A DNA stretch of 64,000 bases, taken from assembly GCA_010015805.1 (NCBI GenBank), contig ML978126.1:1364001-1428000 (forward strand). Direction: 5' to 3'. The first letter of the stretch is position 1. Each line of letters opens with the position of its first letter. The DNA comes from Rhizodiscina lignyota. Lineage: Eukaryota. The notes beneath the pieces are model-generated. The model did not search any database, was not told the origin of the DNA, and was given only the letters and a program-made list of their open reading frames with translations. Shown here piece after piece: positions 1 through 64,000 of the stretch. The position numbers were made by a program, and so were the translations under genes.

Positions 1-50
1 TCGATATCGTTCTCCTCATCTGAGGGTAGGTTATCGTACGAGGGAGCCAT
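1..50 (-). CDS. PRT1: 5' end of probable translation initiation factor eIF3 subunit b (runs off the window)
   Basis: ATG at 50 gives MAPSYDNLPSDEENDI, resembling the MAPS(F/Y)D..acidic..ID N-terminus of filamentous-fungal eIF3b. Only 16 codons are visible. Confidence 0.55.
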   Translation of the reverse strand, partial: MAPSYDNLPSDEENDI

Positions 51-136
51 TTTGCGTATCGTGTCGTTGGGTTTCCTGTTGTGTCGAATGTAATTTTGAG
101 TGGTGGGGTCATTGAATATTTAAGTGCGAAGGAAAG

Positions 137-146
137 ATCACGTGAT
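137..146. promoter_or_regulatory. Palindromic E-box ATCACGTGAT (Cbf1/bHLH-type site)
   Basis: Perfect 10-bp palindrome containing RTCACGTG, about 90 bp upstream of the ATG at 50. Confidence 0.35.
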
Positions 147-763
147 ATTCTCATGGGACGTGACGGGATTTCCGTTGAGGGTTAGGGTTGAGAAACTTCA
201 CCTTGCGCACCCAACGTGTTTCAGCCCACTCCTACCTCCTACATAGTCCACGCCTGCCTGTCCTTTGCGTCCACACTCAGAGGTAACTTGAATCGAGAGT
301 CAATAGTTAGGTTTCACAGAAATCTCTCTTCTGCTTAGCCTACCTTATGCTTTGAAGCGGCATTGACTTCTGGCGCGAGCTCTTATTTATTCTCACTACA
401 ATTTCTCATCATTTGCAAGTCGGCGTCAATTCGTGCAAGTTGGAGCGCTGGCTCTATCACATTGATCGTTGGGAATGAAATCTGAAAAACCTAAGTAGTC
501 TTCTGAGTCTACTGATTCTAGCAAATTGGTTTGTCATATTGGCATCTCCATGCCCTTGTCATTCACAAGTCCTCAGTCTCAACAGACTACCGGACACACA
601 TTAACCGTTGCTATTCATAGCTCCATCAGCCATAGCAGTGACACTGTAATTACATGCTTCATTAGTTAAACTATCCGTCCTTCGAAGGGGCCGATAGCAG
701 GCCGGAAAGACTCACCCACAACTGTGGACCACATTGCGCAACAGTCTGGCTAATAGCTCACTC

Positions 764-1054
764 TTACAGGTGTTGCAGTTTCCCCGTTTTCTCAGAGCCT
801 ATCGTTGAGCTCATCAACTCAACATCCATACCCTTCTCCCGAGCCATCTCTCTCGTCTTCCTCACCCTTCTCCTGTCTATCACGTGCATCATCACTATCC
901 CCGGCATGCCAGGCACACAAAGAATCAATCCAACGATGTAGCCAATCTTTTGAGCTTTCGAAAGCTCTTTAAATATTAACGGCCGTTGCTGTGGTTTCTC
1001 GGGGCTGGCCTCTTTCGAATAAGCTGGAAGTTCGGCAATATCTGGATAGCACAT
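764..1054 (-). CDS. Small hypothetical single-pass membrane protein
   Basis: 96-aa ORF with one hydrophobic helix (IGYIVGLILCVPGMPGIVMMHVI) followed by a basic stop-transfer patch (RRRVRKTR). No family recognised. Confidence 0.4.
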   Translation of the reverse strand: MCYPDIAELPAYSKEASPEKPQQRPLIFKELSKAQKIGYIVGLILCVPGMPGIVMMHVIDRRRVRKTREMAREKGMDVELMSSTIGSEKTGKLQHL

Positions 1055-1393
1055 ATTGGGTGGTTTGTAGAGGGTTCTCGCTTTTTGGTATGTAGATGTT
1101 TGTGGTCTTGATGGGAGAATAATTCAATGTAGTATATTGATAGAACGAACTGGTGGAGATTTTCGAAGATTTACGAAGATTTACGAGTATGCTTGTGCTG
1201 GGGCGGGCTTCCGCTTAGTACAGTGCCCAACGGCCATCAGAAGCAAGAACCGGACTACGGCTCTATCCAATACGCATGCACTTTTTTCAAACCACACATT
1301 GTAGAACTTGGGACCAATGGCCGATATCCCTTTTCCACCCTTGTGTCTCCGGAAAGTATATCCCGTCCGAAACTCCGTCCGCTGCTCCCCCCA

Positions 1394-2714
1394 TCACAGC
1401 GGAATAGGAATGATCTGCATAGGCCAATGCCTCTCGCCCGATGTATCCTCTGCCGTATCGGGTCGGACGGGGCCTAAGAAGTGCTCATAGATGGCAGGGT
1501 GCAATGGCCCAGAGCGATCAGCCATCTTCCTGAGGTGCAGCACGGCGTGGGCAAGCCTTGGAAATCCAGGACGATCCTCCCCAACGCTGCATCGTGCGTA
1601 ATCCAAAGCTTTCTCCGCCCACTGCAGTGCCTCCCTGCGGTCTCTTAGTTTGAGACAGAAGCCCGTAGCGTTGCCGTATCTGTTCAGCTCGTAAGCATAT
1701 GTATGACATCAGTAGGCTGTTCTGCTCCAAGCCCGACAGTTCCATCGGGAAAGACTTCTCATGCTCATCGACTAATACAGACATGCGTTTCACCATATTT
1801 CTCTGAGTCAATCTCAACTCCAACTGGGGCAAATCGATAGTTACCTGCAGAAAAATTTACAGTATTTCTCTGCGGGACGAAGTTGAGAACAAGAGGCGCT
1901 ATATCTAAACAGCAGTACAACTTTACTGCTGAGACGTGCCGATTATCATCGAGAGGGAGGGAGGATAAACTTACGCGTAATGAAGTTTCGAGAACAAGCC
2001 TTCCGAAGCCGCTAGCTCAGCTATTTTCCGCAATGACTCTAGCGACATATTCCAATCCTCCCGGGTCCCCAAACGCATGCTTCCAGCGAGCCGTTGTTCT
2101 TCGAGGTAGATCTTAAGATCAGCCACTCCAGCCTCAACGTTTGTGCACGAGAAGCACTTGCATTCAAAGCCCCAAGCGAAGCGCAGCGCCTCGCGACGCT
2201 GAATGCGCGAAATGTTGAGATCAATATAGGTGACTGTAAGCTCCTAGCCACGTGCAACATCTCGATACGTGTGGAATGTCATCCATTCCCGATCCTCGTT
2301 GTAATCCGTATGGATGTTCGGCCTGCACGAGTGGTTGAACCGTGATCCAATAAGGAACAACCCACTCCTTCCGATGATTGAGTTGTCAATGCCGAAACTA
2401 TTCGTTTGGCATATTGCAAGGATTTTGCGAACGGCCGGTGGTAGGCTTCCCCATTCCCGACCAGTGGCCTGAGAGTAGCGGGTACTGGGGCTTTCACTCT
2501 CATTGTGATGGAGTGACAGAAATGACGCCTTCTCAGATGTACTGAGGTTTTTGAAATCGCGCAAAACCTGCGCGGGAGCAAGGCCGTGTTCGCCCCTGAG
2601 AAGTGGGAGCTCTGCGAGAACACGCATGCCGCGAGGAATATCAGCTTTGGCAAAGACACCGACGCCCCCAAGAGGGGAATCGTTTATTTCGAAAAACGAG
2701 TTCTCTGTCGACAT
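1394..2714 (-). pseudogene. SET-domain (SET/post-SET plus TPR-like tail) methyltransferase gene with an in-frame premature TAG
   Basis: Motifs GVGVFA and RFNHSCRPN, then G*ELTVTYID with TAG at 2246-2244, then post-SET WGFECKCFSC in the same frame. A GTAAGT..AG intron (1974-1680) joins in phase to exon 1679-1394 (AYGNATGFCLKLRDRREALQWAEKALDY...). Confidence 0.8.
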
Positions 2715-3250
2715 TTTTCGTTAGGCAAGGTTGAAAATTTGGCAGTATGATGCAGACTTACGGAGTTTATAGTATTCTCATCCTTCGACACTGGCGTTTG
2801 TTGTGTAACATCAGTGTGGGTGGATGCAGACCGCCATTGAACATCAAAGCTCTTCGTACCAAGGAAGTTACCAAATAATTGTCAATAGAGGCACGAGCAT
2901 AGAAAGAACGTATAAATGAGCTGTCAAAGTCAGTCTCGCTGAACGTTGAGGTATAAGAGCTGATCGCTCCTGCGTGTTACAGATTGCCTCGCGGTCAGAT
3001 TTTTGATGACCCTTGAGCCAGGTAGTAAATAGACCATATCTCATGCGAACTGATAGATTGTGAACTCTGATATGCACATATATTTAAGTAGATCCAATCT
3101 ATATTGTCAGCTTGTAGGCGCCGTTGGTCTGCGCACTGGTTATGATACACGCCCCGACTGCCATCGGAGCAAGATGTAAAGATACAATTTCTCAAAGTGG
3201 AACTTCTGACCACTCACATGCACCCCAAAAGCCACCCCTCCCACGATCTC

Positions 3251-5586
3251 TTACAGCCCGGCTCTCTTCCCTTGATCACAGTATCCTGGAGGCTTCACGT
3301 CGCCGCCTTCTAACCATCCACGTATCGTCATCACGGTAGTGTAGACCATGCCAACACAGCCAAAGATGATCAGCACGATATCAGCTATTCGTTGATTCCG
3401 TGTCCGCGAAACGCCACGGTAGTGTAGCATTGGCTGGTAAACATGTCATCAGCATTCATTTCATGACCAGGGAAGGGACATTGCCAGCTCAGACTTACAG
3501 GGTAGATGTACACGAGCGGGATACAGGCGAAGCTTCCCACCAGCGCGACAAATTTGTCAAGATCATTCGCGCCGGCCCAAGCAATCATTGCGCAAAAGCA
3601 AACCATGAAGAAACGGAAGAAGTTCTTGGACCACTTCACAGTCGGGTTGTTTTTGCCCGTCTTTCTGAACAACTGCTTGCTGGTGATGTCGATCGCGGGA
3701 TGGAATTGCAGCGGTGTCGAAAGCATAATTGCCAAGCTGTAGATGAACTGCACAGCATTGACGAATTTATTGTCTTGTGGCATATTCAGTAGAACCACAG
3801 TCTTGGTCTTGCTTCCGTAAGCGGCGTATGAAAGAATGCCCGAAGTCGAGAAAATAACTGCGCAAATGATCATGACCAGGCCGAGAACGAGAGGCAGTTT
3901 GGTCTGATCGCGCATTGCCTCTTGGATCGGAATGATGAGCCCAATGCCCTCAAATGTGAAGATGGCGGTGCCGATAAAGAGGGTCCAACTCTTCTCGTTA
4001 AACCACGTAATATCAGCAATGCCGTGGTTGACAGTAGCAATGGTGAGAATGTCATAGTAGAATAGGTAGACCAGACCCAGTACGATGAACACGTCTGCGA
4101 CAATGGCGATGTTCTGGATCTTGGCGATATTGCGGTACAGCGAAAACGGGAGGAAAATTATCATCTGCATGAGGATAAGATATCCAATGGGTATAAAGGT
4201 CCGGCACTTGGAGACCGCCAAAATAAACGCCTGAAGGTTTTCGGAAGTGAACACAATGTATGCCGATGAAAATCCAATCTGACTGATCACTAAAGACGCG
4301 TTGATCATATGCCGGAGCCAGGGGCCATAGAGTTTTTCGCCCATTCCGCCGAATGAGTAAGTGTGATGAATGCGGGTGGTGACGAGGAGGATGAAGCAGT
4401 AGTAGCTGAGTGCGGCAACAAAGAGGAGAACCAGAGTACTGAACAGCATGCCGCCATTCAAGAAAGCCTTTGGCAGGAATAGTACGCCTGTTCCGACAAA
4501 AGATTTGAGAAGCATCATCGCAGCTCCTGTCGCAGTCGCGCCGGGCGCCTTGTTATCTTTTCTCCGCTTTCGCCTCATGGGAGTTCGGATAAGGCCAGTT
4601 TCCTCGGTAGCTTCTTGATCCTCATCCAGTATGCTCTCTCCATACGTATCGGATGAAAAGTAGCCATCTGCCTCATCGTCTTCCAAGTCTTCACCTGCAA
4701 AGTGGCCATAAAGGCTGAGAAATTCGATGAAGTTGCTCGTAAATAGTTGAGGCCGTTGCTCTCCCCTCTCGGCTGCGTCCGCGCGTGACGGCGAAGGGCT
4801 TGCAACATTTCTCCTAATGTAGTTTCGCCGGAAGCCACCTGGTTGCTTAATGGTGTTAATGTCCAAAACGTCGTCCGCCTGCGCGTTCCCAAGACTGAAA
4901 CTCTTTGACCTCTTCGTCTTGCCTTCTGCCTCTTGCTGCTCTGACCATCTGTATATCTGTCTGTGTATATCTCCTCCTTGAAGGCGCAGGCTTGAAAAGT
5001 CGTCCTCGTCTAACCCAGAAGCGGTTTCCTGATCTCCCCCCAGAGATGATGTGTGGTTGTTCATCAGTGAAACCGGATTCGAAGGAGATCCAGCCCTTGG
5101 CCCTACGAGGTGGCGGCGAACGACTTCTGCATCTTCATAAGGTGCAGAGCCTCCATTTCCTCGCTGGTCGAATGAACCATAGTTGCTGCGAGGAACACGT
5201 CCTTCAGCTGCTCCAGAGGCAGGTGACATTGGCCGAAGAGGAGGTGTACCGAATCGAGGCGGACTTCCTCCGAACGAGCCTTGAAGTGCAGCAGATAGAG
5301 CTGATTCTCCCGGCCCGGGAAGTGAACTCCTCTGAGTCGAGGTGCCCGGGAGCGGCGTCTCAGCTTGTGATGGTTGTTCAGTGCCCAATTGACCTGGAGT
5401 TGGCACTTGTCTGACGGGAGGTGTCCCATAACCGTGCGATGGGACAGGTGAACCTAATCTCTGGGTTGCACTTGCTCTTATCGAAGGCGAACTGTCACCT
5501 GGTGACAGTCTCCCAGCGGCGTTCGGTGAGTTGCCGGGGATGGCTTGCGCCCGAGAATGTGAGGACGAAGCGTTGCGGTCGGTCAT
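3251..5586 (-). CDS. AVT3: Vacuolar amino acid transporter, AVT3/AVT4 type (Aa_trans family)
   Basis: Motifs PGGFRR, LYGHFAGEDL, LLKSFVGTGVLFLP and FTFEGIGLIIPI. One intron near 3497-3434, then a last exon PMLHYRG...PPGYCDQGKRAGL with TAA at 3253-3251. Confidence 0.9.
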
Positions 5587-6169
5587 GGTGGAGTGAGGGT
5601 TATTGACGTCTCATATGCGGATATGTACGAAGAGAATGTAGGATACTCTGCGATAATTTCGTATCAGTGTGCAGGTCGAGGTGCCGCATATCCAGCGGTG
5701 ATGCAGGTACGACAAAGGCGATTGGCTTACATACTTGTACAACGAAGGGCTTTTCAAAGAAGGCTCGTATAATACAGTTGGAAAGAGCACCCAGAGACAG
5801 AACCAAGCAATGAAAATGAGTCGCGTGTGCTTTCAGCGCGGCATGACGTGCAGTGGGATGTGGTCTTTAAACATTGGCTTCCCGGAGTTCGGCGAGGAGA
5901 TCAAGGGTCGAAAGCGTGGAGCTGGCTCGTGACCGAAAATCAAAGCTTCACCCCTTCACAACGTCACAAGAACGTCGAGGCACGGCCCGTGAGCTTATAT
6001 CCCACGCGTGGGACACGGTCACGGCACTCGTTGTCAGAGCGGCACTGCCATCTGTTCATGGCTCGAGTGCTGCTGCAGTCACGTCCGTTTCGCTGGTTTG
6101 GTAGTCCTCCCGGAGGCGGAGTGGGCAAGCCATCACGGGGTCGAAGTCTGATATACGTTCAAAGCCACC

Positions 6170-9100
6170 ATGGCTGAAGAGGGTTCCCAGAGGCCACCAA
6201 TCGTCAGATCTAGGTCAAACTTCCTCACGAGGACCGCTACGGATGATGCCTCGCAGCTGGATCGTCGGTGGAGCCTCTTTCCTTCCACACCTTCGCCAAG
6301 GGAAGAAACACAGTCTCCGAATCTACAGCGACATGGCGAGACTTCAACTTCAGATACCCCATCACCAGGAATTGTACGGAGACTATTCTCGGCTGGCACC
6401 CACGGAGTCTCTACAGTCACAAGAAGACGCTCGTCTGGGAGACCACGAATACCATCAACGTCAGGAGCAGCAGATGAGGACAAGCTGCGGCAGGAATTTT
6501 ACAAGCCGAAGCCAGGAGCTATGCCTCGTCCAGTTGGTGGCTCCGAGAAGCTTGGGACTTTTGCTGGAGTCTTCGTACCCACCAGCCTGAATGTTCTCAG
6601 TATCCTCATGTTTATTCGGTTTGGATTCATTCTTGGCCAAAGTGGATTCCTTGGAATGATGGGCATGTTAATTGCATGCTATTTGATCAATCTCCTTACG
6701 ACCATGTCCATCTCTGCAATTGCCACGAATGGCACCGTGCGCGGTGGTGGTGCGTACTACTTGATCTCTAGGAGCCTGGGTCCCGAGTTTGGAGGAAGCA
6801 TTGGAGTTGTCTTCTACCTTGGATTCGTCTTCAATACTGGCATGAACGCAGTTGGTTTGATCGACTGCTTAAGGGGCAATTTTGGAGTACAGGGGGGCAA
6901 CTGGTCTAATTGGCTACCTGAGAGCTTCTGGTGGAACTATCTTTGGGGCACGGTCGTGCTTGTCCTGTGCACTGCCATCTGTCTGGCCGGTAGTGGACTC
7001 TTTGCCAGAGCAAGTAACGCACTTTTGGCAATACTATTGATTGCAACTTTCAGCATCCCATTCTCGGCTCTTATTCTACAACCATTCGAAGACCGGAGAC
7101 TTGGCATTCAATACACTGGACTGAGCCTTGACACATTTATGGGAAATCTATACCCCATGTTCACCAGAGGTGCAGATGGGAGTCAGCTTAAGGGTCGTGA
7201 GAATTGGCAGGATCTTTTTGGTATCCTCTTCCCGGCTACTGGAGGCATTTTCGCTGGTGCAAGCATGTCTGGAGATCTCAAGCATCCAAGCAAAGCCATT
7301 CCGAAAGGCACGCTCTATGGCCTTGCTCTTACCTTCATCTCGTACACACTGGTAAGAGCCCCTGTGCTGCGCAGTGGTACTTACAACTCCCTGTCCCATT
7401 CTTGCTTTGTTGGTCTCCTAATTCGATAAACAAACATGTCTCTTCTTAGTTCCCTCTGGAGGCGTTCGTGTAGAAGAGCAAAGGCTACATTGAGGAGATT
7501 ACTAACATCTACTCGATAATTATAGGTCATACTCGCACTGGCATCAACGATTACACGAGCCACATTCTATCGTAACGTCAATGTAATCCAAGATGTCAAC
7601 ATATCGGGTGTCATCATCCTCCTTGGCGAGTGCTCTTCCACACTCTTCTCAACCCTAATGGGTGTCATTGGCTCGGCGAAACTTCTTCAAGCTCTAGCCC
7701 GTGATAACCTTGTTCCTGGGCTTTCCATATTCAGTCAGGGGACGAAGAAGAACGACGAGCCCACTTACGCAATCATCATCACGTACCTGGTCACGCAGTT
7801 CACCATGCTCTCGGATATCAATCAAATTGCCAGCTTTGTAGCAATGACTTATCTCATGACATTCCTTGTCATGAATCTAGCTTGCTTCCTCCTTAAGATC
7901 AGCTCCGCACCAAATTTCAGGCCCTCTTTCCGATACTTCAATTGGGCAACGGCAGCCACAGGAGCCATACTTAGCGGCGCAAGCATGTTCTTCGTGGACG
8001 GCGCTTATGCTTCGGGATGCGTTCTTATTCTAGCGATTCTATTCCTGATTATACACTACAGCACCCCGCCGAAGTCTTGGGGTGATGTCTCGCAGTCCTT
8101 AATCTATCATCAAGTGCGGAAGTATCTGCTTCGGCTGAAACAGGAACATGTCAAATTCTGGCGCCCCCAGATTTTGCTCCTCGTCAACGACCCGAGGCGA
8201 CAGTATAAGCTTATCCAATTCTGCAATTCGTTGAAGAAAGGAGCGCTGTTCATTCTCGGTCATGTCATTGTGAACGAAAACTTCGGTGATGCGGTTCCCG
8301 AGGCGAAGAGACAGCAGCATGCCTGGGGCAAGTACATCGACTTTAGCAAGATCAAGGCGTTCGTAAATATCGTCATCTCTCCGGCGGTCGAATGGGGTAC
8401 TCGAAATCTGGTCCTTAGTGCTGGGTTGGGTGGCATGAGACCCAATATTGTAGTCATGGGATTCTACAACATGGAAGATCGACGCAAGTCAGAGCAAGAC
8501 CAGTTGGTAGACGTTGCTTCAGCATCCACAACTGCGCCTACCACGCCTGTGGTACGTCCATATCGAGGCGAAGATCATATGGAGCAGTCACGGATATCTA
8601 CAGGTTTCGGCTCTACAAGAGCCATATCACGAGGGAGCTCTAACAGGAAGCGGTACGAAAAGGCAAACAAACCTCCCGGACATCTACCTACAGACTCGAA
8701 TCGATCAGAACATCCCGTGACGGCTGCATCTTACGTCACAATCCTCGAGGATCTCCTCATCCGTGTGCAGATCAATGTCGCGCTCGCGAAAGGCTTCCAG
8801 AACATGGAGCTCCCTATGCCCAAACCCACGAAGATGGAACGTTTATCCAAGATGCTGCGCTTCGGCAGTTCCCACGGTGAGGACGAGGAGGGAAAGAAGT
8901 ACATTGACCTCTGGCCCATCCAGATGAGCGCCGAGATTGCTGCGGAGGGTAGCGCGAACGGCGGCCGAAAGCGGCATGTCTTGACCACAAACTTTGACAC
9001 CTATACTTTGATTCTGCAGCTTGGATGCATTCTAAATACTGTGCCCAGCTGGAAGCGAACATACAAGCTGCGCGTGGTTGTCTTTGTGGAGTACGAAGCA

Positions 9101-10621
9101 GACGTTGAAGAAGAAAGAGTGCGTGTCAAGACTTTGTTGAACAACCTCAGGATCAAGGCGGATATACTGGTATTCTGGCTTGCATGTGGCGAGCTCAGGA
9201 CATATGAGATCATTGTCAACGGGAAAAAGGCCGGATTAGAAGACGCTACCAAGGAGGTGGATGAAGCTCTCAAAGACGAAGACTGGTGGCAGGAGGTCAA
9301 GGCCCTACGACGCCGAGGGACTTCGCAAGCCAGCGCGATGAGAGATATGGCGGAAGTTGCGGGGCTTTTGGACAGTTCGACAAATTGGCCGGGCTCCAGC
9401 TTCCAACATGGAAGACGAGAACAGAAGGTGAAGCGATTTGAAGGACTGAGGAAGATGTTGAAGAAGACAAAGAGGAGAAGAACCAGTGTTGGCGGCATTA
9501 GCGAGATGGGCGTGAGCCTCGGCATGAGAACGCATCGCCTCGACCCAGACTTAATCGACAGGCACTCGAGTCAAGCCAGTGCCAGCGAGGGTTCATCCTC
9601 ATCCTCAAGCGAAACAGGCGAAAGCGATTCCGACGATGCGCCTGATTTGGACGATCAGCAAGAAATGGAGTCAGAGACACTCGAAAGCGACGATATTACG
9701 GCTAGTGAAAATGACGTTTCTGTTGATGAGGATGACCCACCTGTTACTCCAATCAGGCGAGCAGTCAGTATGAGCGCAAACTTGGGACGATCGAAGAATC
9801 TCGTGAAAAGCAAGAGCGGTACCAGAACTCCGACCACGAGTGAAGGTGGACAAAAGCCACGATCATTCAATCAGCCCGAGGCTGACATCTCAGACACGGA
9901 GCTTATGCGCGAAGACCCTGGTGATAATGCAGCACAGCAGACTGTTAAGCCGATCCGCCCACCCAACGTGAGGCAGCAGTCGCTGCCAAAGTTCACATCG
10001 AAGCCGGTCCCAAAGACAAAAGTTGCAAAACACGAAGGGCCGGGACCGTCAATCATGTTTGCAGACTCCCAACCATCTCCTGATGAGCATGGTGAGGGTT
10101 CTGTGTCTCAGAAACAACGCATTCAACCACAGCAGCACGGAGAGCAAGCACGCTCGAGCGACAGCGTGGAAACAGCGGTTGCGCAAGACCAGGCTCAAGG
10201 TCACCTCTCAGCCCCCGCTGTGCCGCTAAGCTTCAATGACCTGCCATGCAGAGCTCAGCATCTCATCCTGAACGAGCTCATGCGCGCTGTGTCTTCTCCC
10301 TCTCCTTCTCCCTCTCCGTCACCCGCGAACACGCCACCAGCTAGCACAACAGAAACGTCTTCCCCGCCTCCCGGACATTCGCAATTCACCGCATATGCGT
10401 CAATGCTGTCGAGCGCGCTTGGTAGCGATGGGACTGATCTGAAAGGAAATGGCAATGGGACTGCTGTGCTGTTCACAACGCTGCCGAGTCCGGTGTCGGG
10501 GACGGGAGAGAGCGAGACTGACAGTCTTAGATATCTCATGGACTTGGAAGTGTTGTGCAAGGGATTGCCGCCGGTACTGCTCGTGCATAGTAATTCCATT
10601 AGCGTGACGATGAGTTTGTAA
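6170..10621 (+). CDS. VHC1: Cation-chloride cotransporter (SLC12 family)
   Basis: Motifs KLGTFAGVFVPT, GGGAYYLISRSLGPEFGGSIG, FPATGGIFAGASMSGDL, SAPNFRPSF and VKFWRPQILL. A GTAAGA..TAG intron at ~7352-7525 joins the two ORFs. Confidence 0.95.
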
Positions 10622-10977
10622 GATTTTGTGTAAGGATACCCTGGAGATAGAAATTGCCATGATAGCGCTGAGGAGAAGAGCATGGGATGTTTTATAGAAT
10701 GGCTGAATGCGGGACAGCGCACTGCCAGCATTTGAACTTTGACAGGTGATTTTGTGCCTGACTTTCTTCTATGCTTATATAAACTTCAATTGTTCAATTC
10801 ATTGAACTTGCTTATTCAGCATCCATTCCTATTGTCCTATTGTCCTATTGTCCTGCCCGTTGCACCTACCCGTAGAGGTGGCTTCTACCTACCCCAAACT
10901 TAACATCACCTCTAGTCCTAACCTCAACCTCAACCCTAACCTCCTCTCTGCTCTCTCCAATACACCCACAAATCAAA

Positions 10978-11982
10978 ATGGCCCCAAACGTGCTCGTCGC
11001 CTCTCGCCACTCGCAAACGACGAAGACCAAGGGCAACACAATCCTCATCATCCGATCGACCGTCAAACCGCCGCCTCCCCGCAAAGTCAAACACACTCTG
11101 CTCACCATCCCAGGCGAGCTCCGCAACCACATATACACCTACGTCTTCGCCTCCAGCGTCTACGTCGAGCTCGTCCCCGCTTCCGCAACGCACATCATCC
11201 CCTTACACAAGACGCCCTTCAACCGCCATGCGACCACACCCGTGCTGCGCACCTCCCGCCCGCTGGGCAAATCCACCCCGGTGCATCGCGCGCGCACGAC
11301 ATGGGCGACGAGTCTGGGTGCCCTGTCCCTTGTGAACAGGCAACTGCACCGCGAAACGCTCGCGTACCTGTACGCGCAGCCGACGTTCTACGTCCAGTCG
11401 CCCAACCGGCTGGTCAACTTCCTGTCCGTGGCGCCCGCGGACAAGCTCAAGTACGTGCAGAGGCTCCACATCAGCTACCAGACGTACGGCGAGCCTGCGG
11501 TCGCGCAGCACCGGGCATGGAAGACTAAGAGCGTGGAGAAGTGGGCGGGCGCGATGGCGATGGCGGCAGAACGGTTGCCCGGTCTCAGGGAGCTGAAAGT
11601 CGCGTTGGACATACGCGATACGCCGTTCAAGCTGAGGCTGTCGGAGCCATGGGCGCGTCCGGTACTCAGCATGACGAAGAACGACGGCGTGCTGCCGGCG
11701 CTGGCGGATGTGCGCGTGGGCTTGGTGTCGAAGTACACGAGGGCAAGGTATGGCGAAGACACGGTTCGGTCTCTTCTGCTGCAGGGCGTACGTCTGGTTA
11801 CGGCGCAGATGACGGCGCGGCAGAAGGTGGCGCAGTATGATGGGCTGCATCGGCTGTTTGCGGGAGCCATGAGGAGGAGGATGATGGGGTGGGACTTGGA
11901 GTGCAGTTTGGAGGAGTATGAGAGGGGGATTGGAGAAGGGGGGTTCTATGAAGATGTTGATGCTCCTTTTGTGGTGCGATAG
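10978..11982 (+). CDS. Conserved fungal hypothetical protein with F-box-like motif (DUF7730-like)
   Basis: 334-aa ORF with high GC3. Contains LLTIPGELRNHIYTYVF (F-box-like) and LVNRQLHRET...LY, typical of this fungal family. Confidence 0.75.
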   Translation: MAPNVLVASRHSQTTKTKGNTILIIRSTVKPPPPRKVKHTLLTIPGELRNHIYTYVFASSVYVELVPASATHIIPLHKTPFNRHATTPVLRTSRPLGKSTPVHRARTTWATSLGALSLVNRQLHRETLAYLYAQPTFYVQSPNRLVNFLSVAPADKLKYVQRLHISYQTYGEPAVAQHRAWKTKSVEKWAGAMAMAAERLPGLRELKVALDIRDTPFKLRLSEPWARPVLSMTKNDGVLPALADVRVGLVSKYTRARYGEDTVRSLLLQGVRLVTAQMTARQKVAQYDGLHRLFAGAMRRRMMGWDLECSLEEYERGIGEGGFYEDVDAPFVVR

Positions 11983-12723
11983 GCGTGGAAGGAGCATTGG
12001 GATGGCTTCTGCGAGATTCGATTATGATTCTTCTTGCGGTTAGGTGATTCGGTTGATATTGGACCTCTTCTTGCTGTGGTGCTTGAGGGCTATTAATCCA
12101 TTCGGTGCGACTCGGTCATATACCACTCATGAATCATGATACTTTTGAAGGCCCATTTCGCTGAACATTTTATTTTATTCTGGTATACCGTGATCATTGG
12201 GGGGTGTATCGCATTCGCATGAGCTCCAAGAAAAAGCAAGAGACAGTAGTGCAGCAGGAGAGAGAAAGGAACCAGCTCCACCAAAGCCCCATCTATCCCA
12301 CTGGAGTGAGAAAGACAGGAAACGATTGATCGAAGGCCAGTGTAGACACAGTGGTGGAGAAAAATATGTGACATCTCGCTGCCCACGCCGCATCTGACAT
12401 ACTTTGAGTCAAAAATGAAAAGAAAAAGGACATGCCCCCCATGGCAATCTGCAGATCGCAAAAGCATCCCATCCTGAAAGCAAATCCCATTTGAGTTTTG
12501 GTGATCGTGGTTGAGAGAGAAACCCAGAACAGCTTTCCCAATCGCTCTATCCCATGCCCCTGTGCGCAATCCCCACTGACATAATCCAGAGACGTTGGTG
12601 TGCCAATGTTTGCCGAAATGTCAAAAACACTTGCCAGGCGATAAGACAGAGTAGAGAAAGGAGCCTGAGAACCTCGCAATCCAGAGTCACACCTCATTGA
12701 AGTTTGTCATGAGAGAAAGGCGT

Positions 12724-14102
12724 TTACGCAGCAGGCTGCTCCGCTGCCGGCTCCTCCTTTGGTGCCTCCTCAGTCTTTGGTGCCTCAGCCTCGCCAGACG
12801 CAGCAGGAGCTTCCTCGGCCTTGGGTGCAGCCTCACCGCCAGCCGCAGCAGCAGCTGGGTCAGCCTCGTTGCCGTCGCTGCTTGTCCAGAGAGTGAGGTT
12901 GTCGCGAAGGAGCTGCATGATGAGCGTGCTGTCGCGATAAGACTCCTCAGAGAGCGAGTCGAGCTCGGCGATCGCATCGTCGAATGCCTGCTTGGCAAGA
13001 TGGCAGGCGCGGTCGGGGGAGTTGAGGATCTCGTAGTAGAAGACGGAGAAGTTCAGGGCAAGACCAAGGCGAATAGGGTGAGTAGGAGTGAGCTCGGTCT
13101 GAGCGACATCGGTGGCAGTCTAGATGAATCTGATGAGAACGCAGAAGTTTAGTTTTGGTAAGAAACATTACCTTGTAGGCCTCGTGCGCAGCGGTAGCAG
13201 CAGTCTTGCGCTTCTCGCCAGAAGCGAACTCGGCGAGATAGCGGTGATAGTCACCCTTCCTATAATGCGATGCTACGTAAGCCGAGTGAACCGTGATAGG
13301 ATCGACTAGGAAAGATGCAGATGGACATGTAATCCTGAGTCATGAAGTGACGCACATCTTGTGGTAGAAGACCTTGCTCTCGCCCGACTCGGCCTTGGGG
13401 ATAAGGCAGTCGTCCAACACGTCGAGGACATCTTGGCAGACCTTCTCGAGCTCGGTCTCGATCTTCTGACGATAGTCGCGAATGGTGCCGACGTGCTTAT
13501 CGGAGCCCTTGCTCTCCTCCTTCTGCTCGATCGAGGAGATTATGCGCCAGGAGGCACGACGCGTGCCGACAACGTTCTTGTAGGCGACCGAGAGGAGATT
13601 GCGCTCGTCCACGGTCAACTCGCCTCCGATCTGTCATGTATTGTGAGTTATTGTGGTGTTTTGAAGGCGACAGTCGCGGGAACGGGATTCGCCGGACTGG
13701 AAAGGTGTCGCATGATGCCTTTGACGTACCTTCGCGACCTCCTATACAGGTTTTAGCGTGAGCGCAAACGTGGCATTGTGATTTCTACTACTGACCTTCA
13801 TGTACGTGACCATCTCTGGTGAGAGAAGCAACGTTAGCAAACCGCCAAGTTGTGTGAAATTGCACGTCACAACTCACCATCGTAGCGCTCAGCCTGCTCG
13901 CACAGCCGGGCGAGGAAAGTCTTGCTGTTCTGCCGTCAATGTACATGTTGTGCGTAGGCCTAGTGTATTCGCATGCATACCTCTCGCGCTGTGCAGAAGA
14001 CATCGAGTTAGCAACGGTGTTGTTTATCACGGCGTGTAGGCGTCAGAGGGGCAGCACTATCGGGGTATGCGGGGAGGGGAAAAGACTTACTTCACTCGTC
14101 AT
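12724..14102 (-). CDS. 14-3-3 protein (8 coding exons)
   Basis: Exons 14102-14091, 13988-13981, 13924-13878, 13815-13796, 13741-13730, 13630-13356, 13259-13172 and 13119-12724 splice to [55 protein letters not shown]...[14 protein letters not shown]. Confidence 0.97.
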
Positions 14103-16931
14103 GGTGAAGAGCTGATGTGCCAGACGCGCTGTCGTGGGTTTGGAAGAGGGAGTGGTGGGTGGTGTGGTGGATGAAAGGTTGAGGAAGGTGCGAGGAGTGT
14201 TGTTAGAGGCGTTGACAGTTGGGAGCGTCGACGATTCGAAGGTCGAAGAAGTGCGGCCGGGATGTTGGCCAGCTCACAAAAGGCGTGTGCGCCGCTCCGT
14301 GACTGGGCGGACTGGAGGGCAAGCAACTCACGGGGCTCAGCAGGAAATTACATCACTGATTCGGTACGTATTGCTGGTGCCCGCCGAGCCCAAGGCATGA
14401 ATTTCTTGTTTGTTTCGGATGCGCGTCCTAATGCTTTACCGCTCTGTTCTACGCGCTACCAATGGTTTGTGTTACACAGACAACCCGATGTACAGCTAGT
14501 TGGTGGGGAAGAAGCTTATTCTCAACATTCAGTCAATGAGAAAGGCGGGAGTTTTGGAGTGAATCAAGCTTATAAAATAGTCAGAGCGGGCGAATTCGAT
14601 CGGCCATGTTTCATTTCAGCGAGGGAGTGCTGCTCGGCGGCTCGTGAAAAATGCCTCGTCTCGGCGCCTAATTCAGCTGTAACCTTTCCTCTTCTAACCG
14701 CATAATCCGTAATTTACGGGCCGCTATGCTATCATGGGCCGCGTTTCAGGCCGTGGTGGGAGCGCTCGAAACAGGCGTTCCCATTCGAAGACGCCTCACT
14801 CCCTCCATCAACGTGGCAGATCCTCCCGGCGACGCATGTCATTATCCAGGTTTAGCTCAAGCAGCTTCCAAGGTATTAAGATAATGCTTCATGGACATCT
14901 TTAAGACCCGTGCCATTCCTCAACGGTTTGCAGCACTGGTTTGTGACGATCAACCTTCACTGCTTGGAAACTTGCTGCTCAGATCCTTTGTCTGCCATTG
15001 CCTTCCACTTTCCAGCTGGATTTCGTAAAAATATTAAAGAATCGTCCCTTGGTATTTTCCATTCTTCCGCTAGGTTGAAGTCTAACTATTTTCATTTCGT
15101 GTTCGTCTCTGGGTTGGGTGTGGATCATATCATCCTCCACTGACGAACTCAAGTTTGTCGATGTCGCCGTCCGAGCTAGCTCTGAATTGAAGTGTTGCGC
15201 AGATATCTGGATGCTTTTCTTCTGAACTGTCGTATAGCCGCAGCACATGGTCCTCGGACACAGCATAATGAAAGTTCATATTGGTCGTCGGGGCTGGCGC
15301 GCAACGACTCGAATGGGAGGCTATTCCTGTGCGCAAGGCTGTGAAGACGTAGATATTAGTTCTCTGTGTCTCTGACTTCCTAAGATCGTTTATGATATAC
15401 TCCGTAGTGTCGTATGCAACGTTCATCGTCTTCAACCGCTGCCTGGCACTTTTGATACGCCGAAATAAGTGGGGCAAACAAGTTTCAGGCTCAAGCTACA
15501 AGTTTTTATGCCCTAATACAGACTAGATCTACCGTAGAGGACTAGTAAGCCTTGTATTAATTAGTAAGGGATCAAAAGAGGTGACTGAGGATGTTCTACC
15601 TCAACGTAGTAGCAAATATGTCTCCGACAATGGACACATCTGTAGCCACGACTCAACCCTTTCGTCACACAAGACGGCGATGGTGTGGAGTGGTTTCCAC
15701 TGTAGGAGTGGGTACAGTAGAGTAGCGTGCATGTCATGTGCATCCATCGTCTGGCAAGGCTGGCCGCAGACAAGGGGTTCGACCGGAGAAAGACGTCTCC
15801 GCTTTCTAACCTCGTCCCATCTCGTTATTCGAGTGGCATGCACTAAATTCAATGAAATTGTACATATTTCGTGAGCGATTGCTCGTATATCTTGTTCATA
15901 ATGTGTAGAGAGCCATGCGAGGAATTAGACGAAGTGATTCCCGTCGTTGATGATCCTCTGCGAGCCCTGTAGGTGAGGAATGCTGCACCGTCAACCGATC
16001 TGTCTATGAATGAGCCTCCTGATACTGTACTCAGATAAAAGAAATACCAATGCGACCGTATCATTCCCGTCCGTTATTTACATCGTTCCGGGCCTTCGAA
16101 ATCAAAGGGAGTGTTTCCACCGGCTAAGTTCGTTGGAAGTTGGTCATGCTGAGACTTGAACCGCACTCTATCGCTCATCGAATTCGGGAGGACAAGACGC
16201 AAATCCTAGTATTGCCGGAACGTTCAGGCAGCATTTGGATATCGGACTGTAAGAGCAAGCAGTCCAGGGGTGGACTCATTGTCCTTGAAACCCAATCCAT
16301 CAGTGGTGGCTCAATCGACGGATACTCCTTGGACTGGCTTTTCATGCGATAACTTCTTGGATGATGTGCAGCGGATAGCCGTTCGAGACAATGTGACTGG
16401 CCATCGATCCCCACAAGGTCGTGAGAAGGATTTAGTTGCCGGAACCCATTCGCGAACCGGAGACGTCCCAAACGAGTGCGGCGCACGCTCTCCATCATCA
16501 GCAATGCCTGAACGAAGAGATGTTGTGTTCGTTCACAGGGTCTGTTTGGCGGTGTCAGCTCGAGCGCTACACAATCTGCGGAAGGTTTATTATACCTGTC
16601 CCTTGAATTCTGGCGATAGCCTCAAGGGATATCAGCGGCCACTGTTGCCATTCAAAAAAACATTCCCGAGGAATTTCTCCAAGATAAATCTTTAGCTGAG
16701 GTACACAGTGGTATGCGTTTAAGCCGACGCGGATGTCGAGACATTTCAACGCGTGGGTTCCTGGGGCAAACACAGTGCCTTTTACAACATGCGGAGCGGA
16801 CTCCATCACTCACCAACGCAGTCTGACCCGATTAAGGTGCATGGCGTCAAAAAAGAGATATCGCATGATTCTGGGGAAGAATGTTGAAAGAGATAGAAAG
16901 AGGGAACATAATTTTAGAAAACCAAAAAACC

Positions 16932-16955
16932 AAAAAAAAAAACCCCTCCAAAAAA
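16932..16955 (-). terminator. Oligo-dT Pol III terminator
   Basis: T6 directly follows the tRNA-like 3' end, and T11 lies a few bases further, on the minus strand. Confidence 0.55.
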
Positions 16956-17170
16956 CAACAACACCCAGGATCGAACTGGAGTCCAGTAGAGAAACAAAAA
17001 CCTAGGGGCCCGGTGGCCCCTAGTAAACCCCCCCGGTTGTCGATACTATATGGGAGTTTTCGGAGGAGTACGACGGACTGCCTCCGTAGAGTGCTAGTCC
17101 GAAGTACTAGGGAAAAGGGTTGATGGCCCCGATCGAAGTTGGAAGTGGTAAACCACTCGGCCATCCTACC
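16956..17170 (-). ncRNA. tRNA-like RNA polymerase III transcription unit with a ~145-nt structured insert
   Basis: A box TGGCCGAGTGG (17163-17153). T-arm/B box TCCAG-TTCGATC-CTGGG (16980-16964). Upstream TATATAATTAAAA. Downstream T6 and T11 tracts. Three hairpins lie between the boxes. D stem and acceptor stem pair poorly. Confidence 0.6.
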
Positions 17171-17907
17171 TTATTTGCAGAGAAAATCTTTTTTAATTAT
17201 ATACTATACGTCTTCCCGCTCAAATTCCTGGGCCCCCACCAACAAAAGAACCACACCACTAACTCGCAGCCGAGGACCATCACTTGGGGTACTTTTATGC
17301 TTCAAATTAGATTCTTTCTTGGATCTATCTATTTCCTCAATTTTATGAACATGGCTTCGCTATAGTTCTTGCTATGCTCATCAGGTGTGCCTCGCAAAAC
17401 CCTGTCATACTCAGCTCGAGATTTGCTTCAGACCTACTAGTCATCCGCAGACATGCACCGTGCACATTCAAATCTCTCTCTACTGCTTCTGCAGGCATCT
17501 ACTTCTCTTCGAAATCACATCATATATACGATATTAGCATCGAGAACCCCCGAAGGAGTGCTTTCAAATCTCGAAGCATGCCGTACTTGAAATGCAGAGA
17601 CTCATGCACAAGAATCTAAGAGTTTTACATTCGAATTTCGCTACGTTCAAAGAGACTCTTGCGGACCGTGGCGTATCTACGCATTGAACTAGAGTAGAAG
17701 CCACCTAAGGTTGCCTCCAAGGTTGGTGAGGTTCATGCACACTAGTAGTCGGCTCTATTTACTCAATTCCATCTTGACAAAATATTCCTGCCAAGCTGCG
17801 CATTCTACCATCGTCATGGTCCTTGGAACTCCGGAGCGAGAGATGCATGCAAATCGTAGGCTCGGTCGGCCAAAGAGATTAGACGTATCGTACAGCTTCG
17901 GCGCCAT

Positions 17908-18897
17908 TCACCTCTCCACCTTCTCTTCATCCTTGTCAAGTAACGCCCGCGCAGCAATGAGCTCCGCTTCGTCATAACCTTCCCATCCCTTCTCGCCAGC
18001 CGAGCCCCGTCGAACAATCTCCGCCAGCTTCGACGTCGCGATCTCATGTAGTTTCTCAACGGTCTCAACCGGTGGCGGTGGCAAGTCGCCGTCTGATGTT
18101 GCAATAGCCCCTTTTCCTCCTCTTGGCAGAGCATCCAAGAGCTTCTTTGCGGTTATTTTCAGCCCATAGTATCCACGGAGGTAGTTGTCGCAAAGCTCAA
18201 TACTCCTGCAAAATCTGCGCAGCGCGTCTGAAAGTACTTTGGCCGTGTTCCCTCGATCTGAAGATTCGGATGACGTAGCGGAAATGTATGCGATCTCGCC
18301 CAGCCGCGCGTGTATGTTCCACGCATTCGGTATTATAAGAAGCACCTCTTCTAAACTGTAGATAGCCTGCGAATACAAGCCCTGCGTGAAGTACAAGTCC
18401 GCCAATTCTGCCCAAGCCTCAGAATCTGTCGGTGACGCATCAAGAAGCTCCACTAAGGCTGCCGTCGCATCGTTCGTCTTCCCCATCGAACGCAGCAGCG
18501 CCACCCTCCGCTTGCGTATCGGCATATTGGTCGGATCCTCCTTCAGCACGGCTTCGTAACTTTGCATCACCGCACCTAGCTCTTTGTCGTTCTCCGCCAC
18601 GGCTTCCTCGTACATGCCTTGCAACGCCATGACTCGCTCATTCTTCTCGCCAAAGCGCGAGAGCAGCTCGTCCAGACATCGGCGCGCGGCCTCATTGTCG
18701 CCGGTGCGCAGGCAGGAGATGAGCAAATTCTCGTAGGTCATCCATGTTTCTTGCGTCTCGGTTGATGTGAGGAGGGAGAGGGGATATGGTAGCGATAGGC
18801 TAGAGGAGGATTGTAGGATTTGGGGAGCTTGTTGTGAGAGGTGGACGGCCGTTGAGGGTGATATCGACGGGAATGGTTGGATTAGGTCGGCCGACAT
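17908..18897 (-). CDS. EMC2: ER membrane protein complex subunit 2 (TPR)
   Basis: Intronless from MSADLIQ. TPR-like segments PTNMPIRKRRVA, DSEAWAELADLY and RFCRSIELCDNYLRGYYGLK match EMC2. Confidence 0.9.
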   Translation of the reverse strand: MSADLIQPFPSISPSTAVHLSQQAPQILQSSSSLSLPYPLSLLTSTETQETWMTYENLLISCLRTGDNEAARRCLDELLSRFGEKNERVMALQGMYEEAVAENDKELGAVMQSYEAVLKEDPTNMPIRKRRVALLRSMGKTNDATAALVELLDASPTDSEAWAELADLYFTQGLYSQAIYSLEEVLLIIPNAWNIHARLGEIAYISATSSESSDRGNTAKVLSDALRRFCRSIELCDNYLRGYYGLKITAKKLLDALPRGGKGAIATSDGDLPPPPVETVEKLHEIATSKLAEIVRRGSAGEKGWEGYDEAELIAARALLDKDEEKVER

Positions 18898-19265
18898 CGT
18901 GATCGCATCAATGGATACTCTAGTTTGCCGTAGATCGAGTGGGTCACAGATGCGAGGTAGTAGTTTGAGCTCAATGCGGACTGAAACTCGAAGCCTCTCT
19001 CCAGATGAGCTATGTATGCAAGATTGCGGGCCGGGGTTCAGCCGGAGATGGTGACGATGTGGGATGTCCACAAGAAATATCGTCAACCATGCTGCCATCA
19101 ACTTCTTGTATGCTTCCTTTCAGGACAATGGCTGCCCAGTGACCTACTCACAGCACGCCGATGTATTCTCAAGGGAGCTTAACTTGTCTACGGAAGCACC
19201 ACTTCTGGAGACCAACTACAGTACCCCTCCACTATCAGACCTCGTGAGCATCCAATACCTCCACC

Positions 19266-22200
19266 ATGTTCGAGAAATCCCTCTACGACCTCATTCGAGG
19301 TCTGCGGAACCATAAAGGCAATGAGCGACAGTACATCCAAGAGAGTATACGAGAATGTCGCAAAGAGATCCGGAGCAACGACATGGATTTGAAGGCCACG
19401 GCATGTCTGAAGCTCGTATACCTCGAGATGTTCGGCCACGATATGTCATGGGCAGCCTTCCATGTGCTGGAGGTCATGTCATCACAGAAATACATACAGA
19501 AGAGAGTGGGATACTTGGCGGCAGTACAGAGCTTCAGACCGGACACGGAGGTGCTGATGCTCGCGGAGAACTTGTTGAAGAAGGACTTGAACTCTGCAAC
19601 TCCGACGACGATATCGTTGCCCTTGCAGGCGATTCCGCATGTTATCAGTCCGTCGATGGCCAATTCATTGCTTTCGGACTTGTTGCCTAGGCTCACGCAT
19701 TCTAACCCTAATATTCGGAAGAAAACCATCGTGACGCTTTATAGGCTGGCTTTGGTTTATCCAGAGACGCTACGACCTGCATGGCCGAAGATCAAAGACC
19801 GGTTGCAGGATGAAAACGAGGATCCAAGCGTGACGTCCGCAGTTATCAATGTAGTCTGTGAATTGGGTTGGAGACGACCGCAAGACTTCTTGCCTCTCGC
19901 TCCTCGACTATTCGACTTGCTTGTTGCAAGCGGCAATAATTGGATGGGCATCAAGATCATCAAACTTTTTGCAACGCTGACGCCGCTTGAGCCCCGACTT
20001 GTCAAGAAGCTGCTGCCCCCCTTGACTAATCTCATCAAGACGACGCCGGCGATGTCACTGCTTTACGAATGTATTAATGGCATTGTGCAGGGCGGTATTC
20101 TGGAATCCGTAGAAGGGACGGCTGAAGGGGAAGAAGTGGCACGACTATGTGTTGGGAAGCTTCGGGGCATGTTGGTAGTCGAGGGTGACCCTAATCGTAA
20201 GTTGAAAGTTATTTATATTTTGTCTACGTTGCTGACGGTTTGTTCTCTAGTGAGATATGTTGCTCTTCTAGCCTTCCAGAAGATTGTTGCATCACATCCA
20301 CACCTCGTCTCTCTTCATCAGGACGTCATTCTAGAATGTATTGACGATCCTGATATCTCGATCCGTATGCGCGCGCTGGATTTGGTCGTCGGAATGGTCA
20401 ATGCCGACAACCTCGAAATGATTGTGTCTCGCTTGATGAACCAACTGGAAAGCGCACCGATCGCCTCTTCCACAGAGGATCCGGCAAATGATCGTGGTGC
20501 ATTTCATGGCATTGAACCCCAGGCGGATTCTGATGAGGACGACTTGGAGGAGACAATCCGTCCCGCTACTGAGAGGCGATCCGATCAGCCACCTCCACTT
20601 CCTGAGGACTACCGCATCAGTGTGATGAAGCAGATACTAACTCTGTGTTCTCACGAAACTTATGCGAATGTCACGGATTTCGAGTGGTACATCAATATCC
20701 TGGTCAAACTTGTTCGAGTGTGCCCACCAATAAAGCGGGATTCCTCCAGTGCGAACGGAGCTTCCACTGGATCAGCAACCCCAGACAGGCGCGACATTTC
20801 GTACGAAATCGGCGACGAGCTCTTGAATGTAGCTGTGCGGGTTCGCAGTTTGCGCGCTGACACTACAATGGCCGCCCAGTCTCTCCTGCTCATTGACCAA
20901 CGGGAGTATCTGTTCCCCACGACGGGTAACGGTGGTCAAGGCGTGCTTTCTTCTGCAGCCTGGCTAGCCGGAGAATATGCGTTCTTGCTCAGCAATCCCA
21001 GTGGTGTGTTGACATCACTCATGGATAGCTCAAGTGCCCAGCTGCCTCCTCATATTCTCGCTGTTTACATACAAGCTATTCCGAAAATCTTCTGCGCTAT
21101 TGGCTCCAACGTATCGATATCGTGGACTCCTGAAAGGCGAGCGACGATGTCGCTTCTCCTCGCGCGCATTGTATATTTCCTCGAACCGTTAGCAACACAT
21201 CCAGATCTCGAGGTCCAAGAAAGAGCGGTGGAATTTCTCGAACTCACGCGCTTAGCCGCTGAAGCAGCCTCTTCGCAAGCTGTTCCCGAGACGGACGGCG
21301 ACTATGCCGAGCCACCATTATTGCTGACTCAAGCCATCCCTTCTCTATTCAAAGACTCAGGAGCAGAGCTCAACCCAGTCGCTCCAGGCGCGCAGAAGAA
21401 AGTCCCACTCCCAGTTGAGCTCGACCTCGACACCCCGATCAACCCGCGCCTGCACGAGCTCCTCCGCCAAGCAGACTTCGACAACTCCCTCATCATCGTC
21501 GACGAGGATATCGACAACTTCTACAACGTGCGCGCCGCCGGCCCGGAGATTCGTATCGAGTCTGCGTCAGAACGTCTCGACCGCATGCAGGCTGAGTCGG
21601 AGGCGGTGTCGTATCAAGGCAGCGCGGCAGACTATTTAGATGCGGAAGTCGCGGCGAAACACAAGTCGGAGAGGAAGGAGAGGAATAAGGATGATCCGTT
21701 CTATATTGGTGATCGGAGCCGCAGTCCAGGACGGAGGAGTGGGACGAGTACGCCTCTGGGGAATATTTTGAGAGGGAGTAATGGGGAAGAGTTGGATATT
21801 GATAGCATCCCGATCATGGATTTAGATCTCACGGGAGGGAGGAGCGGGGATGTCAGTCACGATGAGGGCAATGGGAGGAGTAGACGACCCAGACGACATT
21901 TTGAGATCCTCACGGATGAGAATGTGGGAGAGGAGCATTTGTCGTCCTCGTCGAGGCCAAGGTCACGGGATCCGTCGAGACCAGATATGGAGACGAGGGC
22001 GAGCCAGAAGGGTAAGAAGGGGCTGTTGCAGGTCGATTCCAGTGGCTTGGGGTCGTTCTCGTTGGATGAGAGTGCAAGTGGGAGGGCACCGATTGACTAC
22101 GAGGCAAGAGAGGCGGAGGAGAGAGCGTTGAAGGAGGTGGAGAGGTTGAGGATGGAAATGGAAAGGGCGAGCGAGAGGGTTAAGATGAGGGATGAGGGGG

Positions 22201-22478
22201 TACCAGAGGATGGTGTGGTTGTGAAGAGGAAGAAGAAGAAGGTGAAGAAGGCTGATGCTGCTGAGGCTGAGGTGGGACGTGATATGCCAGGAGGAGAAGA
22301 GGGGCCGACAGTGAAGAAGAAAAAGAAGAAGGTGAAAAAGAAGGATACAGTTGATGAGGGTGCTGAGGGTGCTGAGGCTATGATAGCGGTGGCCGCTGAG
22401 GAAGACCCGGTTGCTAAGCCGAAGAGGAAAAAGAAGAGGGTTGTTGATCTGGGCCCATCGCCTGAGGAGGCTCAGTAG
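19266..22478 (+). CDS. APL5: AP-3 complex subunit delta (adaptin)
   Basis: N-terminus MFEKSLYDLIRGLRNH, motif KRVGYLAAVQSF, adaptin N domain and Lys-rich tail. A 54-nt in-frame intron lies at 20197-20250. Confidence 0.95.
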   Translation: MFEKSLYDLIRGLRNHKGNERQYIQESIRECRKEIRSNDMDLKATACLKLVYLEMFGHDMSWAAFHVLEVMSSQKYIQKRVGYLAAVQSFRPDTEVLMLAENLLKKDLNSATPTTISLPLQAIPHVISPSMANSLLSDLLPRLTHSNPNIRKKTIVTLYRLALVYPETLRPAWPKIKDRLQDENEDPSVTSAVINVVCELGWRRPQDFLPLAPRLFDLLVASGNNWMGIKIIKLFATLTPLEPRLVKKLLPPLTNLIKTTPAMSLLYECINGIVQGGILESVEGTAEGEEVARLCVGKLRGMLVVEGDPNRKLKVIYILSTLLTVCSLVRYVALLAFQKIVASHPHLVSLHQDVILECIDDPDISIRMRALDLVVGMVNADNLEMIVSRLMNQLESAPIASSTEDPANDRGAFHGIEPQADSDEDDLEETIRPATERRSDQPPPLPEDYRISVMKQILTLCSHETYANVTDFEWYINILVKLVRVCPPIKRDSSSANGASTGSATPDRRDISYEIGDELLNVAVRVRSLRADTTMAAQSLLLIDQREYLFPTTGNGGQGVLSSAAWLAGEYAFLLSNPSGVLTSLMDSSSAQLPPHILAVYIQAIPKIFCAIGSNVSISWTPERRATMSLLLARIVYFLEPLATHPDLEVQERAVEFLELTRLAAEAASSQAVPETDGDYAEPPLLLTQAIPSLFKDSGAELNPVAPGAQKKVPLPVELDLDTPINPRLHELLRQADFDNSLIIVDEDIDNFYNVRAAGPEIRIESASERLDRMQAESEAVSYQGSAADYLDAEVAAKHKSERKERNKDDPFYIGDRSRSPGRRSGTSTPLGNILRGSNGEELDIDSIPIMDLDLTGGRSGDVSHDEGNGRSRRPRRHFEILTDENVGEEHLSSSSRPRSRDPSRPDMETRASQKGKKGLLQVDSSGLGSFSLDESASGRAPIDYEAREAEERALKEVERLRMEMERASERVKMRDEGVPEDGVVVKRKKKKVKKADAAEAEVGRDMPGGEEGPTVKKKKKKVKKKDTVDEGAEGAEAMIAVAAEEDPVAKPKRKKKRVVDLGPSPEEAQ

Positions 22479-22895
22479 GCATATCTATTGGGATTAGAAT
22501 GGGCTGGACATTTAAAATGCATAGCGTGGAGTTTACTATGAGTGAAATGGCGGAATTGAGCGGCGTATATTCCCGTGGGCATTGAAGTTGGCAAGCAGCA
22601 GAATGCATCCAATTACCATCGCGTTTCCACACTCTCGCATGGAAAAGGCCTCTATAATAACAAGGTGCCGAAGAACGAATCTTCGTTCCAGAGCCAGTCC
22701 CGTTTGTTTAATTTCTTGCATTATCACGCTCGCACGTGCGCACGCGACTCCAAAGCTCGCGCCAAGCCATTCGCGCCAAGCTCAATGCCAAGCTCCAGCT
22801 ATAAATTACTCCCATCCCACCCCACTTCAATCCAACACTTGAACTCTCCAACTTCCAACAATTGACAACTTTCAATCGACACCAAAGTCAACAAT

Positions 22896-23706
22896 ATGCC
22901 TGGAATCACTATGGCGAACGATAGCAACACGGCGGCCGAGGAGATCACGGGCTACTCTCATCCCGTCTCGATTGAGACCGAGGGCTACTCTCATCCCATC
23001 ATCAAGGACCCTCAGCTCATCTCCGTCATGGAGTCCGCCATCAGACTCCAAAACGAAGTCTTCGGCCTCCTCGACTTTCTCGACGCACATCCCCTTCCCC
23101 AAGGCGCCCAGCACCCCGAAGACACCAAAGTCGAGATCTCGTACCGCCACACGGCGATTCACTCACACCTTGCCGAACTGCGCGGCAAGCACCGCGACGT
23201 GATGCTGCGCGTGCGCAGGGACAAGGAGGAGACGGCGAAAGCGCGCCTGGATGTCGACGTGATGCGACTTGAGCTGCAGAATCTGATCTACGAGCAAGAG
23301 ATCTTGAAGGGCGAGATCGAGGCTTGCAAGAACTATGAGTATGCCTCCCTCTATTTCCTCTCCCATATGTTTTGGTACATTATTTCTCGTAGGGTGAAAT
23401 TTGAAAGCGAGTAATAGGCACATCTATGACAAGCTACCACTCATCCCGATCGAGCAATTCCTGCAGCTGCGACCAGAGCTGGACGTTGAGGACGAGAAGA
23501 TTCTCATGATGGCGAGAATCGACCACGAGTACGCAGAGCGGCAGAAGCTGGAGGACGAGAGGCAGGCGCTGCTGAAGCAGAAGATGGAGCTGATTGCGGA
23601 GAACAACAAGCGCAAGGAGGACTTGGCAAATCTGGACAAAGATTTGGAGAAGTTTATTGAGGCGGCACAGCCCATCATGCAGACGTTTGAAAAGGAGTAT
23701 AAATAG
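22896..23706 (+). CDS. THO5: THO complex subunit 5 / FMS-interacting-protein family
   Basis: Motifs LELQNLIYEQ..L.GEI.AC, HIYDKLPLIPIEQF and MMARIDHE. Intron 23339-23417 joins the two ORFs in phase. Confidence 0.85.
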
Positions 23707-24766
23707 AGCAATGCATGGGCTTGGTGTGGGCGGTGTTTGTGATGGCGTTTGGGCGTTATTTAAAGATACCCACGATACAATCGCCTGGCAATGGCGATGG
23801 TCTAGCATTGGCAGCGTTCAGTACATCAGTAGTTGAAATGGACATGCATATTCAACAACATTCTGCATTGAAACACTCGTAAATTCATACAAAGTCCAGC
23901 TACGTTAGAGTAGACCCCACGATATACGGCATAAACTCTCTCGGCGCGTACATCCAAGGATTATATCGTATAGCCTTTGCATTAAGGCGGTTGGCTTGGT
24001 GATACTCGCCACTCTAGATTCAAATATACCAAGCGGTGAAAGCTATAAAACCTCAAACAATCTCACGGAGAGCTTCAAGACAGTTTGTCAAGACTATGAC
24101 AAGCACAGCAGTGGTCATTGAGGATCCCGAGGCGGCTGTAATGCTCTGTCGATGGGTCAATCTAAGGTCTGTCTAAGGTCTGTATAGTCTTTGTCTTGAG
24201 ACTTTAGATCTAGTAGCTTTCGCGCTCCAGATATAACTACACCAAGGGTTTAAGATACTGGTAAATTTGTTTCAAGTCTAATCGTAGTAGAGTGGAGCCC
24301 GTGCTATACGAACCAACGCTCTGTTGACGGGTGAAGCCAAAGTGTATAGCTTTCCCCTTGTTCGTTTTGATTTGGTGGTCTTCGAGTTCGAAATTCCACT
24401 ACATTCAGCATTGAAAGCACTAGTAAATGTGTTGAGTCCAGCGACAGTAGAGCAGATCCCGTAATATATAGGATAAACGCTCTACAGAGAGGTGGATCCA
24501 AGGTTTAGACATCCTTTTTTGTTTAGACGTTTGACCTTGACGACTTTCGCCCTCATGCTTAAGGACACTCCACTCCACAAATTCCCGCGCCTTTGTAAGT
24601 AGGAACATGTGCTATGAAGAGACTTCTGCTCTTGTTGCATCCATAGCTTGGCGGTTGTTTAATTGAATTTTGACCTTCTCTGAACTTAGCTGAAGCAATG
24701 AAACAACTTAGATAACGGGAGAATGTATACCTCTCTACGGGATTGCGGATTTAGTTATAAGTGTGA

Positions 24767-25756
24767 TCATGCAACGCCCAAGCTCCACCGCCTCTCCATG
24801 ATCCTGCGCACCCGATCTTGCGCTGCCGCATCAACTCCACAAGCCTCGGACAAGTACTTGTCGATCCCCCCGTACTTGTCCAGGATGTGCTTGTACACCG
24901 TCTTCACCATCAGAGGATCGCACCGAGCAAATTCCTCCGTCAGACCGATTGACTCAATCTCCTTCAAGCGCTCTTCCCTCTCGGGCGCTAGCTCCGCCTC
25001 AGAGAGCATGTAGTCGTGCTTTGTAGATCCCACGTCGAGTACAAGCACCTGTAGAACCAGCATGACGACAAGGCCCGTCCTGTCCTTGCCTTGCGTGCAG
25101 TGCACTAGAACTGGGTAACTCTCCGGATTGCTCAGGACATCGAAGACCTGCTTGACCTCCTTGGTACACGCGTCGATCGAGTCGACAGCTAGGCCTGTTA
25201 AGCCACGCGCTCGCATTACGTTCTCACCGAGGACGCGGATGCCTTCGGTGCGATAGCCCATAGCCATGAGGCGGATCAGCCTGAAGAATTGATGCCATGT
25301 GAGCTGCTTGATCAAGCTGTTGGAGTAGCCTTTGCCGTTGAAGTTGATCTCGTGGTAGGCGATTCCGGGAATCTTCAGCGGTTCGGCTTCTTGAGCATTC
25401 GCTTTGATGCGCTGGTTGCGCTTCTTTGAGTTCTCGATGTGTTCTGTCTCAGTCCTGAGGTCTATGACTGATTTGATGGCGAATTCGTCGATGAGGCGCT
25501 TGCGGTCTTCTGCTGTTGCATTGTCTGGAGTTGTGTTAGGGTTGAAGCCAATGCAAAAGGGAGTTGGAAGTACCAAGCCTTGCAGAGCGGTAGAGCTTCT
25601 TCTCTTGAAGTTTGCTGTCAGAGACGCATTAGATAATCATGCATATATGTGAGTTGGGATATAGGTCTCGTACTTGAGTCCAGTGAAGTCATTGATGGTT
25701 TTTCCAACATCACGAAAGTTGAGGATTGAGGGAAGGGGAGTTTGAAGAGAAGCCAT
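24767..25756 (-). CDS. Tyrosine/serine phosphatase, Y_phosphatase3 (PtpB/IphP-like)
   Basis: ILNFRDVG in exon 1 (ATG 25756), LYRSAR in exon 2, then VIDLRT and the catalytic loop VHCTQGKDRTG. Two introns. Confidence 0.9.
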
Positions 25757-26217
25757 TGAACCGTGAATCACATAGTGGAATGTTTAGGTATGAAAGTGAG
25801 AAGAAGGTCTTGGAGAGAACTTGGAAGGTGTTCACACGAGTTACAGGTGTATCTTGGTAGCCGCGAATCCATGCGCCGATCCGACTGATCACGACCAGGC
25901 CAGCTCCCCACAGCGACGCGATTGCCTCATGGTTTGGCCAGCTATGCCGCTTCCGAGCAGTGCCTTAGAGTAGTGCTCCATTGCATCGACACCAACCTCG
26001 ATTCTAGAATCGCCGTTCGACCCGCTAGCGGCACCAAGAGGCACGGCGTCCGGCGGGAAGCAGCACTCGATCTCAAGCTCCCACGCCAAAAGCAAGTATG
26101 ACGTATGGCATTCTTTGCGGCGCGTGAGCGATCGCCTTAGCTCAACCACACCTCCAGAATCCGGTATGTATAATGTACTGCCTCCATCCACAGCTCTTCC
26201 CCACGAGGGAAGTGGAC

Positions 26218-29200
26218 ATGAACCAGCTTCGCGCTGCCGTCTTTGGTTCGCACAACGGAACACCCACTGCCTCGCCGCCAATTGAGCATCCCGCGACGCA
26301 GCCGAGTCTCGCGCGCGACGATTCGGCCACGACTACGGGAGCTCCGGTCGACGTGATCGAAGAGGAGTTGGAGCAGTCTGCTAACATGGCGACAGACACG
26401 GAGGATAAACCGGCGACGCTGACCGGTGAGGAGGTCGAGGGCTTGCAGGCGGCGCAGAATCAGGGGCACTCGATTGCTTGTCCCGACCCGAGCGTGCACC
26501 AACAGCAAGAAGCAGCGACGAAGTTACAGGAGCAAGCTTCCAAGGCGGCGCTGTACGTGACGACCTCGAATCAAGAGAAAATAATCAACGTACGCGACGT
26601 CAACCCATTGGGGCCGGACGGAAAGCTATCGTCGGCAGGTTAGTTGTTTCCAATAGCATAGCCACAAGCCACCTGCACGAGAAACCCGCCGAGGCTGGGG
26701 CCTGAATGGCTTCACAGAGTTCAGAGCCACATTTGCTGATGAGTACTTCTGTGATTAGGTGCTGCTACGTCCCTCAGATACGCGTCTCAAACCGAATTGC
26801 CCGCTTTCCCCTCCTCCGGCAGCATCAACGCTGCACATTCCCATTCCGCCGCAAACCTGGCGAATACAAACCAAAAACCCTTCGAGCATTGGAAGCCGGA
26901 CGCGTCGCACTCCGCTGGCAAGGCTGCGCTACTTGCGCATGATAATCAGAAACCCTTCGAGCATTGGAAACCTGACCTGAGCGAGGCTGGATCGAAAGCG
27001 GCCATTCTAGCTCACAGAGGTACGCCAAAGGTTAACATCTGGATGCCGGAGGCAAGCGATCATGGCAATTCGGCCGCGCACATTGCAATGGCGAAGAAAG
27101 GCTTGGCGCCGAAGATAGACTATGGAAGTACAGAGGATGGCAGGAGGAGGGCCTTGATAGCGGCCACTGGTGCAGTGAGGACGTCCAATTCGCGGAAAAG
27201 AGCAAACTCGACGCCAACTCCTCGTCATAGCGCTCCATCACTGAGCGGGGCGATGGCCGTAACCGGGAGAAGGAAGGTTGAAGAAATGGACGCGAATAAG
27301 TGGGATTCAGACGCAATGCAGGCGGCACGGATTCAACATCTACACATGAGCCGTGCAATGTACACAGAACACCCACCAGTTGAGCAGTTCGACAAAGAAG
27401 AGGAGGCACATCAAGCGGCACTGAAGGCCTCGGCCATCTCAATGGCGAAGAAGATGTACGATATGCAGCAGTCTCGTATTGAAGAGGCGGCTGGACTTGG
27501 TGCAGCTCGAGCTAGTCGCATTGCGGGCACGAGTCCGTTGACGCAAGATAACCTCAAGACGGCTGCGATGCAGCAGCTCTCGCTACAAGAAGCAGCGCAG
27601 CGGCTCGCCGAGGAGCGGCTGGCGAAGATGAAACCCGACGATACGACCGCTCTGCGTGAATATTATGGTTATAAGTCTCCGCCCCGCTCACCTCGAATTC
27701 GAAACAAGCTCAGTATACGTGGACGGAAGCGGTCTAACAGTGATGGTGTAACCATGGCTCCTCCAACTGATAGGTGGGCCGATTCCGACGATGAAGAGCA
27801 GAGCCGTCGGATCAGAAACCAGATGAGCCTGTTCCGAGACCAAGTCCAGGAAGTGGATGTGAAGAAGCGTCAAAAGGACCGGGCCGCGCTTATTGCAGCT
27901 GCCGAGAAGAAAGTGCATGCGCAGATGCACGATCTCGACGAGAAGGTTTTCAATGATACGGGCAAGATGTCACCGGCCATGATCGAGGAATGGGAGAATA
28001 AGTCTCGCTTGCGCTTGGAGAAGAAGTTGGAGGAAGAAAGGGTCGAACGGCAGCAGTCTCGCGAGGGTGGAGCAAAGTCGGAGAAGATCCATATCGGCGG
28101 TGGGAAGTACATGGATAAGGCCGAGATTGAGTCAATTGCGAGGAAGAGGGTGCATCCTACGTTGCTTGAGATTGGGGAGCAGGCTGAGAGGCAGAGAAAG
28201 AAGGATAGGGAGATGGCGGCGGAGAAGGAGGAGAAGAGGAAGGAGGCGAGGCTGGAGAAGGAGAAGAGCAATGAGAAGAGGGAGGAGGAGAAGCGTGCGA
28301 GAGGTGAGCATAATCGTTATAATGCATGACTGGAACTAATGGTTTAATTTCGCAGCGGAAGAGAAGAACGCCTCTCGTGTGGAGAAGGAAGCTGAAAAGT
28401 CGAAGCGGAAGGAGGAGATGCGGCTGGTTAAGGAGGAAAAGCGGAGGTCCAAGGATAAGGACTACATGCGGCCGACTGCGGCCGACTCACATCCTCCGGA
28501 TGAGCCTGCTGAAACGAGAGCCGGTGCCATTGTAGCGAGTGAGGACACAATACCAGCAGTGACCTCTATTCCGCTATCAGAACTTCCCCCAGCTGTAGCA
28601 CCAATCCTTCCACCTACCGACCCGGAGACTCCTGCGCCTCCTCCCGATGGCCTGAATGCCGTCGAACCAACAGCGACCGACGCGGCCACTGCCACTGAGG
28701 AGCCAAAACCCAAGACTTCCTCTGGGGATGAGTCGAAGAAAACGCCACCATCCGCATTGACGAGCCCGCCTGGTTCACCAACGAGGGCAGATGGTTCTAG
28801 GGGACTCAAAGGCTTCCTCAATAAGTTTAAGCGCAAGTCGAAAGCCGCGCCTGGCGAGATCAAAGGCTTCTCTGGTGGACATCGACTCAGTCGTGCGAAG
28901 GAGGAGCAAGATAGGGAGAATACTAATGGGAACGCTACTTCTGCTACCCCACCTATCGCCTCTCCTACTACCGCTCCTACGACTGCTCCTGACACCACGG
29001 CGAAAGCACCTGGTGCTTTTGGCACAGGGATGACAACGACAGGCGACGCTGATGCTATTCACTCGCCAAGCATCTCCAGCGTCTCATCCCTCGAGCCGGA
29101 CGCTGGACTCGATCGTACGATTGAGGAAGAGGATGCCCCGCGTGGACGCCAGCGACTTGAAGCCCCCAAGACCGTTGCGGCTCCAGTGCATGCAGAAGGC

Positions 29201-29362
29201 AGCGATCTCAGCGCTACTCAAACCAACACAACGCACGAAGAGTTCGAAGAGGCAAGGGATCAGTTTGACGAGGGCCTCGCGCCGCCGCAGCCCGCATTCA
29301 CGAGCAAGAAGAGCGAGAGCGGCAGTCCGCATCGGGACTCGAAGTTCTTCGAGGGTCTTTAG
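26218..29362 (+). CDS. EIS1: Eisosome protein 1 family
   Basis: Motifs KLSSAGAATSLRYA, duplicated NQKPFEHWKPD and IHIGGGKYM; C-terminus EEFEEARDQF...SKFFEGL. Introns at 26639-26758 and 28304-28355. Exact start codon uncertain. Confidence 0.85.
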
Positions 29363-29764
29363 TCATGATCTCCACCACCAATATTTCCTTTAACAAAGCT
29401 GCAAGAGGGGGATGATGGAAATGTACGATTTTATGGTACACATTGTCTGCGATATAACGGCTGTATAACGGTATCTTACTCACTATCTCGGTAGCAGGAT
29501 CAGGCGTTTGGCAATGGGGAATGGGGAATGGATTGGAAGGGAAATTGGGGCCTAGATGGACGTGACTATGGCAACAAGGGACATATACGTGTACTTGATG
29601 CGATTAACGAAGTCAATGCAATGGTTTCATTACCAGGGTCCAAGAGTCTATGCTGTAGTTCGTTTTGAATCGTCTATCTTGTCGTACATTTCTCATGTCA
29701 TCATGCGCGGCTCCTGTTCGCGAGGTCATTGATACTCGTCAATACCATGAAGCCGGGGAAATTT

Positions 29765-30986
29765 TCATCCCATCATCTTAACCGCAACGTGCAGAAACCC
29801 GTCGGCGTACGCCACAGCTCTTGCTAACTCTTCCAGGTTCGCGGAAAGCGGCACGACTGCACCGTGTAGCACTGGCAGGGCGAGCAGTGGACTTCTACGT
29901 GAAGGAAACAGCGTCGGAAGAAGGGTGTTCAGCGCCGTGCCAAGCGTGTGAGGCTGCGATCTGCTTCCTCCACTCGGCAGTGATGGCGGAACTAGAGACT
30001 GGAAGACACGCAGGGTTCCAGCAGCGGGAGGTTCCTCCTCTATTGGATTCGGATTTGGAGCTGGCGATGCCGGGCCTGGAGAGGGGGAGGGAGCTGACAG
30101 TTGTGTAGGTGCTGCAGTGCTGGGAAGGTACAGTCGAATTGGGATATTTTTCAGACTCAAGCCAGGTGGATTCAGCAATTTCGCGTGGACAGGATTGAAA
30201 AGCGATAGGTCATGCTCCTCTACTGCGCGCCATATTTGCGTCGAGTCCTCGTATCCGAGCCCCATGACAACCTTCCCTGTACTGTGACGAATGAAGCCCG
30301 CCTCCTTGACGCTGTTCCTGAACGCGTCGAGGAGCTGCTTTCCCTCGCTGTCGAGCTTGACCAGCTGCTCTGACGGCCAGTCTGTGAAGTGCACGACTAG
30401 TTTCCAGGGAAGGGTGTCGGGTTCTGAGGTCTCGCTGTTTCCATTATCTCCCTCTCCCTCTTCTGGCGGTTCTACTGCCGGCGACCCCATGGCAGGCGAT
30501 TGTGGTAAGCCTACGCCGCCATCAGATCGACCACTAAGCCGTGAGCCAGCGCCGGCTCTGGAAGCTCTCATTGTTGATGCTGATGCCATCACTTCAACTT
30601 CAGCGTTCGCGGGCTCGGCGCCGGCGTATAGATCGTATAATAGGCCGAGAGGGTAGTGCCATTTGAGAGGGACATCTTCGTATGAGAACCACCCGTCGTG
30701 CGCTGCGCAAGCGTCTGGTTCGATGAGGTAGCTCCGAAAGAAGGCGTATATGCGCGGGAGGAGTAGTGGGAGATATGAGATTCGTGGCACTTGGATCTAA
30801 TACGTGAGGTTAGCTTCGTTTCGAAAGAGAGCAGCTTCATGAAGACTTGAATAATCTCACCAAGTATGCATCCGACTCGTCGAAAGTCCTACACTCCGCG
30901 CTGGAGAGTCTGATCTCTAGGGGAATCGATCCATCCCAGACCTTCTGCTGCAGCCGGCTCAGTTGCTGCTCGTGACTGCTTGTCAT
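29765..30986 (-). CDS. ATG5: Autophagy protein 5
   Basis: Exon 1 [25 protein letters not shown], then an intron, then [21 protein letters not shown] and YADGFLHV. Confidence 0.95.
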
Positions 30987-31728
30987 CGCCGACTAGCGGA
31001 GTGATGATGGTGTCGAGTAAGGTCCCAATCCTCAGGCTTGACGCTCGACCGAAGATGTGCCTGCGATGCTATCGTCGAGGCAACAAGGCACATCTTTCGT
31101 GGCGGTGCATCGGAATTAAACTATAGACTCGAGTTCGCTTGTATTAGTGAGCCAGAAAGTGAACATCAGCCTGGTCATCCCCTATTGTGGTGGAGCAGGA
31201 GTTTGTATGAGAGCTCCGGGGGAGCTTCGAGCTCACCACCAGGGCTGCGACAAATGCGCGGTTCTGATTGGCTGGATAGCTGAATTCGATTGTGGCTTGA
31301 GAGCTCACGCGAGGCTGCCACTTCGTCTCAGCACAGCCTCGCAACAATTTCACCCCATTCCACTAATGATACTGATGCAACTGCGCCCCAACCCCACAGG
31401 TGTAACAGTGTGCGGTGGAGTCGAGACAAGGCTAGGTTATTCGGCGGTAAGGTCATTTCTGAAGTCCTACTTCTAGGCAGCCGTTTCCACGATCGAATTC
31501 TTTGGACATTTCGCGCCCTGTGTCAGTGTTCAGCTCTCACCATTTATGCGACCTCACGGCCTCACTGCTTTTCCTGAAACAATAATTCCTTCGCCAAGTG
31601 GTGATTTCCTCTTCTTTCTTCGGCCTCTGCTGTACTTTCCATAACAAGCACACTACTTACCATCAGCCTCCACATCCACGCAATCAATCTTCAATCACAA
31701 GACCAGGCAACTAAGCTCAGTCTTCAGC

Positions 31729-32730
31729 ATGAAATCTAAGCACACTCTCCCAAACGTCGTGACCGAACCGTGGAAGCAAGATGCAGCCTCGGACCCCTCC
31801 ACGCGCCGCACAACCGGCAACCTGGACTCGTGGTCCGTCAACGCCACCTTCTGGGACAAGGTAGTCGGCGAGGGCAACGACATGTACCAGGAGCTCGTCC
31901 TCCCTGTAGTCGAGGAGCTGGCGGAGATCACGCCCGGCTCCGGCGAGTGCATGATCGACCTTGCGACGGGTAACGGCATCGTGGCGCGCAAGATGCGCGC
32001 TTGCATGGGCGATGCTGGTGGTGGCAGAGTCTTTTCAAGCGATGGCTGCAAGGAGCTACTAGATCTGGCGCGCGAGCGGGAGCGTATGGCGTTGACACTT
32101 GAGGGCCAGGAAGTTGGGAAGCTTCAGCCTCCTGGGATTGAATATATTGAGCTAGATCTAATGGATGAGGGCAAGATGGACGAGTTTGCGGAGGAGTATG
32201 CAGGGTAAGCTCCCCCATATCACCAAGTTCTGCCTGAAGAATCAGATCTCTAACATCTCCACAGAGCCTTCGACGTTATTACCCTGATCATGGCTATCCT
32301 TGAGCTCCCATCGCTCGAGCCTCTCGCTCGACTTCTTCCTAGGATTCTAAAGCCTGGAACTGGCCGCTTCATTGCCGTGAACCTGCATCCCGCCTTCTCT
32401 AAGCCTGCTGCACACCGAGTGATCGAGGTGCTTGAGAACCCGAACACCGGTCAGCAGGAGACTCGCCACTGGATCAAGTCTTCGGCGTATCTGTCGATCC
32501 CACCTTGCTCATCTCAGGGTATCCGCGACCAGCCAGCTGCGCAGACGCTCTTCCATCGCCCTCTTCAGGACGTGTTCATGCCATTCTTCGCAACCGGCAA
32601 GCTTACTCTAGATGGATTCAAGGAGCTGGCGTTCCAGCATGAACCGGATCGCGCGCAGATCCAGAGCTATCACAATTTCCCGCAGTTCCCAATGCTGATT
32701 GCGTTCCGCTTACGTGTGATTAACACCTGA
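31729..32730 (+). CDS. Class I SAM-dependent methyltransferase
   Basis: Motif I (IDLATGNG), plus LKPGTGRF, HPAF and FHRPL motifs. One intron at ~32205-32263. Confidence 0.85.
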
Positions 32731-33643
32731 GTGGTTCCTTCTTCATGATACCGAAAGTCTCGGTTTCTTCTGAATTCCCTCCAATAAGGGCTGTGACGAA
32801 AAATTACGACGGGCGGATCACGATGTTACGATGCTGGAAACCGAAGCCTTAAAGCTTATGGTACAATGGCGTTTTTGGGCCATGAAATGCAATTGCTTAG
32901 AAGGAAATGATGCCAATTCGAAGCGACTTCTTGCGCTCACTGCTTTAGATATTCTTGAGAGATTCCAGCAGTACTTCAAATACAAGATTGTTTAGTCAAT
33001 ATGTGACTGATGATTCGATCGTATAGCATTTGTACATGGATGTCGTCAGAGTTGATCGGCCTTCTCTTGCAACGGAATCACTACTCTTCCAAACACTTTG
33101 GGAATATTTCTCAAGCACTCCTTATGTTGAATCCAACGCCCTGCTAGGGGAATTTCACGTCCACTAACCTCTTTATACTGTGATTAGCATTGTATGATCC
33201 CCAAGACCTACACAGATTTAATGAGATCAATGGGAGAAGAGTAGATACTGAAACCATAGTGTCGAGAAGGACTACGGAATGGGCGAATTATATCCGCATG
33301 AAATGGATCAATTGGATCATTCGAGACGGTTACTTGTCGAATTTGTGCTAGAAAGAAGTATGCGATGAAAAGAAGTCAAGGTAATGAGCCAATCTCGTAG
33401 GCAAACTTTGAGCTGATTGTTCTTCCTCCAGCAGTCTGAATCTTCTTGAGAAGAAGGAAGTATGGAGATTAGAGTCGTCATTCACAAAATAAATGACTTT
33501 TGCGTTATGAAAAGGAGGGGAGCATAGGGTTAGGGTTGATCAGCAGAGCTCGGCGGTCCAAAGCGGTGAAGCTCAGGGTAGCTTGAAACAAAATCCCACT
33601 CCGAAGCAATCCACTCGTTTTCAAAATCCAATTGACCAGCGAG

Positions 33644-35417
33644 ATGTCGGACGCAGGCAATCCTCCTTCCGAGGACTCGTTCAAGTTCATCGAGACCCCT
33701 CCAGCTCCCAGCCCTCAACAATCTCCCGGCAATTGCGGTGTTCGCACGACATCTGTAAGTCTATTTTGCAATGTATACAATGGTTGCCTACAGTTTCCAA
33801 TTCTAAAAAATCCTGCTAAAGCCGTTCTCTTTAAGCTCAAACTATTTTGACAAACCTCAATTGACTTATCTTGATAGTATCCTGCCATCAAAAATGCTCC
33901 ATTCCCCGCCGATGGTCCAGGCAGCGACACCTTCAGCAACGTCCTCCTCGGCTCCCTCTTGTTGATCATCCCCTACTACCTCAAGAGCCAAGTCGGCGGT
34001 GGCCTCAAGACATGGATCTTCTTCGCGCTTCTCACTGGCCTCCCCATCCTAATAGGCTACTGGACCTTTGCTTCTTCCTACTCCCCTCGCAAGACCGAGA
34101 AGGCCAAGCATCCAGGCAAGCCGATCGATACATACCTCCAGTTCCACAGAGATGAGGACAAGGAGAAGTACTACGGACGAAACAAGATTCCAATGCACAC
34201 TTTCCATGAGAAATACTTTGACGGTGAGGTGGATGTGAAGGGTGACATGCTGGAGGTGATGGAGTACAGACACGATTGGGCCAACTTCAAATTCACAATG
34301 GGCTTGTTCTGGTACTTCCTAGTGGGCATGATACCAGAGGTCATTATGCACACTCGCTCTCAAGGTACATTTTCTCACAGAGGACCCGTTCCCGAGCTCC
34401 AAGAGAACACGTTGCTAACCCACGACCCACAGACGAAGAACAAGTCCGTGACCACTACGACCGTGGCGACGACTTCTATGGCTGGTTCCTCGGCCCTCGC
34501 ATGATCTACACATCCGGTATAATCTCCAACATCAACACCGAAGAATCTCTCGAGCAGCTCCAGGACAACAAGCTGGGCATCGTGTGTGAGAAGATCCAGC
34601 TCAAGCCTGGCGAGCGCATGCTCGACATCGGCTGCGGCTGGGGCACGCTGGCCAAGTACGCTTCCATCAATTACGGCGCACACGCTACTGGCGTCACCTT
34701 GGGTCGCAACCAGACGGCGTGGGGCAACAGCGGGTTGAGGAAGGCCGGAATTCCCGAAGAGCAGAGCAATATTCTGTGCATGGACTACCGAGACATCCCT
34801 CTGCCGGAGGGTGGATACAACAAGATCACCTGTCTTGAGATGGCAGAACACGTTGGTGTCAGACACTTCTCCACATTCTTGAAGCAGGTGTACGACATGC
34901 TGGACGACGATGGTATCTTCTTCCTACAGATTGCGGGACTGCGCAAGAGCTGGCAGTACGAGGATCTGATCTGGGGCTTGTTCATGAACAAGTACATTTT
35001 CCCAGGCGCGGACGCAAGCACGCCGCTTGGGTGGTTCGTTGACAAGCTTGAGGGCGCGGGCTTTGAAGTGCGCGGCATTGATACAATTGGCGTGCATTAC
35101 AGCGCGACGCTCTGGCGGTGGTACAGGAATTGGATGGGCAATCGGGACAAGGTAGAGGCTAAATACGGAAAGCGCTGGTTCAGGGTGAGTTGACCAACTA
35201 CCTAAGTCCTATGAAGTGGCTGACAGCTAGCCAGATTTGGGAATACTTCCTCGCTTACAGCACAATCATCTCCCGCGAGGGTGGCGCAAGCTGCTACCAG
35301 ATCACCCTTGTCAAGAACGTCAACGCAACACATCGCGTTGAGGGGATCCCAGCCCAGTTTGGACTTTCGGGCGCGCTCACAGCGAACAAGGCAAAGCTGA
35401 AGCTGGCCCAATCGTAG
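33644..35417 (+). CDS. MTS1: Sphingolipid C9-methyltransferase (CFA synthase family)
   Basis: YPAIKNAP, two N-terminal TM helices, DHYDRGDDFYGWFLGPRMIYTSG, LDIGCGWG and CLEMAEHVG. Three introns. Confidence 0.92.
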
Positions 35418-35614
35418 AGCACGTCATGAGGTGCATGGCATGATGGGGAAACGAACAGAAAATGGCGAAAGTGCAAATGGCGTACTGTTGGGCATCAGGA
35501 AGAGAGGCTATGTTTTGATAAAGGTTTTGATGAAAGAAAGGTCGTAGTGTATATACTTATACCTCTTGAAAATATGAAGGCATGGTGGGAACTGCACTTT
35601 CTATTTCTTGATTC

Positions 35615-36544
35615 TCACGAGGCTCGAGGGTGACGAAACCATTGACCGCTGGGCAAGCTGTAATATCTTAAGTCGATCAACTTTTGTACCTCAAGGTAAG
35701 CGAGATGAATGACCTTTGAAAGCTCAGCTATACATTCTTCGGAGTGTACTAAGCAATAGCGAACCATTGAAAAACCTGTACACCTTATAAGTGTAGACAT
35801 TACAGGCTCTTGCTGTCCCGTGCCTTGAAATCTGAGGCCGAATTTCTTGCACCCTCGAGCTAGGCAAAGCCCTACACAGAATATCATCAGCAGGGCAACC
35901 GCAAAGTTCCACGTCGTCATTTTCTTGGCCGGGCCCTTGTCGCTTTTGCTCGCGATGCGTTCCGACTTCCTGGTGGCGCCCGAATCACCGGTGGTATTGG
36001 CCGGCGGATTCATCCGCACAAGGCTGTGCGTGTTTGGTGGAGTTTGGGTGCCTTTGGCGACGGCTTTGTTATACGCCTGCTATTGTTGTTACAGTGAGAC
36101 GCTGCCGAGCTTTGTGACCTGGGATTGTGTGAGACGATCTAACACGTAGGTCTTGCTAACTTCGTCAATCCATTGCCCACAAGAGAATTTCGCGTCTGGG
36201 GTGCTGTGGTCGTAGATGGTATATGCCTTTGGGAATTTTGCATGCTGCTCAGCTTTCGCCATTTTCGAATTGCCTGTTAATTCCCGATTCTGTTTTTGAA
36301 CATTCTCCATAAATCGTTCCTCAGACTCATCGAGTTTCTGTCTCAGTCTCAATCTTCAACCTCCAGCCTCCACCGTTTTCGCGCTCCACTTCATGCCACC
36401 GGTCCTAATTGCCGCCATCTTGACCAACGCAGTTCTTGACTTCATCAACAATCTTGGCTGACGCCGACCGCAATCTGAGCCTGATACAGATGAAGATGGC
36501 AGTGTGGTGGTGATGATCACCAGGCCGATGATGATGTTGCGCAC
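35615..36544 (-). pseudogene. Degenerate coding remnant of unknown family
   Basis: Three listed ORFs (36356-36544, 36089-36352, 35615-36019) share one frame. They are separated only by TGA, TAA and TAG, two of which sit inside a CAA/CAG run. Confidence 0.4.
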
Positions 36545-37232
36545 AGAAATATCATGAACATGAACCGAGGCCGTACCTCCGGACTGGCTTATCGTATGAG
36601 CGCGCTAAACACCCCATCTGCTCATCCCAGTCTTCTTCTGTTGGCCAGCTGGAACATTTCAGTTGAAAGCTTGAGGGGGCGCCTTCTTATATTAAATATT
36701 GTGCGTTGCCGGCGTAACGGGAAAGTCCGCTGTCCTACAAGAGACGAGATTTGATTTTGTGAAGTCGACCTCATCCAGAATGACGGTTCAGATTGCATCA
36801 TGTTATCGCTGACATGTTTCCCCGGGCAAGGGCGAATTTCTGTGTGATTGAAAAGTCCGCAAAAGCGCCAAGCGTAAACTGGGAGCCGGTGTCGCGAAAA
36901 GTTCTTCCATCATTGATTGTTGGGTGAGGATGGTAGGTTCGATAGCGCAAAGCCTGTAGTCCGTTGCTTTACTCCACGGATCCGAGAATGGCATCCAACA
37001 ACAGCGAGGTTGGCGTATGCTTCGCGCCATTGTGCTATGCCTCTGACAATATCTAACGTCGGTGCTCTCAAGCCTCCGTGGACATCAATTTCGAGAATGA
37101 ACCGTACCTCTGCTACGTGCTCTCATGCACTCTCTGGAATTGTGAGATGACTTAGACAAAATCCAATGTAGGCATCCTTGAGCTCTCGTGCTCACCGAAC
37201 AAGAGAACCGATCCCACTGCTACCAAGCACTC

Positions 37233-38567
37233 TTATGCGTTATCCGGAATACCTCGATCTTTCTTAATCTCTGCACATCGCGAGTCCTTTACATCCCAGG
37301 CCACACGCCACAGATGCCCTATCGGAGACGCGGCCGCAGCCTCAGGTGCAGCGCTCGCAAAGTCCGTTGCACTTGCGTGTTTGAAGACAAAGATGTCTGT
37401 GTTTTCGACTTCGTCCTCTTCCGGCTCCGCCTTCGGCATCGGGATTCGTACGGCGTTGGCAATTCTAAACCCATTTGAGCGCATCAGGTTGAAGAACTCG
37501 GACTCGCGGTCATCGCGTTTCTTCGATGCTACCACTATGGCAATGTGCTTGCGCGACGGCTTCGACAGCCAGGATATTGTTCGCACGAGATCTGCGAAGC
37601 TGTCCCAATTATATGTGCAATCTGAGATGAGGATCATATCCCATGTCCTGTCCAGTCGCTTATCCAGGGAAGGAGGCCAAGAACGTTGGCGCTGCGAGGG
37701 CCGGTCGCCCGCGTCCGGAACTGTGGACCAGTCGAGCTCTACGAACTCTAAAAGCGATTGGCTGTCTGCGATGCGTAGATTGCGCTCTTCGATTGAGCTG
37801 TAGTCCGTGGCCACGACCTTACTTCTGCTTACGAGGCTTGCGAAATGTTTCGAGACGATGCCACAGCCGCAGCCGAGCTCGATCACATTGAGGAGTTTCA
37901 TCTTGGAGAAGTCTTGCGCGAGGTGACCAGGCCGTGCTATTATCAAGTGGTCGACATATGCAGCAAGAACGAGGCCAGCATCCCTAGATATCGGTTAAAC
38001 CAAACCATAGTCCAAGCTTGGAAAGACGTACCATATGTGTCCAGCCATGTAGTCACCTATTCTTTCCCATACTTCAAGTTGAGGACCATCGAGGCTACAA
38101 AACTCTCTCCGAAGCAGCGGTTCCGCAGTTGTGGACCTTGCGTCTTTGCTGATGACGCAGAAATCAACCCATGCTGAGACTATTGGAGGAAGTACGCCTT
38201 TGCCCTTGATTGAACCTATAGTATCGCCGAAAGCAGACCCATCGGTGCCGGGGGCGTGGATGCATAGCGAAGCTAGGCCTGGGTCGCTTTGGTCATAGTC
38301 ATTGAATTGGTGGAGTCGCTTGTATACAGATTCTGGAATTTCTAGTTCAAGCTTTTCATCGGGGTACCTTGCCGTGTAGGGTACTTCCCATTGATGAAAA
38401 TGCAGTTTTTCTGAATCTTTGCACTTCAAGAGACTGACGGCGAGGTTTATTGGTACTTGGAGGAATTTGTCGTGCAGGTCTGAGACGATTGTAACGACGG
38501 TTGTGATTTTGAGCTTGCCTTGAACGAATTTGACTTCTGGGACCTTGAGGATCCTGATATATTTCAT
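37233..38567 (-). CDS. Family-16 (METTL21/EFM-like) protein lysine methyltransferase
   Basis: HIW|DAG spans intron 38031-37984. Also VIELGCGCGIV, VATD, ELDW, ILISDCTYN and KKRDDRE. Confidence 0.88.
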
Positions 38568-39149
38568 GCTGAGGAAGATAAGTCTCTAATGATAGAGAGA
38601 TACATGAGACTAAGACGTATGTCGAGATGGAGCCAATACGGTTTAGAATGAAAGGGAGTTAAGTGGTTGAATGTCCAGTTAGGGTTGAGGTTGCTCCCGG
38701 TGCCATTCAACGCGTTGCTGTGGAACGGTTTGTGCCGAAGAAATCGCTGTTCAAAGTGCGCGATATCATAGGCCAGACTTTCTTACCGTAAGCACCATGG
38801 AGAACACATGCTCAATGCGCGTTTCCGAAGACTAGATCAATTGCATACCTGAACCTGTACTCAGAAGGGATGCTTTATAGAGTTGAAGGTACCTTTAAAT
38901 CGGGAAGAAGCCGGTGTCGGCACGGGGGCTGATGCGGAGGCCGACTTCCGGGCCCGCCATCGTCATCTCGTCTCGTATTGGAGGCTGGGGAAGTTGCTGC
39001 AAACAACCTGAGGCAGCCAGATTTCACCTTAAACCTCCGTACACAGCAGCACTCCGGACGAAGCGCGCACTGCGCTCTGTTTGACATATGATGATCACTC
39101 GACCAACGTTCAGTTAGCATTCACCTACCCCATCACACTTTCTCTCAAG

Positions 39150-40508
39150 ATGTTTCGACGCAACGATCCCAGACTTCGTCGCACCCTCAACCAAATCTCC
39201 CAGAACCTCGAGTCTGCCAACGAATCAGCTCAGGCTGGCCTCTTCGACTTTAATCAACACTTCATTCAGCCATGCGTCGCTGGCATTGGTGAATGTCTCA
39301 CTTCCTGTGTCAAGCCTTGCTTCGGGACACGCGAGGAACAGCTGCGCCGCCAGCGACGCCGAACTCGAGGGAGAGCAGAGCTCAGCTTCGACTTCTACGA
39401 TGACTGGGACGCTGATGAAGACGGTGGCATACTGGGATGGGGCAATAACGATGAGCTGGATCGATTGTTGGCAGGCTCTGGTGCGGCCTCGGCAGCCCAG
39501 TCCAAGCGCATCGAGCGTCAGCAGCCTGGCAGACAGCGTGCGATGAGCTATGGAACGAGAAGAGACCAACGAGGAAGGAGGAAGAGTGCAGTTCAGCCGC
39601 ACGATGGAGGTCCAGACCCCACGATTATCCCGCACTCGTCTGTTCTTGGATTTCTCGAACGACTGCCTTGGAAGATTGGTGGGAAGGGATTGAGATACAA
39701 GCCGTCAGCTGCGGACTTGACTGACCATCCTGGTGGATACAGACAAGAAGGAGAAGAGGCGGAGCCATTGATGGAAAGCCAGGATGGAGACGCAGGGACT
39801 ATTGAGGGGAGAAAGAAAAGGGGACACAATAGGGATAGGAGTTACACAGCAACGTCTGGCCATACAACAGATTCGTTGAGTTCACGGGGGGATATTTTCC
39901 CAAGCGAAGATGAGCTTGATGATGCGCAACCTCTGGACGATGACTTCGCGATGGCCCTTCAGCGGCGTGTTACGAATCTTGGATCCGACGAGGCGAGTAG
40001 TGGCAAGACGAGAGGCGGTAAACGTCCGTCTGGCTCACGGATGTCGACAAGATCGGTCTCATCTAAGAGTATAGGTGAAGGCCTCCACAAAGTCACCTCT
40101 GGCGGCGGGTTAAGCGAAGAGGCTATTGAGGAGGTTCCTACATTGACAGACTTGAAGCAGCAGGAGGAGCGAGTGCGGCTGGAGGAAGAGGCAGAAGTGG
40201 AGCGAAAGCGAGAAGCTGCACAAAGGCTTGCAACGAAGCGCGGATTGAGCACGGATGAACACGCCGTTGATGATTTGAAAGCCGAGTCTACAGCCGAGTC
40301 TACAACATCCGAAATCGTCCCTCCTCCTGATGTACAATCTCCAGACCCACTTTCTGGCTCCGAGTCCTTCCCATCATTTGACGCTCAGGCCCAACCTACT
40401 TCGCCTCCGTTCAGCGAGCCTGTCTCTCCCTCACCGCATACAAGCGAGATTCAGTCTACCGGTTTCGTCCCCGCACAATTACCGCGCTTTAGTCAACAAC
40501 CAGATTGA
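39150..40508 (+). CDS. Conserved fungal hypothetical protein
   Basis: Long ORF from MFRRNDPRLRRTLNQIS with conserved-looking blocks (FDFYDDW, LRYKPSAADL, SLSSRGDIFPSEDE). Function unknown. Confidence 0.8.
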   Translation: MFRRNDPRLRRTLNQISQNLESANESAQAGLFDFNQHFIQPCVAGIGECLTSCVKPCFGTREEQLRRQRRRTRGRAELSFDFYDDWDADEDGGILGWGNNDELDRLLAGSGAASAAQSKRIERQQPGRQRAMSYGTRRDQRGRRKSAVQPHDGGPDPTIIPHSSVLGFLERLPWKIGGKGLRYKPSAADLTDHPGGYRQEGEEAEPLMESQDGDAGTIEGRKKRGHNRDRSYTATSGHTTDSLSSRGDIFPSEDELDDAQPLDDDFAMALQRRVTNLGSDEASSGKTRGGKRPSGSRMSTRSVSSKSIGEGLHKVTSGGGLSEEAIEEVPTLTDLKQQEERVRLEEEAEVERKREAAQRLATKRGLSTDEHAVDDLKAESTAESTTSEIVPPPDVQSPDPLSGSESFPSFDAQAQPTSPPFSEPVSPSPHTSEIQSTGFVPAQLPRFSQQPD

Positions 40509-40616
40509 GAGGATATCGGCTAAGCTTCTCCCACCATGTCATACTGAACGGGACAGACGCGACGGTCTAATCATGCCTAACTAGGACGCGAGCCTGCATT
40601 ATACGGACTTGAGAAT

Positions 40617-42025
40617 TCATCCAACCTTCTCAATACTCAAGACTCCCGCGTCGGCGCCGTCCAATCTGATTGAACCATCCCTCTGGATGAATTTCTTCCA
40701 TTTCAAGGCCTCGTCCCGCGCTGTCATAATCGTCATCCTCACAGTTGGTTCAGAATCCCCGTTCTCTACAGGAGTCGAGATGCCTGAATCCGCTGGCGTA
40801 AGCAATCCAGTCGGTGCGGCAGCCGTCTTTGGGGCGGCAGCGAACGTCCAGCGTCCGAATGCCCAATTGAGGATGTACCGTCCAAGTCTGGCTCCTGCTG
40901 GCGCTGCGGCCTTCTCGCCATTCGACGAAACAGGCGCGGAAGCAGCGTATAATATGGCTTTAATGCGATAGACTTCGTCTTTCGGGGCGTCCTTCAGCAG
41001 TTCCTCGAGTTTCGCGAGATCGATGCCTGGTGAATCTTTCTGTGATGCGGTCAACGTCACGGAAAGAACCTCGATTTCGCTTTGATGGTCGTCGTGGTCG
41101 TGTCCATGTGCGTGACCATGCGCGTGGCCGTTCTTGGCCGACGAGCTGGTGTCGTGCTCGAGTTGCGCTAGCTTCGCATCGAGCCCGAAGACGATGTCTT
41201 TATCGACGCGGCCCTTTTGGGATAGGATGCGTGGAGTGGGTACATCGAGTTCTAGATCGAGAATCCGATCGATACACGTCTCGAGTTGTCGCTCTGAGAC
41301 GTGCTCGTGTTTGTTCAGGACCAGGATATCCGTGTATTGAGCCTGTGCTCTGTTAGTAAATATTTCTCTCAGGCTTTGGCATTATCAACCAATGAACATG
41401 TCATGTATCCTTATATTCGAGATGATAGAAGATGAAGCATATTAAAGCGCAAAGAAATCTACACGTACCTGTACTTTAGCAGTCATACTCGTATCCTCAT
41501 AACCCTTCCAATTCTCCACATCAATGACGCTCAGCACACCATCTAAGACATAATGCCCCGTCTCCCGCGACAGGCGATTCACCTCCATCGCCAGAGTCGC
41601 CGGGAACGCAGAGCCGCTAGTCTCAATGATGATCCGATCGGGCGAGACGCCATTTCTCAGCGTCTCGAGAGCGTCGGATAGCTGCCCGACGAGGTTGCAG
41701 CAGATACATCCGTTCAGTAGTTCCTGGACGCCAGAAATTGCCTGCGATGAGGCGAGTTGGGAGTCGATGGCGACATCGCCGAATTCGTTTTTCAAGAGGG
41801 CGAGTTTATATGTTGGTGGGAGTTGTGGGATGAGGTTTAGGATGAGCGTTGTCTTGCCTTGGATTGAGAATTAGATGGAACGGCTATACAAACGCACGAT
41901 ATGGGTTAGAGATACCTGATCCCAGAAAGCCCGTGACGATGCTGTGTCCAGTGATTAGTAGATGAATATACCCTGATGGAGCGGCAGCGGACGTACGTGA
42001 TCGGGATGCGTTGATCAGAAGACAT
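40617..42025 (-). CDS. ZNG1: CobW/COG0523 Zn-metallochaperone GTPase
   Basis: Spliced P-loop IVTGFLGSGKT, then NEFG, GCICC, IIIETSG, LNK and a His-rich linker HAHGHAHGHDHDDH. Three introns. Confidence 0.9.
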
Positions 42026-42542
42026 GGCAGCGTTGTAATTTCGACTTTGCAGTCAATGGTTCTAGAAGTCTAATAAGAATGACATAAAACGCCTCTATTT
42101 TCACTCAGGTCTATGTTCTATGTAAAAGCCAGAGGGAAACTCTAATGTTGAGATTCAACGGCAACAAAATTTCGGCTCCATCCGATGCGCGCCGAGTTAG
42201 TGAGAGTAGGGTTAGGGTTGGTATGTACGCAACTACGAAGCCGCTCAATTTGCTCAAACGTCTTTTGCAATAAACTACTGCTACATTGCTTTGCCGTGTC
42301 AGGTGGATGTCGCTGAGACTCTTACAATTTCAAGGCTTCGATTTCGATCTGAAGGGATATCAGGTCCGGTGAATTTGACTATGTAACATTGTATGCACGC
42401 TACCGGGGTCATTTGAATGCCTATTTAAATTAGCAAAATTGTTAAACAGCGCTGCCAGATGGGTTGTATAATGACAACCGCCACACCTCTGAAGTAAATT
42501 TACGAACGGCCGCATTATAGAGGAATCACCCCATGAAAACCA

Positions 42543-44008
42543 CTATTCTTTCGGTGCAACCCTTAGGAGAGCTGAAAACTCGATTCCCGCAGTTTCAAAA
42601 GCTTCATTCAACTTCGCTGGTGGAGTCCACGGAGGGACTGGGTGCTTCTTCCGATACCCTGGCCAAATCGATTCACGGATATTGAGGTGACGGAAGTCTG
42701 GGAAGCGTCGTTCCTTGTGTTCTGCTAGCTCGAAAAGCCAGTGGTACGTGGCAGTATCGGGATGATCGATCGTCATATGACCCAGATATACCTCGTTACT
42801 AGTGAGATGAAATCCTGTAACAAAACCGAAATGAATCTATGCCATCATTAGCGGACATTGTTCACCAGCGCCTTGAGCAAGACTGAACCCACCAAAAGAG
42901 ATTCTAGCATCGGTGGTAGTAGCCGGAATATAGAGCTCCTTGTATCACAGGCTCGCGCTGTAGCGAATAGGCAAACTCCCGGAACCTCCAGTCTTCGTAG
43001 CCGCTGAAACCCAGTGAAATCCAGGCAGGACTCGTCATGATAAAGAACTGGATTGTCACTAATCTCACGAGTCGACGTCAGGATATCAGGGAATGCGTAC
43101 GGAGAATTCACGATCCGTAGCTCCTCTAAGCTGGCCTTTACCGCGCGAAGCGGCATTTCTAATTCATGCGGAGAGAATCGCCCCAAAAGCAGGTCACCGA
43201 AATACGTCTTTACTGTCCCTGACGGCGAAAGTGACTGAAGGGAGCCAGGGTATCGGATTTCAAGACGCTTCAATGTTGCAGGCCAAGCCAGGATATTCTC
43301 CAAAAGTGAAGTTGTCAAGCACAGGGAGGGCAGACTGAGGCTCTGCACCGTCGAGGAGCGTGGCGGCACTGAAGTTTCGAAATCCGGACACTGAGACACG
43401 TCTATGTCCTGAAAAGTGCAGCCTTCAGGATTCCAGCATCCTAACAGTGTGAGCTGAGTGAGGCCGTTTAGACGCATGCATCTTGGGAGCTCTTGAAGCG
43501 TTGCCCATGTACCGCAAAGTGTAAGGGTCTGTAACCTGGCCAAAGGTGTGCTCTCCAAGAATGCAGGCGAATAGTCGAGTTGAGTGAACTGCGAATTCAG
43601 CGTGAGCATTCGTAAGTTCGGCAGCTCTCCAATTAGGCGCGCAATGCATTCTTCCACAACGTTCAGAACATCCAAATGATTCCACTGCAGATGAAATGTC
43701 CTCACCATCTTCGCTAGAGACGGTGATTCATCCACGGTGCGCATAAAAGCCTCGAACCGTCGCGATATGATTATATCACGACCTTCGTAAAGGTTCCAGC
43801 CCCATAGTGTGATATGACGGTAAAGATGTCGTTGAGCCAGTGAACTTAGCCGGCAGCAGACCAGGCACATATTCCGAAGTGTGCGATTTATTGATAAGTA
43901 GTTTGGGTCACCCGTAGGGCGGGTGATGAAAGGCGAGTCTTCCTCCCATTCGCGACAACAAAGAAGAACATGATTTAAGACGTCGTCGTTCAACTCCAAG
44001 AGTTGCAT
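42543..44008 (-). CDS. F-box-like / leucine-rich-repeat protein
   Basis: N-terminus MQLLELNDDVL..LRNMCLVCCRLSSLAQRHLYRHITL, followed by LxxLxL repeats. Intron 42892-42837 is in phase with the last exon. Confidence 0.8.
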
Positions 44009-44470
44009 TCTGGAGGTACAAACAGGGAGTGCACGAGACAAAAGAGATTGGGTCTGGGGGTGAATTGAAATAGCTTGATTGGATCCTAACGGCTTCACTG
44101 AAGATGATGATGAGAACACCACGAACGAACCGAGCGACCGAATACAGGTCCATACCTCCGTATATGCATAAATAAGAAAATAAAGGTAGAGCAAAATTGC
44201 GGCACAACAATTGCACCGCCCGTGACCGCCCTGCCGTACAGCAAAACTACGGCATCCTTGTCGCTTAGCTCGCGTAATATGAATTAAGCCGCAAATAATC
44301 AGATGGCTTTCTCTTTAAAGAACGTCTATTGAATACTCCGTACTTGAAGGGACTACAGTATCTCATAATGCGGTGAGGATTTTTTCCTCGATTCGTCCTC
44401 ATCGTCAAAAGGCTTCATCTACTCGTGAACCTTGAAATCATGTCCTAAACAACCGCCAAGCGTACTCACT

Positions 44471-47400
44471 TCACATCTCCAGCCACCCAACGACCATTCT
44501 TCTCTCCTCGCTCTCCACAACATGATCCCCCATCCTTTTCAACACACTTACAAAGACCTCTACACTCGCCTCGTACACTGTGTTTACCCTTTCCGGCCAT
44601 CTAGCCATTGGCACAATTCCTATCGCATCTCCTTTCCACAACCTGACGAGCCAGTTTGCTACATCACTGCTCCGATCATTTGCATAGGTCGTGCACACAA
44701 GCTCCTGCTGGCCTTTGACATCTAGTGCGTTCTCGCACAGCCGTGGTCCATTTACCGTTTCCCCATCTGCCGTCTTCCTAGTAAGATTAAACCACGTCCA
44801 GCTCTTCCGCTCTGGAAACAATGCGGTGAACCTGCCCTCTGTACCCTCACTCACAATCCGGATGTTGAGCTTGCGGATTGCCGCACCGGGCATACTCAGT
44901 GGCTTGGATACTAGATACGGGCGACCCGCGTCCGCTTGCTGGATGGCGAATGGCTGCACCATCTTCGTGCTAGTGCGAAGCCAGTACTCAGCATCGTCGA
45001 TGATGCGGACTAGAAGTTCATTCGGTGCGCGATAATGGAACGCGCAAGAAAGGAGGAAGTACGTATGAAACACATCCGAACTTGTCGCTGGGCGATGTTC
45101 CTCTTTTCGAATTCCATTGGTAGTGTTTCCGTTTGTTGCACCCGCCTGCATCAGAACTTTGACGGCATTCTTGGCCCCTTGTACGAGTGCGAGACTCAAC
45201 GGCGACGAACCCTGAGCATCTTTTAAGTTGATATCTGGTGTATGTGGAAGCAAGGTGTTGATACCCTCGACCCAGTCTTGGGACGCAGCAAGGTGAAGTG
45301 GCAGCCGACCTGCGCCGTCGGGGATCGATGCGTCTGCTTTACTGGCAAGAAGTTTTGGAACCATGTCCGAGCGAGCGGTGGCGGCGATGTGAAGGGGAGT
45401 GGATTTCGAAATTGCGCACTGGATATTGACATCCATACCTGTGTCTAGCATGACTTGTCCGCAGCGGGAGGTAGAGGCGAAGCATGCCTCGTGCAGGGCG
45501 GTTTTGCCGTCGGCGCCCCAGGTCATGCTTGCATACGCTTTGGGATCTGGATGCCGTGAGAGAAACTCTTTGACAGTTGCTGGGAGATTATTTCGCGCGA
45601 CAATTTGGAGAGGAGTCATAGAGTTATATGGACTGGGGGTTTCAAGCAAAGATTGAATGTTTTCTGCGTGGTCGAGTAATTCATTCAGCATCATCATTTG
45701 CGCTGGTGACTCGACCCAGAAGTCGAAGACAGTGTGAAGAGGATGCAGTGGATTTGCATCGACTTGGATCTTCGCACCAGAGTTAATGAGGAATCTGGCT
45801 GTGTGATAGTCTCGGGGTCGGAGCGGTACGAATTGGTCATCGAACAGTGAGTGCATGATGGGCCGATTGCCGTCAAAGAACGTGAAGTCGGGACACTGGT
45901 TGATATCCGCACCTCGTTCCATGAGAAGTTTTATGGTGCTGGTCGATTCTCCGAATGCGGCGTTGTTGACGATGGATCGATCCGCAGCACAGCGATCTTC
46001 CACATCAAAGCCTGATGCCAGTTCCTTCTCCACGAAGTCTCTGAAATTGAAGAAGGCTGCCATGTGGATTGGCTTTCGGGTGATTGGCTCAATTTTGGTT
46101 AAGCGTCGCCATCTGTAGATGCCGTTGGGGCCCGCAAACCCGAGATGATCCAATGCAAAGGACCAAGATCTGCCCAAAGTTTTGATGATTTCCTTGCTTG
46201 GGTAGACTGTGGCCGCCTTCCGCAGTTCGTCAGCTTTGCTTGTGTCCACTAGCGCGAATCCATTGAAAGAGAAGGTGAAGTTTGCGAAGGCTGTCTCTTT
46301 GACAGATTGAGTTGCACCAATCACCCCAGCCTTTGCGTCTTCATACTGCAGAATCCACACGTCAATCAGGTCTCCAGAATCGCGCGCACTATCCAGATTT
46401 TCAGTGTACAGGAAGTGGAACATTTCAAGCCACCGTAATAACTTGTCTTCGGAAGAGAACAGTTCGCTCAGTTCGGCCAAAGTTTGCTGAATGCTGGGAC
46501 TGATGTTTGTGACTCCGGCCAATGCCGCGAAATGAAGAGGCCAATTCGCTGCGCTGTATTGTATGAAGTGATATTGTTCCAGTTGAAGATGGAAGGGAAA
46601 GTGCAAATACTCGAACCAAGGCCATGGTTCCGAGAAGGGCAGCTCTGACAGGTCAATCTCGGATCGATCGACAAAATCACGGTCGTCATAATCCAAGTAC
46701 GTCAAGCATAAGCATGCCATATTTGCATGTGCCGTGCTGGGATTTGTCAGTTGTTCCTCCGCCGAAACGTACATTAAATACTCCTTTGCTGTCGCATGTA
46801 TGCATGCCAGGGTTTCAGACTCCTCGTCGAGCTCTAAGAGCGAGGTGCAAAACTCTAAAAAGAGTTTCGAAACATTTGGTACATTTCCTGGTCTGAAGTG
46901 GTGCTCTCCCGGAACGATAGCGAGCGCGACTTCCAGCTCGGACAGGGTGAGAGGACGGAAGGCATATATGACACATTGCAGGAGTCGAATAATTCGAGCG
47001 TTCCGTGTCCCTTTGAGAGACCTGATCTTGTCCATGGACCTGTTGTACACTTGGTCGATCCCTTCAGGTAGATGCTCCAAAACCTCGTGACGCTCTTCGT
47101 CGGTATCGCTTTGATATAATTCGTTCAGCATCAGTCTCGCATATAGGAACATTCCTCTTGCTCGACTGCCAATCTCCCTGACGACTTTGGTTACGAGCAC
47201 TGGGTCCTTGATCTCACATCTTTCGACCTCCTTTGTGATGTATCTCTTGATATCGTCCTCGTTATCCGACGGGTTGATCTGGAAACGTACAATGGGTACT
47301 TTCTTTTCTTCTTCCAACTCGCGTAGCTTAAAATCAATATCCCGTTCTTTCCTGCTCACGATTACTACGTTAGCTGATCGAGAAAGTTGTCCGATGGCAT

Positions 47401-48712
47401 CGAGAATCTCTGCTCGATCTTCGGTATCACATTCGTCTAGGCCATCGAGCAACAGGAAGGTAGAGCGATGCTGTTTGAGTATAATGCCGAAAAGCTTTAG
47501 CAACAGATTCGTAGTGATTTCGCTCATGGGACCAACAAGTCGAAGAGCCTCTCCGACGATACCTGATGCTGTCTGGCACAGCTGGAAAGCCCAGGTCCTT
47601 AGGATGTTCAATGCAGATTTCTTCGCAACGTCTTTCGTATCGCAGAAGAAGTAAGCTATGGGGCGGATAGACATCAGCTTTTCTATGATGAATGCGCTTA
47701 GGTACGTCTTGCCGCTTCCTGGAACTCCGGTTACCCACGTCACTTGAGGTGGCACGTCATCTTGGAACAAGTAGCTGAAATGCTTCGACGACATTATCCA
47801 TGAACAAGTCCCCTGGAACCTCTTTCGTTGTAGGGTCTCGAGATACTCTGTGATTGGCACTGGCGAGAGCTTGTCATGCAAAGTCTTCAAGAGATCCTTT
47901 TGCAATCCAGCAGTGGATTGCGCTTGAGACCGACGAGATTCTTTAAAGAATTGCGTGGCGCCCTTTTGGAATCTAGCGGTGGATTCTGCGCCCGCCAATT
48001 GCGCTTCTGATTCCGTTTTGATACAGAGCGCATGGAAGTGGGATATTTTCAGAGCTGCTTCTTTCTTGATTGATGCTGTAAACACCATACGCGCAACCAC
48101 CTTCGACCGGGACCGGACTTTCTTTCGGAACCAAGCACAGAAGTCCAGGAGGCATTCAAAGACGCTGCATAAGGCGAGGTTGAAGCGCTTGCTCTCTTTG
48201 AAAAGAACCTCGTACGCAGTCAATCGGCCAATATCACTCTCAATGTCGGTGAAGAAATCGATCAACATGTCGTATATCTCCGCAATGTCCTTGGTCACAA
48301 TAAGACACATGCGGATGGAGCCCCAAGCAAGATTGAGGATTCCATATGGATCCGCATCAGCTACAATGTCGATTGCCTTCTCGAACCTAGCTAGACTGTC
48401 AAACAGAGGCTTGCATTTATCGAGATACTTCTTGATTCGGCTTTTTTGAAGGTGAGATAACTGCACGGTCTGCAGATCGCCCATGAGGTCCTGAACATCC
48501 CCAAGCTTGAGCGCATGTTGCTCCTCGACTGTGAGGTTGTTGTCCACAACATAGCGGTCTACTGCTCTTCGCCAAGCAAGCGAGGGCGGTATCGATGTTG
48601 TATCAGAGTAGTCGGTGGCACGCCACGAGCCTCTGGAAGACTGGGACGGAGTTATGGGGGTATTGAGTGCGGACATCGTCCCCGGCATCGTACTGATTTC
48701 AGATATCTTCAT
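44471..48712 (-). CDS. Fungal NLR-like STAND protein: helical N-domain, NACHT, ankyrin repeats and an extra C-terminal domain
   Basis: Intronless 1413-aa ORF. P-loop GVPGSGKT, Walker B LLLDGLDE, GMFLYA, IHATAKEYL, and ankyrin motifs TALHEA, TPLHIA, LPLHLAA. Confidence 0.92.
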   Translation of the reverse strand: MKISEISTMPGTMSALNTPITPSQSSRGSWRATDYSDTTSIPPSLAWRRAVDRYVVDNNLTVEEQHALKLGDVQDLMGDLQTVQLSHLQKSRIKKYLDKCKPLFDSLARFEKAIDIVADADPYGILNLAWGSIRMCLIVTKDIAEIYDMLIDFFTDIESDIGRLTAYEVLFKESKRFNLALCSVFECLLDFCAWFRKKVRSRSKVVARMVFTASIKKEAALKISHFHALCIKTESEAQLAGAESTARFQKGATQFFKESRRSQAQSTAGLQKDLLKTLHDKLSPVPITEYLETLQRKRFQGTCSWIMSSKHFSYLFQDDVPPQVTWVTGVPGSGKTYLSAFIIEKLMSIRPIAYFFCDTKDVAKKSALNILRTWAFQLCQTASGIVGEALRLVGPMSEITTNLLLKLFGIILKQHRSTFLLLDGLDECDTEDRAEILDAIGQLSRSANVVIVSRKERDIDFKLRELEEEKKVPIVRFQINPSDNEDDIKRYITKEVERCEIKDPVLVTKVVREIGSRARGMFLYARLMLNELYQSDTDEERHEVLEHLPEGIDQVYNRSMDKIRSLKGTRNARIIRLLQCVIYAFRPLTLSELEVALAIVPGEHHFRPGNVPNVSKLFLEFCTSLLELDEESETLACIHATAKEYLMYVSAEEQLTNPSTAHANMACLCLTYLDYDDRDFVDRSEIDLSELPFSEPWPWFEYLHFPFHLQLEQYHFIQYSAANWPLHFAALAGVTNISPSIQQTLAELSELFSSEDKLLRWLEMFHFLYTENLDSARDSGDLIDVWILQYEDAKAGVIGATQSVKETAFANFTFSFNGFALVDTSKADELRKAATVYPSKEIIKTLGRSWSFALDHLGFAGPNGIYRWRRLTKIEPITRKPIHMAAFFNFRDFVEKELASGFDVEDRCAADRSIVNNAAFGESTSTIKLLMERGADINQCPDFTFFDGNRPIMHSLFDDQFVPLRPRDYHTARFLINSGAKIQVDANPLHPLHTVFDFWVESPAQMMMLNELLDHAENIQSLLETPSPYNSMTPLQIVARNNLPATVKEFLSRHPDPKAYASMTWGADGKTALHEACFASTSRCGQVMLDTGMDVNIQCAISKSTPLHIAATARSDMVPKLLASKADASIPDGAGRLPLHLAASQDWVEGINTLLPHTPDINLKDAQGSSPLSLALVQGAKNAVKVLMQAGATNGNTTNGIRKEEHRPATSSDVFHTYFLLSCAFHYRAPNELLVRIIDDAEYWLRTSTKMVQPFAIQQADAGRPYLVSKPLSMPGAAIRKLNIRIVSEGTEGRFTALFPERKSWTWFNLTRKTADGETVNGPRLCENALDVKGQQELVCTTYANDRSSDVANWLVRLWKGDAIGIVPMARWPERVNTVYEASVEVFVSVLKRMGDHVVESEERRMVVGWLEM

Positions 48713-50334
48713 GGGATGCGCAAGGCTGAAACGTTATTTTATCGTCGTGGCATTCTTGGTGACGCCGTGCGGATATTAGAGTGATTCAGCGCCGCATCCG
48801 ACTCTCACAAATGCGCCTGAGAGGTGAGTAGACGCTCCAGAGGCATCAAAGTCAGGTCCACAGGTATCTTCCGGAAGGTTTTGGATAGATCAGCAACAGC
48901 CTTGTGGCGCGAGTTTTGAGAATCCAACTCCTCACCAGGGCGGGGAGAGCTACTCCGTAGGCAGCTAATTAACCCTTAGGCCCAGAAATCCCACGTGGGT
49001 TTCGTATCAGTCTATACTGTGTTGTAGGATTGCGACGGAATCCAATGGTCGAGACCAGGGGCGGCCGCCGGCGCCTATTCCTATTCGAAAAAACCTGCAT
49101 TAGTGGATATGTAATCTTTGTGTAGAGTTGAGCCTCAATTAGCCTCACCTGATCCTTTTCATTAATGACCTTAGCTTTGTAATTGCTTAGATATTGTCAT
49201 TGGTGTGAGTATTTCGAACTTTCTCCATTTCTTAACGCAGTGGAGACCACGTTAGCTATGGCGGAAGGTTCATATAAAACTAGAAAGGCCTGCAACTGCC
49301 ACATACTCTCGGTTTGGGCTTACAAGTAGAGGTTCTGAAGCTACACACCATCCGTCTAGAGATGAGAAGCTCTCATAATTGGCTTAGGAGCCTCGGAAGC
49401 ATGTGCGGTTGAGGTCTTAGTTTCTTCTTCCCCCTGGAAAGTGACCGGAAAGTGTCTGAAAAGGGCGACCGTATAGTAGGACACACTGTCCGGTGACTGC
49501 CGTTACGTAAAAAGCAAAATCAATTTCACAGAGCGGACACGTAAGCCAAGCGTTTGAATATAATTTCCTCACTTCATGAGGGCTGTTGGTGGAATTCAAG
49601 TGATGTCAAATATCAGGTTCTCGAGCACGATTTGGAGGAAAGAAGGGATGAAACCGAAGATGAACCGAGCCGGACGGAAGTCTGGGGCAGCCCGACGCTA
49701 ACTACTTCAAGTTGGTGGTGGTGCACGGTGCAGCGGGATGACGTCTAATAATCCAGCTCTCTCTGGAGGGGCAGCTAAGGTACAAGCCACAATGGGATCT
49801 TGGAGATCTGAATCATGGAGCTTGAAGAGATCCATGAAACTGTCGAACTTCTTGTATGTTAACAGAAATGATGTGCAAATACTACGTATTATAAAACTTG
49901 GTCTGGAACTTTCCATAGTCACAGACAATGCTTGGGGGATACCACTTCGAGAAGAGAGCAGAAAATCTGATCCTAAAAGCAGGAATGCAGTCGTACGCCA
50001 AGCAAAATGCGGTAGATGCCCAGCCGTATATCTTGCTCAAGCGCCCCATATCTAGGCCTGATAGGTCGTACTTTCCTGCTAAGCCTTTCACTGAGACATA
50101 AGGCTCGTGCCTGCTAACAAACACGTCACTTCGAAGCCGCTATAAGAGCTTCTTCTAAACTTCAGCAAGCAAGTTTCTCTCAAAACCTTTCAACACCCAA
50201 ATACTTGACCTGCAATTCAAAGTGGAGAGCTCATTTGATGTAAGTTTACGTGGCAGGACATCATTGTTTCTCGCTCCAGCGCTAAGAGTTTATAGAAAAG
50301 CGTCGGAATATCCGCCAACGACACACGCGACACA

Positions 50335-50748
50335 ATGGATCAACTCAAAGGCATGCTTGGTGGAGGAGACAATGAGTCCAAGAACGAGTCAAACAATCCC
50401 GAAGGTAGCAACTCTGGCGAGCAGAAGTCCTCTGGAGGCTTCCTCGGTGGCATTGGAGGCAAACTGAACAATGCGGCTGGTGGCGGCGCTCAAGGCGAGA
50501 AGAATGAGGACATGCTAGACAAGTAAGTCGACATTGTTGACCGTGTGTCTCAATCGTTGCTGACTGCTTTGGAATTCAGAGGCATCGACATGTTCCAAGA
50601 AAAGGCCCTTGGCCAAGGCAAGCAAGACAACGAGTCGGCGGTTGAGCAGGCAAAGGACGAGCAGATTTCCGACTTCATTCGTGGCCAGTATAAGAGTAAT
50701 ACGGGCAAAGACTTCCCCGTCAAGGACAAAGACACCACATTCGGTTAA
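50335..50748 (+). CDS. Small hydrophilic stress-type protein (fungal 'DDR48-like' family)
   Basis: Intron 50523-50579 joins GGFLGGIGGKLNNAAGGG..EKNEDMLDK to GIDMFQEK..NESAVEQAKDEQISDFIRGQYKSNTGKDFPVKDK. A probable 5'UTR intron lies at ~50239-50296. Confidence 0.8.
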
Positions 50749-51574
50749 AAGATCTGTGCATCCGAGGAAATTCGAAAGGATATCCTCGCAGACGGTGGTA
50801 AGCGAAGAGCTCGATCTTCGCGAACGGAAGTGGAATGGAATGCGGTCATTTTGTGCATTGAAGTCGGCCTCATGAATTCAGAGCTCTCATGCGGCTTGGA
50901 AGCAGGACACTGTATTCCCGAATGCTCATATCGATAGTCAGAATGAAGATTCCTTGACATCCTGGTGTCTTAAAGGTTAATTGAATGCTGCCGAAAGATC
51001 ATTTGATCGGTGTCATCAATGACATCTTCGCCCGTAAACTCCGAGAAGCCTCAGGTGATCTTGCAGGAACAGTCGAGCATCAAAATGGAGAGATTCGAAC
51101 ATCCGAAGGTTGTCAATGTCTTTATATATTTGATGTAACCTCAAAGACGATCCCTCATTTTCCACTTTGAGCTTAGAGTAGGCAAATCAGTGAGTCATGG
51201 AGACATTTCGTCTGTGGAGATAGGAAAAGTTCCGCGTGCGCCCCAAAAATGAAGCCCCTCTGTTCGGAGTTTAGTTGAGTGTAACTGAATTATAAATCCG
51301 GGTCCTGTAATATCAAATGTGGAAATTTTCGAATGCCCGAATGGTGAGCTGTTAACTTATGCTTCAAACTCCGACCGAGGACGACTTCGTTTGTTCCAAC
51401 GCTAATTGGAGACATTTGGTATGTTCCGCGTTCGCTGGAGGGGTGTACCTTAGTACATGAATATAAAAAGCCCATGACGACATTCAGATAAACAGAAGTG
51501 TAGTAATACTACTAGACTGTCAATATCGCAGACTGAGATCCACTTTCATATCAGTCGCGCTTCAAGGCGAAGAC

Positions 51575-52438
51575 ATGGACAAGATCCTCCACCCTTTCAA
51601 ACACAACAAGAGCATGGACACCAAGACCATTGTCCTCATTACTGGTATACCATTTACAATATCGCATAGTGCATTACAACCACATACTAACAGTTGCAAA
51701 GGCGCAAACAGCGGCATTGGGTATGCCGCTACCGAAAAGTTTATCAAAAACAAGGACTTTCACGTCATCATGGCCTGCCGCTCAACAGACAAGGCGCAAG
51801 CTGCTCTCAAACAGCTTGAATCGAAAAAAGAGCCTGGTTCAATGTCTCCTCTGCAGCTGGACATCACCTCCCAAGACTCCATCGACAACGCAGTCAAGCA
51901 CGTCACAGACCATTTCGGCCGCGTAGATGTGCTCATCAACAATGCAGGCATCATAGCTTTCGAGTCGACATTGATAGAAAATCTACGCAAGACCTTCGAG
52001 ACGAACATCTTTGCCCCAATGCTGATAACGTATGCATTTCTTCCGCTCTTGGAAGCATCAAAGGCCGCAACCCCACGTCTAGTGTACGTGTCCAGCGATC
52101 TAGGTAGCGTGACACTGCGGCGAGATCCAAGCTACCAGCATTACAAGGTACCGAGTACGCCATACCGAATGAGTAAGGCATCGCTCGATATGCTCGCAGC
52201 CTGCAACGAGGAAGAGTTTGCGCGTACGAAGGGCGCGGAAAGGATCAAAGTCTACGTGTTCAATCCTGGCTATACCGTCAGCAATCTCTCCGGTCCCGAG
52301 GGCGTGGAAATAAGGAAGAGTCGAGGAGCCGCAAGCCCAGAGGATAGTGGAGTTGCGTTAGTGGATATCTCTATGGGAAAGCGAGATGCGGACCAAGAGA
52401 AGGGAATGATAAACAAGAAGGGTTGGTATCCATGGTGA
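51575..52438 (+). CDS. Short-chain dehydrogenase/reductase
   Basis: Removing the 57-nt intron 51645-51701 restores TGANSGIG. Also DVLINNAG and the catalytic YRMSK. Confidence 0.92.
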   Translation: MDKILHPFKHNKSMDTKTIVLITGIPFTISHSALQPHTNSCKGANSGIGYAATEKFIKNKDFHVIMACRSTDKAQAALKQLESKKEPGSMSPLQLDITSQDSIDNAVKHVTDHFGRVDVLINNAGIIAFESTLIENLRKTFETNIFAPMLITYAFLPLLEASKAATPRLVYVSSDLGSVTLRRDPSYQHYKVPSTPYRMSKASLDMLAACNEEEFARTKGAERIKVYVFNPGYTVSNLSGPEGVEIRKSRGAASPEDSGVALVDISMGKRDADQEKGMINKKGWYPW

Positions 52439-52608
52439 AGATAGAAGAGGGATGATGAACAAAAGCGGCGAAGTCAGCGCTCCATTCACGACCACACTGA
52501 TCTCACGTGCTGTTGAACTGACTGCGAAGGACGCGTGCCGTCGGCCGTAGATGGTGCTCATTGGGACGCGGACATAGCGTAATTAGCTATCTCAATACTG
52601 CTTGCATT

Positions 52609-54141
52609 TTAGTGTCGCCACAGGCGCACAGCTCTATCTTTACCTCCACTGCCAACACGCTCGCCATCTGGAGACCAGTCCACGGCATAGACCTCGTCTT
52701 GATGACCCGGTAAATCTTCTTTCAACGTTCCTTTTGCTACGTCCCAAACTTTGAGTGTTGTATCCTTGGAGGCGCTGACAAGCAATCTGGAGTCAGGCGA
52801 GAAGCAGCATTGGTACACGTCTGACACATGCCCACGTAGTGTGGATATGAACTTGCCATCTCGTGCCGACCACAGTTTGACATGATTGTCGAATGATGCA
52901 GATGCAATGTAGAGGCCATCAGGTGAAAATGTGACGTGATTTACTGGTTTCTGATGTCCCTGGAGCCGCGCGAGTGGCTTCTTCGACTTTGACGGTTCCC
53001 AGAGAAACATTGTGAGGTCATCTGAAGCACTCACGAGGCGCTCGGTGACCTCTCCATTGAATGTCGCGGCATTTTTGAACTGCTCTTTTGCCTTTGCGAT
53101 TTTCTCTTCAGTCGTGGCGGGGACTTCACGTGTGTGATCGTGGAATGCTGTCCGAAGAGCGAAATCTGTCGAGAGTGCAAGATGATTTACTCTCGCCGCG
53201 TGAGATGAGAGAGTGTGTTCAAGTATCCCAGTAGAAGCACTCCAGATCTTGATCGTCCTGTCTAGTGAAGCCGTATATATTACGCCTGTGCCACCCCATC
53301 GCACGCACGTAACCGAGTCTTTGTGTCCAGACAGGACTATATCACATCTCTTGCTAACAGCATCCCATATCCGCACAGTCGCATCTCTGGATGAGGAGGC
53401 AAGACGCGGTCTACCGGGCTCTTGAATGTGATATGGCTCCCATGATAAGCTCATCACCGATTTTGTATGACCTTTCAGGGCATTACCGAGCGGTTTGCCT
53501 TTCTTGTCCCACAACCGTACAGTGCTGTCGTCACTGCCAGTAGCAATCATGGTGTCGTCCGGTGACCAAGATACAGCCAGGATGAATTTTGTGTGACCCT
53601 TGAGTGTGCTTACAGGTGTACCCGTCTCGCAATCCCATATTCGGGCAGTCGCATCGCCACTCCCTGTAACAAGTTTTGATGATGAAGCAGGCGAGAATTG
53701 CGCCGCTAGAATCACTTGTCCATGCCCTGATATTGATGCTGAGCATCGTGAAACCGCTCTCACTCGGAATACAGCTTGCGGCTCGTACTCTAAGGAGATC
53801 TCTTCTTCCGTATTTTCTACTGCACCATGCAAGTCTGAGCCATCTGCAATCGCCTGTGTCGACACACCAGCAGTCGATTCTCGCCGTACGAAGAACCGAT
53901 GTGGAACTCTCTCCGCCGCATCATCGAGGCCTTTCAGAGAATTGAGGAGAACATTTAAGTTTTTTGTTGTTGCTTGGGCAAGAGGAATGGCCACGGTCGA
54001 GCCCACTTGCTCGTTAGTAGCCCGGTCTACAAAGCGAACGCGAACGTTGCCTGAAGGTGGAGGTTGGTCGTTTTGTTCGCGGGTCCGCAGCTCGGCTTCG
54101 AGCTTTCTGCGCTTGCTCGGAGGGGGAGGTACGGTAGCCAT
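52609..54141 (-). CDS. RSA4: Ribosome assembly protein 4 / Notchless WD40 protein
   Basis: N-terminus MATVPPPPSKRRK, NLE domain ending PQAVFRVR, WD40 repeats and C-terminus DLPGHQDEVYAVDWSPDG..RLWRH. Confidence 0.96.
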   Translation of the reverse strand: MATVPPPPSKRRKLEAELRTREQNDQPPPSGNVRVRFVDRATNEQVGSTVAIPLAQATTKNLNVLLNSLKGLDDAAERVPHRFFVRRESTAGVSTQAIADGSDLHGAVENTEEEISLEYEPQAVFRVRAVSRCSASISGHGQVILAAQFSPASSSKLVTGSGDATARIWDCETGTPVSTLKGHTKFILAVSWSPDDTMIATGSDDSTVRLWDKKGKPLGNALKGHTKSVMSLSWEPYHIQEPGRPRLASSSRDATVRIWDAVSKRCDIVLSGHKDSVTCVRWGGTGVIYTASLDRTIKIWSASTGILEHTLSSHAARVNHLALSTDFALRTAFHDHTREVPATTEEKIAKAKEQFKNAATFNGEVTERLVSASDDLTMFLWEPSKSKKPLARLQGHQKPVNHVTFSPDGLYIASASFDNHVKLWSARDGKFISTLRGHVSDVYQCCFSPDSRLLVSASKDTTLKVWDVAKGTLKEDLPGHQDEVYAVDWSPDGERVGSGGKDRAVRLWRH

Positions 54142-54274
54142 TGGAGGCAGCGATTATATTTCGTGACTTTGCAGGAGGGCCTGATAGATGCGCTTGATCT
54201 GGTTCTGGATTTTCAAAAAAAAAGCATTTCGGCTTCGCCGAGTTCGGCCCGATTGGATGCCAAGACCACTGATA

Positions 54275-54376
54275 TGCGCGTCATTTTAGCGCGACGCGTC
54301 CCGAGTCTAGGAGTTTCTCGTCTCATGTCGCGACGTGGACTGCCCTACACCTTGAACACGTCGAAAGTACGCGTCT
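54275..54376. promoter_or_regulatory. MCB-like ACGCGT elements in the RSA4/MSH4 divergent promoter
   Basis: ACGCGT occurs near 54294 and 54369, with additional CGCG cores, within the 304-bp intergenic gap. Confidence 0.35.
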
Positions 54377-54445
54377 TGCATCTCCAATTCTCAGATGCGA
54401 GAATATACTCATGAGCTAGCGGATTTGCTAACCTAGAGCGCTAAC

Positions 54446-57422
54446 ATGGCACCTAAGCAGCGGACGTCAACGTCATACACGACAGGAAGCACGAAGCAGA
54501 GCACATCTTATCCATCATACTCGTATTCATACCCATACAATACAACCACTTCTCGTCCAAGGACTGGCAATCAGAGCACCGGCCGTCCAAGCACGTCAAG
54601 ACCCCGTACTGGCGCATCGACTATTGCTGGAATTGAAGCTCAACGCATCATCTGTGCGGTGACAGAGTCGCGTGGTGTCGCGCCGACTGTGGGCCTTGCG
54701 TTTGTCAATCTCGATACAGCCGAGTCAGCTCTATGCCAGATCAGTGACAGCCAAACTTATGTTCGAACATGTCATAAAATATCCCTCTACGCACCATCCG
54801 TGATACTGATCACAGGTTCCGCCGCAAACCCTGATTCCAAACTACTTTCAATCATCAAAGAGAACCTCGCGGACCTTGATGCTGATCTTGAGTTCCTCGA
54901 CCGACGCTACTTTGCTGAAAGTACAGGTCTGGAATACATTGAGCAGCTTGCCTTTCGTGATGATGTGGAAGCCATCAAAGTGGCGATTGGCGGCAACTAT
55001 TTTGCAGTCTGCTGCTTTGCCGCTGTATGATCTGGTCAATCCCTTTCATTTTAGTCTACTTCTCATCTGAATCTAGGTGTTGAAGTATATCGACCACCAG
55101 CTCGGATCGACGTTTCAACGCCATACTCTCAGAATCAAATACGAACCCTCTGAAGGCTCCATGATGATTGACGTTGCAACTATCCGCTCACTTGAACTCA
55201 TCCAGAATCTGCAGAATCCAAAGTCCCGCGATTGCCTTTTTGGACTTCTCAACGAGACATCCACTCACATGGGGGCACGTTTGCTGCGCAGCAATATCCT
55301 CCAGCCATCTACGGATCAACCAACTCTTGCCACTCGCTATGACGCGGTGGAAGAATTGGCTTCGAAGGAGGAAATGTTCTATGCCACGAGACAGGGTTCG
55401 CGAGAATGTGATTTCTTTTTGGTGCGCGCTAACTGGATCTAGCGTTGAAAAACTTGCCAGATGTTGACAGGATACTGACAACTGTAAGTCCTCAGCAGTT
55501 GCTACATACTCAGGCCCTGACGGATCTAGTTGATTATCGTTCCGAATGAGCATGACGTTACCCATGCAGAACAAGATATCAACAGAATCATAATGTTGAA
55601 AGAGTTCGTGGAACGTATCCGGCCTGTTTATGAGGCACTCAGCGGCAGTGAAAGCGAAGTGCTCAAACAAATTCGCAGCGTAAGAGTCTGGACGACCAGT
55701 GTGACTGCTTGGGCTAATTTACCTAGCTTTGCCTTCCGGAGATTGTGAACCCCGTAGAGGATCTCATCAAAAGTGTGATCAACGAGGATGTAAAATATGC
55801 AAAGGCACCGGTAGAACTGCGGAACCAGAGAGTATATGCTGTTACTGTCAGACTGGAAATCTATTGTTTGTATTACAGCTGACCCATCAAGGCTGGTGTG
55901 AATGGCCTTCTCGATGTTGCACGAGTTACTTTTAAGGAGGCCATGGACGATGCTTACGAACACATGAAAGAGCTCAACGGTATGTACTAAGCGAACTCCT
56001 CATGCGGCTTCCATCTGACGTACAAATGAAGCGACGCATGAGTTGGACCTGGAGCTAAAGTTTGAAAACGTGCGTCAATTCTACCTGCGCCTCCCTGCAT
56101 CCGACCTGGAACATCGCGCTCTGCCACCCGTCATTACAAACATCATCCGAAAGAAGACATGGATAGAGTGCTCCACCCTGGACCTCATGAAGCTGAATCA
56201 GAAGATCCATGATGCACATCACGAAGTGCTCCTCCAGAGCGCGAACGCCATCCTGACTCTCATAGAATCCCTCAGAACTCACATGTCAAGCCTATTCCGA
56301 ATCTGTGAAGCCATCGCTATGTTGGACATGCTCTCGTCCTTTGCTCACCTCGTCACGAGTTATGAATACATACGGCCTCAGATTACGGATACGTTGGGAA
56401 TCAAGGCAGGACGTCATCCGATCAAAGAACGAGTGCAAACGACAAAGTTCATTCCCAACGACGTTTACTCATCCCAGAGTACTCGTTTCCAAATCATCAC
56501 AGGATGCAATATGAGCGGCAAGAGTACATACATCCGCATGATCGCACTTCTCGCGATTATGGCGCAAGTTGGAAGCTTCGTGCCGGCTTCTTATGCTTCC
56601 TTCCCAATCTTGCATCAGCTATTTGCTCGAACAAGCTTGGATGACAGCATTGAGGCGAATGTTTCAACTTTTGCCGCTGAGATGCGTGAGACAGCTTTCA
56701 TCCTGCGAAACATTGACAGGCGCAGCATGGCCATTGTTGATGAGCTGGGAAGGGGCACGAGCACACGGGATGGACTTGCTATTGCTATTGCTATTGCAGA
56801 AGCACTAGTGGATTCTCGTGCCTTGGTCTGGTTTGCGACCCACTTCCGGGAGCTGGCAAGGATCATGTCGGAGCGAAGTGGAGTAATCAATTTGCACTTG
56901 GCAGTCGATATTTCTGATGCTCAAAGCCGCACGAACAGGGGCGGGACTCGACATTCGAGCACAGACCTTGGCATCGATGACAACCACGTCAATGCTGAAA
57001 GCCAAACGATTACAATGCACTACACCGTCGCTCCTGGCCATGTCCAAACGACGCACTACGGCTTGGCTCTAGCGTCTGTTGTTCCACTCCCTGCCGCAGT
57101 TCTTGAAACGGCAGACAAGGTAGCACGCAAGCTGGACCTCAATGCGAAGACACGCAAGAAAACCAGTGCAGCAGTTCTGCGGGAGCGGAGGCGAAAGCTG
57201 ATCCTTAATCTCAAAGAGCACCTTGTACAAGCTCGGACAGGCGGCTTGGAAGGTGACGTACTGAGGGATTGGTTGGCCGAGTTGCAGAAAGAGTTTGTCA
57301 GGAGGATGGCAGAGATCGACAATGAAACAGAGTCAGTTATTCATGAAGAAGATGGAGATGAGAGTGATGTTCGAGATGAGAATGCGTCGGCGAATGGCAC
57401 CGACGCTATGATCGAAGATTAA
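54446..57422 (+). CDS. MSH4: Meiotic MutS homolog 4
   Basis: ICAVTESRG, QISDSQTY, LELIQN, ATPase motif ITGCNMSGKSTY, STFAAEM, DELGRGTS and FATHF. Six GT-AG introns splice in frame. Confidence 0.93.
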
Positions 57423-57578
57423 CTGGAGGGCACGAGATAGCTTGAAAATGTCTGAGCACCGAAAGATTTGCTGGAACGAGAGTTCGTAGCAGTACTTGCT
57501 TGACGTCGCATATGTTGCTGTTCTACACATGAGAATCGAACGTGGACGTTCCTGTTGCATTGTGTTGACTATAACATA

Positions 57579-59072
57579 TCATGCACCTGCTGCGTCCACC
57601 AAGTTCAAGTACACCTCGCTCAGCGTGGGGAAGGCTGGGATTGCATGAGTGAGCTGCTCCAATGTCAATCCTCCCACTATAGCCACAGTGGATGGGTGTA
57701 TTAGTTCTGCAACGTCGTCGCCAACAAGCGTTGCCCCCAAAAGTTTGTTCGTCTGTTCCTCCACAATCCACTGTGCCCAACCGGCCTTGTAGCCTTCCGC
57801 ATGGAGCATGGCACCGACAGATACAACTGGTGCGGTAACTTCACGGAACGCTCTGCCCTCCTTCTGTGCTCTCGTCCTCGTGAGACCGACGGACGCGGCG
57901 TTCGGATTGGTGAACACAACCTGTGGAACTGCAGTATGATCGGCCGTTGCAGAAACATTGTCGTATTCTCGTGGCCGCACGTTGATGCCTTTGGCTTTCG
58001 CAATAATCGCGTTTGCCGCGATCTTGCCGTGATATTTGCACGAGTGCGTCAATGGAGCGCGGCCATTGATGTCTCCGGCGGCATAAAGCCAATCTCCAGG
58101 CACAGAGTCGACAAGCAGAGACTCGTTGACCGGGAGTGGAGTACCGTCAGTTTTTAGTCCAAACTGTTCTAATCCCATGTCATTTGTGCGGGCCTTCCTT
58201 CCCGCCGCAACGAGGATCTCAGTGCCCTGAATAGTCTCTCCTGTAGATAGCTCCACTTTCACAGATCCGTTGGCTTCTCGATGAACTTTGGTCGCCTCGG
58301 TACTCAAGTGAATCTTGACTCCTTGAGATTCAAGGCTTCCGCGGACAAGCTTTCCTGCCTCGGGGTCCATTCTCGGCAAGACTTCTGGTGCGATACAGAC
58401 GAGACTAACCTTGCCACCAAAACTTGCGTACACGGCGGACATCTCACAACCAACTGCACCGGCGCCGAGGACAATGAGATGCTCCGGAACTTCGCTGGCA
58501 CTTGTGGCCTGCCTGGGACCCCATGGATTCACCTCCGCAAGTCCTGGGATATTTGGAATCATTGGCACGCTGCCACTGCATAGTGCGACGGCGAGTTTTG
58601 CCTCAAGCTCGATCTTGTCTCCACTGCCTGACTGTACCGAGACCTTCTTAACACCCGTGAGTCGTCCTACTCCACGAACGAGATCCGCACCGCTATTCTC
58701 AACAAGTGGTACCAGTCGATCGGCATCGTTCCACTTCGATGTAAACGCATCCCTTCTTGCAAAAACAGCATGGACGTCAACACCGTTGGCTGAGTTAAGT
58801 CTCTCCTTCACACCAGTGACTGCCTTTGCTTCTTCCAGAGCCTGCAATGGCCGTAAGAGTGCCTTGCTTGGCACGCAGGCCCAAAACGGACAGTCGCCGC
58901 CGACAAGCTCCTCTTCAACTACAACAGCTGTATAGCCAGCCTTGACGAGTCGGGCGCCAATAACTCGACCAGCCCAGCCGGATCCTATGCATATCACATC
59001 GTATGTGGCGTTCTTAAGCGAGGAAGGAGCGTGAGAGCTTGGATGGAGATTGATGCTATTGTAAGGAGGCAT
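57579..59072 (-). CDS. Pyridine nucleotide-disulfide oxidoreductase (Lpd/MerA-like, bacterial-type)
   Basis: Intronless. FAD motif IGSGWAG, redox dithiol GGDCPFWACVPSK, NAD motif GAGAVG, AAGD, and dimerisation domain ending FPTLSE. Confidence 0.92.
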   Translation of the reverse strand: MPPYNSINLHPSSHAPSSLKNATYDVICIGSGWAGRVIGARLVKAGYTAVVVEEELVGGDCPFWACVPSKALLRPLQALEEAKAVTGVKERLNSANGVDVHAVFARRDAFTSKWNDADRLVPLVENSGADLVRGVGRLTGVKKVSVQSGSGDKIELEAKLAVALCSGSVPMIPNIPGLAEVNPWGPRQATSASEVPEHLIVLGAGAVGCEMSAVYASFGGKVSLVCIAPEVLPRMDPEAGKLVRGSLESQGVKIHLSTEATKVHREANGSVKVELSTGETIQGTEILVAAGRKARTNDMGLEQFGLKTDGTPLPVNESLLVDSVPGDWLYAAGDINGRAPLTHSCKYHGKIAANAIIAKAKGINVRPREYDNVSATADHTAVPQVVFTNPNAASVGLTRTRAQKEGRAFREVTAPVVSVGAMLHAEGYKAGWAQWIVEEQTNKLLGATLVGDDVAELIHPSTVAIVGGLTLEQLTHAIPAFPTLSEVYLNLVDAAGA

Positions 59073-60038
59073 GACACGTGTAAAGTAATAGGGGCTGTGA
59101 TTCTCAATCAAACCAGATTTATGGGCTTTAACTGGGAAATAACAGTAAGAAAGACTTCAGTGGCAGTTGAGCGGTTGATCTCTGAAAGAGCCTGAACCTT
59201 AGTCTCCACCTCGGGCACGGACGGGAATCTTTATGCGAGAGGCGGTTGGCATTTTTGAGAAATCGAATCCGGTTATTACTTGAAAGGGAAACGCGAATAC
59301 TGCAAGAGAGGTATTGTGAAAGAGTCACCTGGTGTGGCAGAGGATCAAGTCCCACGCTTTGTATCCCACTTGGAATCAAGCGGCGTCAAACCCACAACAA
59401 TTCGCCTGACAAAGCACACTGGTCTCTTGGTGCCAATTATGAGACTGTAGATTCCCCATTGGTCTGCTGGCCAACGAGCAGCGGCAGGACTTGCAGATGT
59501 CGATATTGGCGAAACAGATTGAAAGGCTTGACACATATCCGGGGCTACTCGGGTGAGTAAGCTGCTCGAAGATTATCAAAGACTCTTTGCTTTCGTCGTG
59601 GCCGGGGAAATCATGCACGGTGAAGCGAATCGATTTACAGTTGTGAAGTCCAGTGAGAGGCGGCGCGCTGGTTCAGGAGTCGTTATGGCGTCCGGCCAAT
59701 CTCGGGACCCGCTTTTCCATTTTTTCAGCATCCGGAACGGAAAAATGAGATACCGGTCCTTACTCCTGCATTCGGATGAGGAATACCTGACTAAACTGGC
59801 ATAGAGCCATCACATCTCCACGGTACATCTTCTCGGGCCTCTAACTGGAGTTGTCACGACTAAAAAGACAAATATGGCAAGCGGTCAACATGCCGATATG
59901 TATAAACTTCCATACTGTCTCTCGACGAAGCCGCAAATCAATGTGGAAGGACTCCTGAAATGGCTGGAGAGAGGAACGTGAAAGAAGGAACAAGTATTCA
60001 AGTCTTTCCCAACCAAGACGAAGCTACGCTAAGTGCAT

Positions 60039-61622
60039 ATGGCAGCTGCTCAGTTCCAGTTTATTGCATGTCAAACACCGAGCGCAGTCAAGGATCGGTC
60101 GAATCATCGATTGGCTCGCTCTCATGGCGCACGCCACTCCTTTATGGAGAAGCGGCGGAAGCTCGAGCAGCTTCAGGAAAATTTCCGTCTCGTAACTGAG
60201 CAACAGATTCAGCAACAGTCATCGAAGAGCCGTCGTACTCCAGCGGCTCTTCCCACCCCAGCTCGGAGTACCCCGAGCCCAACAACCACGATCCAGCCCA
60301 GTGTACTCGATCCCTTTGACTCTCTCGCTGTAGATTGCTCAAAGCTCCAAGTACTACTCGAGCATCGTAAGTGGTATACCCGTAACAATTCCTCGAATCG
60401 ATGGCTGACTAAATGACAGCGAGTGCCCGCCAAGCTACAGAGCCGGTCTTCAGCATCTCCGATCGCCTTTCGTTTCAAAGCTTTCGATCTGTCTTTCGGA
60501 CCGGCCTTGATGACCCCGCAGCTACGAATGCTTTGATGCTTAGTTTATTGTTCGCAGCAAATGAGGGCAAGGTCGATACAGAGTTCTTGGCTTGCAAGAA
60601 TCAGGCCATCCAGCACATCAACAACAAGATCGCATGTCCTCTCGAGAATTCGATTGAAGCTACCATCGGCTCGATTTTACTGCTAATTGGAGTCGAGGTT
60701 AGTTCTATATCTAACGGCAGTGCCATGTTCTCTTGAGCCTGCCGAGAGGTTAATTAAATGTAGTCTCGGCTAGGAGTTCGTTCCCATGTCCAAATCCATC
60801 TTCAAGGCATTCTCCAACTTCTGGGATTCTGTAATTCCCGACAGATATACCTCTGCGATGGCATTAAGCGTGCTATATTCTGGTCAGTCCATTGTTGATG
60901 ATCGAATTGCTGCTTGCTTACATTATATTGTTAGGCAAGACTTAAATGCAGCACTGACAACTGGTACCGAGCGAATCCTGAGCCACGGTATCTTTCCCGA
61001 GCTTGAATGGCGGCGCGACCCCTTTTGTTTCTCACTTTACACACTTCCAGCTGGCTTTGGGATACATTCAGAACTCTTTCCGGAGGAACTGATCGAGATT
61101 CTGGAAGATATCCACGCGCTGCAACAGATACGAAGCTTGACTGACATGCACGGTGATGCCGTATCTGTGCAACAGCTTGATAATCAACAAGCGTGGATCG
61201 AGTCTCGGCTGTACTATTGCTATCGAGCCACTGACCGGACGGACTTTGTTCTACTCGGCTGTGTAATGGCAGCATACCTTTGCACTTACATGCTATTCGC
61301 TGAAATCTGGGGTGGGCAGTGGATCCCTTCGTTCTGCTCGAGCCAACTCTTGCGCGCTTTGCAGCTCACCGAGAACAGCAGCTACTGGGATGGGCATGAA
61401 GACCTGCTGGTGTGGCTCCTGGTGACGGGCGGGGCGTTCGCCCAACCGGCCTTCAATCGATCGGAATACACGGTGCTTCTACACGGGAGCCACCACGCCG
61501 GGATTGCGCCATTCTTATCCTCTTGGCCCGATGTACAGGACATTCTGCAGAATTTTATCTGGTCAGAGAGACTCTTTTCCGCTCGGGGGAAGGCTTTTTG
61601 GGAAGCTTGCTGCATCTTTTAA
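60039..61622 (+). CDS. Fungal-specific transcription-factor-domain protein lacking a Zn cluster (Fungal_trans_2-like)
   Basis: MAAAQFQFI..RLARSH..LDPFDSL N-terminus, then NQAIQHIN, ILLLIGVE, HLQGI, QDL and LLVWLLVTGG. Three predicted introns. Confidence 0.75.
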
Positions 61623-61829
61623 TCCGGTGACCGCCATCCGAATGCGGTAACAGTCAGGTCTTTCCAAATCAGGCTAGATTGAAACCCATTCATCAGTCAT
61701 GGAAGAGAAAATGCATTTTTGGCGTTCTGTCCATGGGCTTGAAATAAATAAATATGGCGCTGCCATCTGAATTGGAAGTCACAAGCTTGTTCAAACCTCG
61801 ATACTGGGAAAGCGATTCAACGTTTCAAT

Positions 61830-62889
61830 ATGGCACCACCAACAATGGCACGAGAATGGAATGAGGTATGACTTGTATTTCACAACGATTGGATGTGGGC
61901 TTATATGATTTTTACAGTTCGCTAAGTCGTACTCTGTGCCATCGCCATCCTCAATACAAGAGTTCCGAGCGCAGAAGCTGGAACGAATGCTCAAAACACA
62001 AGGATTCCTCAAAGACCCCAACTTTGCGGTTCTTGCAATCGGCGCAAAGGTGGAAAATACTCAGATCACTCTGCCGGAAGTTGCGGGCCATAAGTTTGGA
62101 CTGCGTATTTACCGACCCGCGAGAGAAACCGCCGCGACTTTGCCAATCATGCTGTATTTTCATGGCGGCTACTGGTGTGCGGGCGATGCCAACTCCGAGG
62201 ATTTTGGATGCCGAGCAATCGTGGCGCGTGGGACAGACATTATCATCCTGTCCTTCGAATACAGGCTCATTCCAGAAGTGAAATGGCACACGGTGTTCTC
62301 CGATGCCGAGTATGCAATGAAATGGGCAGCTTTGAATGCGAGCTCGTACGGTGGCGATACCTCGAAAGGCTTTTTAATTGGAGGTGCAGACGCTGGAGCC
62401 CATCTGGCTGCCATTTGCGCGGTTCGAGCTCGCGACAAGTATCCGAACATTAAACTCACTGGCCAAAACCTGATTGTGCCTACTTTTATGGTTTGGCCCG
62501 ACGAAAAGATTCCAGAGTCATGGCGGAGCCGTCTCTCATCACATACTGAAAATGCCGATGCCCCTGTGCTCAACCAGAAGCTCTTCGAAATGTTCTTGTC
62601 CGCGTTGAATGTGCCTGAGGACGAACAACGCAAGGGCGAGAATTTCCCAACGTGGGCGGACCTGAAGGGACTGCCTCCGGCCTACCTCCCAATGGATGAG
62701 TGCGATCCAATCCGAGACCATGGGTTCTTGTACGCCGAGCTGCTTCGCGATGCAGGTGTCTTAACCAGGACGGATTACTACAGAGGCCTGCCAAACATGT
62801 TTGTCCAATTCCCTGAGCTGCCCATGACTGCAATTGCGGGATTCCATCTCTCGGCCGCGATTAAGTGGCTGTTGCAGGAACGGAAATGA
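61830..62889 (+). CDS. Alpha/beta hydrolase fold-3 (HSL family) protein with substituted catalytic residues
   Basis: Exon 1 MAPPTMAREWNE, intron 61866-61917, then RIYRP, YFHGGYW, EYRLIPE, GGADAGAHLA, LPPAY, CDPIRD and YRGLPNMF. Confidence 0.9.
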
Positions 62890-63049
62890 TGTTGAATTGA
62901 GCTTATTGGTTCACTTGAAGAAGTAGTCCTGCCTATAGCACAATCAATGGATATCAAGGTTTTAGCTGGATATGAGATATTCCCTGTTTCACAGTCCCAC
63001 TTAGTTTGAATTAACTACCGAGACTGATTTCAGACAGGATTGCTCAGCC

Positions 63050-63823
63050 TTACGTCAACATCTTCTCAGCCTCACTCTTCAGTGCGGCCATTGCAGTGAA
63101 CTGTAGTGTCGGGCCTACACTAATTCTTGCTACACCAATCTCTGACAATTGAGCCACATTCAGGCCGTCCGGTGACAGCTTCATGGAGACGTTCAGCCGA
63201 CCGTCGAATTCTTTCACCATGCGTTCCACCTCTGCGCGGCTCACACCCCGCTTGGAGCCTCCCCAGACAAACACGGTCGTAGCACCAGCAGCGAGATATT
63301 GCTTTCCGCGGGTGATCACATCGTCCATGCATCCACCCTTGACCAAAGTATCACAACGCGCGTTCAAGGCGAAGTCTGGAACGCCCATCTTTTTTACCAC
63401 TTTCAGCACTCTCTCGATCCTGGCAACTGCTTCCTCGACTGAGTATTGCTTCCCTGTGTCCTTGTCGACATCTTCCATGTTGGCACCGGTGATACCGAGA
63501 TCCAGGAGTTTTGCAAAACCATCTTCAAGCTTGTCGCCGTAACCGTCCTGGAAGTCTACTGACAGTGGCTTATTGTGCTCAGTAGCCACTTTTGCGATGC
63601 CGCGAACACCGTTGAGATTTGTTTCCATATCCAGGTCGTCGTCTTCTAGGCCATATTCTCGCGCAACAGCATAGCTAGCAGTTGCTAGTGCTTTGCAAGA
63701 TGGAATTGATGCCAGAGTGCTCGCAGACAGAATATCCCAGACATTGGCGAAAACTACGGGTGAACCCGGCTTGTGGAGAGCTTTCAGCTCCTTTGCAGTG
63801 GCATTAAGCTTTGTTGAAGCCAT
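63050..63823 (-). CDS. PEP mutase / isocitrate lyase superfamily protein
   Basis: Intronless. LHKPGSPVVFANVWD, ALATASYAVA, PLSVDFQDGYG, GANMED, LNARCD, YLAAGATTVFV and GVARISVGP. Confidence 0.9.
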   Translation of the reverse strand: MASTKLNATAKELKALHKPGSPVVFANVWDILSASTLASIPSCKALATASYAVAREYGLEDDDLDMETNLNGVRGIAKVATEHNKPLSVDFQDGYGDKLEDGFAKLLDLGITGANMEDVDKDTGKQYSVEEAVARIERVLKVVKKMGVPDFALNARCDTLVKGGCMDDVITRGKQYLAAGATTVFVWGGSKRGVSRAEVERMVKEFDGRLNVSMKLSPDGLNVAQLSEIGVARISVGPTLQFTAMAALKSEAEKMLT

Positions 63824-64000
63824 TCTCGTGAGTTTGTGTGGAGGGCTAGTTGTTGTAGGTGAAGTCGAATGCTGATGTCTCTTCCGAGCTGCTGGGCTGC
63901 TGTTCTCCATCACTTTCTTGCACCGTTCATATACTCCGTCGTTTACATTGAGAAGTGTCCGAGTCACAGAGCGACAAAGTTCTCTGGGAGTGCCGAAGCA

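Follow-up and report, generated by a model that had tools for sequence, protein, structure and literature searches.

In budding yeast, relics of tRNA genes are known which are still served by the Pol III machinery. ZOD1 is an ancient tRNA-Ile gene that Pol III transcribes weakly and iYGR033c is a derivative of a tDNA-Arg; according to PMC5356446, the Pol III machinery continues to occupy both of them, with weak transcription. A different arrangement of the same signals is described in that paper for SNR6, the yeast U6 gene, which has an upstream TATA, an A box in the coding part and a B box in the 3' trailer (PMC5356446). In Neurospora, Pol III is reported to transcribe hairpin small-RNA precursors; milR-1 has a TATA-like element, and one precursor is linked to a tRNA (PMC3547838).

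The element presented here is encoded on the minus strand of the window, i.e. the whole 64-kb stretch of DNA that was analysed; it is 215 nt long and is numbered along the minus strand, with position 1 at 17170. On balance, it is probably a single-copy remodelled relic of a class II (Leu/Ser-type) tRNA gene which keeps its Pol III promoter set, in the manner of ZOD1. As far as the sequence can be read, the TATA-like block, the A box, the B box in an intact T arm and the T runs appear to have been kept and the tRNA body to have been lost. In place of the tRNA middle, the body holds three near-perfect palindromic hairpins, one of which takes in the A-box segment. A description of such an element was not found in literature searches, which does not imply that it is absent from print.

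Layout of the element and origin of its signals

The features are listed below by window coordinates, all on the minus strand; the 'insert' is the 145 nt which the first-pass annotation had placed between two tRNA-like halves.

17191..17203, minus strand: TATA-like block TATATAATTAAAA, read directly, 21-33 nt upstream of position 1; putative TFIIIB site
17149..17170, minus strand: class II tRNA-gene 5' end (Leu/Ser type), with an acceptor-like 7 nt, TG and the D arm up to GGTTTA
17163-17153, minus strand: A box TGGCCGAGTGG, a perfect A-box pattern match inside the tRNA-like 5' end
17118..17170 (positions 1-53), minus strand: predicted 5' hairpin, its stem of 7 bp + 6 bp interrupted by a 14-nt internal loop, probability 0.84-1.0
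17067..17108 (positions 63-104), minus strand: predicted central 16-bp rod hairpin, whose stem has two A bulges and whose tip is C(UACG)G, probability 0.82-1.0
17002..17023 (positions 148-169), minus strand: predicted perfect 9-bp GC-rich hairpin CTAGGGGCC-ACCG-GGCCCCTAG, probability 0.97-1.0
17000-16996, minus strand: internal T5 run inside the 'insert', one base past the GC hairpin
16980-16964, minus strand: intact T arm TCCAG/TTCGATC/CTGGG, with a 5-bp stem and the loop TTCGATC
16976-16968, minus strand: B box GTTCGATCC, in the loop and stem of the T arm
16956..16963, minus strand: acceptor-like 3' strand TGTTGTT + G, 6/7 positions pairable with the 5' strand
16955-16950, minus strand: T6 run, terminator block
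16942-16932, minus strand: T11 run, terminator block
16929-16924, minus strand: T6 run, terminator block (whole block 16924..16955)
16847..17164, minus strand: 105-aa open reading frame (ORF) spanning the element, its ATG inside the A box; judged not coding

The whole Pol III promoter set is present and in order, from the upstream TATA through the A box and the B box to the T-run terminator, and the TATA-like block, A box, T arm and T6/T11 runs lie where the first-pass annotation had put them. In alignment, the 22-nt tRNA-like 5' end is identical in 19/22 letters to the best-scoring bacterial tRNA-Ser, and its A-box segment is intact (15/15). Between the D loop and the T arm stand 168 nt without tRNA likeness, rich in hairpins, and the A box is 177 bp away from the B box. 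The internal T5 run is a candidate Pol III stop, at which transcription would possibly yield an RNA of ~175 nt; this run and the inclusion of the A box in a 13-bp hairpin are additional to the features recorded in the first-pass annotation.

The T arm at 16980-16964 is the only one within the 64-kb window; as 0.35 are expected per window (shuffle mean), a T arm by itself is weak evidence. A composite pattern was therefore defined by a loose A box, a T arm 25-260 nt downstream and then a run of at least five T. It occurs once in the window, at the element, and in none of 300 dinucleotide shuffles, and the loose A-box pattern used in this search is much less specific than the A-box segment itself. 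The Pol III-type signal set exceeds chance, and the earlier proposal that a full set of such signals has been retained from a tRNA gene is borne out by both the A-box match and the composite count. Judged from these sequence features, the descent of the element from a tRNA gene can be regarded as settled.

A comparison was also made with 119 tRNA-bearing metagenome loci, in which blastn returned a single match of 25 nt, at the tRNA-like 5' end of the element. The pattern behind these loci (A box, 150-180 nt, B box) was too permissive: two neighbouring tRNA genes accounted for 103 of its 120 matches, while 13 matches contained one tRNA call and 4 contained none.

Among the metagenome contigs, four share one conserved tRNA-like gene (L003:649-824 (+), L040:3646-3819 (+), L094 and L098, the match starting at 301 in the latter two). 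The acceptor, D arm, anticodon-like arm and T arm of this gene are intact, with ~125 nt in the place of the variable arm; it is called neither by ARAGORN nor by Rfam, and ordinary tRNAs adjoin it. In a further contig (L044:36-222), the D loop of a tRNA-Ser(AGA)-like gene is extended by a hairpin insert of ~28-31 nt immediately past GGTT, which is also where the element in the window ceases to follow the tRNA pattern; a second, intron-bearing tRNA adjoins this gene.

Loss of tRNA identity

The element is no working tRNA, in agreement with the first-pass view that it does not serve translation. ARAGORN called 0 tRNA genes at default stringency, also when introns of up to 300 nt were allowed, and its tmRNA search returned 0 genes, so that a tmRNA-like layout, with tRNA ends around a large insert, is not recognised either. 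Single segments of 15-180 nt were deleted, and 0 of the 18,176 resulting sequences gave a tRNA call, with or without a further intron of at most 60 nt. As a positive control, the same program called 351 tRNAs in the 119 metagenome loci.

The Rfam comparison proposed in the first-pass annotation gave a concordant answer. Rfam 15 yielded 0 matches to any family at gathering score in the whole window, and at E ≤ 10 no tRNA (RF00005) match was obtained in the 701 nt or the 236 nt around the element. The best sub-threshold matches were hairpin-plus-U-run look-alikes, with E values of 0.49-4.9. The element is outside any catalogued RNA family. Motif resemblances to U5 or another Sm-type snRNA, H/ACA and C/D snoRNAs, RNase P/MRP and SRP RNA were considered by eye and set aside, none having Rfam support at E ≤ 10.

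As had been noticed earlier, the D stem is unpaired, the GCC at positions 10-12 being without a GGC partner in place, and the acceptor is mostly G-U. Its pairs read G-U, G-U, U-G, A-U, G-U, G/G and A-U, which makes 6/7 pairable, G-U in 4 cases, the remaining position being a G/G mismatch; the predicted pair probability is 0.000, and a second register 5 nt upstream fits equally well. The only 'anticodon' stem that can be drawn has 4 bp closing a 154-nt loop, at a pair probability of 0.000, and inspection by eye found no place for the 3' strand of the D stem followed by a 7-nt anticodon loop with U33. When the middle was aligned to 144 distinct Leu/Ser tRNAs, the observed score was reached by 39/100 of its own shuffles, a test of low power since the references are mostly bacterial.

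The suggestion that the 145 nt could be a spliceable tRNA intron is not supported by these tests: none of the 18,176 deletions restores a tRNA, and the frame needed by the splicing enzyme is absent from the predicted ensemble. As modelled, the element cannot be processed as an intron-bearing pre-tRNA.

Predicted fold

The minimum free energy (MFE) of the 215-nt RNA is -81.6 kcal/mol, and the predicted ensemble is dominated by three helices, namely the 5' hairpin, the 16-bp rod and the perfect 9-bp GC hairpin. In the first of these, the partner of the A-box segment is a near inverted copy of that segment (GAUGGCC/GGCCAUC and GAGUGG/CCACUU). The tRNA-like frame drawn in the first-pass annotation is disfavoured by the same model: forcing the acceptor and T stem costs +11.0 kcal/mol over the MFE, adding the 4-bp 'anticodon' stem brings the cost to +14.9 kcal/mol, and the pairs of acceptor and 'anticodon' stem have an ensemble probability of 0.000. 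For the T stem the cost of forcing is +0.7 kcal/mol and the pair probability 0.05-0.07.

The three hairpins proposed earlier can all be drawn, and the perfect 9-bp hairpin was recovered at 0.97-1.0. For the UUCG hairpin and for the bulged 9-bp one the probability is 0.0, the 16-bp rod (63-104) taking their place, and the multiloop closure suggested between AACCCUUU and GGGGGGUU fails with a pair probability of 0.0. Against 500 shuffles for each segment, the 5' hairpin (-20.6 kcal/mol) has a z of -2.46 (9/500 shuffles as good), the central rod -4.4 (1/500), the 9-bp GC hairpin -3.55 and positions 1-175 together -3.76 (0/500), with 0.19 for positions 108-146 and 0.27 for the 3' tRNA-like part; these segments were picked after the fold was seen, so the z-scores flatter it.

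Each of the three hairpins is an inverted repeat in the DNA. The sense strand folds at -82.3 kcal/mol vs -81.5 kcal/mol for the antisense strand, with 2 G-U among 68 pairs. As the stems are DNA palindromes, their stability is uninformative on which strand, or whether RNA at all, matters, and the hairpins are palindromes without sign of RNA-level selection. C(UNCG)G loops number 2 on the sense strand vs 0.22 expected (P 0.02) and 0 on the antisense strand; these two loops and the Pol III signals are the sole strand-specific hints.

Copy number and genomic surroundings

In one assembly-like DNA run, 1 of 15,746 contigs (34.2 Mb) covers 16600-17600 at ≥80% likeness, and it does so with no differences; the run is near-identical to the window and possibly its source. 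No second copy of the element is present in the window, and no look-alike stretch was found in the scan's sequence index. The element is single-copy at ≥80% likeness. No flanking direct repeat of at least 9 nt was found, the longest being a T-rich 6-mer, and the tail of the element consists of T runs on the sense strand and is not A-rich.

The window comes from a filamentous ascomycete. The neighbours in it encode an SLC12 transporter, an adaptin, a DUF7730 protein, a 14-3-3 protein and, on the minus strand at 17908-19101, a TPR protein resembling EMC2, with the element 740 nt downstream of this EMC2-like gene. The ~4 kb between the 14-3-3 and EMC2-like genes (13800-17900) contain no Pfam-matching ORF or long frame, and the element is at the edge of this interval. 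The 14-3-3 gene (12700-13760, minus strand) has three short introns, whose 5' sites GTACGT, GTGCGT and GTAATG were taken as the local splice-site standard. On the plus strand, 16877-16915 gave a sub-threshold match to the 5' part of snR50, a C/D snoRNA (21.7 bits vs a gathering score of 45, E 0.91); it is on the strand opposite to the element, just beyond the T runs, and is probably due to chance.

Discussion

The combination of intact boxes, a degraded acceptor and an unrecognisable remainder is not one that uniform decay would produce. Either the boxes were kept by selection or the middle was recently swapped, and the degraded acceptor, in this one sequence, argues for selection. Survival of the promoter parts, and not of tRNA function, would fit both the intact boxes and the degraded acceptor. 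The decayed tRNA gene that the first-pass annotation had listed as an alternative is thereby close to the remodelled relic favoured here. Two features are at odds with this interpretation. At 177 bp, the distance between the A and the B box is greater than the 31-93 nt that PMC5356446 gives for tRNA genes of yeast. Moreover, a relic formed by plain decay would not account for the inclusion of the A box in a 13-bp hairpin and for the restriction of two C(UNCG)G loops to the sense strand, which could mean a selected RNA.

By analogy with the budding-yeast relics ZOD1 and iYGR033c, which the element, if active, would most likely resemble in behaviour, it probably still recruits TFIIIC and TFIIIB. 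TFIIIC would bridge the A and B boxes across 177 bp, TFIIIB would sit on the TATA-like block and Pol III would start near 17170-17180. A stop at the internal T5 would release an RNA of ~175 nt ending with the GC hairpin and U5, leaving the B box in the trailer as in SNR6; alternatively, read-through to T6/T11 would give an RNA of ~220 nt. We infer transcription, the ends of the RNA and any function from this analogy.

The same features can be read as a working, lineage-specific Pol III ncRNA gene, which recruited tRNA-type promoter parts and makes a three-hairpin RNA of ~175-220 nt, either stable or a small-RNA precursor; we consider this doubtful. It would explain why the signal set is complete and in the right order and spacing, why positions 1-175 outfold all 500 shuffles (z -3.76, on segments chosen after seeing the fold, which weakens the argument), why T5 comes directly after the strongest hairpin, why the two C(UNCG)G loops are confined to the sense strand, and why the A-box segment has a 13-bp complement, unlikely by chance. 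The Pol III-made hairpin small-RNA precursors of Neurospora (PMC3547838) provide a precedent. However, the fold is not strand-specific, given the near-equal energies of the two strands (-82.3 vs -81.5 kcal/mol) and the 2 G-U in 68 pairs, and it resembles young DNA palindromes. For a Dicer substrate, moreover, 9-16 bp is a short stem, which counts against a small-RNA precursor. It is unlikely that the locus is a single-copy Pol III gene in which the tRNA promoter ends were kept as a cassette around a hairpin RNA of ~170 nt, with the A box in the 5' stem of the RNA and an end made of a hairpin and U5, giving a newborn structured ncRNA or small-RNA precursor. That the element belongs, as an old and diverged copy, to a low-copy family of tRNA-derived, hairpin-rich Pol III-type (SINE-like) repeats is quite unlikely. 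Aspergillus fumigatus does have tRNA-related SINEs with target-site duplications (PMC5063351), but only one contig of the 34.2-Mb run matches the element at ≥80%, its tail is T-rich, no direct repeat beyond the T-rich 6-mer flanks it and its B box is at the 3' end, not in the head. At that level of likeness, these observations do not support the plain SINE which had also been offered as an alternative.

Two further readings would restore a conventional gene. A working tRNA gene interrupted by a long tRNA intron and/or mRNA-type introns is compatible with the length of 215 nt, and positions 19-64 end with a pyrimidine tract and TAG; it is nevertheless highly improbable. When every pair and triple of GT/GC-AG segments was removed (n = 1,824), an ARAGORN call was obtained in 10 of the 1,824 cases, only with one further intron, and in 0 of 1,824 without it. 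All 10 calls are one Ala(AGC) parse, which starts 5 nt upstream and contains a 26-nt 'intron'; its variable arm is long and its D stem mismatched, and it was rejected as a product of the wide search. Furthermore, no GT site in the element matches the 5' splice sites of the 14-3-3 gene, the D-stem 3' strand and 7-nt anticodon loop with U33 have no place that the eye can find, and the T5 run would be inside the gene. As for a short protein-coding gene, with the 105-aa ORF lying behind a TATA box, its frame is open from the ATG within the A box, yet its probability is minimal: no homologue was found at E ≤ 1 among 5.8 billion proteins (4 word-sharing candidates, none of which scored), the product is absent from the protein collection as a called protein, and the C-terminal third is translated T runs.

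Transcription of the remodelled relic, if it takes place, would illustrate the conversion of a tRNA gene into a new Pol III RNA gene, which keeps the promoter ends and swaps the body for hairpins. If the relic is silent, it would be one more of its kind, and mainly a warning that an RNA gene takes more than an A box, a B box and T runs.

Comparison with known systems

What the element has in common with class II (Leu/Ser) tRNA genes (RF00005) is its first 22 nt, its A box, a T arm that contains the B box and a T-run terminator; in contrast to them, it has no D stem, anticodon arm or variable arm and receives no tRNA call. AfuSINE2, a tRNA-related fungal SINE, is alike in joining tRNA-derived Pol III signals to an unrelated body (PMC5063351), whereas the element has one copy (≥80%), no target-site duplication, no A-rich tail and its B box at the 3' end. 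Should Pol III stop at T5, the arrangement would be that of SNR6 (PMC5356446), with a TATA, an A box at +8, a terminator and a B box ~20 nt downstream; the RNA itself bears no likeness to U6 (no Rfam match). The milRNA loci of Neurospora crassa, among them the tRNA-linked milR-4, also belong to a filamentous ascomycete and combine Pol III signals with hairpins and an upstream TATA-like element (PMC3547838); they differ in that their small RNAs are proven and complete tRNAs adjoin the hairpin, where the present locus has a gutted tRNA. ZOD1 and iYGR033c (PMC5356446) differ from the element in that its body consists of 168 nt of palindromic hairpins and its boxes are 177 bp apart; they resemble it in their descent from a tRNA gene, in the surviving promoter boxes, in the loss of tRNA function and in being confined to a single locus.
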